This document shows, one piece after another, positions 1 to 50,327 of a stretch of 50,327 nucleotides of DNA (within the stretch, counting starts at the first letter, position 1; each line of letters opens with the position of its first letter). The notes beneath the pieces are model-generated. The model saw only the letters and a program-made list of their open reading frames with translations. It did not search any database and had not been told where the DNA came from. Source of the stretch: an uncultured Candidatus Saccharibacteria bacterium (GTDB lineage: Bacteria; Patescibacteriota; UBA1384; CAJBMM01); the NCBI GenBank assembly GCA_964561525.1, contig CAZLPY010000003.1, forward strand, positions 1-50,327, given 5' to 3'. Position numbers and translations under genes: made by a program.

Positions 1-158
1 CCGATCTTCCAAGTGTTGCCAAGGTCTTGACCTTAATACGTAATTAGGCGGTTAGTCCAAAAAATAATCTCCATTAACATGCATATGCTTACTATTGGTG
101 ATTATTTAGTTCAAAAACAGCAGTATAGATTGAGTCCGTACATCTGCAGTTTTCTAGA

Positions 159-1085
159 TCAAGATCTCTTTTTTGCTGAGACATTCTGCCATGCTGCTAA
201 CAGAGGGGTGGCGTTAAAGATTGAGGAATAGGTTCCGACCGCGATACCGAGTAGGAGCGCCAGGACGAACCCTCGGGTGCTCTCCCCTCCCAGCAAAAAC
301 ATGGCCAGTAGCACGATTAAAACAGTTAACGATGTATTAAGTGATCGGGCTAAAGTTTGGGCGATGCTGATGTTTGCCACCGTACTAAATGGAGCTCCGG
401 GGTTAAGGCGCAAGTTTTCGCGGATACGATCGAACACCACGATGGTGTCGTGAACTGAAAAGCCCATTACGGTGAGGAGCGCGGTCACAAATAAGCTGTC
501 CACCTCTACGTAGGGCAAGAATAATCCGAGGATGGCAAACATCCCGACTACGAACAGCAAATCATGGAGCAGGGCAGCGACCGCGCTCACGCCAAAGCGC
601 CAGGAGCTGGCCGGTTTTGGTAATTTGCGGAACGCCCAGGCGATGTAAAAAATGATCGCAAACGATGCAACAACCACTCGAGTAATTGCCTTATTGGTTT
701 GGTCTTTACCGATTGCAGGGCCAACCACCGAATAGGTAGCTTCGTGTGCGTCCGGGATTGCTTTGATTACCGCGTCCTGCACCGCCTTGTGCTGCTCCTC
801 ATTTAAGGAGTCAGTGCGGATAATGAACCCCCGGTCCCCGCTTAGCTGCACTGTTTTTGTTTTGAGGTCAAGCGCGGTAAGCGAGCTTTGCACTTGATTA
901 ATGGTAACGGCATTTGTGGTCGTGTACTCAATCACTGAACCACTGCGAAAATCGATACCGATTTTAATACCATGAGTGGCTAGGACAATAATCCCGGGGA
1001 TGATCAGCAGCGCCGATAATCCAAACCACAGCCATTTTTTTTCAACGATACGCGGAATAGATTGTGATGTTGATATTTCAGTCAT
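159..1085 (-). CDS. secF: protein translocase subunit SecF
   Basis: 308-aa ORF with an N-terminal TM, a periplasmic loop and a C-terminal multi-TM block containing a SecD/SecF-type DTIVVFDRIREN motif. Lies directly downstream of secD. Confidence 0.9.
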   Translation of the reverse strand: MTEISTSQSIPRIVEKKWLWFGLSALLIIPGIIVLATHGIKIGIDFRSGSVIEYTTTNAVTINQVQSSLTALDLKTKTVQLSGDRGFIIRTDSLNEEQHKAVQDAVIKAIPDAHEATYSVVGPAIGKDQTNKAITRVVVASFAIIFYIAWAFRKLPKPASSWRFGVSAVAALLHDLLFVVGMFAILGLFLPYVEVDSLFVTALLTVMGFSVHDTIVVFDRIRENLRLNPGAPFSTVANISIAQTLARSLNTSLTVLIVLLAMFLLGGESTRGFVLALLLGIAVGTYSSIFNATPLLAAWQNVSAKKRS

Positions 1086-1096
1086 TGTTTGTTTTC

Positions 1097-1190
1097 CATA
1101 AATTTCTAATGTCTAATTTCTAATAAATGTCTAATGCAAAAATGACCAATTGGGATTTATTTAGTCATTAGTAATTAGAAATTAGTCATT
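1097..1190. repeat. imperfect inverted repeat built from TCTAAT/TTCTAAT words (secD-secF spacer)
   Basis: Core CTAATTTCTAAT (1113-1124) is exactly complementary to ATTAGAAATTAG (1174-1185). Flanking words extend the arms imperfectly. Confidence 0.5.
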
Positions 1191-1192
1191 TA

Positions 1193-2482
1193 CTAGACAT
1201 GTATCGCCTTTTTGAATGGTGTATGCATGATTAGTTTTAACAACACTTGGGTTACGGTAATGGCAGTGAACATGCTGACCAGTACACCGATAGCCAGGGT
1301 TAAGGCAAAGCCTTTGATCAACCCTTCAGTACCAATGTATAGTATCAGTGCGGTAATGAGCGTTGAGATGTTGCTATCGCGAATACTGGTCCAGGCTCGC
1401 TTAAAGCCTTCGTCGATTGAGGTCATCACCGGTTTGCCACGACGCAGCTCCTCACGCATGCGCTCAAAAATGAGGATATTGGCATCTACTGCCATTCCAA
1501 TTGAAAGAATAAACCCGGCCACACCGGCTAAGGTGATGGTAACGGGGATAAGCTTGTACAGGGCCACGTTGATCACGGTGTAGATGCAAAGAGCAATTAC
1601 CGCTAAGAACCCAGGTAAACGATAATAGATCAGCATAAACAATGCCACCAACAAAAATCCGATCAGTCCGGCCACCAAGCTTTTTTTCAACGATTCAGAG
1701 CCGAGTGTGGCGCCAACGGTTTGCTGTGAAATTATTTTTACCGGCACTGGCAGCGCTCCTTGATTGAGCTGATCAGCCAGTTTTTTAGCGGTTTCAATAG
1801 TAAACCCTCCCCCACTGATCACCGCGTTGCCGTCGGTAATAGCTGACTGCACTACCGGATCCGAGACCACTTGCCCATCCAAAATAATGGCGATATGTCC
1901 CTGCGGTGAAGCGCTAGAGGCTTTGGTTGTAGCATCAGCAAACTTTTTTTTGCCATCGTCTTTAAATTTTAGTGAGACTTGTGGTTCACCGGAAATGCTT
2001 TTTGAGGTAGATGAAGAGGTGGTGGAATCGCCAAAGGTCACTTGAGCGCTATCGACATCGGCACCGGAGACGATTGCATTACCTTGATCGTCGACAAATT
2101 TTAGATCCGGAAATTGGCCGATCCGTTGAATAGCTTCATCCACATTGACCACTCCTGGCAACTCAACACGCAACGTATTAATATCGCCAATCTTGCCCAC
2201 TTGAATCACTGGCTCGGACACACCGAGTGAGTTCACGCGATCGTTAACTAGCGATTTCAGTGAATCCAGGGCTTGTGCTTGCTTATCAGCAGTAGTTTTT
2301 GATAAATCGGCTTCATACGTTATGGCCACTCCCCCTTTTAAGTCGAGTCCCTGGTGAATAAACAGCGTCTTTGTATATGAGCCTAATTTTAGATCCGGCC
2401 CGTTTGGCAACGTCACCAACACCGCAATTGCAGTTACCGCAACGATGAACAATAAACGGAAGTAAAGTGATCGTTTAATCAA
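1193..2482 (-). CDS. secD: protein translocase subunit SecD
   Basis: 429-aa ORF with an N-terminal TM, a large periplasmic domain and a C-terminal 5-TM block with NILIFERMREE. TTG start at 2482 preceded by AAGGTGGAG. Confidence 0.9.
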   Translation of the reverse strand: MIKRSLYFRLLFIVAVTAIAVLVTLPNGPDLKLGSYTKTLFIHQGLDLKGGVAITYEADLSKTTADKQAQALDSLKSLVNDRVNSLGVSEPVIQVGKIGDINTLRVELPGVVNVDEAIQRIGQFPDLKFVDDQGNAIVSGADVDSAQVTFGDSTTSSSTSKSISGEPQVSLKFKDDGKKKFADATTKASSASPQGHIAIILDGQVVSDPVVQSAITDGNAVISGGGFTIETAKKLADQLNQGALPVPVKIISQQTVGATLGSESLKKSLVAGLIGFLLVALFMLIYYRLPGFLAVIALCIYTVINVALYKLIPVTITLAGVAGFILSIGMAVDANILIFERMREELRRGKPVMTSIDEGFKRAWTSIRDSNISTLITALILYIGTEGLIKGFALTLAIGVLVSMFTAITVTQVLLKLIMHTPFKKAIHV

Positions 2483-2602
2483 GGCTCCACCTTGTTGTTA
2501 CTAAGTCGGTTCGCAACCATATTCACTCTGTTCATTAGTTGCTCCTGAAGGTCGCAACCATACTCCCTGCGGTCGTTAGTTGCTCGTTTCACTCGCAACC
2601 AT
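2480..2602 (-). promoter_or_regulatory. three tandem 41-nt leader units upstream of secD (mini-ORFs / hairpins / possible operators)
   Basis: Units start at 2602, 2561 and 2520. Each begins ATGGTTGCGA, has a variable 7-nt core, then GAGCAACTAA (TAGTAACAAC in unit 3). They encode MVASETSN*, MVATFRSN* and MVANRLSNNKVEP*, the last stop overlapping the secD start. Confidence 0.6.
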
Positions 2603-2613
2603 CTTACGAGGGA

Positions 2614-2642
2614 ATTGTAACTGGTTATAGCTTGTGGGTCAA
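2614..2642 (-). promoter_or_regulatory. sigma70-like promoter for the secDF leader
   Basis: TTGACC (2642..2637), a 17-nt spacer, then TACAAT (2619..2614) on the minus strand, immediately after a terminator hairpin. Confidence 0.5.
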
Positions 2643-2645
2643 GAC

Positions 2646-2683
2646 AGCAAAACGAGATGGAATGCATGCAGCATTCCATCTCG
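2646..2683 (-). terminator. intrinsic terminator-like hairpin
   Basis: Perfect 13-bp stem CGAGATGGAATGC/GCATTCCATCTCG (2653-2665 / 2671-2683) with a 5-nt loop, followed on the minus strand by TTTTGCT. Confidence 0.5.
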
Positions 2684-2694
2684 AGTGGCCGATA

Positions 2695-2883
2695 TTACTC
2701 GGCCGGGTGCTCATATGCGGAGAGTGTGCTCCTGCCATCCTCGTCGACGATCTTGAAGCAGAGTCCGCTCTCGTTCCGCGGTGGCCCCTCTGGGTCAATT
2801 CGAGGTGTGCTCGTGCGCTGCTCGGGTGTCCTCTGCTCCTTTTGATTACGATCAGGCCGACGAATCTTGTAACTACGCTGCAC
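2695..2883 (-). CDS. hypothetical small basic/acidic protein (62 aa); alternatively part of a structured RNA
   Basis: GTG start 5 nt after a strong GAGGGGGA Shine-Dalgarno. The stop lies in the loop of hairpin GGCCGA/TCGGCC and is followed by the 2653-2683 terminator. The region is G+C-rich and open in several frames, so coding is uncertain. Confidence 0.35.
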   Translation of the reverse strand: MQRSYKIRRPDRNQKEQRTPEQRTSTPRIDPEGPPRNESGLCFKIVDEDGRSTLSAYEHPAE

Positions 2884-2900
2884 TTGCGTCCCCCTCGCAC

Positions 2901-2924
2901 AAAAAATAGGATCCTACAGATCCT
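2901..2924 (-). terminator. intrinsic terminator after the RHH-domain gene
   Basis: Stem AGGATC/GATCCT (2908-2913 / 2919-2924) with a 5-nt loop, followed on the minus strand by ATTTTTT. Confidence 0.5.
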
Positions 2925-2953
2925 GGTGCTTAATATTATTATACCAAATTATA

Positions 2954-3589
2954 TTACTTATTGAAAGAGACGCTCGGGACGATAATGACATCCCCTGTTT
3001 CAACCAGTTGTGGCAGCACATCTTTTTCCAGCACCGAAAAGCCTTTTCCGATTTTTGACGCAATAGTTTTTTCCATGATTCCGCCTCCAGATAAGGTTTG
3101 AGAGTCTATGGTCATCATGGTAACAAGGGCATGATAGCGAAGATGATATGCGATTACCCTTTCCCAATCTAGGTCAAGTTCGCTCGTAAGATTTATGAAT
3201 GCAAAACGCTCCGCAAGTTGCGATGCCATCGCCCGCAATCCTCCCCCACTCCCGAGTGTTGTAGGATGAAAGATAAGCTGAGCTTTCAGGTTAAAAGCCG
3301 TTATGTCGGTTGAAAGATCCTTGCCATACTCTCCTTGCACGACATGAATGGTGGTGATGCCTACCTTACTGAGCTCGCGTAGCGGTTTTTGGAGGTAAGC
3401 GAGATGTGCCCGTGCGCCTGACCCTCCTAAAAATACCACCGCATCAATAATTTGATCGCTTTGCAGTCCCTTTTTTAAAATTGATTCAATAGCATGGGAG
3501 CGGTTGCGCACCAATTGCTTGTCAATTAATGAATCAATTTTTTTGACTAATGAATCCTGAATAGAGATCGTTACGCGCTCTCGGGTCAC
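2954..3589 (-). CDS. ribbon-helix-helix (CopG-like) domain fused to a nucleotidyltransferase-like domain
   Basis: The N-terminus RVTISIQDSLVKKIDSLIDKQLVRNRSHAIESILKKGL has an RHH pattern. The remainder resembles sugar-phosphate nucleotidyltransferases (LGGSGARA, LGSGGGL). Start taken as GTG 3589 (AGGAG 6 nt upstream) rather than the ORF-track TTG at 3634. Confidence 0.65.
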   Translation of the reverse strand: MTRERVTISIQDSLVKKIDSLIDKQLVRNRSHAIESILKKGLQSDQIIDAVVFLGGSGARAHLAYLQKPLRELSKVGITTIHVVQGEYGKDLSTDITAFNLKAQLIFHPTTLGSGGGLRAMASQLAERFAFINLTSELDLDWERVIAYHLRYHALVTMMTIDSQTLSGGGIMEKTIASKIGKGFSVLEKDVLPQLVETGDVIIVPSVSFNK

Positions 3590-3632
3590 ATGGAACTCCT
3601 GGTTTGTACCAATATAGACTGAAAGTGCATAC

Positions 3633-3662
3633 AAAAAATGAAATCTTGTATATCAAGATTTC
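3633..3662 (-). terminator. intrinsic terminator after gmk
   Basis: Stem GAAATCTTG/CAAGATTTC (3640-3648 / 3654-3662) followed on the minus strand by ATTTTTT. Confidence 0.5.
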
Positions 3663-3689
3663 TTTTGTCCCTAACTTCTCCCGCGCTCT

Positions 3690-3827
3690 GTCATCCCCGC
3701 TAGGCGGGGATCCATGATCGTGGCACAGGTGTTACGGTGCGTCTGACCTTCGATACTGGATTCCTGCTCATTCGAGTCTGAGCCTGAGGGCTCATCCCTC
3801 AGAGTCGAAGACCTGCGCAGGAATGAC
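3690..3827. repeat. pair of inverted REP-like palindromic units (GTCATYCCYGC...GCRGGRATCC type)
   Basis: Unit A is GTCATCCCCGCtagGCGGGGATCC (3690-3713). Unit B is in reverse orientation, GGATTCCTGC...GCAGGAATGAC (3758-3827), with a nested palindrome CTGAGGGctcatCCCTCAG inside. Confidence 0.5.
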
Positions 3828-3877
3828 AAGACAAAAGCATTACCCTTCAAACGGGTGAGGGGTTATTAAATAAAATA

Positions 3878-4453
3878 TTACTCTTGTACAATCCGAGGGC
3901 GAATAAACGAAGCAACTTGGGCCACAACTTCCTGGAGGTGGCCGGTTTGATTAGTTATGACAAAATCATATTGGTCTTTATAGGTCCGCTCTTTAGTAGC
4001 TTGATCTAAGCGAGCTGCAATTTGCGATTGTTCCACTATGCGTGACCCCTCCTGGAGGCGCGATTTCAATTCTGTATCATCAACATCAACAAAAATAGTG
4101 ATGGCACGATCACCAAAATGCTGTTTGAGTTCAAGAGCGCCCACTGGCATTTTGTCACAGATCACATTAGTGGTTTCTAAATCGCGCATCAAAGTGGATT
4201 TATGAGTGCCGTAGTACTGGCTGTTTGCCTGCATCACTTCGTATTCCAGCATCTCCCCTTTTTGAATCTCCTGCTCAAACTGTTCTTTTGATAGGAAATG
4301 TCGATTCACCCCATCTATCTCCCCTACTCGCGGTGGTCGAGAAGTATGATTAACCAGACGTTTTAAATTTAAGTTCGGATCTTTGATCAATTCACGGATA
4401 ATAGTATCTTTCCCGCTCCCGCCCGGACCAGAGATGATAACAAGTTTATGCAT
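3878..4453 (-). CDS. gmk: guanylate kinase
   Basis: P-loop GPGGSGKDT and guanylate-kinase-like core (HTSRPPRVGEIDGVNRHF, YYGT). Start taken at ATG 4453 (MHKLVII); the longer ORF overlaps the upstream gene. Confidence 0.85.
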   Translation of the reverse strand: MHKLVIISGPGGSGKDTIIRELIKDPNLNLKRLVNHTSRPPRVGEIDGVNRHFLSKEQFEQEIQKGEMLEYEVMQANSQYYGTHKSTLMRDLETTNVICDKMPVGALELKQHFGDRAITIFVDVDDTELKSRLQEGSRIVEQSQIAARLDQATKERTYKDQYDFVITNQTGHLQEVVAQVASFIRPRIVQE

Positions 4454-4568
4454 GGGGGTAGTATATTCGCTCGCGAATAATTGCGCAAGCACATTATTGC
4501 GACGCAATATAGCATGAACAATGGTCAGTATTGGATTATCTAACCAAAAAAATGATTGAAGATAAGAA

Positions 4569-5660
4569 TTACTGGGCAAACTTAAACGTCGAAACCAGCT
4601 TATCAGCGACAAAGTTCTCTATAGTCAACTGAACGTCTCGATCACCGAAGTTTGGGATAACAATTGAATACTGATATCCATTAAGGACTACAAATGTGCT
4701 GGTTGACTGTGCTGTGCCTATTCGCGCAGCCGGTTTACCACCGAAGGTAGTAGTCTGCGTCGCAACCTTGGTATTGGCATTAGCATCTTCAAACGGCTTT
4801 TTTGCCGCATCTGCGGCCTCTGCTGCAGTTTTATAGTTGGTCTGACTCACGAAAATACCGACCCCGTAAGTATCAGAGTTTTCTATCGAATAAGACTTAC
4901 CTACCTGGCGCAACTCGACCTGCTCTGGCGAGACTTCCTTGTACCCCCAGTCCGTCGGATATTTAAATGAATAAGCGTATTTTTGATTCGTGTATGTTTT
5001 CGAATCAACTGTGGAATCAGCCTCAAATTTAAACGTGGAAAGAACGATTTTCAAATTTGCGATTTCGTTGGTTTGGTTTGTGGTACCAATCTCTGATGCA
5101 TTCGTGGCTGTATATCTTTTCCCAGTTGGATCGCTCCAATAGGCTTCGATTACAGGGCCTCCGCCAGAAGTAAATTGATAGGTATTTATGGTGAGATCAC
5201 CGCTAGTGACGGTCGACACACTGACAGAATCGGTAATTTCACAGCAACCAGGCTTACCAGCTTTTGTGTTGTTTTCTTCAGTGACTGAAGATTCATTGGT
5301 CGCATACGATATCCAGAGCTGCTGGAAATCTGAAGGCTTCGTTTCTTTATCAACCTTTGCAGAAGTAGTTCTAATATAAATCCTGCTGTCAGATGGCGCC
5401 TCCTCAATATACCAATCTTTCGGATACTTAAACGAAATCCCTAAAGTAGAATTACTATACGTTTTCCAATCAGCAGCTGTCGAATTAGCAGAACCTTCTT
5501 TGGCCACTGTTTTTTCTAAAGGCTGGCTTTCGGCAATCCGCGCCCGTTCATACTGCATTCCAACCCCATAGCCAATCAATCCTCCCAAGAGGAACAATGC
5601 AACAAGATAGGCCACATGCCCATAATGACTTGAGCCATGCTGGTATTGTTCTAACTTCAT
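4569..5660 (-). CDS. membrane-anchored secreted protein with two tandem modules
   Basis: AAGGAG Shine-Dalgarno and one N-terminal TM. Two repeats each begin W/K-TY.N...G.SFKYP.DW and end STFKF. No family recognised. Confidence 0.7.
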   Translation of the reverse strand: MKLEQYQHGSSHYGHVAYLVALFLLGGLIGYGVGMQYERARIAESQPLEKTVAKEGSANSTAADWKTYSNSTLGISFKYPKDWYIEEAPSDSRIYIRTTSAKVDKETKPSDFQQLWISYATNESSVTEENNTKAGKPGCCEITDSVSVSTVTSGDLTINTYQFTSGGGPVIEAYWSDPTGKRYTATNASEIGTTNQTNEIANLKIVLSTFKFEADSTVDSKTYTNQKYAYSFKYPTDWGYKEVSPEQVELRQVGKSYSIENSDTYGVGIFVSQTNYKTAAEAADAAKKPFEDANANTKVATQTTTFGGKPAARIGTAQSTSTFVVLNGYQYSIVIPNFGDRDVQLTIENFVADKLVSTFKFAQ

Positions 5661-5682
5661 ATAATCTCCTTTATTTTATTGA

Positions 5683-7461
5683 TTATTTTGACGGGACAAA
5701 TTCTTCAAGCTGGGTTTTGCCAGTTCCATTAATTGAGTTATTCCCGAGTAAAAAGATACTAGCGGGAAAGCCTGCGATTCCAAACATATCCGTTGACCAT
5801 ATCGAAGCTGATACCGGAATCCATTCCGATGTTTTCTGGTCAAGCTTATAAATTGAAACTTTAACTGCCGCATCGCTTTGACCACCCCCTACTTTTCCGA
5901 AAAATGGCCTGCCGAAAATGTAGAGATCGGTATCAGTCCCAGCAGCCATCAGATAGTCCCCGGCAAATTGTTCTTGGAAATAATAGGGCAGGTCTGGACC
6001 TTTGACCCAGTGATCTCCCGCGCTGTCTAAATATTCCACGGTACGTGTAGTGGTTTTTACTATGTCATCATAGCTCGATTGATGAGCCGATGAGAAATCG
6101 CCTGTCTCTCCCCCGAATGCGTAGATTCGGTCCTTAAAGACGGTGATTTCAGCACTGCCCCGAGGGATGCTAAGATCAGGGCCTTTTGTCCATTGATTGC
6201 TGCTTGGGTTAAAGATGTCCACAGTCTTTGAAGTAGTATATCGATCATTTTCTTGCTCATAGGTTGTTCCGCCAATAAAATAGAGCTTCTTGTGAAATGC
6301 GACCGCTGGAGGACTTGAGGATTGTTTGAATGATGCGTTTGTTGTAGTCATGATCGCCCATTCGTCACGATTAAAATCGTAGATATATATATGGATGATT
6401 GGGCCAGAATGAAATGCTATATAAGCTTTACCATCTATCACCCCTCCACCATTTCTGCGGAAGTAATCTTTACCACTTAAGTCTGTGATCAATTGTTCTG
6501 GAAAAGAGGTTTTTTCGGACCAAATGTCAACAATTGGATCGTACATATATACTTTTCGTGCAGCATCGTTTGCTAGTTGTGTGTTATTCAGTCCGCCGAA
6601 CAGATAGAGCTTATTACCATAGTTCATCGTTGTGAACCCGTATTGAAAAGCAGGGCGTGGGGCGCGACGGAACGTTTGATAGCTTACTTCAAAATCTGGT
6701 GATGTTAATTCTGAATTCGCAATCTCTTCCGTAGATATATTAAGAATCCGACCATTGTTTGTGGTGTAAAAATCTTCAGTTTCGGGAGATGCGGCATGTG
6801 CTATAAAATGAGAGAATATTGAGTGATAGCTTACTGGATTATTTTTGATTAACACACCAGTAAAGCTACCAAGTGTGATAATTTTTTGCTCGCCGCTGAT
6901 GTGATGACTGTTAATCCACTCGGCGATGGATTGCTTTGCATCATTTGGCGCAGTGTAAATGGCCACATTCGCAAAAGTTACTTTATTCTCGGAAAGCGCC
7001 AGTGAATCTTTTAGCTCAAAATCATTTTTAGAGGTAGTTGCTGACGTTTTTTTGTATTGACCAGGTAATTCAATCGAAAATCCAAGATCGGTGTTGGTAT
7101 ATGTTGATTTTGTGGTGATGGGTTGCGGTTTTGTAGTAGTTGAATCAGGGGCGTTAGGAGTTGTGGATGACTTTTTATCAATTGTTGTAACGACTGTTGG
7201 TTGCTGGTCTGTTGGCTGGAATAGGGTAAATCCGATACCGACCAATAGTGTTACTATTGCAATACTTACTAAGGCAGGCGCCAAATTTTTAGCAAAAATG
7301 GGGTTGAGAAAATACATTAGCTGATGTTGTTTATCCGTGGTTTCCAATCTTTTGGAAATCATGTGCCAACCTCTGTTTTGGGCGCCTGAAAGTATCTCAT
7401 CTGTCAGTGATGTAGAGGAAATATTGTGCAATGCCTTTTCAATTCTTTGGTGCTTGTTCAT
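5683..7461 (-). CDS. putative anti-sigma factor with extracytoplasmic Kelch-repeat beta-propeller
   Basis: Starts 26 nt after the ECF sigma gene. Cytoplasmic N-terminus, one TM, a Thr/Pro-rich linker, then repeated KLYLFGG / KLYFIGG / RIYAFGG / DLYIFG Kelch-like motifs. The anti-sigma role is positional inference. Confidence 0.6.
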   Translation of the reverse strand: MNKHQRIEKALHNISSTSLTDEILSGAQNRGWHMISKRLETTDKQHQLMYFLNPIFAKNLAPALVSIAIVTLLVGIGFTLFQPTDQQPTVVTTIDKKSSTTPNAPDSTTTKPQPITTKSTYTNTDLGFSIELPGQYKKTSATTSKNDFELKDSLALSENKVTFANVAIYTAPNDAKQSIAEWINSHHISGEQKIITLGSFTGVLIKNNPVSYHSIFSHFIAHAASPETEDFYTTNNGRILNISTEEIANSELTSPDFEVSYQTFRRAPRPAFQYGFTTMNYGNKLYLFGGLNNTQLANDAARKVYMYDPIVDIWSEKTSFPEQLITDLSGKDYFRRNGGGVIDGKAYIAFHSGPIIHIYIYDFNRDEWAIMTTTNASFKQSSSPPAVAFHKKLYFIGGTTYEQENDRYTTSKTVDIFNPSSNQWTKGPDLSIPRGSAEITVFKDRIYAFGGETGDFSSAHQSSYDDIVKTTTRTVEYLDSAGDHWVKGPDLPYYFQEQFAGDYLMAAGTDTDLYIFGRPFFGKVGGGQSDAAVKVSIYKLDQKTSEWIPVSASIWSTDMFGIAGFPASIFLLGNNSINGTGKTQLEEFVPSK

Positions 7462-7486
7462 AACTAATCCTACTAATGTATATGAC

Positions 7487-7999
7487 TTAAGGGATACAAT
7501 CCTCGCCCAAGACTTTCTTTAATGCTTCTATGCCACGTCGTTGGTACACATGCACATGCTTTTCTTTAATATTTAGCTTGTCAGAAATTTCCTTTCGGCT
7601 TAATCCCTCGAAGTAGCGCATTTGCATCACTTGCCGCAACGTTGGGTTTAAGTCCTCTATCGCTTCCTTCGCCTTGTTTCGAAAAAGGTCTAATCGTTTT
7701 TCATATTCCTCATCCACAAAATCATCTAGGGTTTCCTGTGCGCGATTATTTTCAAATAACTCAAAGGTCTGATGACGCATGGCTTGGCGTACCCACTCTT
7801 TATAAACATTTTTAGTGATACCGAATAGAATTTTTGTCACGTCACTTTCATTGATTTTAGTGCAGTCATATTTTTGGAAAAAGCGCCCGAATACCTCTTG
7901 GGTAATATCTTCAATCTCCTCAGGTGGCCGAACAGATTTGTAATAAAAAAAGCGATAAATTCGCTTAAAATTTTGCTCGTATGCTTGTTGCTCTCCCAT
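7487..7999 (-). CDS. RNA polymerase sigma factor, ECF (sigma-70 group 4) family
   Basis: 170 aa. Region 2 (DITQEVFGRFF) and a region 4 helix-turn-helix (LSRKEISDKLNIKEKHVHVYQRRGIEAL). Confidence 0.85.
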   Translation of the reverse strand: MGEQQAYEQNFKRIYRFFYYKSVRPPEEIEDITQEVFGRFFQKYDCTKINESDVTKILFGITKNVYKEWVRQAMRHQTFELFENNRAQETLDDFVDEEYEKRLDLFRNKAKEAIEDLNPTLRQVMQMRYFEGLSRKEISDKLNIKEKHVHVYQRRGIEALKKVLGEDCIP

Positions 8000-8042
8000 A
8001 GTTTTATGTTAAAGATAAATTATTGATATCGCAATAAATAAT

Positions 8043-8067
8043 GCCCTCCCGTGGAATGCAGGAGGGC
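8043..8067 (-). terminator. terminator hairpin after the HAF-repeat gene
   Basis: Stem GCCCTCC/GGAGGGC with an 11-nt loop, followed on the minus strand by a T-rich ATTATTTATT. Confidence 0.45.
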
Positions 8068-8087
8068 ACGTATCAAGGCAGTGCGTT

Positions 8088-9068
8088 TCACGGAAGCCAC
8101 AGGCAGGCGAAATTGTGGCCGAGATTATCAGTGCAATACCCAACGATGGTGTCAGCACCATTAATGTCGAGTGCTTCGCCCTCGACTGTGCCAGGCAGTA
8201 ATGGCAGGGCGTGCATGCGGTCGGCGTACCAAGCAAATGGTACTTTGCGGTTTTGTGCATCATACGACCAACCAACGATTACTCGGCTGTTGTTGATGCG
8301 ATTTGCTGAGCTAGCGTAGCCGCCGAGCGTACCGAGGTCACGCAAGAGCGTGGTCGTTGGGGAAGCTACGACCGCTCGCATCGATCCATCGTTGTTGAGC
8401 GATGTTCCAACAGCGTAGGCGTAGTTGTTAACGCTCGTAAACCAGCCGATTTGCTGACCATTGCCGAGGTTTGGCAACACTTGGGCGTTACCTGCAGCGT
8501 CCCACCGACAGGGGTTGCTGTAATAGCCGTAGTCGCCGCTTCGCGCAGCTCCTACCACTACTCTGCGATTGTTGATGGCGTTGGCGCCTGCAAAAGGATA
8601 GCCGGGAACGGTCAAATAATGCTTTGAGCCGTTCTTAATCATAAACGCGTACAGCCCCTGCTCCGACCCAACAATCGTCCCGAACTCGTTGATGCCGCAC
8701 GCTTGCGAGCTGCGAGGACCGACTAAAGCGAGCGATCCGTCAACGTTCCAAACGGTGGCTAAGCTCCATCCTTGGTTATCGGAAGAGACTCCCACCATAG
8801 CACCCGATTCATTGATTGCCCGAACGTAATCCCCTTTGCCATATGGCGAAGCGATGAGATATGCGTTCGGTGTGACGATCTTGGTGACGTAGCCACCATT
8901 TTCGTAGCCGCTGGCCACGATGGTGCCACGGATGTTGATGGCCGTAGCCCGATCGAAATGGTATGGAGTAGCGAAGTTTTGGCTCAGATCGACGACCGTG
9001 TAGTTTTGAGCAATGGCGCTTGCCGAAACGAGCACCATTGCAACGACCAACATAACGATGCGATTCAC
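8088..9068 (-). CDS. secreted repeat protein, HAF-type extracellular repeats
   Basis: About seven repeats of IN..G.IVG (INIRGTIVASG, INEFGTIVGSE, INNRRVVVGAA, INNSRVIVGWS...). Signal peptide MLVVAMVLVSASAIA. GTG start 9068 with AAGGAGG 7 nt upstream. Visibly more G+C-rich than its neighbours. Confidence 0.7.
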   Translation of the reverse strand: MNRIVMLVVAMVLVSASAIAQNYTVVDLSQNFATPYHFDRATAINIRGTIVASGYENGGYVTKIVTPNAYLIASPYGKGDYVRAINESGAMVGVSSDNQGWSLATVWNVDGSLALVGPRSSQACGINEFGTIVGSEQGLYAFMIKNGSKHYLTVPGYPFAGANAINNRRVVVGAARSGDYGYYSNPCRWDAAGNAQVLPNLGNGQQIGWFTSVNNYAYAVGTSLNNDGSMRAVVASPTTTLLRDLGTLGGYASSANRINNSRVIVGWSYDAQNRKVPFAWYADRMHALPLLPGTVEGEALDINGADTIVGYCTDNLGHNFACLWLP

Positions 9069-9248
9069 GTGAGTTCCCTCCTTTAAGGGTGTGGTAGCGG
9101 TTGATGAAAAGGTGGGCCTGCTACCGAAAAGGCCACTCGGTTGTTCATGTTCCAATAGGTATATGAGATCAGGGATACAGTAATTGGTTAAATGTTCGCC
9201 AGAGTATGTAAAAAGTGAACGAATCTATGCGTTGTCGTCGGTCTTGTT

Positions 9249-9274
9249 AAACGCCTCATAGGTATGAGGCGTTT
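9249..9274 (-). terminator. terminator hairpin after rluD
   Basis: 11-bp stem AAACGCCTCAT/ATGAGGCGTTT with a 4-nt loop. The T-run is weak. Confidence 0.45.
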
Positions 9275-9281
9275 AGTCAAA

Positions 9282-10235
9282 TTATTTGAATTGATTGAGA
9301 ACTTTGCTTAAATCTGGTGGCAACGGAGCAGTGAAGGTATGGGGCTGGCGCGTGCTAGGTAGGCGGATGGTTAGTTGATGTGCATGCAGGAATTGGCGCT
9401 TTAGGCCGAGCCGCAGCGATAACTGTTGTGATTCGTGCGATCCGTAGGTTGCATCGCCCAGTACGGGGTGTCCGATGTGGCTGGCATGCACTCGAATTTG
9501 ATGAGTCCGGCCGGTAATTGGGCTAGCCTCGACTAGTGTGACTCTATCCCCTTTCGCATCGGTTATGAGCTTATTTATCTGAAAAATTGTCTCAGATTCC
9601 CTTCCCTGCTCAGGTGCCGACACCGCCATTTTGCGGCGGTCACCGGTATGCCGGTTTAGCCAAGTATGAATGGTCAGTGGCGATTGCTCTAAGTGGCCGT
9701 ATAACAAAGCAAGGTAGGTTTTTTTGGCCTGATGCGCTTGGATTTGCTTGGCCAAAAAGCTCATTGCTTCCTTGGTTTTCGCCACAATCATCACACCTGA
9801 CGTATCTTTATCTAATCGATGCACAATTCCTGGGCGCATCTGGCTGATCGGATTCTCTGCGTCATACACTGCGTGTTTGTTCTTCGCATTATAGGCAATG
9901 AGACGACCCGCTACTGAGTCTTTTGTATTGGCATGAGCTGGATGAGTGATGAGCTGAGCCGGCTTATTGATCACCATCACTTGGTCATCTTCATATACTA
10001 TTTCAAGTGGTAGCGCCGATGCTGTGATGGCGCTGTGACGAGCTGACATGGCTATCGTAATACTATCCCCGCTTTTCACTCTATGATGAGGCGTAACATG
10101 TGCTTGATTGATTTGGACTGCGCCCGAGGTAATGTGCTCTTGCCAGTATGCACGAGAGCGCTCAGGAAACCGGGTGGCCAAAATGGCGTCAATGCGTTGG
10201 TCAGCCTCGTTATTTTCGGCGATGAAAGCGGTCAT
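9282..10235 (-). CDS. rluD: RluA-family 23S rRNA pseudouridine synthase (RluD-like)
   Basis: N-terminal S4-like domain plus the catalytic HRLDKDTSG motif. 317 aa. Confidence 0.85.
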   Translation of the reverse strand: MTAFIAENNEADQRIDAILATRFPERSRAYWQEHITSGAVQINQAHVTPHHRVKSGDSITIAMSARHSAITASALPLEIVYEDDQVMVINKPAQLITHPAHANTKDSVAGRLIAYNAKNKHAVYDAENPISQMRPGIVHRLDKDTSGVMIVAKTKEAMSFLAKQIQAHQAKKTYLALLYGHLEQSPLTIHTWLNRHTGDRRKMAVSAPEQGRESETIFQINKLITDAKGDRVTLVEASPITGRTHQIRVHASHIGHPVLGDATYGSHESQQLSLRLGLKRQFLHAHQLTIRLPSTRQPHTFTAPLPPDLSKVLNQFK

Positions 10236-10815
10236 AGGTTTGCCTTCCTAACTCAAACGTTAACAAGCCAAAAAAAAGTGTGAACATCACCACAACCATC
10301 AAAATGTGTAGCTCGGGAAAGTTGCGCCACACCAACACCAAATAGTTTGTCAGTGAAATTGAGACCATTGAAAATACCAGAGAACCGAGGGTAGTCCATA
10401 GTAAAAATGCCCCAAACGGTACCTTGGCAAAACCTGCCACTAATGAGGCCCAGGGGCGCACGTAGCCAAACACTCGCGATCCAAAAACGGTGATATTGCC
10501 GTACTTGTAGTACCAGTTAATTAGTTTTTGTTTGGCCCGCAACCATTTCGGACTGCGTTCAAAAAATGCGGTTGTTTTGTGATTCCCCCATCTCCCAATT
10601 CCGTATGCGATGCTTGCCCCAACAACGTGGCCAGCAGTGATTACGAGTACTGCCGGAACGTAATGAATTGATCCATGTACAATCAGGCTTTGGGCGATTA
10701 AAAACCCAACCTCAGTAGGAAAAGGAATCCCTAAGTTTTCAACCAACATGATAAAAAACACGCCGAGCATGCCGTAAATCGCGAATGTGTGTTGTAGTGA
10801 ATCAATAAAACTCAT
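10210..10815 (-). CDS. DedA-family membrane protein
   Basis: 201 aa, multi-TM, with the N-terminal LVENLGIPFPTE motif typical of the DedA/SNARE-associated family. Overlaps rluD by 26 nt. Confidence 0.8.
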   Translation of the reverse strand: MSFIDSLQHTFAIYGMLGVFFIMLVENLGIPFPTEVGFLIAQSLIVHGSIHYVPAVLVITAGHVVGASIAYGIGRWGNHKTTAFFERSPKWLRAKQKLINWYYKYGNITVFGSRVFGYVRPWASLVAGFAKVPFGAFLLWTTLGSLVFSMVSISLTNYLVLVWRNFPELHILMVVVMFTLFFGLLTFELGRQTYDRFHRRK

Positions 10816-10827
10816 TGGTCAGTCAAA

Positions 10828-10899
10828 TGATGAATTTCAAATTTTGAATCATGAATATAGCAGATTCATTCATGCATTGATCATTTTAAATCGATCATT
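10828..10899. repeat. word-built imperfect inverted repeats (CATGAAT / TGAATC words)
   Basis: TGATGAATTTCAAATTTTGAATCATGAATatagcagATTCATTCATGcATTGATCAT. Arms are partly self-complementary. Lies between the LmbE-like gene and the DedA gene. Confidence 0.4.
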
Positions 10900-10904
10900 C
10901 CTTC

Positions 10905-11720
10905 TTAAGGGGTTTCTTTGGAAAACATTTCATTTTGACGTATAAACGACAGCATTAAGCTGTGCAAAATTGGCGTCCGAAGCTGGCTTTTGTACTGTAA
11001 CACAGCCTCATTCTTCTTATCTAGGTCGCTGCCGTTCAAGTTAAAGCGCAGCCACTGGCGGTTTGCTGCAATCAGTGAGGTCGGTGGAAGCAGGTACTGA
11101 TGAGGGCGGAAATCTTGGGGGCGCGGGTATTTGGGATAATGGATCAGAAATGTATATTCCTGGGGCGGATTGTTTATGGTTTTGGATACCTTTGTTACCT
11201 CCAGGCCAAGAGCAGCGTGATCCGGATGGATATCGAGCGGGTCGGTTACAAAAACAGTAGTTGGATGCAGCTGGTTTAGAGTCGCTAGGATCGATTGATC
11301 CAACTCTGAACTATGTGACGTTAGATGATCGTCTGGATAGTTATAAAATATCAGATGATCCCGCGGTACTCCCAAAATACCAGTAGCAGCGTATGCTTCT
11401 TGCTGTCGTCGTGCTTTTAGATTTAAATGATTGCCGTCGGTCGCGTAGACAATATAAACTTGTGCACCACGCGCTTGTGCTTCTGTGACGTATCCCCCTG
11501 CGCCGAGCGTTTCATCATCCTGATGCGGGGAAAAGACAATAATTACATCTGTGGCCTGCGGGGAAGGCATCGGTTGGAAAAGAAAAATAGTCGATTGTGG
11601 TAGTGCGCCGAAAAAACGAAAATAGCCGAGGTAGCCGCCTACAGAGATTATAAGTAGTGCCACAACCACTGCCGCTTTACGGCGATGTTCAATTACGGCT
11701 TTGCTAATATGCTGTCTCAT
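10905..11720 (-). CDS. PIG-L/LmbE-family N-acetylglucosaminyl deacetylase
   Basis: N-terminal TM, then VIIVFSPHQDDETLGAGG (PHxDD zinc motif). 4-nt overlap (ATGA) with the upstream GT4 gene. Confidence 0.8.
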   Translation of the reverse strand: MRQHISKAVIEHRRKAAVVVALLIISVGGYLGYFRFFGALPQSTIFLFQPMPSPQATDVIIVFSPHQDDETLGAGGYVTEAQARGAQVYIVYATDGNHLNLKARRQQEAYAATGILGVPRDHLIFYNYPDDHLTSHSSELDQSILATLNQLHPTTVFVTDPLDIHPDHAALGLEVTKVSKTINNPPQEYTFLIHYPKYPRPQDFRPHQYLLPPTSLIAANRQWLRFNLNGSDLDKKNEAVLQYKSQLRTPILHSLMLSFIRQNEMFSKETP

Positions 11721-12901
11721 GATTTTGCAATTACCTCACGGTAAATCGTTTCAAATTTGTGGATGGTGCGGGAGAGCTCATGTTCCTCAACCATCTCAAG
11801 GCTCCTCTCACCCATGTGCTCGGCAACATCAGGGTGTTGCAGTATCTGTAACGTGCTCTTTGCCATTGCTCCCACGTTCCCCGGTTCAAACAGATAGCCA
11901 TTCACGCCATCTTTAACGAGCTCAGGAAGTGCTCCGGCATGTGGAACTACCAGCGGTAAGCCTGAGGCCATCGCTTCCAGGGCCACAATCCCTTGAGTCT
12001 CAATCGTAGATGCAGTCACAAACAAATCAGCCATCTGGTAAATTTGCGGTAGTTCAGTTTGGTGATTGATAAAGCCGATGAATGTGACGGCACTGCTTAG
12101 GCCAAGTTGTCTAACTTGCTGTTGCAAGGCTTCCTTCATGTTCCCTTCTCCGCAAATGATCAAGTGGCACGGCACAACCTGCTGCGCTTGATAGAACGAT
12201 TCAAGCACTAAATGCGAGCCCTTATCTTGATCAAGACGTCCAACATGTAACACCAGCGGTAAATCGGGAATGTGATAGGCTGCTTTCATCTCGTCATAAT
12301 TGAAGCTTGGGAAGAACTGCTCCAAGCTCACACCATTTGAGATGGCCTCCGAGGGTACCGTAAGCTTATGCGCGCCAAAGGTCCGTCGAATAGTTTCCGA
12401 CGGAAATGTAACGTAATCACAACGGTCATACATGCTAATCAAATACTGCTCGAGCCATTTTGTAATCATGGGGTGAGCAAACGCCAGCCAAGGGAGGTAT
12501 GACAACACATAATCAAATGCAAAATGATTCGTCATCACGATAGGGGTTCGCATTTTCCCAGCACAACGCAAGATGGCCTTCGATGTGCCGAGGGGATCTT
12601 GAAGATGGATAATGTCGGGCTTGATCTGTTGTAGCAAAAATTGGATAGGGCCGTAGCTAAATACACTGTTTCGATGTCCTTTGCGAAATGGGTTTTTGCG
12701 TGAGCGGATGCGATGCACATGTACCCCATGATCCATCTCCTCAAAACTGGCAAAGCGAGTTGAGGGACAAATAATATGCACGCTGTGGCCACGGCTAACC
12801 ATGGCTCGGGCCAGTAATCGACTAAACACTGAAACCCCGGAGATCGTGGGGTAGTAGCTTTCAGTGCCAATCACGATGGTCAGTTTATGCGAATGTTTCA
12901 T
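11717..12901 (-). CDS. glycosyltransferase family 4 (GT-B fold)
   Basis: 394 aa. N-terminal ISGVSVF glycine-rich region and C-terminal E..G....EAMASGLP motif. Confidence 0.85.
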   Translation of the reverse strand: MKHSHKLTIVIGTESYYPTISGVSVFSRLLARAMVSRGHSVHIICPSTRFASFEEMDHGVHVHRIRSRKNPFRKGHRNSVFSYGPIQFLLQQIKPDIIHLQDPLGTSKAILRCAGKMRTPIVMTNHFAFDYVLSYLPWLAFAHPMITKWLEQYLISMYDRCDYVTFPSETIRRTFGAHKLTVPSEAISNGVSLEQFFPSFNYDEMKAAYHIPDLPLVLHVGRLDQDKGSHLVLESFYQAQQVVPCHLIICGEGNMKEALQQQVRQLGLSSAVTFIGFINHQTELPQIYQMADLFVTASTIETQGIVALEAMASGLPLVVPHAGALPELVKDGVNGYLFEPGNVGAMAKSTLQILQHPDVAEHMGERSLEMVEEHELSRTIHKFETIYREVIAKS

Positions 12902-13800
12902 TTAATGCCCTGCACTTTTTCGGCAAATTGTTGCAGTGTATCTGCGCCGCTAATTCTAACCCGGGGCAGTTCGTAAAGTGGAGATTTTTCAGTGGCGATG
13001 CCGGGGTGGGTTGTCACAGCACAGGTAAAGTCATTTTGTTTTACTATTGAGATGGTATTTTCAGAATATCGCCCGGCGGGATAAGCAAACACCGGCGAGC
13101 TTTGCTTGCTTTGCGCAATCTCCTGCTGTTGCTTATCTACGCTGGCAGTTGCGAGGTCGATGTGATGAACGGTGTGCGCTCCGAGTTCCATTCCGGCATT
13201 TGCCAAATCATGAAGTTGCGAATAAGAAAGATAGTGCGGTTTACCCAAAAATCCGGCAACAATAAAAAACGTTCCGCTAAGATGGTTTTTTTGCAAGCTA
13301 GGCAGCGCGGCCGTATCTGCATCGTCGTACCCGTCATCAAAGGTCAAAATCACCGGCTTACCACTCTCGGGGACCTTGCCGTGGCAAAAGTCATTGAGCG
13401 GATAGGTGACGTATCCGTTTGATGCGAGCCAATGCAATTGTTGATCAAAATTGGCGGGAGTGACAGACAAATTAAACCCAAGCGTATCTTTTGGGTCGGT
13501 CACGACGCGAATGTAGTGATACATCAAAATTGGTACATGGCGCTCTGCAGCTGTAGATTCAGGGAGTGGGGAGATTTGATCAGTTGGCTGTGCATCGTCC
13601 GAGATGGTGTGATGGATGGCCTGCTGCTTGCTTTGCTGGTTTTGCCGCGCTTTCATATGTCCCATTGAAAGGCCAAGACCTACGCCAGCTGCGATTGCGC
13701 AGATGAACGCAGTAATAAAAAAAGAGCGCCGATTAAGCAGAGGCCACGCGATGTTGTTTCTCATAGCATTATTGTAACACGGATTGACTACCTTTGTCAC
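12898..13800 (-). CDS. polysaccharide deacetylase (CE4 / NodB domain), membrane anchored
   Basis: TM anchor, then ILTFDDGYDD and HTVHH NodB motifs. The start may be the internal Met (MRNNIAW). Confidence 0.85.
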   Translation of the reverse strand: MTKVVNPCYNNAMRNNIAWPLLNRRSFFITAFICAIAAGVGLGLSMGHMKARQNQQSKQQAIHHTISDDAQPTDQISPLPESTAAERHVPILMYHYIRVVTDPKDTLGFNLSVTPANFDQQLHWLASNGYVTYPLNDFCHGKVPESGKPVILTFDDGYDDADTAALPSLQKNHLSGTFFIVAGFLGKPHYLSYSQLHDLANAGMELGAHTVHHIDLATASVDKQQQEIAQSKQSSPVFAYPAGRYSENTISIVKQNDFTCAVTTHPGIATEKSPLYELPRVRISGADTLQQFAEKVQGIK

Positions 13801-13823
13801 GAAAAACGGTGTTTATTTAACGA

Positions 13824-16673
13824 CTAATCTTTAGCCATGGAAGCCGGACAAAAAGAACGAAATGGGCACAAGCTACAGGCAAACACGCTGGGTGTTGGGT
13901 CAAAGTCTTCCGCTATAATTGCATCTCGCACGGCTTCCACCTTGCTTGTAATGGTAGCCAGTCGCCGCTCCGAGCGGGTGGTCCAGCCAAAACTACCGCT
14001 CGATGGAAAATAGAGCGCTAGTTCAGGTAAGGTTTGATGCTGTTGCTGCCAGGCAAGAGCGTACAGGCCGAGCTGTAGACTTGAGTCGGCTCGTTTGCTC
14101 GCCTGCTCGCCCGTTCTGACCGTATCTGAAGTTTTAAAGTCAATAATAACCCCCGAAGAATGATCAGGAAATGTGCTAAATACCGCATCGATCCTTCCAT
14201 TTACCAGTACTCCGTCTAGACTTAATTCCACCGGGTATTCAATGTTATCGGGGAGTGGTAGCTTCGAAAAATCGTCATAAAAAGTATGAAGTTGGCTAAG
14301 CGCATCTTGTTTCCGCGCTTCTTCATGCGTTTTTGAAATGAAACCGTGACTATGCCAATTATCTTCGAGCAGCTTGATTAATTGGTCTATCGTCACCTTT
14401 TTTCCAGCGGTTCGTTGGCTAAAATAATACTCAATTGATCGATGGATTGCAGCTCCAACCATCAACGGCTGTTCATCTGGTACCGGCAAATGGTCGATAT
14501 GCGCGTACCGATAGCGCAACGGGCAGGTTTGGTAGTCTTCGATTTTATGAGGAGAGAGCCGAAGAGGAAAATTCGAAGCACGAAATTCGAAATTCGAAAT
14601 GGGGGGAGGTTTAGATTTTGTATCTATTTCGTTTTTCGTATTTAGGATTTCGGATTTATTGTTGAATTCATTTAAGAATAGCGATGCTTTTCGTGGTCTG
14701 CCCTTGCCATAAGTTTCGGCACGCGTCAGAATAAGTTCCCGCTTCGCCCTGGTCATTGCCACGTACATCAATCGCCGCTCTTCACGTTTGTGCTCTCCCT
14801 CGACCACTTCGTATTGTAATAATTCGGTCGGTATTTCATATCCAGTGTGGCGCTCTATTGTCGGAAAACGGTCAACGGAAAGATTAGTGATATAGACAAT
14901 CGGAAACTCTAATCCCTTCGCCATGTGAATGGTAAACAGCTTTACCGCATCAGAGGACAGGTTAAGCTCGGTCTTATCCTCCGCAAAACTATCAAGTAGT
15001 GATGGTAATGTTTCCAAAAAATGGAACACCGATGGCTCATTAGTGCTTCGCTCAAAACTAGCGATCAAACTAAAAAATGCAGTCAACACTTGAGCCAGAT
15101 GGGTGCCTTGGTCGCTACTTTGCTTGTTTAAGTGTTGCAGGGCATCATGGGCGTTGATCCAATCCAGTAGAACCCGTGAAGTTGGTTTATGCGTCAAGCT
15201 ATTTCGAGCAGCGTTAAGATCATTCAGCAATTTTTTGCTTGATTCGTCGGTAAATTGATCAGCCAGCAGTGATTCAAGTGTTGCATGTGTAGCTCTATTC
15301 CGAGCTAGCAGCGGTATCAGCCGGGAGCCTTCAATTCCATACACCGGCGAAGTGGCCAGGAAAAAAAGTGCCAATGCATCAAGCGGATTTACTACACTTT
15401 TAAGAAAGTTAATCAGCAACTGAACGGTCTGTTCATTTTTCAGTTGACTGCCCGCTTCGGTAGTATATACAATGCCTTCCGCTTCCAATTGTGCTCGAAT
15501 TACATTACTCTCCGCATTGGTGCGGGTTAAAATGCAATGATCGCCTGCCAACGCACCTGCTTCAATGCGGGATGTAATATCTGCAACAATCCATTCCGCT
15601 TCTTTGAGATCTGCGGGAAATGTGTATAAAGGTATGGGGTTTAGGGTAGAGGGTTTAGTTGATACGTTTGCGATTTTTGAGGTCAACTTTTTATTAATCT
15701 TCGCCGACACTTCTAATCGATAAGGGTTGTTGTGCTGAATCAGCTCGTATGCGGCATCAAGGATAGTTTGCGGCGAGCGAAAATTTTCGGTGAGAGTGAC
15801 AACGGCTGTATGCGGAAATGTTTGTAAAAAGCGCTCCATTTGTCCCACACTGGCGCCACGAAAGCGGTAGATTGATTGATCATCATCGCCCACTACCGTG
15901 ATGGCTCCATTTTTGGTAGCTAGTAGCGTTAAAATTTCATCCTGGGCAAAATTAGTATCTTGATATTCATCAACCAATATGTGCATGAATTGCTGCTGTA
16001 ATTTGTGCAGCGCGTCCTGATGATTTTTTAACAGATGATGTGATCGAGACAATAGCTCGCCATAATCGAGTAGGTTTTGTGTTTGCAGTAACGCTTGGTA
16101 ATAGTGAAACACCGCGGCCAGCTCAAGGTAGGTTTGTCTATCGTACTGCTCCAATTGGTTTGACTTCACCCATTGATCCAATTGACGTGGTGAAATCAGC
16201 TCATCCTTGCAGCGGCTGATAAATTGTAAGATCGGCCGAACGTGGCTTTTGGGGTTGGAGAGCGGTCGTAAGCTATCGAGCGGTGCATCCATGATGTGAT
16301 CGCCCAGCAAAATTTCAGACTCAATTTGCGTTAAAACCTTGGTTTGGTCATTTACTCCAGAATAGAGGCCAAACTGGGTTAGGATGTGTTGTCCAAAGCC
16401 ATGAAAGGTAGAGGCAAATACCTGGTTTTGCCCTAAGGGGAGCAGTTCATCAAGACGTGTTTCCAACTCCGTTGCGGCTTTTTCAGTAAAGGTTAGTGCC
16501 AAGATTTTACTTGGATCAACGCCTTGCGATACCAAATATGCGATGCGCGATGTAAGAACGGTGGTTTTGCCCGTGCCTGCCCCGGCCACAATCATCAAAG
16601 GCCTATTTGCATGCTGAACCGCTTTACGCTGTTGTGTGGTTAATTGTGCAAGATAGTTCGGTAGCTTCTCCAT
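13824..16673 (-). CDS. UvrD/PcrA-family helicase fused to a C-terminal PD-(D/E)XK nuclease with Cys cluster
   Basis: Walker A AGAGTGKTT, DEYQDT, and UvrD C-terminal motifs (VAMTRAK). The C-terminus has CPLRYRY...GRIDAV...IIDFKTS...CSLCPFRSFC, an AddB/Cas4-like C-x2-C-x5-C. Start taken at ATG 16673. Confidence 0.85.
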   Translation of the reverse strand: MEKLPNYLAQLTTQQRKAVQHANRPLMIVAGAGTGKTTVLTSRIAYLVSQGVDPSKILALTFTEKAATELETRLDELLPLGQNQVFASTFHGFGQHILTQFGLYSGVNDQTKVLTQIESEILLGDHIMDAPLDSLRPLSNPKSHVRPILQFISRCKDELISPRQLDQWVKSNQLEQYDRQTYLELAAVFHYYQALLQTQNLLDYGELLSRSHHLLKNHQDALHKLQQQFMHILVDEYQDTNFAQDEILTLLATKNGAITVVGDDDQSIYRFRGASVGQMERFLQTFPHTAVVTLTENFRSPQTILDAAYELIQHNNPYRLEVSAKINKKLTSKIANVSTKPSTLNPIPLYTFPADLKEAEWIVADITSRIEAGALAGDHCILTRTNAESNVIRAQLEAEGIVYTTEAGSQLKNEQTVQLLINFLKSVVNPLDALALFFLATSPVYGIEGSRLIPLLARNRATHATLESLLADQFTDESSKKLLNDLNAARNSLTHKPTSRVLLDWINAHDALQHLNKQSSDQGTHLAQVLTAFFSLIASFERSTNEPSVFHFLETLPSLLDSFAEDKTELNLSSDAVKLFTIHMAKGLEFPIVYITNLSVDRFPTIERHTGYEIPTELLQYEVVEGEHKREERRLMYVAMTRAKRELILTRAETYGKGRPRKASLFLNEFNNKSEILNTKNEIDTKSKPPPISNFEFRASNFPLRLSPHKIEDYQTCPLRYRYAHIDHLPVPDEQPLMVGAAIHRSIEYYFSQRTAGKKVTIDQLIKLLEDNWHSHGFISKTHEEARKQDALSQLHTFYDDFSKLPLPDNIEYPVELSLDGVLVNGRIDAVFSTFPDHSSGVIIDFKTSDTVRTGEQASKRADSSLQLGLYALAWQQQHQTLPELALYFPSSGSFGWTTRSERRLATITSKVEAVRDAIIAEDFDPTPSVFACSLCPFRSFCPASMAKD
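14566..14657. repeat. CGAAAT-word inverted repeat lying in frame inside the helicase-nuclease gene
   Basis: Left arm GAAAATTCGAAGCACGAAATTCGAAATTCGAAAT and right arm ATTTCGTTTTTCGTATTTAGGATTTCGGATTT. Same word family and the same TTCGTGCTTCG core as the intergenic copy at 23472-23559. Encodes the linker ...EILNTKNEIDTKSKPPPISNFEFRASNFP... Confidence 0.45.
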
Positions 16674-16763
16674 GACTGCAGCATACAAAAAATATTGAGA
16701 TAAATCTATTTAGTAAGGTAAAGATTTAGCCCGAGATGCGAAGGTGCACCCGGGCTATACGGC

Positions 16764-16943
16764 TTAAAGCCGCCATATTACGAAAGTGATCACAGCCGCG
16801 AGCACTAATACGGTGCTGCAACCGTCCCAGAATCGATGTCTTGGCGTGCGTGTATCCTTGACTTCTCGGAAGCAGTTTGGAAGATCCGCTACCGTACTCC
16901 GCTGCTCGCTAGGCTCATTTTGCAAAAGGTAACGGTATGTCAT
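16764..16943 (-). CDS. hypothetical tail-anchored small membrane protein (59 aa)
   Basis: Its ATG overlaps the TGA of the upstream 99-aa gene (ATGA at 16943..16940). C-terminal TM VLVLAAVITFVIW. Confidence 0.4.
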   Translation of the reverse strand: MTYRYLLQNEPSEQRSTVADLPNCFREVKDTRTPRHRFWDGCSTVLVLAAVITFVIWRL

Positions 16944-17239
16944 GGTGCTTTTCCAGTGGTGACTCCAGGTTTTGGTGCAGGGCTGATTGGTTGCTTTGCC
17001 GGTTCCCAAGTGATCCAGTAGAGCGCTCCGATGAGGATGACAGCAAACAACGTGCCGATTGTCAGGTAAAAGCCAAAAGCGTTGGCTTGCTTGGCCTCTG
17101 TGTCCTGTTCAACAAGATCGACAACGGTAAATCCCTGCTTTACCAGCCGGGCATCCAGTTCGACGGCTGATGCCGCAATGCTATAGTCATCTCGCAGAGT
17201 TCCCTGTGCATCCCGAACGAAATAATGAAAAACAGCCAT
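16940..17239 (-). CDS. small membrane protein with GspF/PilC-N-terminal-like motif (99 aa)
   Basis: GGGGGAG Shine-Dalgarno. The N-terminus MAVFHYFVRDAQGTLRDDYSIAASAVELDARLVKQGFTVVDLVE matches the F.Y.arD..G....g.i.A.s...a...L...G pattern of T2SS/T4P platform proteins. Followed by one TM and a Pro-rich tail. Confidence 0.55.
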   Translation of the reverse strand: MAVFHYFVRDAQGTLRDDYSIAASAVELDARLVKQGFTVVDLVEQDTEAKQANAFGFYLTIGTLFAVILIGALYWITWEPAKQPISPAPKPGVTTGKAP

Positions 17240-17403
17240 TGCTCGTCTCCCCCTTGTCAGTTGTCAAGATGCTGAAAAACCACGGCATTGTCCGCATTAT
17301 ACCACAGTTTTGATTACAATACTAGAATGGTTCGTGATTGTGTTGGTGACCACAAGCTGGCCTAGGAAGAGAGTAGCGTATACGTTTTGTGGCTAGAGAT
17401 CGA

Positions 17404-17754
17404 TTAAGCTTTGAGTAGCTCTTCAAATTTTTCTTTAAGTTTTGGCTTGGGCCAAGCGCCGATGGTTTGATTAACCATCTTGCCATCTTTAAAGTACATC
17501 ACGGTCGGGATGCTCATAATGCGGTAGGCCTCTTGGGTCTTAGGGTTGGCGTCCACATCCAATTTACACACCTTTATTTTACCCGCATATTCCTCGGCTA
17601 GTTCATCCAAAATTGGTGATAATACGCGACACGGCCCACACCAAATTGCCCAGCAGTCCACTACTACCGGTAGGTCACTTTTCATTACTTCGTCTTCGAA
17701 CGTGGCGTCAGTAATGTCTATCGTATGTTTTTTGGGCTGATCTTCCGGCATCAC
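17404..17754 (-). CDS. trxA: thioredoxin
   Basis: 116 aa with the WCGPC active site. Confidence 0.9.
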   Translation of the reverse strand: MMPEDQPKKHTIDITDATFEDEVMKSDLPVVVDCWAIWCGPCRVLSPILDELAEEYAGKIKVCKLDVDANPKTQEAYRIMSIPTVMYFKDGKMVNQTIGAWPKPKLKEKFEELLKA

Positions 17755-17811
17755 ATCTCCTTAGTTTTTCTTTTATCATAACACAGATGTCAAATGTTAT
17801 TTACATTTTTA

Positions 17812-18300
17812 CTACTCTTTCACCTCAACCGCCACTGGCTTAGAGAGCGTGTCAAGATTGTTCGATTTTGTAGCTTCAAACCGAGCCACCAGCCATTTTA
17901 TGACGTAGGTTACCAGTGCGTCAGTGGACGGAAGTAGCTTTGCTTCAAGAGTTGAAATGAGAACACCCTGTTGCAAGTTGATCGAGATACTAAGAGCCAG
18001 TATCTGATAAAGATTATTGAGGTTACTATCCGAGTGTGGGAGGTGTATAAACAACTCGGCCGGTGCGCCATCATCAAATAATCCGACCGTAATGAACGCT
18101 GTCCCATAATCTGACTCAAACTGATGCGTAATTGCCGGTCGCTCTGCTCCGAGCTCGCGCTTCAGTGGTCGATCAGTATTGTCAACAAACAATGACTCCC
18201 CTGCTGGCTGCCCTGGTAGTTGCTTTTCCAAGTCGGCAATAGAAAGTTCGGTGGTCAATATCTCGATCGAGTTCTGCTTTGGTACGGTGCTGTCAACCAT
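17812..18300 (-). CDS. TSCPD-like domain protein (resembles the class II ribonucleotide reductase C-terminal domain), lacking the Cys motif
   Basis: ERPAITHQFESDYGTAFITVGLFDDGAPAELFIHLPHSDSNLNNLYQILALSISINLQQGV follows the rP..l.G.t....t..G.lyvtv..d..g.P.Evfi......s......al.rliS..L..G pattern. Starts 14 nt after the ftsZ stop. Confidence 0.5.
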   Translation of the reverse strand: MVDSTVPKQNSIEILTTELSIADLEKQLPGQPAGESLFVDNTDRPLKRELGAERPAITHQFESDYGTAFITVGLFDDGAPAELFIHLPHSDSNLNNLYQILALSISINLQQGVLISTLEAKLLPSTDALVTYVIKWLVARFEATKSNNLDTLSKPVAVEVKE

Positions 18301-18314
18301 CTTTTAGGGGACGA

Positions 18315-19517
18315 TTATTTAAGCTTGCGGCGAATGAACGCTGGTACATCGAGTTGATCTTCATCATCCTTTGGAGTTTCTGTGGCATCCGGTTGATCAG
18401 ATGCTGGCTCTTCAGGACGACGGAATCCAAATCGCTCCATTGGGTCCCGCACCGGCTCAGATTGGCGGGCTGGACTGACAGGACTAAGTGGCTGCCGAGT
18501 GCCGGTTTGGCCAACGCCAAACTGGGCCACGGTGCCCCCGAGTCCTGGTTTGCGCGGCGGCCGCAACTCTCCCTCAAAGCCGGTTGCAATTACTGTTACC
18601 TTTACTTCACCCGACATGGCGTCGTCAATTATCGCACCAAAGATAATGTTCGCATCCGGATCGGCCGCTTCGGTGATCGTTTTAGCGGCTTCATCAATTT
18701 CATACATCCCTAAGTCGGGTCCGCCAGTAATATTAAACAAAATGCCTTTTGCGCCATCAATCGAAAGTTCAAGTAACGGACTTTCGATAGCGGCACGGGC
18801 TGCCTCAACCGCACGATTGTCCCCTGCCCCGCGACCGATACCCATTAAGGCTGATCCAGCATCGGACATGATAGTACGGACATCGGCGAAGTCGACGTTG
18901 ATGATACCGTGCAATGTAATTAAATCTGAGATACCCTGCACACCTTGGCGCAGTACATCGTCCACAATGCCAAAGGCGTCGGACAGTGAGGTTTTTTTAT
19001 CAATTACTTGCAGCAGTCGGTCATTCGGGATCGTAATGAGCGTGTCGACGTTACCTTTGAGTTCGGCAATGCCCTCTTCGGCCACTTTGCGCCGCCGCTG
19101 GCCTTCAAAGCTAAATGGTTTGGTCACAACACCTACCGTGAGCGCACCGAGTTCACGCGCTATGCCGGCTACAATTGGTGCCGCACCGGTGCCGGTGCCA
19201 CCACCGGCTCCATAGGTTACAAACACCATATCGGCACCTTTGAGCGCCTCGTACACCTCTTCTTTATTTTCTTCGATAGCGTGTTGGCCGACTTCCGGAT
19301 CGGCTCCACTGCCGAGGCCTCGAGTACTTTCTTTGCCAATTTGGATTTTGATCGAAGCATCGTTGTGTGAAAGTGCCTGCGCATCGGTATTAATGGCCAC
19401 AAACTCGATGCTGCGGAGCTTGGAATTAATCATCCGATTAATTGCTGAATTGCCTGAACCACCAACTCCAACCACTTTGATGATGGCAAAATTATCTGAG
19501 TCTACTCGTTTTTCCAC
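18315..19517 (-). CDS. ftsZ: cell division protein FtsZ
   Basis: [13 protein letters not shown] and the [10 protein letters not shown] tubulin signature. GTG start with AAGGAG Shine-Dalgarno. The C-terminal linker ends in DVPAFIRRK. Confidence 0.95.
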
Positions 19518-19945
19518 AGTGGCTCCTTAACCGTTTGACTTAACGAATGAGATCATCAACCGATGCTTTGTACCCCTCATGGCCGCTATGTACCATAGAA
19601 CTGTGGGGACTTGTGCGATCACAAACATCATGAATCAGAAAAGCATCCGCGAACAGTCGCTTATCTTTGCTTCTATGCGAAAATGGGCGCCCCACCGCTT
19701 TTGTCGCACCTTAGTTGTATCTTGCTTTTACCGTCATTGTCAATACTTAGTCGGCGAAAATTACCGTGTAGTATGTTTGTGGTTACGATGTATAGCCCGA
19801 GTTGCCACCCAGATGCTAGTGACTCTTCGCTTTTTGAAGCTCTAGCAATGTTTCGGCTCGTGGCCGAACTTTTCTGATGAAAAGATTCGTCTGCCTGTGC
19901 CAAACAACTGCCTCGAGCGACGGGCTTCGGGTCACCACGCTATCG

Positions 19946-21226
19946 CTAGGGCATGAATTGCTTAAAAAAGCCCCGAGCCCGATTGATGGTTTGGCCAAGC
20001 CGAGGCAATTCTAGTCGACCGCCGGCATGCGAGGCAGCGGTACTGAGGTTCCACATCATTAATCCGACGCTCGTAGCATAGATTGGGTCATTAAGCTTAT
20101 CAACCATTCCGGAAAGGGGTGCCAAAGGCGCTCCGACTTGAGCTGGAAGGCGGAGCGTTTCTTTAACCAGTTCTACTATGCCGTCTATTTGACAGCCACC
20201 ACCGGTCAGTACAATGCCAGCTGGCAGCATGCCATCGCGACCGATTTTACGCAGGTCGTCTCGTAGCATTAACAATATTTCATTCATTCGTGCCTCAATG
20301 ATCTCAGCAACGTATTTGAGACTGACATTGCCCGAATCGTGTTCACTGACTGTGGTTAAATCAAGAGCATCTTTGTCATGAAAACCCTCCGCGCTGGCCG
20401 ATCCGTGTTTCATTTTAATGGTCTCTGCCACATCAATTGAGGTGCGGAGCCCAATGGCGATATCGTTAGTGATGTGCCCTGAGCCAAGCGGGATAGCGAG
20501 AGTATGCAGCACATCTCCTTCTTCAAACACCGTCATGGTCGTAGTGTAGGCGCCGATATCGATTAAGGCCACGCCAAGATCGAGCTGTTTTTTGGACAGC
20601 AGCGAGCGAGCGGTAGCGAGTGGTGAGTAGACGATTTCTTGAATGTCTAAGCCCGCTTGAAACACCGAGCGAGTCAAATTTTTGACGGCGGTTGAAGAAG
20701 CGGAGATGATCACCGCCTCAGCTTCGAGGCGAATGCCGGTCATTCCAACTGGATCGACGATGCCCTCTGTCGAATCAACAATGTAGGAGCGTGGGATGAT
20801 ATGTAAAATCTCCCGGTTTTGGATGTTTGGTAGTACTCGCGCTGCCTGAATAACGCGATTAACGTCATTTTCGCTAATTTCGCCGTCTGCCCTCGAAATC
20901 GCAATCACACCTTTGCCAACCGTTGATTCAATGTGCGGCCCGCTGATGCCAACCACTGCAGATTGTATGGCCGCTCCGCACATGTGCTCAGCCTCTTCGA
21001 GGCTTTGCGAAATGGCGCTGATGGTTTCGTCCAAATCAACTACCAATCCTTTGCGGGTACCGGCAGATGGGGCTGACCCAAGGCCAATTATATCAACGAT
21101 CCCATCTTGAAACTGGCCAACACAGGTAGCGATTTTGGTAGTGCCGACATCGAGGCCGGCGATGATTGAGCGTTTTGAATTAGCGATTTTGTAGTCCCTC
21201 CCCACATCAGAAATTGCTCCTATCAT
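19946..21226 (-). CDS. ftsA: cell division protein FtsA
   Basis: Actin-like ATPase motifs (GLDVGTTKI, DIGAYTT, VLTGGG). Start taken at ATG 21226; the longer ORF overlaps the upstream gene and its terminator. Confidence 0.9.
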   Translation of the reverse strand: MIGAISDVGRDYKIANSKRSIIAGLDVGTTKIATCVGQFQDGIVDIIGLGSAPSAGTRKGLVVDLDETISAISQSLEEAEHMCGAAIQSAVVGISGPHIESTVGKGVIAISRADGEISENDVNRVIQAARVLPNIQNREILHIIPRSYIVDSTEGIVDPVGMTGIRLEAEAVIISASSTAVKNLTRSVFQAGLDIQEIVYSPLATARSLLSKKQLDLGVALIDIGAYTTTMTVFEEGDVLHTLAIPLGSGHITNDIAIGLRTSIDVAETIKMKHGSASAEGFHDKDALDLTTVSEHDSGNVSLKYVAEIIEARMNEILLMLRDDLRKIGRDGMLPAGIVLTGGGCQIDGIVELVKETLRLPAQVGAPLAPLSGMVDKLNDPIYATSVGLMMWNLSTAASHAGGRLELPRLGQTINRARGFFKQFMP

Positions 21227-21265
21227 TCTACACTGCTTTTTGCTCAATAGTAAAGAACAAAATAG

Positions 21266-21300
21266 AAATAAAAATACCGCTTTGTGGGGCGACAAAGCGG
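21266..21300 (-). terminator. intrinsic terminator after the CheR-like gene
   Basis: 9-bp stem CCGCTTTGT/ACAAAGCGG (21277-21300) abutting the stop codon, followed on the minus strand by TATTTTTATTT. Confidence 0.55.
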
Positions 21301-22092
21301 TTAGCGAACACGGCGGTAAAAATCTTTGTTCAGTCGGCGCAGTCCAAGCTCTGCACAATCACGACGTGAACTACGGTGGTCAGTACACAGAACTCCCCCG
21401 AGACTGAGCGATCCGATCAGGCGTCTTGCTACGTCATCCCACAATGATTGCGAGAGGTACATCTCGACGTTGCGGTAAATCACCAGGTCAAAATCGGTTG
21501 GATAGACCTCCCTGACTAAGTCGTGGCAGGAAAATACAGTATTTGCTCGGATATGGTCTTTGATCAGCCACTGATTCCGACCAAGCCGCCTAAAGAACTG
21601 CCGGTAGGACCTATTGTGAATGTAAGACATGTCTAAGTCGGAGTACGCTCCTGTCCGAGCAGCAGCAACGCATTGATCATTGATGTCGGTGCCGTAAAGC
21701 GAGTAGCTTGCTTCGGGATTGAGCGTTGAAAGTATCATTGCAATGGTGTAGAGTTGTTGTCCCTGAGCGCATCCTGGATTCCATACGCGAACTTCCTTGC
21801 TTGTTTTAATGAGCGTCGGCAGAATGCATTTGTACAGTCTCGAGCATACGGCTTCTTCGCGGAAAAACCATGAGACAGGGGTACTGAGGAACATTCGAGC
21901 AATGCCCCACTCCTCATCGTGAGTTTCAAGATCGTCCAGATATTGGTCAATCGTCATTTGCAAATCATCCGCTCGGCGCGCGAGACGGATTGAAGTGTTG
22001 TCATGCATCCGATACGATTCCAAATCGATGCCTGTTCGCGCACGCAAAAGTGCAGCATAACGATCATATTGCTCATGATCGATATGCAGCAT
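21301..22092 (-). CDS. CheR-type SAM-dependent protein methyltransferase (orphan)
   Basis: WFFRE, VRVWNPGCAQGQQLYTIAM, GTDIN...A..G.Y and FDLVIYRNVEMYL match the CheR consensus blocks. Start taken at ATG 22092. Confidence 0.8.
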   Translation of the reverse strand: MLHIDHEQYDRYAALLRARTGIDLESYRMHDNTSIRLARRADDLQMTIDQYLDDLETHDEEWGIARMFLSTPVSWFFREEAVCSRLYKCILPTLIKTSKEVRVWNPGCAQGQQLYTIAMILSTLNPEASYSLYGTDINDQCVAAARTGAYSDLDMSYIHNRSYRQFFRRLGRNQWLIKDHIRANTVFSCHDLVREVYPTDFDLVIYRNVEMYLSQSLWDDVARRLIGSLSLGGVLCTDHRSSRRDCAELGLRRLNKDFYRRVR

Positions 22093-22187
22093 CAAGTCTG
22101 ATCCGCCAATATCGATCACGTCGACCTCCGTAATGTAAAAGATCACACAATGCGGAGACTATATTATGACATAGTTTGTGGTATAAA

Positions 22188-22574
22188 TCAATTGTAGAGG
22201 TAGTATATATGCCGAAAGTAAGGATAAAAAATTAAAATAGCCACGACGAGCGCGATGCCGGCGGAGATAAAAACGGCGCCAGCCATTGCATCCTTAATTT
22301 TGCGCACGGTCTCATGCTCCTGAGGGTGGAGTAAATCGAGCAACTTTTCAATTGCGGTGTTCGTTATCTCCATCGCAAAAACCAACACCACCGCAAAGAA
22401 TAATATGGCTGCCTCGGTGTGGTTGACCCGAAACAAAATGGCCATCAAAAATACTAACAGCATTGCTCCAAAGTGAATGCGGGCGTTTTGTTCAGTTGAG
22501 AGCAGCCGGTTAATGCCGCGAATGGCGTGACTGAAACTGCGTAACAATTTGTTCCCATCGATTAAATTCATCAT
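22188..22574 (-). CDS. dgkA: diacylglycerol/undecaprenol kinase DgkA family
   Basis: 128 aa, 3 TM, with NARIH and EITNTAIE motifs. The ORF overlaps the ybeY 3' end by 65 nt. Confidence 0.85.
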   Translation of the reverse strand: MMNLIDGNKLLRSFSHAIRGINRLLSTEQNARIHFGAMLLVFLMAILFRVNHTEAAILFFAVVLVFAMEITNTAIEKLLDLLHPQEHETVRKIKDAMAGAVFISAGIALVVAILIFYPYFRHIYYLYN

Positions 22575-23022
22575 CGGTTTCGTGATCGTATCCTAATAAG
22601 TGCATTAAGCCGTGCACTACTAAAAATAAATATACGTCTTTTTGGGCGATGTCACCATAGGTACCCCTCTGCCACGTGGTTCGAGCAACCTCGGGACAGA
22701 GGACAATGGAGCCTAGTGGTAGAATTTGGAATGGATTCGACAAGTTTAGACCATGAGCTCCGCCGAACTGGCTCACCATGGGTTTAGAATTTAGAATTTC
22801 GGATTTTTCCCCAACGGGGAAACTTAGGACATCGGTCGGTTTATATTGATTACGATGGCGGCGGTTTAAGCTCTGCATTTTTTGTGGTCCGACGATCTGT
22901 AGCTCGAGGTACACGGTGCCTGAGACGTTCTGCGACACCAAAAAATCACGAATGGTTTGTCTTAAACGACCAACCGGAATTCGTGATTTGACGGATTTGT
23001 GATAGTCGAGTAGGAGCTTCAT
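22510..23022 (-). CDS. ybeY: rRNA maturation endoribonuclease YbeY
   Basis: HGLMHLLGYDH zinc motif and TDVLSFP. Contains a roughly 25-aa word-rich insertion (EKSEILNSKPMVSQFGGAHGLNLSNPFQI). Confidence 0.85.
   Translation of the reverse strand: MKLLLDYHKSVKSRIPVGRLRQTIRDFLVSQNVSGTVYLELQIVGPQKMQSLNRRHRNQYKPTDVLSFPVGEKSEILNSKPMVSQFGGAHGLNLSNPFQILPLGSIVLCPEVARTTWQRGTYGDIAQKDVYLFLVVHGLMHLLGYDHETDDEFNRWEQIVTQFQSRHSRH
22718..22808. repeat. TAGAAT/CGGATT word-rich segment in frame inside ybeY
   Basis: GGTAGAATTTGGAATGGATTCGACAAGTTTAGACC ... GGTTTAGAATTTAGAATTTCGGATTTTT flank a short inverted repeat (TGAGC/GCTCA with CCATG/CATGG). Confidence 0.35.
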
Positions 23023-23468
23023 TACTGCAATAACGTACGCAATATCCCAGTGACCCTTGCCCCATCGGCTCGGCCCTTAAATTTTGGCATCACCGCGGCC
23101 ATTACTTTGCCGGTGTCGGCGGCAGAGGCAGCGCCGATTTGCGAAATAACGCGCCGTAGCTCCTCAGTGATTTCATCATCAGATAATTGCTGCGGCACAA
23201 ATTGCTCGAGCAACGCGGCCTCTTTTTGCTCTTTTTGGGCCAGCTCCGGTCGTCCACCAGTTTGATACATAGTGGCTGCATCGCTCCGCTTCTTGACTTC
23301 TTTTTGCAGTATCGAAATCTCATCAGCCTCAGTCAACGCATGATCATCCTTGGCGATAGTGGCGTTTTGCAAAGCAGTTTTGGCCATGCGAAGGGTGTCG
23401 AGGGAAAATTGATCCCCTGCTTTCATGGCCTCGGTAATTTTAGTAGAAATAGATTCGAGAATTGTCAT
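23022..23468 (-). CDS. yqeY: GatB/YqeY domain protein
   Basis: 148 aa with the typical YqeY pattern (LRMAKTALQN..I, ILQKEVKKR, GKVMAAVMPKFKGRADG). rpsU-yqeY synteny. Confidence 0.85.
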   Translation of the reverse strand: MTILESISTKITEAMKAGDQFSLDTLRMAKTALQNATIAKDDHALTEADEISILQKEVKKRSDAATMYQTGGRPELAQKEQKEAALLEQFVPQQLSDDEITEELRRVISQIGAASAADTGKVMAAVMPKFKGRADGARVTGILRTLLQ

Positions 23469-23471
23469 ATT

Positions 23472-23559
23472 AAATCCTAAATCTCAAATTCGAAATTCGA
23501 AACAATGGCTAAATTCCAAATTCTTTTATTCGGATTTCGTGCTTCGGATTTCGGATTTT
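23472..23559. repeat. CGAAAT/CGGATT word inverted repeat (rpsU-yqeY spacer)
   Basis: Left arm AAATCCTAAATCTCAAATTCGAAATTCGAAA and right arm TTCGGATTTCGTGCTTCGGATTTCGGATTTT. Arm pairing needs many G-U pairs and is better for a plus-strand transcript. Confidence 0.5.
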
Positions 23560-23560
23560 A

Positions 23561-23755
23561 TTAATACCCACGCTTTACCGCTTTTCGCTCGGCTTTGCGA
23601 ATGGCGGACATTCGGCGTTGGGTGCGGGAAGGCTCCTCGAGGCGATATCGCTTGCGTTTGACGATACTCAAAAGGCCGCTTTGTTGGATATCACGGTTAA
23701 AGCGGCGCAGTAATACGTCAAATCGTTCATGCTCTTTTTTACGAACTTCAGTCAA
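23561..23755 (-). CDS. rpsU: 30S ribosomal protein S21
   Basis: M-TEVRKKEHERFDVLLRRFNRDIQQSGLL... matches S21. Start taken as TTG 23755, about 7 nt after GAGGTGA, rather than the ORF-track ATG 23776. Confidence 0.85.
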   Translation of the reverse strand: MTEVRKKEHERFDVLLRRFNRDIQQSGLLSIVKRKRYRLEEPSRTQRRMSAIRKAERKAVKRGY

Positions 23756-23792
23756 AACTAATTCACCTCTTCCCAAAACGTTTAGTGGCTCT

Positions 23793-23821
23793 ATAGTACC
23801 ATATTCTGAGGTGGGTGTCTA
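23793..23821 (-). promoter_or_regulatory. sigma70-like promoter for the rpsU operon
   Basis: TAGACA (23821..23816), a 17-nt spacer, then TACTAT (23798..23793) with an extended TGn. Confidence 0.45.
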
Positions 23822-23971
23822 GGAGGCCATGAATCACGTAGCATGGATCACGTAACATCAAGCATTTGATCCTCTTTTCCTCGCTAGGAGTGTCGTTAGG
23901 CCATTTGGCTCTGAGTTCTAGAGCGGCCTCATCGCTCAGGTTCGAATGAGGTGATGTCCTATGCCCGTGTT

Positions 23972-24358
23972 CTACGTATATTGACTGACTGGATTACCTT
24001 TAGCGCTGGTCATCGGTCCAAGCTCAGCTCCTCCCAGTAGGTGCGCATGTATATGATCTACAATTTGATTGGCAGCTGAACCGGTGTTAATTACCACACG
24101 GTACCCTTCCTTTTCCAGGCCTTTGCGCCGGGCAATTTCAGCGGCAGCGAGCATCATGGCTCCCAAGATGGCATTATTATCGCGTGATGCTTCACGAAGT
24201 GTGGGGATATGTTGCTTCGGAATCACTAAAATATGTATTGGTGCATTCGGCTGAATATCCCAAAACGCTATTACGTCATTATCTTGATATTCTATTTGCG
24301 CCGGGCTTTTACCACCCGCAATACGGCAAAAAATGCAATTGTCCCGTATCTCATCCAT
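23972..24358 (-). CDS. HIT-family (histidine triad) nucleotide hydrolase
   Basis: 128 aa with C-terminal HIHAHLLGG (HxHxHxx) and N-terminal CIFCRI. Confidence 0.85.
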   Translation of the reverse strand: MDEIRDNCIFCRIAGGKSPAQIEYQDNDVIAFWDIQPNAPIHILVIPKQHIPTLREASRDNNAILGAMMLAAAEIARRKGLEKEGYRVVINTGSAANQIVDHIHAHLLGGAELGPMTSAKGNPVSQYT

Positions 24359-24420
24359 TCATACTCCTAATATACTGCATGATACTTCTCACGTTCTCGA
24401 GATGCAACTTTTTACTAATT

Positions 24421-24458
24421 AAAAACAGGGTGGGAGGCTAGATTAGCCTCCCACCCTG
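24421..24458 (-). terminator. strong intrinsic terminator after purB
   Basis: Perfect 15-bp stem CAGGGTGGGAGGCTA/TAGCCTCCCACCCTG (24426-24458) with a 3-nt loop, followed on the minus strand by TTTTTAATT. Confidence 0.7.
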
Positions 24459-24540
24459 ATTGTTCTCATCGCATACATTGTCCTTTAAAGGAAATAGTAG
24501 GGCTGGGTTTTTGCGCCGGCCCTGGGAGTTGAAAATACGG

Positions 24541-25833
24541 CTAGATGCCGAGACGGTCGAACGTCAGGTGAACGTTGCGCAAGTGATGCTGCAGGTCGAA
24601 ACAGGCTTCGGTCTCGTGCGGTGACAGCAACGCTGTCACCTCGGGATCCGCCTCGACGTTGCGACGGAATCCTGTACCTCCATCAAGAGCGACTGCGGCA
24701 TTACGTTGTGCGATCGTGTAGGCTTGCTCGCGGGATAGCCCCTTTCCGATCAAGGCAAGCATTACTGCCTCGGAGTGGATGATGCCGCCCATCACATCAA
24801 GGTTGTAGGCCATCCGATCGGGGTATACCACGAGGTTGTCAAGAATGGACGTGAACTTCACCAGCATCCATTCGACCAAGCTGCAGGCATCTGGCAGAAT
24901 AATCCTCTCCATTGAGGAGTTAGACAAATCACGCTCATGCCAGGTAGTGACAGCCTCAAGGGCCGGTACGACGTACCCGCGTACCACTCGCGCGAGGCCA
25001 GTTACGGTTTCGCAATTCCATGGGTTGCGTTTGTGGGGCATCGCACTCGAGCCTTTTTGCCCGACGGTAAAATGCTCTGCCACCTCACGAATTTCAGTGC
25101 GAGCGAGATTTCGAATCTCAGTGGCGTATCGCTCAAGGGAGCTTGCGACGATGGCGAGAGTGGTGATGAGCTGCGCATGGCGATCTCGAGTTACGATTTG
25201 AGTCGAGGCGGGATCGACCGCGAGTCCAAGGGTGTGACACACATGTTCTTCTACTCTTGGATCAACGTTGGCATGCGTACCAACAGCGCCGGAGATTTTA
25301 CCGACGCTCACCATCTCGCGTGCTTGGCCAAGACGTTCGACGTTGCGTGACATCTCGGCATACCATCCTGCCAACTTAAATCCAAACGTGATCGGCTCCG
25401 CTACGATGCCGTGCGTCCTGCCGACTTGGGGGGTATCTCGATACTGCGCTGCCAGTCGCAGAGTGACCGTTGCAAGGATCTGGGCACGGCCATAAATCAA
25501 CTGACAAGCGTCGCGAAGCGTCATACCAAGGGCGGTATCAACGATATCGTACGAAGTCACGCCCTCGTGAAAGTGATTTCCCTCGGAACCGAGTGACTCC
25601 TGCACACAACGCACAAAAGCCATCAAATCATGCCTGGTCTCGCGCTCGATTTCGGCCATGCGCGACAAGTCAAACCTGGCCTTCGCTCGAATCCTGGCCG
25701 TCGTCCCAACCGGCAGTTCCCCGATCTTTTCACGGCCTTCGCACACTGCGATCTCAACATCGAGCCAGCGCTTGGTGCGCTTTTCCATGTCCCACAAGCG
25801 GCTCATATCGTCTGTGATGTAGCGGTCGATCAT
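24541..25833 (-). CDS. purB: adenylosuccinate lyase
   Basis: Fumarate-lyase signature GSSAMPHKRNP. The N-terminus MIDRYITDDMSRLW is typical of PurB. Start ATG 25833 with AGAGGAG upstream. G+C-rich. Confidence 0.9.
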   Translation of the reverse strand: MIDRYITDDMSRLWDMEKRTKRWLDVEIAVCEGREKIGELPVGTTARIRAKARFDLSRMAEIERETRHDLMAFVRCVQESLGSEGNHFHEGVTSYDIVDTALGMTLRDACQLIYGRAQILATVTLRLAAQYRDTPQVGRTHGIVAEPITFGFKLAGWYAEMSRNVERLGQAREMVSVGKISGAVGTHANVDPRVEEHVCHTLGLAVDPASTQIVTRDRHAQLITTLAIVASSLERYATEIRNLARTEIREVAEHFTVGQKGSSAMPHKRNPWNCETVTGLARVVRGYVVPALEAVTTWHERDLSNSSMERIILPDACSLVEWMLVKFTSILDNLVVYPDRMAYNLDVMGGIIHSEAVMLALIGKGLSREQAYTIAQRNAAVALDGGTGFRRNVEADPEVTALLSPHETEACFDLQHHLRNVHLTFDRLGI

Positions 25834-25944
25834 GATGATGTCTGCTCCTCTTAAAAAGTCTGGTTGTGTAGGGTCTTGCGTTGGAACAGCAAAAACGAAA
25901 GCTTCGAATATAGCTTTCCGCATACCGCCGTTGTAACATAATCG

Positions 25945-25978
25945 TTAAAAAACAGCAAATAGCTCGAGAGTACTTGCT
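25945..25978 (-). terminator. terminator-like hairpin upstream of purB
   Basis: Stem AGCAAGTA/TATTTGCT (with one G-T pair), followed on the minus strand by GTTTTTTAA. Confidence 0.4.
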
Positions 25979-26086
25979 TATTTGGCTCGCTAGGTGTTTG
26001 CTTACTCCACCGTGCTTATGTAGTCAGCAGGTGATAAAGAATAATTCTGGAAATAGTTGCTATGACTGTTCATTCATTTCATGTTG

Positions 26087-26264
26087 TTATGCAAAGTAAG
26101 CTCTGCCGATCGAGTAGCCGGCCCAAATGCCAAGCAACCCACCCAGGGCACCAAACAAAATAGCGGCTAGCGAAAACGGATCACTCCCCCACAGGGTTGG
26201 GATAAACTCCCCCACACTTGAGCCAATGAACAACCCAATCCACACGCATGTTTTTGTGGTCATA
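26087..26264 (-). pseudogene. small hydrophobic membrane-protein gene apparently interrupted by a 1-nt frameshift
   Basis: ATG 26264 (AAGGA 10 nt upstream) opens MTTKTCVWIGLFIGS... and stops after 25 codons. The +1 frame continues ...SVGEFIPTLWGSDPFSLAAILFGALGGLLGIWAGYSIGRAYFA* to 26087. Skipping one base near 26220 gives a coherent 58-aa two-TM protein. Confidence 0.3.
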
Positions 26265-26472
26265 GCTAAAACGTCCTTAAGTTATTATGATCATACCATG
26301 CCTCAGTTGGTTGTAAATGCAGCTTAAAGGTATCGATCTGTTGTACCGGAATCCATCGCCGGATCCGTTCATTTTTCACAGCCAAACCTTGACAAGAGTT
26401 ACGAACTCGCAGTAAGATGCTCCCTGTCTGCTTTTTTGGGGGTGAAGCCAGGCAGAAAGTGAAAACGCATAT

Positions 26473-27228
26473 ATGAGACCGCACGCTCCGAAGGAGGGGC
26501 TGCAGGAATCGAAAACGTTCAGCGATTTAGCACAAAATTTAACTAACACATTACGCAATATACTCGGATCTTGGGCACCAACTACCAAAATCCTTGTTTT
26601 TGGTGTGCAACTAATAGTCTTAGCAATGTTCGTAGGACTGCTTCCATCAAAGGCAAGTTCAGAAGCGGGGTTGCAGCAACCATCAGTCGAACTAGCACTA
26701 TCGCATGACGCCGCTATTTTTGCTGGCAACCAACGTCAGATCAAAATTACGCCGACTGAAAGTAATGCAGCAGTTGCGGAGCGACAAAAGCAACAACACC
26801 TTCTGCAATTGTGGCAGGAGCGGGCTGGTGAGACTGGTATTAGCTTACGCAATATTATGCCTGAGCAACTCGATGACGCAATTGCCGATTTCCTTAGTCG
26901 AAACAGTTCACCGCTGGTAGATAACGCAGCCGATTTTGTGGCTGCGGCCGATCAATACAATTTGGATTCGCGGCTGATGGTCGGGATCTCCGGAGCTGAA
27001 TCGTCTTTTGGGGTGCACATTCCGCCCGGATCCCATAATCCGTTTGGTCTTGGTCCAAACCTTCGTTTTGCCAGTTTCCATGATGCCATCTACGCCGAGG
27101 CGGCCTTTTTGGATCACTACTTTGCCCACCGCGGCATCACTAATCCTCACGCAATTGGTCCTTCATACACTGGCACTGGCAGCACTACCTGGGGCGTCGC
27201 CGTAGCAGGGTTCATGACCCGCATCTAA
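26473..27228 (+). CDS. membrane-anchored putative peptidoglycan hydrolase (weak glucosaminidase-like motif)
   Basis: One TM and a shared N-module (QIKITPTESNA) with the next gene. The C-terminal ISGAESSFG...NPFGLG resembles the ESGWG...NN.FGIK pattern of N-acetylglucosaminidases. The family call is tentative. Confidence 0.55.
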   Translation: MRPHAPKEGLQESKTFSDLAQNLTNTLRNILGSWAPTTKILVFGVQLIVLAMFVGLLPSKASSEAGLQQPSVELALSHDAAIFAGNQRQIKITPTESNAAVAERQKQQHLLQLWQERAGETGISLRNIMPEQLDDAIADFLSRNSSPLVDNAADFVAAADQYNLDSRLMVGISGAESSFGVHIPPGSHNPFGLGPNLRFASFHDAIYAEAAFLDHYFAHRGITNPHAIGPSYTGTGSTTWGVAVAGFMTRI

Positions 27229-27289
27229 ATCGCCGTATTAGTGGTATTGGGCGCGTTGGGCTGATGAGACAAAAAAGACCCAAAAACTA

Positions 27290-27318
27290 TTGACAAAGTT
27301 TTGATTTTGTGATAATAT
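27290..27318 (+). promoter_or_regulatory. sigma70-like promoter for the SLT-domain gene
   Basis: TTGACA (27290-27295), a 17-nt spacer, then TAATAT (27313-27318). Confidence 0.5.
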
Positions 27319-27383
27319 GTAGCGTTTTGATGAATCTCTGCCTTGCAGGGATTTTTTGAAACAGAAAGAGAGTTCAATAATCA

Positions 27384-28118
27384 ATGTACAGCGAACCACC
27401 CAAGGGGGGTAAGCGCCAGCTACAGCGAGTTTGGACGAAGATTGTTCGAAAAATTAAAGGTTTAAACAAGCGATTTTTGAAGCGTGAAACTTTGCAATCA
27501 CTCACGCTCAAGATTGCGCTCATCAGTGTGCTGTTCGGCGTGGTGCCGGTCAGTGCTCATCAGTCTCCTGCAGCGTCGGTACAGTTGGCCGATTTAACGT
27601 TATCAAAAAATGAATTGGTGTTTGCTTCTGCAGACAGTCAAATTAAGATTACCCCTGCTGAAAGTAACGCTGAAATTGATCAAAAACGTTTAGCTGCCCT
27701 ATCAGCTCAAAAAAGCGCTTCATTTAGCGTAATGACTATTGAAGATGCGCCAACGCCTTCGCTTGATCAAATGCGTCAAGTGTATGCTGAAGCTGGTCAA
27801 AAGTACGGTGTGCCGGCTCCGTTGATTGAAGCGGTGCACCAAGTTGAGACTGGTAAGTCGTGGGACACCGCGCGTCGCTCCAGTGGTGGCGCAGTTGGCC
27901 CGATGCAGTTTTTGCCATCTACCTTCCGTAGCTACTGCGTTCGCACCGGTGAAGGGTGTAACATTACCAATGCTGAGCAGTCGATTTTTGCTGCTTCGCT
28001 ACTACTTTCAGCAAACTATAACGGCTCGTGGGATAGTGCAATCATGGCCTACAACCACTCGCGTTCCTACGTTGCACGGGTTAAATCGATCGCAAACGAG
28101 CTTGGTGCGAACATCTAA
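27384..28118 (+). CDS. membrane-anchored lytic transglycosylase (SLT/GH23 domain)
   Basis: The C-terminal IEAVHQVETGKSW...GAVGPMQFLPSTF...AYNHS matches the SLT catalytic E-(S/T)-G and GxMQ motifs. The N-module is paralogous to 26473..27228. Confidence 0.8.
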   Translation: MYSEPPKGGKRQLQRVWTKIVRKIKGLNKRFLKRETLQSLTLKIALISVLFGVVPVSAHQSPAASVQLADLTLSKNELVFASADSQIKITPAESNAEIDQKRLAALSAQKSASFSVMTIEDAPTPSLDQMRQVYAEAGQKYGVPAPLIEAVHQVETGKSWDTARRSSGGAVGPMQFLPSTFRSYCVRTGEGCNITNAEQSIFAASLLLSANYNGSWDSAIMAYNHSRSYVARVKSIANELGANI

Positions 28119-28122
28119 GCCT

Positions 28123-28149
28123 AAAAAAGCCCTGAATAAGGGCTTTTTT
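28123..28149. terminator. bidirectional terminator between convergent genes
   Basis: AAAAAAGCCCTgaataAGGGCTTTTTT: a 6-7 bp stem flanked by A6 and T6. Confidence 0.55.
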
Positions 28150-28170
28150 AGTATGAGCGCGAGAGATAAA

Positions 28171-28199
28171 TAAAAGCCCGGCTTCGCTTTGAAGCCGGG
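28171..28199 (-). terminator. intrinsic terminator after the VanX-like gene
   Basis: 9-bp stem CCCGGCTTC/GAAGCCGGG (28177-28199), followed on the minus strand by CTTTTATTTAT. Confidence 0.55.
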
Positions 28200-28213
28200 A
28201 ATTCGGGGTCTAT

Positions 28214-29017
28214 TTACTGAGATGGCAGAAGGTGGTCGGCAGCGCCATATCGGGCAGTAGTGTTCTTGACGCGGGCCCAGCGCTGATTGCCGAGGTCGTA
28301 GTGCCAGCACTCCGGCAAGTAGCCATGGAATCCGGCTTCGACCATGCAGTACAGCAGCAGTTCGCGGTGCTCTTTCACCGTTCGATTCAATGCGCCAGTG
28401 GGCCAAGCCTTTCGCTTGGTCAGCAGGTGATAAAATAGACTGGCCTCTTTGTCCATATGGTCGAATACCGTGCCCATGTCGCACGGCTTACCGTCTTGGT
28501 ACAGCCACACGTCGGCCGATCCGCCGGTACGGTGATTTGCGGGCCGCTTCGGATCCTCGGAGGGGATGGCGACGTAAACGGTAGTTTCGCGGATCAGCAT
28601 CTGACGCTCGTGTCTCGACATTTCAGAGAGTAATCGCTGTACCGTCTTATCTTCAGTCATCCAGCCGACATATCCATGTCGCGGCGCGACGTATGTGGCC
28701 AGGTAGTACGAGAACAGTTTTTGCTGATCCCCGTTCGAGCGATAACCGTCGTAGAGTCGAATCTCATAACCGTGATGTGCGGCCAGAGCGTTGGCGCGCA
28801 ATAAAGCTGCGCATACTGTGCGGCGCAGATACATCTTTGAACTACTCAGCCCCATATGCTTAAAGTAATATGGGTAGCACAGTGCCGGAGGAACAACAAC
28901 GAGTGGCTCGTTGCACTCCTCGATTGGTACATCCTCGAGATTTGGACATCGTTCCTCGGCCAACTGAAGCATGCGCCCGATTTCTTGAAGGCGGCCTCTT
29001 GAAAAGAGTGATGCCAT
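28214..29017 (-). CDS. D-alanyl-D-alanine dipeptidase (peptidase M15D, VanX/DdpX-like)
   Basis: RLYDGYRSNGDQQKLF, HRTGGSADVWL and ECWHYD correspond to the VanX zinc/catalytic blocks. G+C-rich. Confidence 0.8.
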   Translation of the reverse strand: MASLFSRGRLQEIGRMLQLAEERCPNLEDVPIEECNEPLVVVPPALCYPYYFKHMGLSSSKMYLRRTVCAALLRANALAAHHGYEIRLYDGYRSNGDQQKLFSYYLATYVAPRHGYVGWMTEDKTVQRLLSEMSRHERQMLIRETTVYVAIPSEDPKRPANHRTGGSADVWLYQDGKPCDMGTVFDHMDKEASLFYHLLTKRKAWPTGALNRTVKEHRELLLYCMVEAGFHGYLPECWHYDLGNQRWARVKNTTARYGAADHLLPSQ

Positions 29018-29168
29018 GGTATCTGTCCTTTCTGAGACGGAATCGACGATGAAGCTAAAGGCATGATGTAAAAGGTCTCGAATATAGTTTATATCATATT
29101 ATTGATTACTTGTCCATATTTTGATAATCATATTCCCCTATTTCCCCTATTTGCCCTATACTATAAGT

Positions 29169-30431
29169 ATGAAAATAACCAAAATAATTGGTCGGGAAGT
29201 GTTGGATTCACGCGGCAACCCAACCGTTGAAGCCGATGTACATTTGGAAAATGGCCACTTTGGCCGGGCTACGGTGCCAAGCGGTGCCTCGGTTGGCGCG
29301 CACGAAGCGCACGAGCTGCGCGATGGCGACACCAAGCGCTACGGTGGTCTTGGAGTAACGAAGGCGGTAGCCAACATTAATCAGGTGATTGCACACGATT
29401 TAATTGGTCTCGATGTTGAAGACCAGCGCATGCTTGATCAGCGCTTGACTGCGCTTGACGGCACCGCAAACAAATCGCACTTGGGCGCAAACGCCATTTT
29501 AGCGGTCTCGATTGCCTGTCTTAAAGTCGCGGCAGACATGCGCGACCAGCCGATATATTCATATATTGGTGGAGGTGAGGCTACTACGCTCCCGATGCCA
29601 CTGATGAACATCATCAACGGCGGCCGTCACGCGGCTGATTCAGTTGAATTTCAAGAGTTGATGATTGTGCCAATGGGAGCGGAGACCTTCCATCAAGCCT
29701 TGCAAATGGGGCTTGAGGTGTACTACAGCTTAAAAGACCTCATCAAAGCAAAAAATCTTTCAACCACTGTCGGCGATGAAGGCGGATTTGGCCTGCCAAA
29801 TACCTCGAATGAGGATGCGTTGCAGCTGTTAACCGAGGCAATCGAAAAGGCCAACTACCATGCTGGCACTGATATACAAATTGCACTTGATATTGCTGCG
29901 GATGAATTTTTTTCGAACGGGCAGTACGTAATGACCCGTGAAAAAAAGACGTTTACGCCAGAGCAGATGCGCGGTTACGTGAGCGATTTAATGGGGCGCT
30001 ACCCCATTTATTCAGTTGAGGATCCGCTAGCACAGGATGATTGGGCCGGTTACGCTGAGTTTACCGCAGAGCATGGCCACGGAAAGCAAATTGTGGGAGA
30101 TGATTTGTATGCTACGAACATCACAAGACTGCAAAAAGGCGTAGCAGATCGTGCTACAAACGCGGTGTTAGTGAAGTTGAATCAGATCGGTACAGTGACG
30201 GAGACGATCGATGTAGTCAAATACGCCTCACAAAACCGCCTGGCGACCATTATCTCCCACCGTTCAGGAGACACTGTGGATCCATTCATCGCTGATTTCT
30301 GTGTGGGACTATCCTGCGGGCAAATAAAAACGGGTGCTCCTGCGCGCTCCGAGCGCACCGCAAAGTACAATCAACTGCTACGCATTGAGGAATGGCTCGG
30401 CCCCAAAGCCAAATTTTCGAGTTTAGTTTAA
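29169..30431 (+). CDS. eno: enolase
   Basis: MKITKIIGREVLDSRGNPTVEADV..., SHRSGDT and LLRIEE. Start ATG 29169; the upstream ORF extension is translated repeat DNA. No obvious Shine-Dalgarno. Confidence 0.95.
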   Translation: MKITKIIGREVLDSRGNPTVEADVHLENGHFGRATVPSGASVGAHEAHELRDGDTKRYGGLGVTKAVANINQVIAHDLIGLDVEDQRMLDQRLTALDGTANKSHLGANAILAVSIACLKVAADMRDQPIYSYIGGGEATTLPMPLMNIINGGRHAADSVEFQELMIVPMGAETFHQALQMGLEVYYSLKDLIKAKNLSTTVGDEGGFGLPNTSNEDALQLLTEAIEKANYHAGTDIQIALDIAADEFFSNGQYVMTREKKTFTPEQMRGYVSDLMGRYPIYSVEDPLAQDDWAGYAEFTAEHGHGKQIVGDDLYATNITRLQKGVADRATNAVLVKLNQIGTVTETIDVVKYASQNRLATIISHRSGDTVDPFIADFCVGLSCGQIKTGAPARSERTAKYNQLLRIEEWLGPKAKFSSLV

Positions 30432-30453
30432 CAAACTATTAATAGGCGCTGTG

Positions 30454-30482
30454 TTGCAAAGCAGCAGCCGCCAGAGTATATT
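30454..30482 (+). promoter_or_regulatory. sigma70-like promoter for orphan gene 30525..30965
   Basis: TTGCAA (30454-30459), a 17-nt spacer, then TATATT (30477-30482). Confidence 0.5.
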
Positions 30483-30524
30483 TTGCTACAGTACGTGCGT
30501 TCTTTGACAAGGAGGATTGGTTTC

Positions 30525-30965
30525 ATGGAAGTCCATAACATTCCCCGAGAGCTCTTTGACCAGTTTGCAAATTCGCAAAGTTTCAAGGCCTCTGTGCTCG
30601 AGAACGGTGTTCATCTCGGAAAGACCGCACGCGGAAGCTTCGTGTTTTGGCGCGAGCTCAACGTTGTTCTTGCGCCGGGCGAGGCATTTCAGTTTGGCAT
30701 GATCGACGGCTCTACCGTTATTACAAACATCGTATGGGCAGAATACGCGCCACACGTATCGGTATATGCAGGCATGACAAGCAGCGTTAAAGACGAGCCA
30801 GTCGAGCTGGAATGGCGTGATAGTGTCATGATCAATATCAATCGGCCCATCTGCTGCTTCGGCCAAGACGGTTTGATCGAAGACATGTTCGAGGTTTTTA
30901 AAGCGGTCAAGGCGATATGCGATGGAATGGCAGAGCCTGAGCCTTTGGCTGCGCCGGAATGGTAG
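30525..30965 (+). CDS. hypothetical protein (146 aa), no family recognised
   Basis: AAGGAGG 9 nt upstream of the ATG, with its own promoter and terminator. The antisense ORF 30486..30989 lacks these signals. Confidence 0.6.
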   Translation: MEVHNIPRELFDQFANSQSFKASVLENGVHLGKTARGSFVFWRELNVVLAPGEAFQFGMIDGSTVITNIVWAEYAPHVSVYAGMTSSVKDEPVELEWRDSVMININRPICCFGQDGLIEDMFEVFKAVKAICDGMAEPEPLAAPEW

Positions 30966-30975
30966 CATGCCGACA

Positions 30976-31004
30976 ATCGCGGGAATCAACCCCCGCGATT
31001 TTTT
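30976..31004 (+). terminator. intrinsic terminator
   Basis: 8-bp stem ATCGCGGG/CCCGCGAT followed by TTTTTT. Confidence 0.65.
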
Positions 31005-31075
31005 AATATGATGAAACGTGTTAGGGTGACTGTTTCAGTCTGAAGTCCTAAATTCTATTTTCTAAATTCTAATTT

Positions 31076-32155
31076 CTAGCTTCCGTCGGAGACAGTGGAG
31101 CCGGGGTTCACTATTTCTATCCATGTCGGGCCGGCGTACAAATCGGTTAATTTGCCGTCTGCGTTGTAAAACTCGGTGCGGCTGAACGAATCTTTCTTTT
31201 TCCAGGTTCCTTTCACTTTTTGTCCACCTTGATAGATCTCTGCTATACCAGACCCAACGGTCGGCATCGCAAATCCCTGCTCGTTAATTTGAGTTACGAC
31301 GCTCTCGCGCGAAATGTGCTGAATGATAATATTTTTGACGGTAATTTGAGTGCCCGACACCGCATCGAGGTGTGCCACACCTGCCATAGTTCGTTTATAT
31401 GAATTCGTAGTGGGATCAAATGTATACGTAACGGCATATTGTGGCGTTGAAAAATCAATCTTAATACTGGAAATGAGGGTAGCCGGCGCAGTTTTAGGAT
31501 CATCTAAAAAGTGATAGATGTTGTAAGTATCTCGCACAGCTGTTGGCCATTTTTTGGTGGTGGCCAGTTTGTACAACGTTGCGGTATCTGAGTACATGGT
31601 GTGCTCAAGCGCCAGGCCACTCTTTAGTTCGCGATGATACGACTGAGCATTTGCAAATTCATCAATGTCTTTTATGCGATCTTGCGGTATTTTTTCGGTT
31701 AACGCGTCGTAGTTGCCACCAACATGCGCGTAGTAGCAATCAAACTCATCACACCAATCTGCAAAATAGGTGCGAGCGCTCCGGATTGGACCAACTTTGC
31801 TATCATGTGGGCCAAAAATGGCCAAGAAGCGGGTAATTCCCCCCTCGGCGATCGCTTCATAAACCACGCTCGCTTGCGATAACCCTGATTGAGGTCGAGC
31901 GTCGGGATGATTCTCTATCATCACGCCCAATGGATGCCGTCCCGCTAAATCGGGCGTGGTCAGCGAGCCGTCAAGCATCGAAGCTACGTGGGGTTCAGGC
32001 GCAGCAGTGTGGTTGGTAATTTTTTTAGCTAAAATGCTCGATACGACGCTTGGCTTAAACACATTAGTGGTGTTCACCAGCCACAAATACAGGGCTCCGC
32101 ACCCTGCGATGATGATGAAAAAAGCGAGTAAGGCGATAAAAGGACTGCGTTTCAT
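31076..32155 (-). CDS. DUF3048-domain lipoprotein-like protein (YerB-like)
   Basis: N-terminal signal/TM with Cys, and MIENHPDARPQSGLSQASVVYEAIAEGGITRFLAIF, which matches the DUF3048 core. Confidence 0.8.
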   Translation of the reverse strand: MKRSPFIALLAFFIIIAGCGALYLWLVNTTNVFKPSVVSSILAKKITNHTAAPEPHVASMLDGSLTTPDLAGRHPLGVMIENHPDARPQSGLSQASVVYEAIAEGGITRFLAIFGPHDSKVGPIRSARTYFADWCDEFDCYYAHVGGNYDALTEKIPQDRIKDIDEFANAQSYHRELKSGLALEHTMYSDTATLYKLATTKKWPTAVRDTYNIYHFLDDPKTAPATLISSIKIDFSTPQYAVTYTFDPTTNSYKRTMAGVAHLDAVSGTQITVKNIIIQHISRESVVTQINEQGFAMPTVGSGIAEIYQGGQKVKGTWKKKDSFSRTEFYNADGKLTDLYAGPTWIEIVNPGSTVSDGS

Positions 32156-32161
32156 GAAATT

Positions 32162-32254
32162 AAATCCGAAATTCTAAATCCTAGACTCGAAAAAAATGCT
32201 AATAATTAAATATTGAATGTTGTTTCGGATTTCGTATTTCGAATTTGTGATTTA
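32162..32254. repeat. CGAAAT/CGGATT word inverted repeat
   Basis: Left arm AAATCCGAAATTCTAAATCCTAGACTCGAAA and right arm TTTCGGATTTCGTATTTCGAATTTGTGATTTA. Same family as 23472-23559 and 14566-14657. Confidence 0.45.
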
Positions 32255-32262
32255 GCATTCCC

Positions 32263-33192
32263 TTACTTTTTTCCAACAATTACCACAATTTCAGTTGCGG
32301 ATGCGGGCGTTACCGAGTCCTCTTTTTCGGTTACAGAATACGATTTTAACTGCGCAGCGATATCATCTGCAACCGCCTTTGCGTCACTGTTTTTATAGAG
32401 CACCTGAGTAGTAGCGTACGTATACGATTTGGCGTTAGCCGTGCTCGAGATGGTGTACCCGGCTGCCTTGAGGATGGCTGCGACCTTAGCTGCCGCGCCG
32501 GCCACTCCCCCACCATTTAACACGCGTACCGTAGCGGTTTCCTTAGTTAAGGCAGTCGACGCGGTGGTTGCTACTGGAGCGGTAGAGGGCGTAGTAGTCG
32601 ATGCGGTAGAGGGAGTTGTCGTTGCAGCGGCAGTATCAGTTTTTTTGGCAACCGCGGTAGTATCCGCACTTGTAGTGGAGGTTGCGTCTTTTTTGGTTTG
32701 GGTGAAGTAAATGACCGCTTGGGAGACCAGCAGTGCAAGCAGAATAATTAAAATGGTGCTTAAAATTGCGGTGACGTAACGAGTTTTCCGCCCACTTGAG
32801 ACATTACCGAAAGTGGAGTGAGAGATTGGTGCGTGATCCGAAGGCTCGTGGGGCGCCATTGCTGCAGTAGCGCGGGGAATGTCAGGTGCTTTTGGCGGCT
32901 CATCGTCGTCTTTATCGGTGTCGGCTTCACGATGTTCTTCGGTCGATTTACTCGGGTGATCCGCTTTTTCTTCCCCATCCGCTACTGAAAAATCAGGACG
33001 GAGTGGCTCGGATTCGTCTTTATCCTTAGCTGATGTTTCCGGTTTTTCTACCACCATTTTTTCGTCGTGCTGTTTGGCCGGCTTGGTGTGCTCTGGCTCT
33101 ATCTCTTTTTCAGCGCCGTCGGATTTGCTTTTCTGCTCATCTTTATCTGCATCGGCATCCGCGTTGGCGTTAATATCAAAAAATTTAACCAT
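32263..33192 (-). CDS. membrane protein with acidic disordered N-terminus and C-terminal LytR_C domain
   Basis: One TM and a Thr/Ala-rich linker. The C-terminal VRVLNGGGVAGAAAKVAAILKAAGY...IVVIVG is the LytR_C pattern. AGGAGAGG Shine-Dalgarno. Confidence 0.75.
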   Translation of the reverse strand: MVKFFDINANADADADKDEQKSKSDGAEKEIEPEHTKPAKQHDEKMVVEKPETSAKDKDESEPLRPDFSVADGEEKADHPSKSTEEHREADTDKDDDEPPKAPDIPRATAAMAPHEPSDHAPISHSTFGNVSSGRKTRYVTAILSTILIILLALLVSQAVIYFTQTKKDATSTTSADTTAVAKKTDTAAATTTPSTASTTTPSTAPVATTASTALTKETATVRVLNGGGVAGAAAKVAAILKAAGYTISSTANAKSYTYATTQVLYKNSDAKAVADDIAAQLKSYSVTEKEDSVTPASATEIVVIVGKK

Positions 33193-33311
33193 GTATGGCC
33201 TCTCCTATCCTATATTGTGATACAGACTGCAACTTTCCGCAACCCCTACCATCTAGTCCGACACAATTTGTGTTCGCTAAACACCAAAAATAGCCTTTAA
33301 GCCGCATATAC

Positions 33312-33887
33312 TTGTTATTGGCTATTTTTGTGGATACAGTGTGGATGATGAGAATTTCAAAAAACACCATTGCAGTGCTAAAATTTGTCGCAATGCTTGG
33401 CGCAGTGGGTACCGCTTTAGTTATCCCGAACGCCGCTATCGGCGTCAAAGCTTTTCTTGATGCAGAGAAAAATATACAGCGACGAGCTAAACTCAAAAAA
33501 CACTTGATGCGCCTTGACAGTGAGGGGGTAATTATCTTGAGTGGGGACGTGGTAACCTTAACCAAGAAAGGAAAAGAATTGCTCGGGTTCGTTCAACTTG
33601 ACCAGTTGCACGTTGAAATATCAGAGTGGGATAAAATTTGGCGCGTGGTCACCTATGACGTTCCGATAACCAGTAATAAATACCGGGATGCTTTTAGGAA
33701 AGCTATTGAAGGCATCGGATTTATCCAAATTCAAAAAAGTGTGTTCATTTTTCCTTATGAATGCAAGGAAGAGGTCGCTATTGCAGCTCAGATTTGCCAT
33801 GTTGCGCAGTACGTTTTGTATATGCATGCGCAAGATGTACCAAATGCGACCAAACTGATGAAGCGATTCCATCTAGATGATTCATAA
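33312..33887 (+). CDS. PaaX-like / Cas2-fold domain protein (putative regulator)
   Basis: WDKIWRVVTYDVPITSNKYRDAFRKAIEGIGFIQIQKSVFIFPY follows the W..W.lv.ydvP....k.Rd..r..L...GF..lq.Sv...P pattern. The start is uncertain (TTG 33312 or ATG 33345/33348). Confidence 0.6.
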   Translation: MLLAIFVDTVWMMRISKNTIAVLKFVAMLGAVGTALVIPNAAIGVKAFLDAEKNIQRRAKLKKHLMRLDSEGVIILSGDVVTLTKKGKELLGFVQLDQLHVEISEWDKIWRVVTYDVPITSNKYRDAFRKAIEGIGFIQIQKSVFIFPYECKEEVAIAAQICHVAQYVLYMHAQDVPNATKLMKRFHLDDS

Positions 33888-33888
33888 A

Positions 33889-33927
33889 ATAGCCATTAGT
33901 ACGCATATGCGCACTAATGGCTATTTT
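33889..33927. terminator. long palindromic bidirectional terminator
   Basis: ATAGCCATTAGT-ACGCATATGCGC-ACTAATGGCTAT: a 12-bp outer stem plus an inner palindrome, flanked by AAAA and TTTT. Confidence 0.6.
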
Positions 33928-34052
33928 GTAACTTAGTAACTTAAATAGAGAGCAGGAAATTTGAGTAGAGAAAATTGTCGGTTTTTGAGATTATTGCACG
34001 TGCTAATATGGCAGTTTGAGTACGGGCCACGAAACGTAGATCTGAGAGTGTG

Positions 34053-34090
34053 GAATTAAAAGAGCGGGCGAGGGATAAATCCCTGCCCGC
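34053..34090 (-). terminator. intrinsic terminator after pyrE
   Basis: Stem GCGGGCGAGGGA/TCCCTGCCCGC (one bulge), followed on the minus strand by TCTTTTAATT. Confidence 0.5.
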
Positions 34091-34104
34091 TGCGTCGAAT
34101 AGCC

Positions 34105-34860
34105 TTAGTCGTTGCCATGCATGATAGACATAATGCGCCGCCGTTCGGCTATCTCGTGCTCCTCCCTGAGCTTTCGCTCCGCCTCTTTGTCATTGGCCTC
34201 CTTAATGGCGCGGTTGTCAGTGTAGCTGAGTGGTTCGTCAAGGTACGCCATGATGAGGCGCTCGCGGTCGGGGGTGATGATTCGAGCCTTAGTGTAGAGC
34301 TGGATCAGGCTGCGCAAGGTCCATATGGAATGCAGCTTGATGCCGTGCTGAGCGAGCAGCTCTGCTCCGCCCTGCTCTCGGTCAACCAGCACCACAACGT
34401 CGGTGACCACCAGCTCTACGCCTGGCGCACGCAGAGGCTGGATGTACTCCAGCTTACTCGCGCCGTCGGTGATGACGTTGTCGATCAGGACGCATGTTTG
34501 TCCCGGTTCCCAGCGTCCCTCAATCGCCTTTTTCGTCCCGTAGTCTTTAACTCCTTCGCGGATCCAGATGTTCGGAATTTCGTTGCCGAACTCAAGGTGT
34601 TCGCGCGAGATGGCTTGGGCCAACGGCTGGCCTGCCATCGGGATACCGGCGACGATGTCGAATTTGAGACCTTCCAAAACGTCCAGGAAGCGCCTTCCCA
34701 AATTCGCGAGTAGCCTGGGGAACGAGACGAATCCTCGGCCGTCGACGTAGACGGGGGATTTCAGGTGGGATTTAAGCACTCGCTCGGTATTGGCTTCAAT
34801 CTCGCCGGTCTGTTCGATGGCCAAAGCTAGCTCGACGTCATTACTTGCACAATGCCTCAT
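34105..34860 (-). CDS. pyrE: orotate phosphoribosyltransferase with a charged C-terminal extension
   Basis: KSPVYVDGR and the PRPP loop VLIDNVITDGAS. ATG 34860 is preceded by GAGGAGGG and sits 1 nt after the upstream stop. It has a roughly 40-aa Lys/Glu/Arg-rich tail. Confidence 0.8.
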   Translation of the reverse strand: MRHCASNDVELALAIEQTGEIEANTERVLKSHLKSPVYVDGRGFVSFPRLLANLGRRFLDVLEGLKFDIVAGIPMAGQPLAQAISREHLEFGNEIPNIWIREGVKDYGTKKAIEGRWEPGQTCVLIDNVITDGASKLEYIQPLRAPGVELVVTDVVVLVDREQGGAELLAQHGIKLHSIWTLRSLIQLYTKARIITPDRERLIMAYLDEPLSYTDNRAIKEANDKEAERKLREEHEIAERRRIMSIMHGND

Positions 34861-34861
34861 C

Positions 34862-35515
34862 TCAACCCTCCTCTTTGACCTGATTAGGCCGCGGCGAATT
34901 CCTCGGCAAATCGCAGTGCTGAGCCACCGTCGGGTTTTCGATTTGCTGCCTCCCCCGCCGCAACATCTCCTCATCTTCGCAGTGAAAAGCGGCTCGCTTA
35001 CCACTGGCTCGAATGATGTCGAGTGCTCTTGTGATGGCGGCCCGCTTTCGCAGCAGTAAATTGCCGGTGGTGGAAGCAAGGTAAATCTTGCCACCGACGA
35101 TGCGGTCATGTTTCAGGGCACTTTCGAGGCAGGCCGAGTTGCCATCCACTACGCCCATCCAGTAGCGGTACTGAATCGGCTGTTCACCGATGAACCGTTC
35201 CCTGTGCGGGATGTCCTCATCGTAAATCAGCGGAATTGCGCTGTTTGGCATGGCGGCCACGGTTGTTACCCCGCCCAGCAAGGAGGCTCGAGCCAAGGCA
35301 GGCCAGGTTTCCTTGTGAGGCGACTCGCCGAAGCGATCATGCACATGCATGTCGATGGCGGCCGGCAGGGCTAGTAAGCCATTTGCATCGAATACGTCAC
35401 TTACCGGATAGCCTTGTTCCCTCTCGGGTTGGTCAATGGCATAGATTCGTCTATCATGAATCGCCACGCGATGGGTGCTAGTATCGATGAATCGTACGTT
35501 CGTGAGAATGATCAT
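34862..35515 (-). CDS. dihydroorotase-like protein, N-terminal half only (truncated)
   Basis: IDMHVHDRFGE, GGVTTVAAMPNS, KIYLASTTG and HCEDEE align with the first roughly 190 residues of PyrC. The ORF ends at 217 aa, whereas typical dihydroorotases are about 420-430 aa. Confidence 0.7.
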   Translation of the reverse strand: MIILTNVRFIDTSTHRVAIHDRRIYAIDQPEREQGYPVSDVFDANGLLALPAAIDMHVHDRFGESPHKETWPALARASLLGGVTTVAAMPNSAIPLIYDEDIPHRERFIGEQPIQYRYWMGVVDGNSACLESALKHDRIVGGKIYLASTTGNLLLRKRAAITRALDIIRASGKRAAFHCEDEEMLRRGRQQIENPTVAQHCDLPRNSPRPNQVKEEG

Positions 35516-35538
35516 CGCCTTATCCTTTCCGTCAGGTA

Positions 35539-36639
35539 TTACCCGACGAAATCGAGATACGCCCGATTGATGGTATAACGGATGAATGGATCCTCGATGA
35601 AGCCGGTGTAGGTAGCAAAAAGCGATGCCCCGGCTTCAATGTACTGGTGCACCACCTCACGGCAATCGGCACCTCCAATGCCGCCAATGCCAATAATGGT
35701 CATCTGCGGCGCGATTTGGTGATTTTTGCGCACCGTCGCAAGCGATTTTTCTCGCACAACCCGTCCACTGCGCCCACCGGGCAAATCGCGCCCTTCCGGT
35801 AGCACCTCAGTGTCCATGGTGGTGTTGCAGGCGGCAACTATGCGGATACCACTTCTCCAAGCTTCGTTGATGGCCACTTCAAGGTGCTCATCCGGCATAT
35901 CTGGCGACATTTTAAGCACCAGCTCCTTACGGAGCCAGCCGAAGTAGTTGTTGCATAGCCAAATTTCCTCACAGAGGGCCTTAATGAACTCGCCTACATA
36001 CTGCGGAGTTAATAGGTCACGCAAACCTGGGGTGTTGGGGCTGCTCACATTGACCTCAAAAAAATGGATGTGCTCGTCAGCATTCCCCCGTATATCGCCG
36101 TAACAGAACAAGTAGTCATACACTGCTTTCTTTATGTCAGTGTTTGCTCCCTTGCCAATGCTTATGCCGGTAATGCCTGTGGCAGCTGTCTGTGTCGCAA
36201 GCTCTTTAGCTGCCTGTAATGCTCCGGGATTTGGGAACTTCATATGGTTGATCAGGCCTTTGAGTGATCCGTCCGGATTCAAGAAGCGATGGATACGGGG
36301 ACGGGTATCTCCGGCTTGAGGATGTGGAGTGAACGTGCCGATGGTTTGAAAGTCAAACAATCGACTGTGCCAAGGGGCGAGCTTGCCGGTTTTGTCAAAC
36401 CCGGCGGCCAGGCCTGCCCGGCCCTTGAACTGCAGCTTGTCGACTTGCAAATGTAGTCTGGGGTCATGAAGCACGGTAGCGCGCTCCAGTACTCGAAGTA
36501 GCGCGCGAAAGCGTTGCAGCTTTTGTACATGCACCGACATCCACTCATGCGCAACTTCGGGATCACTCGCGCTCATTGCAAACATTCGACGCCGGAGTGG
36601 GCCCCAGACGGCACGCAGGATATTGCGAGAAGCTGACAT
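35539..36639 (-). CDS. pyrD: dihydroorotate dehydrogenase (class 2-like)
   Basis: GLAAGFDK, NVSSPNTPGLRDL and IIGIGGI motifs. Start ATG 36639 with GAGGGAGGA upstream. Confidence 0.85.
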   Translation of the reverse strand: MSASRNILRAVWGPLRRRMFAMSASDPEVAHEWMSVHVQKLQRFRALLRVLERATVLHDPRLHLQVDKLQFKGRAGLAAGFDKTGKLAPWHSRLFDFQTIGTFTPHPQAGDTRPRIHRFLNPDGSLKGLINHMKFPNPGALQAAKELATQTAATGITGISIGKGANTDIKKAVYDYLFCYGDIRGNADEHIHFFEVNVSSPNTPGLRDLLTPQYVGEFIKALCEEIWLCNNYFGWLRKELVLKMSPDMPDEHLEVAINEAWRSGIRIVAACNTTMDTEVLPEGRDLPGGRSGRVVREKSLATVRKNHQIAPQMTIIGIGGIGGADCREVVHQYIEAGASLFATYTGFIEDPFIRYTINRAYLDFVG

Positions 36640-36701
36640 AGAAGTGTCCTCCCTCATTGTTCAGGTTCTAGGTGCATCAAAAAATGCATCTTGTTGGAGC
36701 G

Positions 36702-36730
36702 ATAATAGGCTAGTTGAGCGTAATAATCAA
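36702..36730 (-). promoter_or_regulatory. sigma70-like promoter for pyrD-pyrC'-pyrE
   Basis: TTGATT (36730..36725), a 17-nt spacer, then TATTAT (36707..36702). Confidence 0.5.
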
Positions 36731-36831
36731 GAATTTTTTTGTAAGCAAAATACGAGCTGGGCGGATTTCCAAGGTTCAGGAGTGTTTTTGAGGCCAATGC
36801 GCGGTGATACTACAGAATAGGTGCGGGTGGG

Positions 36832-37458
36832 TTAAAATTTCCGAATCACGCCTTTGACTTTGCCTTGGACGGTCACGTTTTTAACCCGGATTGGTTTCAT
36901 GGTTTTGTTGGCTGGCTGAAGGCGGATGTGATCTTTTTCCTTATAAAACCGCTTTAGGGTCACATTTTCACGGTCAATCAGTGCCACCACAATGTCGCCA
37001 TTCCTGGCAGCGCTTGTTTGCTCTATGATCACGTAGTCACCATCAAAAATGCCATCCTCAATCATCGAGTTGCCGCGTACGCGGAGCGCAAATACCTTTG
37101 GTCCCATCATGTCACGGGGAATGTCAATGGTTTCCTGAGTCCGAATGGCTTGGATCGGTGAGCCAGCAGCGATAATGCCCATCAGTGGGGCCGCAAAGGT
37201 GCCCTCGTCCCAGGTTGGCGTCAGCTGTAATGATCGGGCCTCGTTCGCCTCACGCTTTAAATAGCCTTTACCGGAAAGCGCATCGATGTGTTCGGCGACC
37301 GTTGAGACGCTGGACAACGCAAACTCGCTTGCAATTTCGCGGTAACTTGGTGCATAGCCATTGTCCTCGATAAATTGTTCCAAATAATCCAAAATTTGGC
37401 GTTGGCGTTTGGTAAGTGGATCCACAGAAACTCCTTTTAGTCGTTTTTCATGAAACAT
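36832..37458 (-). CDS. lexA: LexA repressor
   Basis: N-terminal winged helix-turn-helix (LTKRQRQILDYLEQFIEDNGYAPSYREIA), AAG cleavage site, and S24 peptidase GNSM...K. Confidence 0.9.
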   Translation of the reverse strand: MFHEKRLKGVSVDPLTKRQRQILDYLEQFIEDNGYAPSYREIASEFALSSVSTVAEHIDALSGKGYLKREANEARSLQLTPTWDEGTFAAPLMGIIAAGSPIQAIRTQETIDIPRDMMGPKVFALRVRGNSMIEDGIFDGDYVIIEQTSAARNGDIVVALIDRENVTLKRFYKEKDHIRLQPANKTMKPIRVKNVTVQGKVKGVIRKF

Positions 37459-37503
37459 GAATCATGGAGCAAGTAGCACACAGAAAAGAATCTTTTTGTG
37501 ATT

Positions 37504-37529
37504 CATGTTGTATGCTACATGTTGCATGT
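37504..37529. promoter_or_regulatory. overlapping palindromes upstream of lexA (candidate operator)
   Basis: CATGT-N8-ACATG (37504-37521) overlapping ACATG-N3-CATGT (37517-37529), 46-73 nt upstream of the lexA ATG. Confidence 0.3.
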
Positions 37530-37566
37530 CTTTATCTTATCCGAACAAAGACCGAAGTGTCAATAC

Positions 37567-38178
37567 TTATTCGGATTTAGGACGTTTAAGCTGCCAGAGG
37601 GCGATGGCGGTTGCGGTGGCGACGTTGTAGGATTTGATTCCTCCGCGCATCGGCTCCGTTCGCGGGGTATGCAGTAGTTTCTCATGTTCATTCGAAACTA
37701 GGCTCACGTTGTTCTTCAATTGCTCGCTTACGCTCGTAATTGCTTTGTCCGCGCGAATCGTTCGTCGTAGTTGGTCATTGTTGTTCCCAACCATCGGGAT
37801 CTGCAAGTGAATATCAGCTTGGTTCAGGCCTGACTGCCCTACTCCTTCCCGCTCATGACCGACAATTAAGGCAAGCGGAAACGTTGGTTCATACTCTGAC
37901 AACGAAATAGCACTCGGAGTAATTTCAAGTGCGGCAACAGTAAAACCCTGTGTTTTAACTTGTGGGATCAGAGTTGCGAGAGAGTCCGAATATTCAAACG
38001 GCACGCGGGTTTCGGCTCCTAATGCAGTTTTGTGGATCTCCTTCCGAGGTGGCACTGGTGTAATTCCAACTAAATAGATTTTTGATACGCCCAGACCATC
38101 GGCGGTGCGAAAAATCGCCCCGACATTATATAAAGAGCGAATGTTATCGAGAATCAATACGATTTGCGTGTCGAACAT
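37567..38178 (-). CDS. SpoU/TrmH-family RNA 2'-O-methyltransferase with a 48-aa insertion
   Basis: LDNIRSLYNVGAIFRTADGLG, LIVGHEREGV, and IPM...GGIKSYNVATATAIAL. The last motif is split by 48 extra residues. Confidence 0.8.
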   Translation of the reverse strand: MFDTQIVLILDNIRSLYNVGAIFRTADGLGVSKIYLVGITPVPPRKEIHKTALGAETRVPFEYSDSLATLIPQVKTQGFTVAALEITPSAISLSEYEPTFPLALIVGHEREGVGQSGLNQADIHLQIPMVGNNNDQLRRTIRADKAITSVSEQLKNNVSLVSNEHEKLLHTPRTEPMRGGIKSYNVATATAIALWQLKRPKSE

Positions 38179-38219
38179 GGTCGCATCATAACAAAATTTA
38201 CAACAGTAAACATAGCAGG

Positions 38220-38298
38220 GAAGATAGAATATAGAAGCTAGAATTTAGAATAAGGGGAACTTTTTAAAGCACTTCAAACTCTATCTTCTAACTTCTAC
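38220..38298. repeat. TAGAAT/GAAGATAGA word inverted repeat
   Basis: GAAGATAGA (38220-38228) is complementary to TCTATCTTC (38280-38288). The arms are tandem TAGAA-type words. Confidence 0.4.
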
Positions 38299-39582
38299 CT
38301 AATACGCTACTGCTAGGCGCTCTTGCAAGGCCGGGATGAGCTCTTCCATAAATACGTTGTCCTGTAAGCCCGAAGCCATGTCTCGCATAATGACGTGCCC
38401 GTTGACCGCTTCTTTTTGACCAATAATTAAGGTGATGCGGGCGTTCAAGCGCTCCGCTACCTGGAGCTGTTGGGTGATGCTTTCGCTTTCGCTGGCGGTC
38501 ACGACACTATAGCCTGCCCCGTATAATTGTTGTAACAAACCGACAGTTTTTGCTTTGGCATGACTGCCAAGTTGAGCCAAAAATATCTCAATTCCGTCTG
38601 TGTCGGGTAATGTAGTGTGATGCATTTCAAGGTAGCGTGAGAGGCGTGGCATATCAATAGTAATGCCAACCGCAGCTATGGGCCGGTCGGTTAATTGTGC
38701 CGCGAAACGACTAAAATGGTACCCCACAATGGCTGGGATAGATTCATCACCAACGCGTAGCGCGAATGTGGTTTGTTCAGCTTCGGGGGAAGCGATTATT
38801 AATGAGGGATCAATGTCATAGGGAATGCTGAGCTCGTCACACGCTTCAAGCATGGTTGCTAACTGAGCGTGACAGTTGGGGCACAGTTGATCAAGCAACC
38901 CGCTCACCTCAGGCAGCCAGGCCGCAGCACTATCGGTTTCGCAGGTTACCACTTGCTCTAAGGTGGGGCTCACGGCGCAAAGTGCGCAAAGCTCCGAGCG
39001 ATGTTTGAGCGCATGCTCTGCAAATTGCTGCCGAAATGATCCGCGACAGTCGATGCAGCCATTGGAGTGAATCGAGATCTCAGGCTTTTTGATGTGAAGA
39101 TCGGTGGCAATTTTTCGCAACATTACTAAAAGCGACGCACTGGTGGTCATGTCTTTGACTCCCAGACAGTCAAGACAAAAATAGTGGTTTTGCGCAAGAC
39201 CACTTGGCGTTTTTTGCACCACTGGTGTTTCATAGTACACCCGAACAGGCGGTGGCCATTCGTGCAAACCGCTTTCGAGGTAGCTTCGCATCAAGCCGAT
39301 GCGTGGATGTGCTGGCAACACATACGTATCGGAATCGCTGGTTATACCAGTGTCAAATAAATGCTCCTGCCACTGCTCGCCAAAGGCGTCCGTATACATC
39401 GATTTTGCATCAACCGCCGGCATCATAATGTGCCGATATCCGAACGATTGAGCGATATGTGAGATCAAATTATGGGCATGGTGCCAGTAGCGCAGGTTTT
39501 GGGGCATAACGTCGTACAGGCCAGCTGGGTTCTTATATTTTAGAACAATTGGTGGTGCGGCATCAAAATGGTCAGTACGCAT
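38299..39582 (-). CDS. histidyl-tRNA synthetase-like protein with degenerate catalytic motifs
   Basis: Full HisRS architecture including a Cys-rich insertion region and an anticodon-binding domain (IEIFLAQLG...ITLIIGQKEAVNGHVIMRDMASG). However, motif 2 and the RGLDYY and GGRYD peptides are replaced. Confidence 0.75.
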   Translation of the reverse strand: MRTDHFDAAPPIVLKYKNPAGLYDVMPQNLRYWHHAHNLISHIAQSFGYRHIMMPAVDAKSMYTDAFGEQWQEHLFDTGITSDSDTYVLPAHPRIGLMRSYLESGLHEWPPPVRVYYETPVVQKTPSGLAQNHYFCLDCLGVKDMTTSASLLVMLRKIATDLHIKKPEISIHSNGCIDCRGSFRQQFAEHALKHRSELCALCAVSPTLEQVVTCETDSAAAWLPEVSGLLDQLCPNCHAQLATMLEACDELSIPYDIDPSLIIASPEAEQTTFALRVGDESIPAIVGYHFSRFAAQLTDRPIAAVGITIDMPRLSRYLEMHHTTLPDTDGIEIFLAQLGSHAKAKTVGLLQQLYGAGYSVVTASESESITQQLQVAERLNARITLIIGQKEAVNGHVIMRDMASGLQDNVFMEELIPALQERLAVAY

Positions 39583-39683
39583 AGCCCCTCAATGTATGCT
39601 TGCTTAACTGAGGCAAAGTGTAGCATGTGCCATGAATTTGTCAAGGGTTCCTGGCAAATTTTCTCGCGCAAGCGCCTAAAAGC

Positions 39684-39716
39684 AAAAAAATTGGCGGAAG
39701 AGTTGCTTCTTCCGCC
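39684..39716 (-). terminator. intrinsic terminator
   Basis: 9-bp stem GGCGGAAGA/TCTTCCGCC, followed on the minus strand by AATTTTTTTGC. Confidence 0.6.
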
Positions 39717-39737
39717 TGGGTCATTGTTGGTACCTGC

Positions 39738-39956
39738 CTAGTCCGTCTGTTTAATGGTGCTCGCGTCGCCCGGCACATAACCAGGCGGATACGATGCGAT
39801 GGTTTCGCTACCAACCGACTCGATGCTTGCTCCGGTCAAAGGAAGATTTGTTCCGACAACATTTAATCTACCCTCCCTTGCGTCGGCCAGCATGTCACCG
39901 AGAGGTGTACGCTCGTACAGTTTGTCCGGCTTTCTCATGCCCATTGGTTGTGGCAT
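39738..39956 (-). CDS. hypothetical small protein (72 aa)
   Basis: ATG 39956 lies 8 nt after AAGGA, with its own promoter (40043..40015) and terminator. No family recognised. Confidence 0.5.
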   Translation of the reverse strand: MPQPMGMRKPDKLYERTPLGDMLADAREGRLNVVGTNLPLTGASIESVGSETIASYPPGYVPGDASTIKQTD

Positions 39957-40014
39957 GTCGTTCATCCTTTTTACAAGGCAGTGCTGCAGACGACGCTGCG
40001 GCTCGTTTGTACAT

Positions 40015-40043
40015 ATAATACTACACCTGTCATCGTTCGTCAA
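40015..40043 (-). promoter_or_regulatory. sigma70-like promoter for 39738..39956
   Basis: TTGACG (40043..40038), a 17-nt spacer, then TATTAT (40020..40015). Confidence 0.5.
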
Positions 40044-40112
40044 CAAAATTGGCACAGCTATGCAGATGCACCGGGTCTTGCCAAGGGAATGCAATTAAGG
40101 TACATTTCGTTG

Positions 40113-40310
40113 TAATACCATGTACAGCGGTCGCTGTTTTAAAACCATTTTTTTAAGATTTCGCGTCTAAGCTGCAGGCGCCGCGTGGACGCGAAAGAGC
40201 CGGTGGGGCGACGTGGAGACGCCCCACTGGTTTCATCTTGTAGCCTATCAGCCGTTACTTCGAGAAGTGTCAGCCTGACTTAAGGATCCCTTAGTCAGGC
40301 TTGTCTTTTA
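40113..40310 (+). ncRNA. candidate structured small RNA (orientation uncertain)
   Basis: Plus-strand TTGCCA-N17-TACATT (40078-40106). Then hairpins ACAGC/GCTGT+T-run (40124-40150), TTTCGCGTC/GACGCGAAA (40159-40196) and CCGGTGGGGCG/CGCCCCACTGG (40200-40230). A terminal AGCCTGACT.../...AGTCAGGCT hairpin (40272-40301) is followed by TGTCTTTTAT. Confidence 0.3.
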
Positions 40311-40311
40311 T

Positions 40312-42870
40312 CTAGGTAACCACGAGTTCATTATCGATATGGCGCACGACAGCGGTTTTACGTTTATCTAACCTTCCCTCAAGGATAGCATCGGCTAGTT
40401 TATCCTCAACTGCGCTTTGAATGAGGCGACGAATTGGTCGCGCGCCGTTTTTAGGGTCATAGCCATGCTCGGCGAGGTATTTGCGAGCGGCTTGATCAAC
40501 CTGCACCTTCAAACCGCGCTCCTTGGCTCGGGCGATCAACTCTTCAATATGCAAATCGACAATTTTGCGGACGTGCTCTTTGGTTAGTGGATTAAATACG
40601 ACAATGTGATCGAGGCGGTTTAAAAACTCCGGAGCAAAATGATCATGCAAGCTTTTCACCACATCATCCTTGACCAGCTGAAATGATTTGAGTGCTTGGG
40701 CTTCCTCATCTAAATTCTCAGCCTGAAATCCGAGCGTCGCTTGGCTGGTCATCTGCTCAACGCCGATGTTTGAGGTCATGATAATCAAGGCGTGGCGGAA
40801 ATCGATGCGACGACCTTTGGCATCTGTCAAAAAACCGTCTTCTAAAATTTGCAATAACATGTTGAACACGTCGGGGTGAGCTTTTTCGATTTCATCCAAC
40901 AAAATTACGCTGTAGGGGTGATGGCGGATAGTCTCACTCAATTTACCGCCTTCTTCGTAGCCGACGTAACCCGCCGGTGCACCGATCAGTCGAGAGACGT
41001 TATGCCGTTCCATAAACTCTGACATATCAATTTTGACCAAGGCACTTTCCTTACCATATACCTGACGGGCGATCACCTTAGCGAGCTCAGACTTTCCTAC
41101 TCCGGTTGGCCCAAGGAAAATAAATGATCCGGTTGGCCTGGCAGTTTGGCCGATGCCAGTGCGCGCCCGACGAATGACCCGTGCAACGGTGCCGATTGCC
41201 TCGTCCTGGCCAATCACACTTTTGCGTAGTTGTGCCTCTAATTGTTGAATTTGGGCGATGTCTTCGCTGGCCAAGGTAGCCTGTGGTATCCCAGTGAGCC
41301 GGGCGATCGTTTTTTCGATATCAATCTTGGTAATCATGATCATTTTTGCGCTTGTCGCTCGCACACTGGTTTTTTCAACCGCGCGTTTCACCACCTCTTC
41401 TTTTCGCTGCAGTTTCGAGGCATCATCATACTGCTCTTGTAGCACCGCACGCTCTTTGGCAGCACTGATTTGCTCAAGGCGTAAGCGTAGTTCCGCAAGT
41501 GTTTTTTGGTTTTTGTTGCCGGATCGCACGCGGGCCGCGGTTTCATCTATCAAGTCAATTGCTTTATCGGGTAAGTACCGATCAGTAATATAGCGGTTGC
41601 TAAGCGTTACAGCCGCTTCAATCGCCTCGTCAGTAATCTTTACTTGGTGATACTGTTCATACTGCGGGCGAATGCCTTCCAAAATGTGCACGCTATCGCC
41701 CACGGACGGTTCATTCACCACTATGGATTGGAAGCGGCGGGTTAGGGCGGCGTCACGCTCAATGTGTTTTTGGTATTCGTTTAATGTAGTAGCACCAATG
41801 ACGCGTAATTGTCCCTTGGCAAGTGACGGCTTTAGTATCTGTGCCGCGTCAAGCGAAACTTCAGCACTTCCGGCGCCGATGATGGTGTTCAGTTCATCCA
41901 TAAATAACATTGCATTGTCGAGCTTCAATAACTCGTCAATCACCTTTTTAATCCGTTCCTCAAACTGGCCACGGTACATTGTACCAGCAACCAGCAGCGC
42001 TAAATCGAGCGCCAGCAATTTTTTGCCAACTAAACTGGCCGGAACATCACCAGATACGATGCGCTGCGCAATCCCTTCGACGATAGCGGTTTTACCGACT
42101 CCCGGCTCGCCGATCAGCACCGGATTATTTTTGGTACGACGGGATAGGATTTCGATCACGCGAGTAATTTCTTGCTCACGACCGATCACTGGGTCAAGCT
42201 TGCCTTCGGCGGCCATTTTGGTTAAGTCGGTGCTGAAATAATCGAGCGCGCTGGAGCCTTTTAAGCGTCGGCGCGGCACACTACGTGATTCTGAGGGTCC
42301 AAACCCGTCACTCCCATCAATTTCATCAAGCATACGCGGCATTTCATTCTCGTCACGGGCGTCACCTTGATTTGGTCGGAATCGTGGTAGCGATTTTTCA
42401 TCACTACCAAGCGAATCAAGCTGCATTAACTCTTGAAACAGGCCAATTACTTGATTTTTGATACGCTCAGGGTCGATATTGAGGTGTCGTAGTGCAACGT
42501 ACGCACGAGATTGATTATCTGATAGCACGGCTAGCAACAGATGCTCAGTGTCAATGCCGACGTGCCCAAACTGGGCGGCGATGTTCATGGCACGATCGAG
42601 GGCGGTGCGAGTATCCTCGGCTAATGCCGGGAGCTGTGTACGTGTTTTTGGTGTTGCATCGCCTTGATGAGCTAGCTCTGACTCTATCTTTTGGGCAGTC
42701 ACATCGTAGCTTTGCAAAATGCCGTGTGCCAGCGAATCCTTATGCAGCAGCATGCCGAGTAAGACGTGGTTGGTTGTGGTTTTGGCATGTGCGTCCACCG
42801 CTAAATACTGCGCCGATGTCAGCACCCGCTTAGCATTTTCACTAAATTTATTGAAGTAACTTTCGTCCAC
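40312..42870 (-). CDS. clpC: ATP-dependent Clp protease ATP-binding subunit ClpC-like (class I AAA+)
   Basis: Clp_N repeats, two Walker A boxes ([16 protein letters not shown]) and a UVR-like middle region. GTG start with AAGGAG. Confidence 0.9.
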
Positions 42871-42935
42871 GAATGAACTCCTTTTTCAGAGTTTCGATAT
42901 GTAATGCAGCAAACAAGTAGTAACGCCCGGAATGA

Positions 42936-44180
42936 TTACTCCAGAGTAGGCTCATTTACAGATGCTTGGTCGTTCTTAGATTTTTTTGTAGCCTTTTTGG
43001 TGCTCGACTTAGTTTTTGACCCAGTTTTTGCCGTGGCCTTTGATTTGGCGGTTTTTTTGACCGGTGTCGCATTTTCACCGGCTTCCTCAGTCACCTCAGC
43101 AGCATGATCTTCCTGCTTCATTTCAGCTGCAGTAGCCCCGTCACCATGTTTTTCAATATCGATGTCCCAACCGGTTAGTTTGCTGGCTAGGCGCACATTT
43201 TGGCCACTGCGTCCGATCGCCAACGAAAGTTGGTCCTCCGGTACCGCTACTCGAGCTGATGACACATTTTCGTTTAATGCTACCGTAAGGACTTTGGCTG
43301 GTGACAAGGCGTTGGTAATAAACTGGATTGGGTTTTCGTCCCACAAAATGATATCAATTTTTTCCTCGCCTAGTTCAGCGAGCACTGCTTGCACGCGAAT
43401 ACCGCGCTGGCCAACACAGGATCCAACAGGGTCTAGGCCCTCTTGATTGGCTGCGACCGCTACTTTGGAGCGCGTCCCGGCCTCGCGGGCGATCGATTTA
43501 ATTTCCACTGAACCGGCGGCAATTTCCGGCACTTCAAGCTCAAACAATTTAGCCACAATTGCAGCATCGGCACGTGATACCGAAACCTGGGGGCCACGCA
43601 TGGTCTCAACTACCTCTTTCACAAATACTTTGAGGCGCTGACCAATATGATAATGCTCACCACGAATTTGCTCAGAAGGAAACATCACACCGTTAATTTT
43701 GCCGAGGTTGATGATCACGTTCTCACCCTCAATTTGCTGGACCGATCCGTTGAGCAGCGCATGCTCTTTTTGCTTAAACTCTTCGTACAGTAGCTCACGT
43801 TCAGCTTGGCGGATGCGCTGGATAATCACTTGCTTCGCGGTTTGAGCGGCGATACGGCCAAAATCACTCTCGGTAGGCAGCGGCATACTAATCTCATCGC
43901 CAACTTTAACGTCTTTTTTAAACAATTTGGCTTGCTCCACCGTCATTTCGGATTCAAGCTCCTTTAACTCTTCGTCGGCAACTACGTTGTACACGCGCTC
44001 AACTTGCATCTCATCCTGATCGGGATCAAGGTGCACGCGGATTATTTGATCGGGACGGCCAAAATCTTTACGATATGCTGCCGCTAAGGCCGCTTCAACC
44101 GTATCCATGATAATTTCTTTTGCCAGGCCTTTTTCTTCAGCGATTTGGGTGATGGCTGATACTAATTCTTTGGTTGCCAC
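42936..44180 (-). CDS. nusA: transcription termination/antitermination factor NusA
   Basis: N-terminal domain, S1 and two KH domains (GQRGIRVQAV, IGRSGQNVRLA), and a Lys-rich C-terminal tail. GTG start with AAGGAG. Confidence 0.95.
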   Translation of the reverse strand: MATKELVSAITQIAEEKGLAKEIIMDTVEAALAAAYRKDFGRPDQIIRVHLDPDQDEMQVERVYNVVADEELKELESEMTVEQAKLFKKDVKVGDEISMPLPTESDFGRIAAQTAKQVIIQRIRQAERELLYEEFKQKEHALLNGSVQQIEGENVIINLGKINGVMFPSEQIRGEHYHIGQRLKVFVKEVVETMRGPQVSVSRADAAIVAKLFELEVPEIAAGSVEIKSIAREAGTRSKVAVAANQEGLDPVGSCVGQRGIRVQAVLAELGEEKIDIILWDENPIQFITNALSPAKVLTVALNENVSSARVAVPEDQLSLAIGRSGQNVRLASKLTGWDIDIEKHGDGATAAEMKQEDHAAEVTEEAGENATPVKKTAKSKATAKTGSKTKSSTKKATKKSKNDQASVNEPTLE

Positions 44181-44303
44181 GTGGGACTCCTTCGTTGCTC
44201 ATGAATCTTACATCATGAAGGACATTTACTACTATTGTATCACATATTCCTGAATCTCTGGTTGTAATATCAGGCTTTGTGAATTCGGGTAAAAAAAACA
44301 GCT

Positions 44304-44342
44304 GTCTAGCATCTAGACAACCTAAAATGAGTATAGCATAAT
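44304..44342 (+). promoter_or_regulatory. promoter with overlapping palindrome upstream of the desaturase gene
   Basis: TAGACA (44314-44319), a 17-nt spacer, then CATAAT (44337-44342). The palindrome GTCTAG-cat-CTAGAC (44304-44318) covers the -35. Confidence 0.4.
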
Positions 44343-44451
44343 CTACCGCTTTTTGTCAATTGCTTCTATACTAAAGGGAGCTGTGACCTGTAACTTTACA
44401 ATTGTTTTACCGAATCGACCTCATGGAAGGATCGGGAGGAAGGATACCGTC

Positions 44452-45414
44452 ATGATTACGAGTGCAAGTACGCCATCATCTCTCGACCGTCCGGGTCGGT
44501 CTGGCGTGGCGAAGTTTTTCATTAGACTGTGGCCTAAGTTTGCGCCATGGACATTGATCGTGCTTGTCTGCATCCCGTTTGTTGGCACCACCTATGCTAT
44601 CACTGAGTTGTGGCAACGTGCGGTGTCGTGGGGTGATCTTGGCTTGATGTTTGGGATGTACTGCTTCACTGGTCTCGGTGTAACGATGGGTTATCACCGC
44701 ATGCTCACCCACCGCAGCTTTGAGGCACATCCCATCCTCAAATTCACCCTGCTGGTTGCCGGCTCAATGGCCCTTGAAGGACCGCCCAATATTTGGGCGC
44801 GGACGCACATCAAACATCATGCGCATTCCGACAAAAAAGATGATCCGCACAGCCCCATCGCCGGGTTTTGGCACGCCCACATGGGTTGGTTTGTGTCAAG
44901 TGATCCGGTCGAGAAGACGTACGGGGCCTGGCTCGATCGCGATCGCATGATTATGTTTGTCAGCCGCACGTTCCCTATTTGGGCGGTGCTAACATTCCTG
45001 ATTCCCTTCTGGATAGGCGGCTGGACCGGGCTGCTGTGGGGCGGCTTGGTGCGCGTTTTTTTGTGCCATCACACTACCTGGAGCATCAACTCCGTCTGCC
45101 ACACCTTCGGAGATCGAATGTTCGATACTCCTGACCAAAGTCGTAATCTTCCCTGGTGGTTGCAGTGGATTGTTTGGATCGGATTTGGTGAGCCTAATCA
45201 CAATAACCATCACTTTGCTCAGAGGTCTGCTCGTCATGGGCTCAAGTGGTGGCAGATCGACATCTCCTACTACTTGATTTGCCTGCTCGAGTTTCTGGGG
45301 TTGGTGTGGAATGTTTGCGTGTACAATATGCGCGAACGCAAGCTCATCACGAGGAAGAACAGATCACTCTGGCGCATGATTATACCAGCCACTGTTGGAT
45401 CTTCGCTCATTTGA
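44452..45414 (+). CDS. membrane fatty-acid (acyl-CoA/acyl-lipid) desaturase
   Basis: Three His boxes (HRMLTHRS, HIKHHAHSD, HNNHH) with the TM pattern. ATG 44452 follows GGGAGGAAGGA. Confidence 0.85.
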   Translation: MITSASTPSSLDRPGRSGVAKFFIRLWPKFAPWTLIVLVCIPFVGTTYAITELWQRAVSWGDLGLMFGMYCFTGLGVTMGYHRMLTHRSFEAHPILKFTLLVAGSMALEGPPNIWARTHIKHHAHSDKKDDPHSPIAGFWHAHMGWFVSSDPVEKTYGAWLDRDRMIMFVSRTFPIWAVLTFLIPFWIGGWTGLLWGGLVRVFLCHHTTWSINSVCHTFGDRMFDTPDQSRNLPWWLQWIVWIGFGEPNHNNHHFAQRSARHGLKWWQIDISYYLICLLEFLGLVWNVCVYNMRERKLITRKNRSLWRMIIPATVGSSLI

Positions 45415-45471
45415 GGCCACGGTCTCAAGTCCGACGCCCTCTGACCGTCCCTAAGGGTCTGTATCAAAAAT

Positions 45472-45509
45472 AAGCCTGTGCGCGTTTATCGCGTCCAGGC
45501 TTCCTTTTT
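45472..45509 (+). terminator. terminator after the desaturase gene
   Basis: Stem AAGCCTG/CAGGCTT enclosing a second small stem, followed by CCTTTTTG. Confidence 0.45.
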
Positions 45510-45513
45510 GCGA

Positions 45514-45551
45514 TTAAAAAAGCGGCGAGGGGCAAAAATCTGCTCCTCGCC
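45514..45551 (-). terminator. terminator after 45575..45958
   Basis: Stem GGCGAGG/CCTCGCC (45524-45551), followed on the minus strand by GCTTTTTTAAT. Confidence 0.5.
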
Positions 45552-45574
45552 AGCGTTCGCCTCGGATCGATGTT

Positions 45575-45958
45575 CTATTCGCGGTGGTTGACCGTCACCA
45601 TGATGCGACCATGGTCGCTAGAATTGGTGACAAACACGTGTCCCCATCTTTTATCACCATTGAAGATCATAAGGCCGCGGACTTCGAACCCTTTCTCGCG
45701 GTAGAATTCCGCGATCAGATCCTCAAGTGTTGAGTCGGACACTGGCTTCGATACTCGCAGCATAAAGTCTTCTGCTCGCGATGAGCTCTTGGCGATAATC
45801 AGTGCAGCCTCGATGCCTGCTTCCGCTGCTGCAGGGCCGCATTTAGCCGCGAGTTCGACATGACGTTCAATCTGGCTTTGGCTCTCAACTCCGAGCGCAT
45901 GCGCCAATGTTTCCTCGAGTGTGACTTCCGCGACAGCCGAAGCTATTCCTTGGCTCAT
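45575..45958 (-). CDS. hypothetical protein (127 aa), no family recognised
   Basis: ATG 45958 lies 8 nt after GTGAGGG, with its own promoter and terminator. G+C-rich. Confidence 0.6.
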   Translation of the reverse strand: MSQGIASAVAEVTLEETLAHALGVESQSQIERHVELAAKCGPAAAEAGIEAALIIAKSSSRAEDFMLRVSKPVSDSTLEDLIAEFYREKGFEVRGLMIFNGDKRWGHVFVTNSSDHGRIMVTVNHRE

Positions 45959-46010
45959 AGTAGAACCCTCACTTTCAGTGTGGATTGTGAAGAGCTGTGA
46001 TATGTCTAGC

Positions 46011-46038
46011 ATTATCTACTTTTACTATGAATTGTCAA
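46011..46038 (-). promoter_or_regulatory. sigma70-like promoter for 45575..45958
   Basis: TTGACA (46038..46033), a 16-nt spacer, then GATAAT (46016..46011). Confidence 0.5.
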
Positions 46039-46057
46039 ATTCAGTATGGCACCACTA

Positions 46058-46801
46058 CTAACGCGCTGTCAGCTTGTGCCAGAGAATAAGTAGGAACATT
46101 TGTGGTAGGGCAAGCTGTCTTCTCCACCTCCATGGCTCGTGCACGAGGCGCCACAGCCACTCTAGGCCAACATCGCGCATTAGTTTTGGAGCGCGTTTTT
46201 GCTTGCCGGCTACAAAATCGTAGGTGCCGCCTACTCCCATCATCACCGGCACATTCAGCTCGTGTTTATGCTCGTGGATCCACAGCTCTTGTTTTGGAGC
46301 ACCCCAGGCGACGAACAGAATTTGGGGGTTAGAATTTTGAATTTGGGGAATGAGGTCAGGATCATCGGGATCTCCTTCTGAAATGCCGACTATTTTTAGT
46401 TCAGGATGCAGTTGCTGCCAAATTTTAGCAGTATGGGCTGCCGCACCACCCCGACCGCCAAGCAAAAATACCGAATACCCCTCTTTGGCGGCGATCGCCA
46501 CAATATCACCCGCTAAATCCACCCCCGGGATGCGTGGCGGCACGGGCTGATTGGTCAACGTAGCTGCTAGCACCACCCCGGCACCGTCCGCCAGGCACAA
46601 ATCGGCTTCGCCAAGCGCTTTTTTGAACTCTAGGTTTCGTTGCGCCTCCATAATAAATTCAACGTTCACCGTGGCAATTTGGTGCGGCTTTTCAGAATCA
46701 ACGAATTGATGAATGGCCGCCAGCACTTCATCGTGGGAATGAGTGTCGATTCGGATATCTAGAATATTGCATTGAGACATATGACATAAGGCATAAGACA
46801 T
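46058..46801 (-). CDS. WecB/TagA/CpsF-family glycosyltransferase (GT26)
   Basis: ATVNVEFIMEA, LCLADGAGVV, FLLGG and WGAPKQELW blocks. The first 7 codons are word-repeat DNA, so ATG 46780 is an alternative start. Confidence 0.85.
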   Translation of the reverse strand: MSYALCHMSQCNILDIRIDTHSHDEVLAAIHQFVDSEKPHQIATVNVEFIMEAQRNLEFKKALGEADLCLADGAGVVLAATLTNQPVPPRIPGVDLAGDIVAIAAKEGYSVFLLGGRGGAAAHTAKIWQQLHPELKIVGISEGDPDDPDLIPQIQNSNPQILFVAWGAPKQELWIHEHKHELNVPVMMGVGGTYDFVAGKQKRAPKLMRDVGLEWLWRLVHEPWRWRRQLALPQMFLLILWHKLTAR

Positions 46802-46856
46802 AAGAGAAAACGCTTCCCTATAGTCTTACGTCTTAAGTCTTACGTCTTAAGTCTTG
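46781..46856. repeat. CATAAG/CTTAAG-word inverted repeat spanning a gene junction
   Basis: Left arm ATGACATAAGGCATAAGACATAAGAG and right arm TAGTCTTACGTCTTAAGTCTTACGTCTTAAGTCTTG. The arms overlap the first codons of the WecB-like gene and the last codons of the GT4 gene. Confidence 0.45.
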
Positions 46857-47954
46857 TCCCTCAATCACCCTCTTCAATTTCTGCTGAAATTGCTCTTTGC
46901 TAAACTGCTGCGCGTGTTCGTGAATTGCTTTTGGGTCAAGTTTGGATTCTATTTTTTCGAAGCGCTCAATTGCCGCAATCATTCCTTCTGTCGAATGATC
47001 GTCGAATAACACTCCGGTTGTGCCATCGACTACTGTTTCAGTAGTACCACCTTTGTTGTAAGCGATGACCGGCACGCCACATGCCATCGCCTCGACTGGC
47101 ACTAAGCCAAAGTCATCAATGCACGGCCACAACAATGCTTTAGCTCCTTGCGTCTCAGCTCTAACAGCACCATCTTCTAAGAATCCAGTAAACTGAATCG
47201 TTGGCCCGGCCATCGCTTGCAGATGCTCCAGCTCCTCCCCTGCCCCGATAACATGCAATTCTCTCCCTAGTTTGGTACACGCTTGCACGGCCAGTTCAAT
47301 CCGTTTTGGTGGGGTAAGGCGGCAGACGGTGATGTAATAATCGGATGACGGAGAATGAAGGACGGAGGACGGAACGTAAAAATCTGAATCAAAGCCGGGA
47401 TACAAAACAGTAGCATCACGGCGGTAAAACTTGTGGATGCGATCAGCTACTGTCTGCGAGTTTCCAAGCATCATGTCGGGCCGCTGTGCGGCTAAGTAAT
47501 CCCACTCCCGCAGCCGATGTAGGAATCGCTGCGCCACTGCCCCTTTAAAACCACGGTCCCATGCTTTTTCTTTCATGTATTGGTAGTGATAATCCCACAA
47601 AAAGCGGGCTGGTGTGTGGTAGTAGCAAATATGAGTTGTTTCAGGCTGCGTAATCACCCCATGAGCAAACGCGCTGGAGAGCGATAACACCACGTCAAAC
47701 CCACTAAAATCCCAATCCTCTACCGCCATGGGATACAGCGGCATCGCGAGGGTGTGGCCGCGTTTTTTTAGTACCGGCAAGCGCTCAATCATTGAGGTAC
47801 GGATATCCCAGCCGTCCATGCGGTGATGCATGCGCTCCGGGCTATATCGTAGGGTAAAAATCGGTGCCTCGGGATACATCTCGTGCACGTGCTCAAGCAC
47901 GCGCTCCGCACCGCCGTAGGTTAATAAAAAGTCATGTACAATGGCTAATTTCAC
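46833..47954 (-). CDS. glycosyltransferase family 4
   Basis: 373 aa, GT-B fold, with C-terminal E.FGLVPVEAMACGVPVIA. Confidence 0.85.
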   Translation of the reverse strand: MKLAIVHDFLLTYGGAERVLEHVHEMYPEAPIFTLRYSPERMHHRMDGWDIRTSMIERLPVLKKRGHTLAMPLYPMAVEDWDFSGFDVVLSLSSAFAHGVITQPETTHICYYHTPARFLWDYHYQYMKEKAWDRGFKGAVAQRFLHRLREWDYLAAQRPDMMLGNSQTVADRIHKFYRRDATVLYPGFDSDFYVPSSVLHSPSSDYYITVCRLTPPKRIELAVQACTKLGRELHVIGAGEELEHLQAMAGPTIQFTGFLEDGAVRAETQGAKALLWPCIDDFGLVPVEAMACGVPVIAYNKGGTTETVVDGTTGVLFDDHSTEGMIAAIERFEKIESKLDPKAIHEHAQQFSKEQFQQKLKRVIEGQDLRRKT

Positions 47955-48019
47955 CTTGTTATTCTACCAGAATTATCACAATTTGTTGAGTCGTATGTTC
48001 GGCGCATGTACTAAATCTA

Positions 48020-48047
48020 TTGTATATACAGAATATTGTGGTATAAT
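48020..48047 (+). promoter_or_regulatory. extended -10 promoter for 48086..48637
   Basis: TTGTAT (48020-48025), a 16-nt spacer, then TGgTATAAT (48039-48047). Confidence 0.5.
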
Positions 48048-48085
48048 ATAGGAAGGACGTTTACATCTTATCATGGAGGAGCGCT

Positions 48086-48637
48086 ATGTACCTGTTTGAA
48101 GGTCAAGGCATCGTTGTGCCAGGAATGAGTTACTCTGTGAGTCCCATCGGCATCGTTATCACCTATCTGGACGGGGGCAGTGCGGTTGGTATGCTGTATC
48201 GGCCCCCCAACCACCACGACGGAGCCATGCTGATGATGCTTCATCGGAAATCGCCGGATCATTTCAGACAGTATTGCCTTGATGTTGTAAGAAAGGCCGC
48301 TGCAGACGGCAGGCAACATGCCGAGCCTGGATCAATCTACCTCAGGGTAGGACGTAGCCAGCTTTTTTGCAAGCCTTACACCTCAACCGGGAACTCTCAA
48401 CGACGAGGCGCGCAGGGGGGAGCGCCATTCGATTTCTCGCAGTGCGTTGAGGATCGAAGATCAGATCTAGGCGATACTTCGGTCCGGAATAGCACCGCAC
48501 CGCTTTCGCCTGACCAGAGCGCACGGCCCGATCCTCCATTAACACGACCTCTGGACGACAGAGGTGACACGCTTACACTTCTGACCGAGTTGTTCGGCAC
48601 ATCGCTTCACCGCGACACCAGGCAACCTCGGAGGTAG
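48086..48637 (+). CDS. hypothetical protein (183 aa); the 3' half may instead be structured RNA
   Basis: GGAGGA lies 5 nt upstream of the ATG, with a promoter and a plus-strand terminator. The first roughly 85 aa look globular. The remainder is Arg/Pro/Ser/Asp-rich, and the DNA there is G+C-rich, hairpin-rich and open in three or more frames. Confidence 0.45.
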   Translation: MYLFEGQGIVVPGMSYSVSPIGIVITYLDGGSAVGMLYRPPNHHDGAMLMMLHRKSPDHFRQYCLDVVRKAAADGRQHAEPGSIYLRVGRSQLFCKPYTSTGNSQRRGAQGGAPFDFSQCVEDRRSDLGDTSVRNSTAPLSPDQSARPDPPLTRPLDDRGDTLTLLTELFGTSLHRDTRQPRR

Positions 48638-48656
48638 TTTGTCAGTTCCAGCCACA

Positions 48657-48694
48657 GGCGGCGCAACCAAACAATTGCGCCGCCCTAATTTTTT
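48657..48694 (+). terminator. intrinsic terminator (plus strand)
   Basis: 10-bp stem GGCGGCGCAA/TTGCGCCGCC followed by CTAATTTTTT. Overlaps the stop codon of the convergent GT4 gene. Confidence 0.6.
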
Positions 48695-49791
48695 GTCAAA
48701 ATTGCAAGAGTCTTTTTAGCGGCGACTTCCCATGAGAACTGCTTCAATCGATCTTTGCCCGCGTTCACTAGGCTGGTCGACTTTTCATTATTATTCAGGG
48801 TAGCATACAAGGCCGCCGCTAATTCATCTTCATCTTTGGGATTTTTGACATACATCGCGGCCTTCCCTGCAACCTCTGGAATTGAAGAGTTGTCACTCGT
48901 TACCACGGGCACTCCTGCCGCAAAGGCCTGTAAAATTGGCAAACCAAATCCTTCGTATAACGAGGGATATACAAACACCTTGGCGATCGAAAACCAGGCA
49001 GCAAGTTCGGCGTCTGAAGCATCGCCACGGTGGATAATATTGAGGCCGGCATTTCGAGCGCTCTTGATCGCCGCAAAAACTGCTTGTGCGCCATGCCCGG
49101 ACTGCCCGATTAATACAAGCGTAAGATTTGCAGCGGCCTGACTTTTATCTTGCTTTTTGTCTTGAAGGCACAGCACCTCAAAGGCTTTAACTAACGTAGC
49201 GGTATTTTTACGCTCCTCAAGCCGCCCAACCGCTAAAATAATAACGTCTCGTTTTCGGCGCAGCACTTCCGGATAATCCGTAAGCGCGACCGGTGGCAGC
49301 GGAATCAAACTTTCCGCAATCACGTGCACGCGCTTTGCATCTACATCATAATGATCGAGCAAATCATCGCGTACGGACCCACTTGGTACAATAATTTGTG
49401 CCCGTTGTTTAATGGCACGTCCAAGAGTGATATTTTCCAACTCAATCTGCTCTCCGTTATAGGCATTTGGGTAATGCAGAAAGCCAAGATCGTGAATAGT
49501 AGTTACTGACGGCACGGGACAAAGCGGTGGTAGCATATAGCTCGGCTGGAAAAACACATCTGGCTTGTGCAGGTAGAGCTCAATTGGCAATCTAGCTTGC
49601 GTCCACATTCGAGGGAAAGGTATCAATCGTTGGTGTTCCCGAAACTGCTCCGGGAGCGGCACGGGGGTGTAGAGTCGAAATGTATGATCTGCTCCAACTC
49701 GCAACAGAGCGCGAATAATTTGTTCGCTGTAGCGTTGCACCCCGGTGGGATGACGCAGCGTTAAAGATGAAGCATCGATGCCAATTACCAT
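48685..49791 (-). CDS. glycosyltransferase family 4
   Basis: 368 aa with C-terminal YEGFGLPILQAFAAGVPVVTS. Confidence 0.85.
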   Translation of the reverse strand: MVIGIDASSLTLRHPTGVQRYSEQIIRALLRVGADHTFRLYTPVPLPEQFREHQRLIPFPRMWTQARLPIELYLHKPDVFFQPSYMLPPLCPVPSVTTIHDLGFLHYPNAYNGEQIELENITLGRAIKQRAQIIVPSGSVRDDLLDHYDVDAKRVHVIAESLIPLPPVALTDYPEVLRRKRDVIILAVGRLEERKNTATLVKAFEVLCLQDKKQDKSQAAANLTLVLIGQSGHGAQAVFAAIKSARNAGLNIIHRGDASDAELAAWFSIAKVFVYPSLYEGFGLPILQAFAAGVPVVTSDNSSIPEVAGKAAMYVKNPKDEDELAAALYATLNNNEKSTSLVNAGKDRLKQFSWEVAAKKTLAILTKN

Positions 49792-49832
49792 GTTCTTAAA
49801 GTAGTCTAATGAGACAAATTAGTCCAATGTGA

Positions 49833-50327
49833 CTATTTGTATGACCATAAAACAGATCGTTTGAAGGCATCTAAATTATCAAGTGCAATCAAGGTGCCGC
49901 GAGCCACGCACAAAATGGCGTCTTCGGCCAGCTGGCACGGTACGCCGGTCACTTTACTCATCAATTGATCAAAATTACGCATTTGCGAAGTGCCACCAGT
50001 CATGATAATGCCTTTATCCATGACGTCCGAGGCGAGCTCGGGCGGGGTTTTTTGCAATACCGACTTAACGGCATTTAATATGATCGCCAATTCCTCACGC
50101 ACGGCTGCCATCACATCGCTAGAAGTCACAATAACGCTTTCGGGCAAACCGGAGATAGTGTTGCAGCCTGATACCTCCATAGAAAGCTCTTTTGACAGCG
50201 GTATGACCGTGCCGATGCGGATTTTAATCTCCTCGGCCGTCTGCTCGCCAATCACTAAATTATATTTTTTACGGATATGCGAAGCGATGGCTTCGTCTAT
50301 CTTATTACCACCGACTCGTACTGATGT
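49833..50327 (-). CDS. mreB: rod shape-determining protein MreB (5' end outside the window)
   Basis: The reading frame is open to the window edge. ...GGNKIDEAIASHIRKKYNLVIGEQTAEEIKIRIG...IIMTGGTSQMRNFDQL... are actin-like MreB motifs. Confidence 0.9.
   Translation of the reverse strand, partial: TSVRVGGNKIDEAIASHIRKKYNLVIGEQTAEEIKIRIGTVIPLSKELSMEVSGCNTISGLPESVIVTSSDVMAAVREELAIILNAVKSVLQKTPPELASDVMDKGIIMTGGTSQMRNFDQLMSKVTGVPCQLAEDAILCVARGTLIALDNLDAFKRSVLWSYK

Follow-up and report, generated by a model that had tools for sequence, protein, structure and literature searches.

A hairpin repeat of restricted lineage, probably inserted in tandem at the secD start codon of a Patescibacteria genome

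The secDF locus and its 41-nt units

The window, i.e., the whole 50,327-nt stretch of DNA that was analysed, carries the secDF genes on the minus strand. The secD gene (1193..2482, 429 aa) shows the domains SecD_1st, SecDF_P1_head and SecD_SecF_C, and its TTG start aligns with the ATG of the relatives; secF occupies positions 159..1085 (308 aa). A sigma-70-type promoter, TTGACC-N17-TACAAT, was found ahead of secD at 2614..2642 on the same strand, with the TTGACC box at 2642..2637, a 17-nt spacer and the TACAAT box at 2619..2614. The scan gave 10 of 12 consensus matches, in agreement with the first-pass annotation of this DNA. Promoter-like sites were no more frequent in the secD region than in shuffled sequences (two sites against a shuffle mean of 2.1), and the call therefore rests on conservation, the boxes TTGAyy-N17-TAnnAT being present directly upstream of secD in seven relatives (L081, L083, L084, L085, L087, L088 and L090). 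An intrinsic terminator at 2653..2683 (minus strand; a 13-bp stem and a T-run, corresponding to the inverted repeat I1) insulates the secD promoter from an upstream 62-aa ORF. The gene adjoining secD (2954..3589, minus strand) encodes, as initially proposed, a protein with an RHH DNA-binding domain (RHH_1, E=2.5e-4), and lies outside the repeat element described below. ARAGORN detected no tRNA or tmRNA in the 50-kb window.

Three head-to-tail units were confirmed on the minus strand between this promoter and secD, starting at 2602, 2561 and 2520, thus with a pitch of exactly 41 nt. The gap between the TACAAT box and the first unit is 11 nt. Unit 1 (2562..2602) reads ATGGTTGCGA-gtgaaac-GAGCAACTAA followed by the spacer cgaccgcagggagt, unit 2 (2521..2561) reads ATGGTTGCGA-ccttcag-GAGCAACTAA followed by the spacer tgaacagagtgaat, and unit 3 (2480..2520) reads ATGGTTGCGA-accgact-TAGTAACAAC-aaggtggagccTTG. 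The left arm is the same in the three units and the right arm is shared by units 1 and 2; in unit 3 the right arm is TAGTAACAAC, where a G.U pair preserves the stem. The pattern GTTGC-N11-GCAAC, which had been attributed to all units, holds for the first two, but the third is GTTGC-N11-GTAAC. The exact arm pattern occurred in only these three places in 50 kb, and with two mismatches 0.71 chance matches would be expected over the same length.

The loops of the three units are unrelated to one another, with one position of seven in common. Between units 1 and 2, the arms are identical at 20 of 20 positions versus 9 of 21 for the remainder (Fisher p=3.7e-5). Loops and spacers have diverged across the array with zero indels. 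The spacers match units from other genomes at 10–11 of 14–15 positions and the neighbouring spacer at only 8 of 14, which fits either independent insertions or an old array. A repeat search of the window recovered the 41-nt spacing (families D1 and D3); Tandem Repeats Finder, applied to positions 2300-2800, did not call the array, as the units are too diverged.

The hairpin of unit 1 extends approximately over 2577..2601 (-9.0 kcal/mol), and the covariance model of the unit scored 53.7 bits over 2559..2602; the hairpin of unit 2 has an energy of -9.5 kcal/mol, and the model gave 26.1 bits for unit 3. The three mini-ORFs that had been read in the units are indeed encoded: MVASETSN* (2576..2602), MVATFRSN* (2535..2561) and MVANRLSNNKVEP* (2479..2520), the last one with a TGA stop overlapping the secD TTG (TTGA, 2482..2479). 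Unit 3 is the source of both the SD-like sequence GGTGGAG and the present secD start. In the predicted fold of the leader, a small hairpin with a 5-bp stem, CAAGG-UGGAG-CCUUG (2480..2494, minus strand), encloses the SD-like sequence and the TTG, and was present in the MFE and the centroid folds. The leader fold was more stable than those of shuffled sequences (z=-2.3), and an alternative nested pairing is predicted between units 1 and 2. A promoter followed by tandem repeats of about 36–45 nt is also the layout of type III toxin-antitoxin RNA arrays. This assignment was rejected because no toxin gene lies downstream, only secD.

Variation of the hairpin across the family

Related units were found in other contigs, the family sample amounting to approximately 13 units in all. 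As a single strand, the unit folds into a hairpin whose stem UGGUUGC/GCAACUA is continued by tandem G.A/A.G pairs and then by one or two Watson-Crick pairs that vary; the loop, also variable, is in many cases a GNRA tetraloop. The hairpin is followed on its 3' side by a semi-conserved spacer (CGAAC..AGTGAGT, SD-like) and then by an ATG. The units measure 41–51 nt, with loops of 7 or 8 nt. Across the family, little or no variation is seen in the G.A/A.G tandem and in the arm sequence, and where the arms change they keep their complementarity: GGTTGC/GCAACT is replaced by AGTTAC/GTAACT, AGTTTC/GAAACT, AGTCAC/GTGACT or AATTAC/GCAATT. Among 11 members, the stem was paired at 92.9% of the alignment cells, six of nine pairs had changed on both sides, and the loop-closing pair was standard in 11/11 with three pair types; part of this covariation signal is circular, as three or four of the sequences came from a filter that demanded pairing. 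In 10 of 13 units, the ATGG strand gave the better hairpin fold. These observations sustain the earlier proposal that the units are RNA hairpins, and when codons and stems are compared, it is the stems that conservation follows. The tiny ORF MVAxxxSN is not a conserved peptide: translations differ between members, two members carry ATA in place of ATG, and 8-nt loops bring the TAA out of frame.

Rfam models at the gathering score gave no match in the window or in contigs L107-L109. Over all the sequences searched at gathering and relaxed thresholds (window, leader, OBEQ contigs and a 729-nt gap), matches stayed at chance level.

The same variation bears on a reading of the units as duplex DNA, in which they would be three phased operators for the neighbouring RHH protein or another dimeric repressor, forming a roadblock downstream of the promoter. 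The inverted-repeat symmetry, the 41-bp pitch of about four helical turns and the adjacent RHH gene agree with it. The half-sites, however, change across the family and yet stay complementary, the central "spacer" is itself self-complementary and measures 11 or 12 nt, and the two strands are not equivalent at the conserved G.A and G.U positions. Moreover, four of the seven relatives (L081, L083, L084 and L090) have an RHH-like gene beside secD, 36–38% identical over the full length to that of the window, but no units. Since the arm changes stay complementary and the RHH-like gene accompanies unit-free secD genes, the operator reading is unsupported, and we consider it highly improbable.

The alternation of 10 conserved, 7 variable, 10 conserved and 14 semi-variable nucleotides also recalls, superficially, a minimal TIGR- or CRISPR-like array whose transcript would be processed into small guide RNAs. 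TIGR arrays share with the present units a short-period alternation of conserved and variable segments and a presence in reduced-genome bacteria, having been reported in "parasitic bacteria" (PMC12045711). In a TIGR array the two spacers are equal, at about 9 nt, and the edge and loop repeats, of 8–12 nt, each begin with UG and end with CCA; the units usually number 5–15, a Tas gene with a Nop domain lies next to them, and a terminator closes the array (PMC12045711). Of these features four were tested, and the secD array has neither the spacer symmetry nor the UG...CCA box motifs, a nearby Tas gene or a terminal terminator. Its variable segments measure 7–8 and 14–15 nt, its two repeats are mutually complementary and its "spacer" conforms to a family consensus. 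The array continues directly into secD, copies lie inside a coding gene, and no Nop-domain protein is encoded in the window. A guide-RNA array appears extremely improbable.

Empty and filled sites

The SecD proteins of the seven close relatives are 71–80% identical to that of the window. None of the seven has units upstream of secD, the gene starting 14–28 nt past the -10 element, and none was present at 80 more distant secD loci. The covariance model of the unit found no match in 676 kb covering 90 secD loci, and a scan of GTDB genomes with SecD yielded loci of at most 56% identity over the best segment (mostly 40–49%), none with the motif upstream of secD. The comparison of the upstream regions thus goes against a conserved secDF leader. 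Removal of a 120-nt segment, [GTT...TTG] at 2480..2599 (minus strand), yields TACAATtccctcgtaagATGATTAAACGA, which has the architecture of the relatives and matches the sequence ATGATTAAACGC of L084 and L088.

The first-pass annotation had suggested a leader sensing the secretion status through its translated mini-ORFs, in the manner of SecM, MifM and VemP. A distance of about 5 nt separates the predicted TSS from the first ATG, SD-like purine runs precede ORFs 2 and 3, and the stop of ORF3 overlaps the secD TTG, all of which would suit such a device. Nevertheless, the units are absent from all the relatives' secD leaders examined, the peptides of 8, 8 and 13 residues contain neither a signal nor a membrane segment for the translocon to pull on, and the ORF is lost in other family members through the frame shift due to loop length or through ATA in place of ATG. 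Units are also found where sensing secretion would make no sense, such as inside the SpoU gene. On this comparative evidence the secretion-sensing leader appears close to refuted, and we regard it as very unlikely.

The array in the SpoU/TrmH gene lies 35 kb from the secD array in the same window. It is a 144-nt in-frame insert at 37648..37791 (minus strand), 48 codons long and therefore a multiple of three, without any stop, and composed of three hairpin units of 51, 42 and 51 nt (36.8, 43.1 and 21.2 bits with the covariance model). The insert begins after the ATG of the "IPM" motif and its 3' end is ...GGAGCCGATG. It is missing from all of the 11 closest orthologue sequences aligned, which read IPMxGxxKSLNV uninterrupted. 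Among the other best hits, 119 of 120 are 143–198 aa long, the remaining 206-aa hit (P0189) being outside the comparison. In the alignment with the 11 orthologues, every invariant SpoU residue is present in the interrupted protein. The AF2 model keeps the core fold (pLDDT 87–97) and renders the insert as a helix and coil of low confidence (pLDDT 45–60). When the 48-aa insert peptide was compared with 1.84 billion representatives, the only matches were two highly repetitive proteins that are unrelated to it, and no further in-frame copy of the unit was detectable at the protein level in this set.

A third genic site is the start ATG of a LytR_C gene in L110 and L111, two assemblies which each have two units exactly there; in L110 the unit-internal ORF stops 8 nt upstream of the start. 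The LytR_C start site is without units in L114 and in the window. L114 has one unit between ClpB and the next gene, and composite intergenic elements with copies of the unit are present in L107, L108 and L110. For these composites, K-turn, box C/D, tmRNA tag, SRP, 6S, group I/II intron and retron identities were rejected, with no model match or neighbouring gene. Judging from their sequences, the unit-carrying contigs are related to the window; L109, for instance, is syntenic with it, with 50–86% protein identity. An assembly artefact is unlikely, since the L110 locus has related units in each of its four independent assemblies (NCBI, ENA, Logan and JGI). For the secD array itself the contig index yielded no independent assembly, as the window's own SecD has no record in it. 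Scans of IMG/VR gave 0 matches for the full-unit pattern and 16 for two left arms, all in unrelated coding sequences or simple repeats and at about the chance rate.

Taken together, the secD units are probably tandem copies of a lineage-restricted hairpin repeat, a miniature insertion element that landed on the secD start codon. By sequence comparison, copies of the repeat are scattered over a small set of related Patescibacteria genomes. At three independent sites the units directly follow an ATG, in the sense orientation, and their removal restores the "empty" sequence of the orthologues. The apparent targeting of ATG codons is drawn from these three cases, and survivorship could explain it. 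Short direct repeats of differing length flank the arrays: ATG/TTG at secD, CCGATG at SpoU and tATGG at L110. A MITE is marked by terminal inverted repeats and a target-site duplication of fixed length; here no terminal inverted repeats are present beyond the hairpin of each unit. The approximately 46 proteins of the 50-kb window, examined with Pfam, include no transposase, reverse transcriptase, Y1/RAYT or other mobilisation protein; mobility is thus deduced from the filled and empty sites only. Of the initial interpretation, the RNA hairpins and the TTGA coupling geometry stand, but the conserved peptide, the RHH operators and the dedicated secDF leader do not.

We propose that, at secD, the repeat inserted at the start codon, between the conserved promoter and the coding sequence, and would thereby have lengthened the leader from 14–28 nt to about 125 nt. 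The insertion was presumably tolerated because the 3' end of the element brings its own SD-like sequence together with a start codon, which is now TTG. The former secD start ATG, near the 5' end, would now begin the 8-codon ORF. Ribosomes may pass by termination and re-initiation via ORF2 and ORF3 to the TTGA overlap, in the style proposed for the mycobacterial MIRUs. Tandem arrays may expand because the 3' end of every unit recreates the ATG target, or by local duplication. If the array has a regulatory influence on secD, this would be a by-product confined to the lineage, or a co-option.

A bolder version, which we hold to be quite improbable, would make the repeat a member of a new class of miniature ATG-homing elements in Patescibacteria, with the conserved G.A hairpin as the handle of a possibly RNA-level mobilisation and with a ribosome relay or hopping between the duplicated ATGs rendering the insertions phenotypically silent in translation. 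If so, SecD would still be made from the signals of the old start site, and SpoU would keep its function with 48 additional codons in the knot region, by a byp-like bypass or by excision of the insert.

The identity of the left arms and the indel-free state of the secD array could reflect a local function, e.g., that of a protein-binding hairpin. It is possible, although unlikely, that the hairpin is a functional RNA module (protein-binding, mRNA-stabilising or tuning translation) and that its three copies regulate secD post-transcriptionally in this lineage; the repeat may then have come as mobile DNA and be retained for its function. The near invariance of the G.A/A.G tandem and arms, the identical secD arms beside loops and spacers that diverge without indels, the polarity of the units, which is that of the mRNA at all three genic sites, and the leader fold with its alternative pairing and its SD/start hairpin all point in this direction. 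Against it, neither an Rfam family nor a candidate binding protein corresponds to the hairpin, and some copies are antisense to the adjacent genes, intergenic without a downstream gene, or inside coding sequence. In addition, no unit site is common to different lineages, a pattern of turnover and not of a conserved regulon.

Comparison with known systems

The insertion-element reading is, for secDF biology, a negative result: annotation of the array as a riboswitch, an operator or leader peptides should be avoided. Our search of the literature on small repeats in CPR/Patescibacteria found nothing relevant and, going by that literature, this would be the first report of a family of small dispersed repeats from the reduced Patescibacteria genomes. 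Such genomes are usually considered poor in mobile DNA. Repeats of this kind can mislead gene callers, through wrong starts and spurious small ORFs, as well as genome binning, and the filled and empty sites are possible strain markers for metagenomes.

The leaders SecM-secA, MifM-yidC2 and VemP-secDF2 encode peptides of about 95–170 residues with an export signal and an arrest motif, conserved together with their target gene. An upstream ORF and a predicted SD-occluding stem before a secretion gene are common to these leaders and the secD array, whereas the ORFs described here have 8–13 codons, no hydrophobic segment or export signal, and are absent in relatives.

BOX elements of Streptococcus pneumoniae are modular, with boxB in variable tandem number, and can alter the expression of neighbouring genes. 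REP/BIME sequences of proteobacteria are typically high-copy, strictly extragenic, arranged in inverted pairs and linked to a RAYT transposase. The present repeat resembles both as a small dispersed structure-forming sequence, and the combination of composites in L107 and L108 with single-hairpin arrays looks modular in a BOX-like way; neither has sequence similarity to the units. In contrast to REP, the units are in direct tandem, one array is intragenic, and no RAYT gene was seen in the window.

The closest counterpart of the SpoU insert is found in the RPEs of Rickettsia (Ogata et al. 2000), described in PMC10969869 as palindromes of about 100–150 bp which occur in-frame within genes as well as in non-coding DNA, the frame being preserved. 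Compared by that description, the SpoU insert is likewise in-frame, a multiple of three, stop-free and absent from the orthologous site, and it shows that a repeat can occupy the gene of a catalytic domain in frame. An RPE, as described there, is one long palindrome encoding a conserved peptide, whereas the SpoU insert contains three short hairpins with a poorly conserved translation.

The secD array closely resembles the MIRUs, which PMC12548453, citing Supply 1997, describes as mobile, short (about 40–100 bp) head-to-tail units present at many loci in the sense of the genes. According to the same source, they insert at start codons, and an internal ORF is coupled to the downstream gene by a -4 overlap. 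The TTGA geometry at secD equals this -4 overlap exactly (PMC12548453), and thus, by analogy, the coupling has its precedent in MIRUs and not in SecM, MifM or VemP. Head-to-tail arrays are likewise found at several loci (two in the window and more in L107, L108, L110 and L114), and insertion at the start codon in the gene orientation is seen at secD and at the L110 LytR_C gene, the internal ATG of SpoU being the exception. The differences are that a covarying hairpin with tandem G.A pairs is what defines the present units, that their internal ORF is not conserved across copies, and that copies are also antisense, in larger structured composites and inside coding sequence. As the phyla are unrelated, homology is not expected and the likeness is an analogy with the MIRUs as described. 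The element seems to have arrived convergently at the strategy of the MIRUs, which is to land on a start codon and supply a substitute ribosome-binding region; the strategy would then look general rather than a mycobacterial curiosity.

Insertion of the array at the secD start codon

The three units upstream of secD (1193..2482, minus strand) were arranged head to tail on the minus strand and started at positions 2602, 2561 and 2520. They read ATGGTTGCGA-gtgaaac-GAGCAACTAA-cgaccgcagggagt, ATGGTTGCGA-ccttcag-GAGCAACTAA-tgaacagagtgaat and ATGGTTGCGA-accgact-TAGTAACAAC-aaggtggagccTTG, respectively. On the same strand, an intrinsic terminator with a 13-bp stem (2683..2653) preceded the secD promoter, composed of the -35 element TTGACC (2642..2637), a 17-nt spacer and the -10 element TACAAT (2619..2614), 11 nt from the first unit. 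The last TTG of unit 3 was the secD start codon (2482..2480). The exact arm pattern was present in the 50 kb only at the three unit positions. Units 1 and 2 were identical at 20/20 positions in the arms and 9/21 in the remainder (Fisher p = 3.7e-5). Tandem Repeats Finder did not call the array because the units were too diverged. The phased units and the promoter of the first-pass annotation are real, as judged from the sequence, a repeat search that recovered the 41-nt spacing and a promoter scan that also called this promoter; the mini-ORFs and the TTGA overlap with the secD start were likewise as described.

The window genome belongs to the Patescibacteria (CPR). Among GTDB species representatives, SecD identity reached at most 56% over the best segment and was mostly 40–49%. 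A large protein database contained a clade of 15 SecD proteins with 66–80% identity to that of the window, and the contigs of seven of these provided ten loci (L081–L090). All seven relatives possessed a TTGAyy-N17-TAnnAT promoter directly 5' of secD, with 14, 19, 14, 26, 28, 15 and 22 nt between the -10 element and the secD start, and none possessed units there. The TTG of the window occupied the same alignment position as the relatives' ATG (MIKRSLYF versus MIKRNLLF or MIKRNLYI). In silico removal of 120 nt, from 2599 to 2480, gave TACAATtccctcgtaagATGATTAAACGA, the same architecture as the leaders of two relatives (L084 and L088), which read ...ATGATTAAACGC. This correspondence argues that the secD array is an insertion placed exactly on the ancestral start codon. 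The first-pass annotation saw in the units a dedicated secDF leader. That reading is contradicted by their absence at secD of the relatives, which the annotation itself had named as counting against it, and by the lack of any match to the unit covariance model in 676 kb spanning 90 secD loci.

In the closest relative (L083, 2945–3000), the secD frame aligned with the others opened at ATT, preceded by AGGAG and 6 nt, and the gene caller took a downstream start (411 aa); the start may be a non-canonical ATT codon. A 62-aa ORF (2695..2883, minus strand) separated the RHH-like gene of the window from the secD promoter; it was GC-rich by eye and had its own SD-like sequence, terminators on both sides (2924..2908 and 2683..2653) and no Pfam match. 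The slot is variable, since it was occupied by unrelated ORFs of 76 aa (L083) and 157 aa (L090) in relatives. A perfect 9-bp palindromic hairpin flanked by T-runs (3640..3662), 5' of the RHH-like gene, had a terminator score on each strand and may act in both directions.

Copies at other loci

A metagenome scan with the pattern ATGGTTGCGA-N6-8-GAGCAACTAA returned three contigs, all from one metagenome, OBEQ01. Contig L109 was syntenic with window positions 36.8–44.2 kb, with protein identities of 50–86%; the OBEQ01 contigs therefore come from related organisms. Further copies were obtained by a structure-aware scan and a covariance model. In L110 and L111, which are the same locus in two assemblies, two units of 43 nt each occupied the exact position of the start ATG of a gene encoding a LytR_C domain. 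The filled site of L110 read ...tttatttATGG[TTGCGA...gatgagtATGG]CAAAATTTTTTGAT, and the empty sites read ...tattttaaATGGCGAAATTTTTTGAT in the closest complete relative (L114) and ...ccatacATGGTTAAATTTTTTGAT in the window. L114 carried a single unit in the interval separating ClpB from the next gene, in antisense orientation relative to the two genes. No insertion site was common to different lineages among the copies compared.

The window's SpoU/TrmH methyltransferase gene (37567..38178, minus strand, 203 aa) contained an in-frame, stop-free insert of 144 nt (37791..37648, minus strand) made of three hairpin units of 51, 42 and 51 nt. The insert splits the conserved 'IPM | xGxxKSLNV' region between 'IPM' and 'RGGIKSYNVATA'. 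Its first base directly follows an ATG and its end, ...GGAGCCGATG, parallels that of the secD array, ...GGAGCCTTG. It was absent from 11/11 closest orthologue sequences. Among the next 120 best matches, 119 measured 143–198 aa, compared to the 203 aa of the window, and one, P0189, measured 206 aa. In an AlphaFold (AF2) model, the SpoU core was preserved, with a pLDDT of 87–97, and the insert was modelled as low-confidence helix and coil.

Two kinds of composites were also observed. Those of L107 (9925–10085, minus strand) and L108 (6565–6735, minus strand) were homologous structured elements of about 175 nt (RNA fold z = -5.6), consisting of a three-way junction closed by a GUUGC-GA...GA-GCAAC stem, which is the same as the unit stem, followed by a unit hairpin and a 3' hairpin. 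Their flanks and intergenic contexts differed, and a 2-nt indel shifted the frame while the nucleotides stayed conserved. No protein gene lay downstream on that strand, and Rfam gave no match. These composites may represent sRNA genes or the repeat in its full-length form. The second type, found in L108 (1720–1890, plus strand) and L110 (10720–10834, minus strand; the same locus as L109:2813–2900), started with a unit followed by ATrGTT..GA-TTGCTCA-ATTGACCG-GAGC-TAGTCGAAC-GGTCAAGG, with a possible TTGACC/GGTCAA pseudoknot pairing. A 30-nt direct repeat, TCAAGGGTCGCTCGCCAGCGACCCGCAGAC, bordered the L108 copy. The L110 copy was located just upstream of the lexA promoter, which it abuts, at a site empty in L114 and the window. 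The block TTGACAsTwCGGTyTTTGTTCGGATAmrATAaA 5' of lexA was highly conserved across three genomes (window ~37520..37566, minus strand; L110:10835–10870; L114:11330–11370) and probably represents the lexA promoter including the SOS box.

Two other regions of the window deserve mention. The 729 nt between the ClpB and HisRS-like genes (39583..40311) were without a convincing ORF or Rfam match, relaxed thresholds included; the corresponding place held a 329-aa gene in L114 and a 940-nt gap in L110. A dihydroorotase-like amidohydrolase gene (34105..35515, minus strand) was apparently split or truncated into overlapping ORFs in different frames (34862..35515 and 34105..35109), and of the 423-aa orthologue of L114 only residues 1–202 could be aligned. 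A frameshift, pseudogene formation or a divergent C-terminus may explain this.

Conservation of the hairpin

Aligned over 11 units, the stem comprised, in order, U-A, G.U, G-C, U-A, U-A, G-C, C-G, a tandem G.A/A.G and one or two further pairs. It was 92.9% paired with both-sided changes in 6/9 pairs, a signal in part circular because 3–4 of the 11 sequences came from a filter demanding pairing; copies found by sequence pattern or adjacency showed the same pairing pattern. None of 500 shuffles reached the observed pairing values, and pairing fell to 16–51% when the partner was shifted by one to three columns. The 'loop'-closing pair was standard in all 11 units, with three pair types (p ~2e-5), and the loops were often GNRA tetraloops (GCGA, GAGA, GAAA, GUAA). 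The ATGG strand folded better in 10/13 units (totals of -104 versus -70 kcal/mol), G.U and G.A pairs being strand-specific. With this pairing, the covarying pairs and the strand-biased folding, the RNA hairpin proposed earlier proved right.

The units had also been read as operators for the product of the neighbouring gene (2954..3589), and an RHH_1 domain was indeed present in it. The arms vary yet stay complementary, GGTTGC/GCAACT being replaced by AGTTAC/GTAACT, AGTTTC/GAAACT, AGTCAC/GTGACT or AATTAC/GCAATT, changes with which a sequence-specific duplex-binding protein would not cope. The RHH-like gene, with 36–38% identity over the full length, is kept beside secD in relatives devoid of units, which also speaks against operators. 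As for a conserved mini-peptide, MVAxxxSN* was restricted to secD units 1 and 2; elsewhere 8-nt loops throw the TAA out of frame, translations differ and the first codon is ATA in two units (L108c and L109c). The SecM, MifM and VemP leaders are unlike the secD array in peptide length, export signal and conservation. The conserved feature of the units is a single-stranded hairpin, which speaks against a conserved peptide as well as a duplex operator. A secretion-sensing or operator-controlled secDF leader is thus unsupported, given also the absence of units in relatives.

Nature of the repeat and known systems

The observations agree with a lineage-restricted miniature insertion element built of a module of hairpin, spacer and ATG. 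The repeat was dispersed over several loci and genomes, and four loci (secD, SpoU, the LytR_C gene and the lexA upstream region) had both filled and empty orthologous sites. At 3/3 genic sites it was positioned exactly after an ATG in sense orientation; intergenic copies occurred in both orientations. We infer that the repeat is mobile and that it targets ATGs, as opposed to mere survivorship. No gene for a transposase, reverse transcriptase, Y1/RAYT or Nop-domain protein was found in the 50-kb window. The 3' end of the unit regenerates an SD-like sequence plus ATG, and arrays could grow when new copies insert at the ATG that a unit itself carries. Spacers of the secD array were identical to units in other genomes at 10–11 of 14–15 positions, compared to 8/14 for the neighbour. 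The two units of L110 matched at 13/15 spacer positions and look like a local duplication.

In the window, the old secD start ATG, which lies about 5 nt from the predicted TSS, would now open an 8-codon ORF. ORF2 and ORF3 would come after 14-nt gaps with SD-like purine runs, and ORF3 would stop at the TGA overlapping the secD TTG, also preceded by GGTGGAG. The coupling geometry noted earlier is real, and this spacing, the SD-like runs and the overlap make it plausible that secD is expressed via a termination and re-initiation relay. Both the SD-like sequence and the secD start lie within a small hairpin (2494..2480). The unit hairpins could stabilise or hinder the mRNA, and a co-opted, lineage-specific regulatory role of the array is conceivable.

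The units matched no Rfam family, and a non-exhaustive literature search turned up no account of such repeats from CPR bacteria. BOX elements have a modularity similar to that of the repeat. TIGR arrays (PMC12045711) were considered because conserved and variable segments alternate, in parasitic bacteria; the secD array differed from them in spacer symmetry, box motif, Tas gene and terminator. MIRU, as described in PMC12548453 (citing Supply 1997), is the closest behavioural precedent, and the Rickettsia palindromic elements (RPEs; PMC10969869) offer a parallel to the in-frame intragenic SpoU copy. The MIRU, RPE and BOX likenesses are analogies and homology is not expected. With good probability, the array is a new form, specific to CPR, of an established class, the small dispersed structured repeats, and resembles MIRU at start codons and RPEs inside genes.

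Follow-up and report, generated by a model that had tools for sequence, protein, structure and literature searches.

What can a relative of histidyl-tRNA synthetase (HisRS) be kept for when the residues of catalysis have been replaced? The question is raised by one gene in the window (the whole stretch of DNA analyzed, 50,327 nucleotides from an uncultured Candidatus Saccharibacteria bacterium), a complete coding sequence on the minus strand (38299..39582) for a protein of 427 residues plus stop, referred to here as pseudo-HisRS (P0001). The reading preferred below, to which a probability of roughly 0.55 is given, is that of a homodimeric, non-charging tRNA-His-binding protein kept after displacement of the enzyme.

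Fold and active-site residues of the pseudo-HisRS

The coding sequence was defined from the list of open reading frames, the translation, the TIGR00442 (hisS) profile and fold prediction, and its frame contains no internal stops across 427 residues. TIGR00442 aligns to the protein from end to end with 129.5 bits, well short of its cut-off of 286.75 (126.2 bits in a six-frame search of the genome). Pfam matches are tRNA-synt_His (30.4 bits, residues 21-310) and HGTP_anticodon (36.9 bits, residues 339-422), and phmmer aligns S. aureus HisRS (1qe0) to residues 17-417 (E 3e-28) and aligns E. coli HisRS likewise. The AlphaFold2 model (pLDDT 93.8, pTM 0.87) displays the three-domain HisRS fold, with catalytic, insertion and class IIa anticodon-binding domains, and all of its best PDB matches in Foldseek are HisRSs (E 1e-31 to 1e-29, TM 0.71-0.79). 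The protein is also a predicted homodimer: modeling gave an ipSAE of 0.82 (best control, 0.00), a value that may merely reflect likeness to known proteins because HisRS dimers are solved structures. Across runs the contact agreement is at least 92% and the partner pLDDT at least 84, with the interface at residues 14-27, 50-57 and 98-104; the homodimer mark used is reached by 20 of 30 known homodimers and by 1 of 23 monomers.

Alignments place motif 1 (Pro55), a degenerate LRPEGT box and a shortened, Arg-less motif 2 in the N-terminal part of the former catalytic domain (residues 1-170; 39073..39582; this and the following domains on the minus strand). The insertion domain (residues 171-254; 38821..39072) holds seven invariant Cys residues (176, 179, 199, 202, 214, 234 and 237), and the C-terminal part of the former catalytic domain (residues 255-328; 38599..38820) contains, again by alignment, an altered HisA box, GGRYD box and motif 3. 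The anticodon-binding domain (residues 329-427; 38302..38598), recognized by the Pfam HGTP_anticodon model, is the most conserved part of the family of related sequences described below.

Individual substitutions were read from MAFFT alignments to the working HisRSs of the same taxonomic class. The LRPEGT box has become LPAHPR (family consensus RAHPR, with H92-P93 invariant), and the motif 2 loop, FRYERPQ.GR.RQF in the working enzymes, is three residues shorter and has no Arg, residues Glu114, Arg115, Arg120 and Arg122 being absent. The HisA box RGLDYY reads IASPEA (family consensus xxPEAE, with an invariant EAEQT at the box), the HisB box GGRYD reads VGYHF (GYH(F/Y) across the family), and motif 3, GFAxGxER, reads GITIDMPR, its second Gly replaced by an invariant Asp310. 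The (D)IVxKEMY segment has disappeared through a deletion of 10-14 residues; this is the segment bearing Thermus Glu64, which is essential for aminoacylation. In the phmmer alignment to E. coli HisRS the corresponding changes are E83 to H92, T85 to R94, R113 to Q123, R121 deleted, Q127 to Y134, R259 to I263, Y264 to A268, R287/Y288 to H289/F290 and G308 to D310. The ATP-binding class II arginines of motifs 2 and 3, R113, R121 and R311 in E. coli HisRS, are reduced to the motif 3 position (R313), and none of the histidine-binding boxes (LRPEGT E83/T85, HisA R259/Y264, HisB GGRYD) is preserved. With the residues for ATP, histidine, the acceptor end and G-1 replaced or deleted, the protein is predicted to be incapable of His-tRNA synthesis.

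The initial annotation, which gave no strand and had described a full-length HisRS relative with degenerate catalytic motifs and a conserved anticodon-binding domain, is borne out by the profile score, the predicted fold and the MAFFT alignment, and the alignment upholds each substitution it listed (motif 2 without arginines, LRPE to LPAH, and RGLDYY and GGRYD replaced). Two of its points stand in part. The motif 3 Arg that it took to remain is indeed present in P0001 as R313 but is not a conserved remnant: of 12 family members 6 have R there and 3 have L, and K, Q and another residue occur once each. The Cys-containing insertion is real, and its pattern (GC..C, LC..C, C, LC..C) is invariant in the pseudo-HisRS family; it is ancestral rather than new, and must have been inherited because the working HisRSs of the class show the same pattern.

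Chromosomal position and the second synthetase

The gene lies between LexA (36832..37458) and a SpoU/TrmH/RlmB-type methyltransferase (37567..38178; Pfam SpoU_methylase 102.5 bits, NCBIfam RlmB and TrmH models below their cut-offs) on the downstream side and a ClpC-like ATPase (40312-42870) and NusA (42936-44180) on the upstream side, all on the minus strand; LexA, ClpC and NusA were identified by Pfam and synteny and serve as anchors. The order NusA-ClpC-hisS-(SpoU)-LexA is the native hisS slot of the class (synteny across 19 genomes). Fourteen other families of the class, sampled by 15 genomes, have a single HisRS-like gene at this locus, beside LexA in all 15, and ClpC and NusA also flank the class-native hisS in the 13 genomes whose retrieved stretch reaches that far. 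In the genomes of the order this neighborhood is occupied by the dead copy. By synteny, P0001 is the positional orthologue of the native bacterial-type hisS of the class and not a duplicate-type paralogue; the initial annotation had called it a paralogue.

An intact HisRS (P0168) is encoded on another contig of the same genome (C8, 23013-24293), with 383.8 bits on TIGR00442, all motifs intact and a box of the LRYDLTVPLAR type; a search of the genome for a canonical hisS thus succeeds, and P0001 is not its sole HisRS homologue. Both genes are present in 5 of 5 genomes of the order, from 5 genera. P0168 presumably charges tRNA-His, since it is the only copy with intact catalytic motifs. In the trees the dead family (support 100, on a stem of 1.4-1.6 changes per site) groups with the class-native enzymes (support 81-87), and the working HisRS of the order belongs to a separate type, across a branch with support of 99-100, among enzymes of Chloroflexota, Planctomycetota, Myxococcota and Paceibacteria. 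The placement beside the class natives being only moderately supported, the case for the origin of P0001 rests mainly on synteny. By its position and its place in the tree, the working HisRS is a gene foreign to the native locus and apparently horizontally acquired.

A changed tRNA-His identity was considered as the cause of the loss of catalysis and discarded, as tRNA-His is ordinary (G-1, C73, GUG anticodon, encoded CCA) in all five genomes examined, two from the order and three with the native HisRS only. ARAGORN did not find tRNA-His in the genome carrying P0001, nor tRNA-Met or tRNA-Lys, and because these two are missing as well the gap is attributed to the assembly.

The neighboring methyltransferase, which the initial annotation had named as a TrmH-family gene, is real, although its adjacency is ancestral and not specific to the dead copy. 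Working hisS genes of other families adjoin the same SpoU gene, as seen in three genomes, and in one family member the pseudo-HisRS gene is inverted relative to SpoU; because the adjacency is ancestral and the gene invertible, the neighbor is uninformative on the role of the dead copy. A functional tie to the methyltransferase was rejected on the same grounds, the adjacency being older than the loss of catalysis.

Upstream of the gene, a consensus scan finds a promoter-like site (TTGACA, 16 nt, TG-n-TACACT; 39617..39644, minus strand), a pattern match only, with 10 of 12 positions and an extended -10 TG, and a Shine-Dalgarno-like GAGGGG can be read 2 nt before the ATG (39585..39590, minus strand). 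A terminator-like hairpin (9 bp, 6 of them GC, followed by a T run; 39693..39716, minus strand) closes the small gene upstream, and the pseudo-HisRS gene therefore has its own putative transcription start. No anticodon-mimic hairpin was found in the 5' leader of the gene, which folds no better than shuffled sequences (z +1.1), nor upstream of the working hisS, where a hairpin has a CCCGA loop and not GUG.

Selection, the anticodon-binding domain and candidate roles

Thirteen relatives of P0001 were found at 47-58% identity, all of them open and 12 of 425-428 residues. With P0001 they make a family of 14 open sequences from at least 5 genera, 13 of which keep that length despite ~50% divergence, and 84 alignment columns are invariant. 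The dN/dS of the pseudo-HisRS is 0.052, compared with 0.024-0.127 for the neighboring LexA, ClpC and SpoU genes, and over the same genome pairs its divergence matches that of the essential HisRS (44-58% vs 46-57%). The dead copy is under strong purifying selection and diverges about as fast as the working HisRS. The next relatives beyond the family have 26-30% identity, so that it forms a separate cluster confined to one order, and the replacement residues HPR, EAEQT and D310 are peculiar to it.

Across the class every stage is displayed: both copies intact, the native copy degenerate but kept, and the native copy lost. Native hisS is gone from lineages f25 (18 of 19 genomes) and f30, which carry the second HisRS type, and in other genomes with that type the native copy is in decay (233 bits in G032, 192 bits in G015 and below E 1e-18 in G016). 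In these three genomes the degenerate natives still have the same Cys cluster and, in the anticodon-binding domain, the GQKE...R(D/N)...Q block, and do not share the EAEQT and HPR replacements. Whether they and the order degenerated independently is answered differently by different evidence. The free tree sets G015 and G032 apart from the pseudo-HisRS family, and independent degeneration in G015, G032, G016 and the order is favored by partner HisRSs that are polyphyletic and by indels that differ. The AU test, however, does not reject a single clade of all degenerate copies (p-AU 0.625), the constrained tree being 6.65 log-likelihood units better, a result that may owe something to long-branch attraction; with ClpC as a stand-in for the species, the tree gave no resolution.

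Selection within the protein is distributed unlike that in a working enzyme. The mean pairwise identity of the pseudo-HisRS family is 67.8% in the anticodon-binding domain vs 42-51% in the other domains, and the working native HisRSs show the opposite profile (44% vs 48-60% elsewhere). In Thermus HisRS the GUG anticodon is contacted by E386-E388, K397, K399 and Q404 (PMC4357726). The corresponding positions of P0001, mapped by gap-free spacing through the E. coli alignment rather than by direct alignment to 4rdx, are Q389, K390, E391, R400, M402 and Q407, and all are invariant in the 14 sequences, including those that match the anticodon-reading residues E386-E388, K397 and Q404. These positions are also conserved among HisRSs in general and may be kept partly for reasons of fold.

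The leading hypothesis is therefore that P0001 binds tRNA-His, because the anticodon-contact positions are invariant; and because selection is strongest on the anticodon-binding domain, anticodon-specific binding is its most likely activity. The gene would have begun as the original bacterial-type hisS of the lineage. The ancestor of the order (Patescibacteria, apparently Saccharimonadia-like) would then have gained a second HisRS of a different type, after which the native copy could lose the class II ATP arginines, the histidine boxes and the contacts to the acceptor end and G-1 and yet persist, under strong purifying selection, as a homodimeric protein of HisRS shape that is presumably expressed. 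The C-terminal anticodon-binding domain would now bear the strongest selection, with invariant residues at the positions through which Thermus HisRS reads G34, U35 and G36 of tRNA-His. The putative activity is to bind tRNA-His, or an RNA loop mimicking it, in an anticodon-specific way and without catalysis, and the role could be one of buffering, escort or sensing, either left from the ancestral enzyme or built upon it.

Some considerations weigh against this reading. An anticodon-binding dead dimer would compete with the working enzyme for tRNA-His, a conflict for which the reading has to account. The loss of basic residues is also surprising for an RNA binder and weakens the tRNA-binding interpretation: relative to the working class natives, the number of Lys and Arg residues falls from 18.0 to 7.8 in the anticodon-binding domain (net charge from +4.9 to -2.8), from 14.6 to 5.5 in the insertion domain and from 10.7 to 3.7 in the C-terminal catalytic part. 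The working HisRS of the same organisms is acidic too (11.6 Lys and Arg and a net charge of -1.1 in the anticodon-binding domain), and because it is equally acidic overall the argument from acidity is weakened and not decisive.

Among the alternatives, the one that fares best, though still unlikely, is that the former active-site pocket has been rebuilt as a binding or catalytic site for a cation, a metal or a basic small molecule, with HisRS ancestry incidental and the anticodon-binding domain serving dimer architecture or signal output. The family has invariant non-native residues at H92 (native E), D138 (E), E267/A268/E269/Q270 (YYT[R]), D310 (G), and Y288 and H289 (G, R), positions that line the His/ATP pocket in E. 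coli HisRS; the pocket thereby shifts from Arg-rich to His/Glu/Asp-rich, and the C-terminal catalytic part still has a mean identity of 50.7%. The new invariant polar residues H92, D138, E267, E269, Q270 and D310 suggest a new ligand site and not a mere relic. On the other hand, Pfam and NCBIfam match HisRS families only, with no hit to a recognized motif for metal or ligand binding, conservation is lower in the former catalytic parts than in the anticodon-binding domain, and the pocket residues are assigned from sequence positions. Any such site would be specific to this order, because the degenerate natives of G015, G032 and G016 lack EAEQT and HPR.

It is doubtful, but conceivable, that the dead dimer acts instead through protein contacts (its partner being, for example, the working HisRS, another enzyme or the ribosome), much as HisZ acts with HisG, so that the conserved anticodon-binding surface is a protein interface. 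HisZ and the HisRS-like domain of Gcn2 are HisRS scaffolds reused as regulators; the loss of ~10 basic residues from the anticodon-binding domain and ~9 from the insertion domain would suit the conversion of an RNA surface into one for protein, and constraint on the anticodon-binding domain exceeds that in the real enzyme. HisG, however, was not found in the genome (94% complete), there is no conserved new neighbor in a gene order that is ancestral and in which the gene can be inverted, and the anticodon-binding domain has kept its base-reading positions without exception.

The tRNA-binding and pocket readings can also be combined, again with low probability, into a free-standing sensor or regulator of tRNA-His, in which the dead dimer would read GUG and be coupled to a rebuilt acidic pocket (H92, D138, E267, E269, D310) for a metal or a new ligand. 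RelA/SpoT was not found in the genome (94% complete). If the sensor reading is true, epibionts with tiny genomes could monitor or buffer their tRNA-His pool in this way, and the degenerate native HisRSs kept in other lineages of the class, whose independent origin is only a possibility, hint that such a function may be widespread in the candidate phyla radiation (CPR).

That the protein has an unorthodox active site with which it still serves as a HisRS, or forms aminoacyl-adenylates in some other capacity, is very improbable. In its favor are the complete class II fold, the selection on the protein and the presence of R313 at the motif 3 position. Against it, the motif 2 arginines are absent from a shortened loop, the Glu64-bearing segment is deleted, half of the family lacks an Arg at the position of R313, motif 3 has an invariant Asp for its second Gly, both the HisA and the HisB box have given way to other residues, the TIGR00442 score stays far below its cut-off, and an intact HisRS accompanies the gene in all five genomes of the order. 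A decaying relic, redundant and heading for loss with no function of its own, is hardly credible even though in other lineages that carry the second HisRS type the native gene is absent or decayed to varying degrees, given 14 open frames with length kept in 13, a dN/dS of 0.05, a rate equal to that of the essential HisRS, 84 invariant columns that include new residues, and the gene's own promoter-like and ribosome-binding sites.

Comparison with known synthetase-derived proteins

Several pseudo-enzymes derived from synthetases are known, HisZ and the HisRS-like domain of Gcn2 among them. No description of a full-length bacterial HisRS that is dead but has a kept and tightened anticodon-binding domain was found in the open-access papers and preprints searched. 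The evolutionary path is unusually legible here, since a second HisRS gained, both copies intact, the native copy degenerate and the native copy lost can all be seen within one class, and it poses a testable question: which non-catalytic synthetase job is worth keeping in a 1-Mb genome? Genes of the P0001 type carry the label histidyl-tRNA synthetase in public records, and inferences of CPR translation capacity should therefore exclude them as the charging enzyme.

Against the canonical bacterial-type HisRS with a Cys-rich insertion (TIGR00442; 1qe0, 1kmm, 4rdx), P0001 is colinear, with the same fold, motif 1 Pro, Cys pattern and anticodon-contact positions, the same chromosomal slot as in sister families and the same predicted dimer. 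It differs in having lost, by replacement or deletion, all the residues that serve ATP, histidine, G-1 and the CCA end, in a profile score less than half the cut-off, in an inverted conservation profile and in a strong depletion of basic residues.

HisZ, the regulatory subunit of ATP phosphoribosyltransferase, is likewise derived from HisRS, is without aminoacylation activity and is retained for a non-catalytic role, and a 2022 review counts it as the only HisRS paralogue (PMC9437257). Unlike P0001, whose anticodon-binding domain is highly conserved, HisZ has no such domain and acts together with HisG; by sequence HisZ resembles the LRYDLT-type HisRS (P0168 reaches 216 bits on TIGR00443), and the pseudo-HisRS comes from the LRPEGT type. 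P0001 itself gives 23.2 bits on the HisZ profile TIGR00443 (cut-off 271.65), and a search for HisG (PF01634), the short-form ATP phosphoribosyltransferase, that was positive in 14 of 14 control genomes did not find it in this genome (94% complete). HisZ identity was rejected on these three grounds (profile score, anticodon-binding domain, HisG); the initial annotation had likewise judged that the protein does not fit HisZ.

In its working mode the closest analogue of the preferred tRNA-binding reading is the HisRS-like domain of Gcn2, shared descent not being implied. That domain mimics the catalytic and anticodon-binding domains without the elements of adenylate formation and aminoacylation, and its proposed signal is deacylated tRNA, to which it would bind (PMC11363354). 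P0001 shares this mimicry of HisRS without adenylation elements. The Gcn2 domain is fused to kinase, pseudokinase and C-terminal domains, whereas P0001 is bacterial and free-standing, with no known effector domain or partner; free-standing, too, are all 13 relatives found in a search limited to unfused forms (12 of them 425-428 residues long). The anticodon-binding domain of Gcn2 is described there as lacking the anticodon-decoding side chains and as not specific for tRNA-His (PMC11363354); P0001, in contrast, keeps the decoding positions.

Fold and active site of the pseudo-HisRS

The pseudo-HisRS (P0001) is encoded by an ORF of 427 codons on the minus strand of the window (38299-39582). Its histidyl-tRNA synthetase (HisRS) architecture runs from end to end, as the initial annotation had it: the NCBIfam hisS model TIGR00442 is covered over positions 2-404 of 406 with 129.5 bits (cut-off 286.75 bits), phmmer aligns residues 17-417 to the HisRS of S. 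aureus (1qe0, E 3e-28) and to that of E. coli, and Pfam recognizes an HGTP_anticodon domain (36.9 bits) besides a weak tRNA-synt_His match over residues 21-310 (30.4 bits). The AlphaFold2 model (98-row input alignment; pLDDT 93.8, pTM 0.87) finds only HisRS among its top PDB matches (E ~1e-31 to 1e-29, TM 0.71-0.79). The anticodon-binding domain is kept, and so are P55, the proline of motif 1, and the dimer-interface strand at the N-terminus. A homodimer model reaches an ipSAE of 0.82 versus 0.00 for the best control (controls passed), a mark attained by 20 of 30 known homodimers and 1 of 23 monomers, with at least 92% contact agreement between runs and a partner pLDDT of at least 84; because HisRS dimers are solved structures, this predicted dimer shows likeness to them and not binding.

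Residues were mapped by alignment to E. coli HisRS and to working HisRSs from the source genome's own class; the roles of the E. coli residues are those established from HisRS-adenylate structures. LRPEGT (E83, T85) becomes LPAHPR (H92, R94); in motif 2, R113 becomes Q123, R121 falls within a 3-residue deletion, Q127 becomes Y134 and E131 becomes D138; R259 and Y264 of the HisA box become I263 and A268; GGRYD becomes VGYHF, and motif 3 GFAMGLER becomes GITIDMPR. The alignments to the class enzymes bear out the replacements first noticed in LRPE, motif 2, RGLDYY and GGRYD. The motif 3 Arg, however, earlier taken for the sole survivor, varies among 12 members of the dead family (the pseudo-HisRS and its relatives), being R in 6, L in 3, K in 1, Q in 1 and another residue in 1, and the adjoining Gly is replaced by an invariant Asp. 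The (D)IVxKEMY segment, which in Thermus HisRS carries Glu64, essential for aminoacylation, is missing through a second deletion (10-14 residues), and nothing in the dead copy corresponds to the Thermus acceptor-end residues Glu114, Arg115, Arg120 and Arg122 (residue roles from PMC4357726). Charging of tRNA-His is very unlikely, catalysis has very probably been lost altogether, and confidence that the original observation was correct is high.

Retention under constraint and putative tRNA binding

A word-indexed search of 5.8 billion proteins returned 13 relatives at 47-58% identity, 12 of them of 425-428 aa and the 13th (P0009, 482 aa) with a start called further upstream; the next matches are ordinary HisRSs at 23-26%. 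The gap recurs in an exhaustive HMMER search of 50%-identity representatives, where the next best match has 29% identity and 196 bits. The family alignment contains 84 invariant columns. The GTDB-type order to which the window belongs comprises five species-level genomes in five genera; each of them encodes a dead copy, scoring 682-718 bits with the family profile, together with an intact other-type HisRS. The closest pair for which DNA is available (88% identical) gives a dN of 0.069 and a dS of 1.33 (dN/dS 0.052); the adjacent genes of the same two loci give dN/dS values of 0.024 (LexA), 0.095 (ClpC) and 0.127 (SpoU). Over five genome pairs identity is 44-58% for the dead copy and 46-57% for the working HisRS; the rate of the dead copy thus does not exceed that of an essential enzyme, and the copy is almost certainly retained for a function.

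Judged from its sequence, that function has roughly an even chance of being anticodon-specific tRNA-His binding. In the Thermus HisRS-tRNA complex Glu386-Glu388 read G34, Gln404 reads U35, and Lys397 and the Lys399 backbone read G36, E388A and K397Q being the most damaging mutations of the domain (PMC4357726). The spacings E388 to K397 (+9) and K397 to Q404 (+7) agree with the gap-free alignment of the dead copy to E. coli HisRS, and the contacts map by spacing to Q389, K390, E391, R400, M402 and Q407, which are invariant in the dead family and common to the class natives. The distribution of constraint is flipped: mean identity in the dead family peaks in the anticodon-binding domain (67.8%, versus 42-51% elsewhere), the very domain that shows the lowest identity among seven working class natives (44% versus 48-60% elsewhere). 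Seven insertion-domain cysteines are kept versus eight in working natives, and a metal cluster there is plausible.

Arguing on the other side, many basic residues have been lost relative to working natives. The K+R count in the anticodon-binding domain is 7.8 in the dead family, 18.0 in class-native HisRS and 11.6 in the order's working HisRS; the corresponding values are 5.5, 14.6 and 12.6 for the insertion domain and 3.7, 10.7 and 5.4 for the C-terminal catalytic part. The insertion-domain depletion is consistent with a lost acceptor-stem clamp, and that of the anticodon-binding domain speaks against tight binding of tRNA; it lowers confidence in tRNA binding without overturning it, because the order's working HisRS is also acidic there. 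The main rival, that the former pocket has become a new ligand site, and a sensor reading both arise from newly invariant polar residues in that pocket (H92, D138, E267, E269, Q270 and D310), which look more like a site than filler.

Probable displacement of the native HisRS

Within the window the locus reads NusA, ClpC, a small ORF, pseudo-HisRS, SpoU and LexA, all on the minus strand. It was compared with 15 genomes representing 14 further families of the class, which have a single HisRS-like gene there: this gene adjoins LexA in every one of them, and in the 13 where the retrieved sequence extends far enough ClpC and NusA are its neighbors too; the same SpoU gene follows it directly in three, and the other four genomes of the order hold the dead copy in the same slot. 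Since the slot is shared across the class, the dead gene is the positional orthologue of native hisS and not an additional paralogue, as the initial annotation had it. The TrmH-family neighbor was correctly identified, the SpoU protein being of generic RlmB/TrmH type, below all equivalog cut-offs. Encoded at 37567-38178 (minus strand), it has 203 aa versus 153-165 aa in relatives; its Pfam match ends at residue 132 and the RlmB model covers residues 5-199, which fits an internal insertion.

A terminator-like hairpin (39716-39693, minus strand) ends the upstream small gene, and the pseudo-HisRS ATG is preceded by a promoter-like pattern match (TTGACA, 16 nt, TG-n-TACACT; 39644-39617, minus strand) and a ribosome-binding site, GAGGGG. 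No terminator was detected between pseudo-HisRS and SpoU in the window, so the two may be co-transcribed. On the 1.04-Mb contig Ga0209726_10000048 (L008 4849-6001) a dead-family gene is inverted relative to SpoU and ClpC and preceded by ~1.15 kb without a called gene.

In maximum likelihood trees (quick searches, LG+C20 PMSF) the dead family is monophyletic (support 100), its stem measuring 1.4-1.6 changes per site, and it groups with class-native enzymes at moderate support (81-87), in agreement with synteny. The order's working HisRS is monophyletic (100), lies across a branch of support 99-100 from the dead family, and falls inside a group of support 95 among Chloroflexota, Planctomycetota, Myxococcota and Paceibacteria-labelled enzymes. 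In the simplest history the order's ancestor would have acquired a foreign-type HisRS, the native copy afterwards losing catalysis. Ancient paralogy with differential loss may be the history instead, and would leave the identity of the dead copy unchanged; we put the probability that it is a displaced native orthologue at about 0.9.

The source genome (G000; 1.10 Mb, 105 contigs, 93.8% complete) does encode a canonical HisRS: P0168 (C8:23013-24293), of the other sequence type (LRYDLTVPLAR box), has all motifs intact and scores 383.8 bits with TIGR00442. HisZ, which the dead copy had already been judged not to fit, is ruled out in practice, HisZ models (NCBIfam) giving 23-27 bits and HisG (PF01634) not being found in this assembly by a search whose control was positive in 14 of 14 genomes. 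The RelA/SpoT domain (PF04607) was likewise not found in the assembly (94% complete). A 9-bp perfect hairpin (AATTCCACT, CCCGA loop, AGTGGAATT; L001 2795-2830, minus strand, on C8) stands ~65 nt upstream of the likely working-hisS start and may be a terminator of the preceding gene or a leader element. In genome G002 the working HisRS (C9:26068-27447) is a two-piece match in one 465-aa frame, with ~33 additional residues separating motif 2 from the insertion domain and, per one search, a TGA inside the match; this may reflect an insertion or an assembly issue.

The tRNA-His of the order (genomes G004 and G003) and of three native-enzyme-only genomes has G-1, C73, a GUG anticodon and an encoded CCA; the HisRS switch is unaccompanied by change in these identity elements. 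Genes for tRNA-His, tRNA-Met and tRNA-Lys were not detected in G000, which is attributed to its fragmented assembly. Besides tRNA-Ile(GAT), a tRNA-Ile whose anticodon is TAT is encoded in G000 as well as in G004 (G004 tRNA loci L074-L119), and ARAGORN reports one tRNA of undetermined type in G004.

A survey of both HisRS types in 162 genomes of the class, 37 of which have the second type, displays stages of the displacement process. Both types are intact in one genus of family f18 (native 445-454 bits, second type 383-392 bits) and in three f28 genomes; the second type is intact and the native-slot copy below the cut-off in the five genomes of the order, in G032 (233 bits), in G015 (192 bits) and in G016 (native copy undetected at E 1e-18); the native type was not found in f25 (second type in 18 of 19 genomes) and f30. 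Both types exceed the TIGR00442 cut-off in G038 (C9:33548-34795 and C4:54382-55611), G105, G127, G131 and G137, which may represent a redundant stage preceding decay of one copy. In f30 (G059, C8:10405-14252, locus L152) the second-type gene occupies the native slot, next to and downstream of ClpC, and no native-type copy was detected in that genome; this looks like replacement in place rather than addition elsewhere. The same catalytic boxes have gone, in differing ways, from the degenerate copies of G015, G032 and G016, which retain the Cys cluster and the anticodon-binding GQKE...R(D/N)...Q block. As to whether they degenerated independently of the dead family, the free tree sets G015 and G032 apart from it, an AU test does not reject a single clade of degenerate copies (p 0.625), and the ClpC tree is unresolved.

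Comparison with known systems

Under HisRS, a 2022 review of duplicated synthetases gives only HisZ (PMC9437257), the only case discussed for HisRS in a large survey of prokaryotic synthetase paralogues as well, and no description of full-length dead HisRS orthologues in CPR bacteria was found in the open-access literature. There are Atlas clusters of CPR HisRS-family proteins whose members mostly match the anticodon-binding domain model alone, a further lead toward a widespread phenomenon. The dead copy belongs with the synthetase-derived pseudo-enzymes, a known kind, and it gains in value as one instance of a pattern recurring across CPR. Its nearest analogue in mode of action is the HisRS-like domain of Gcn2, which no longer has its adenylation elements and is proposed to bind deacylated tRNA; unlike the dead copy, that domain is part of a kinase and its anticodon-binding domain is without the decoding side chains (PMC11363354).
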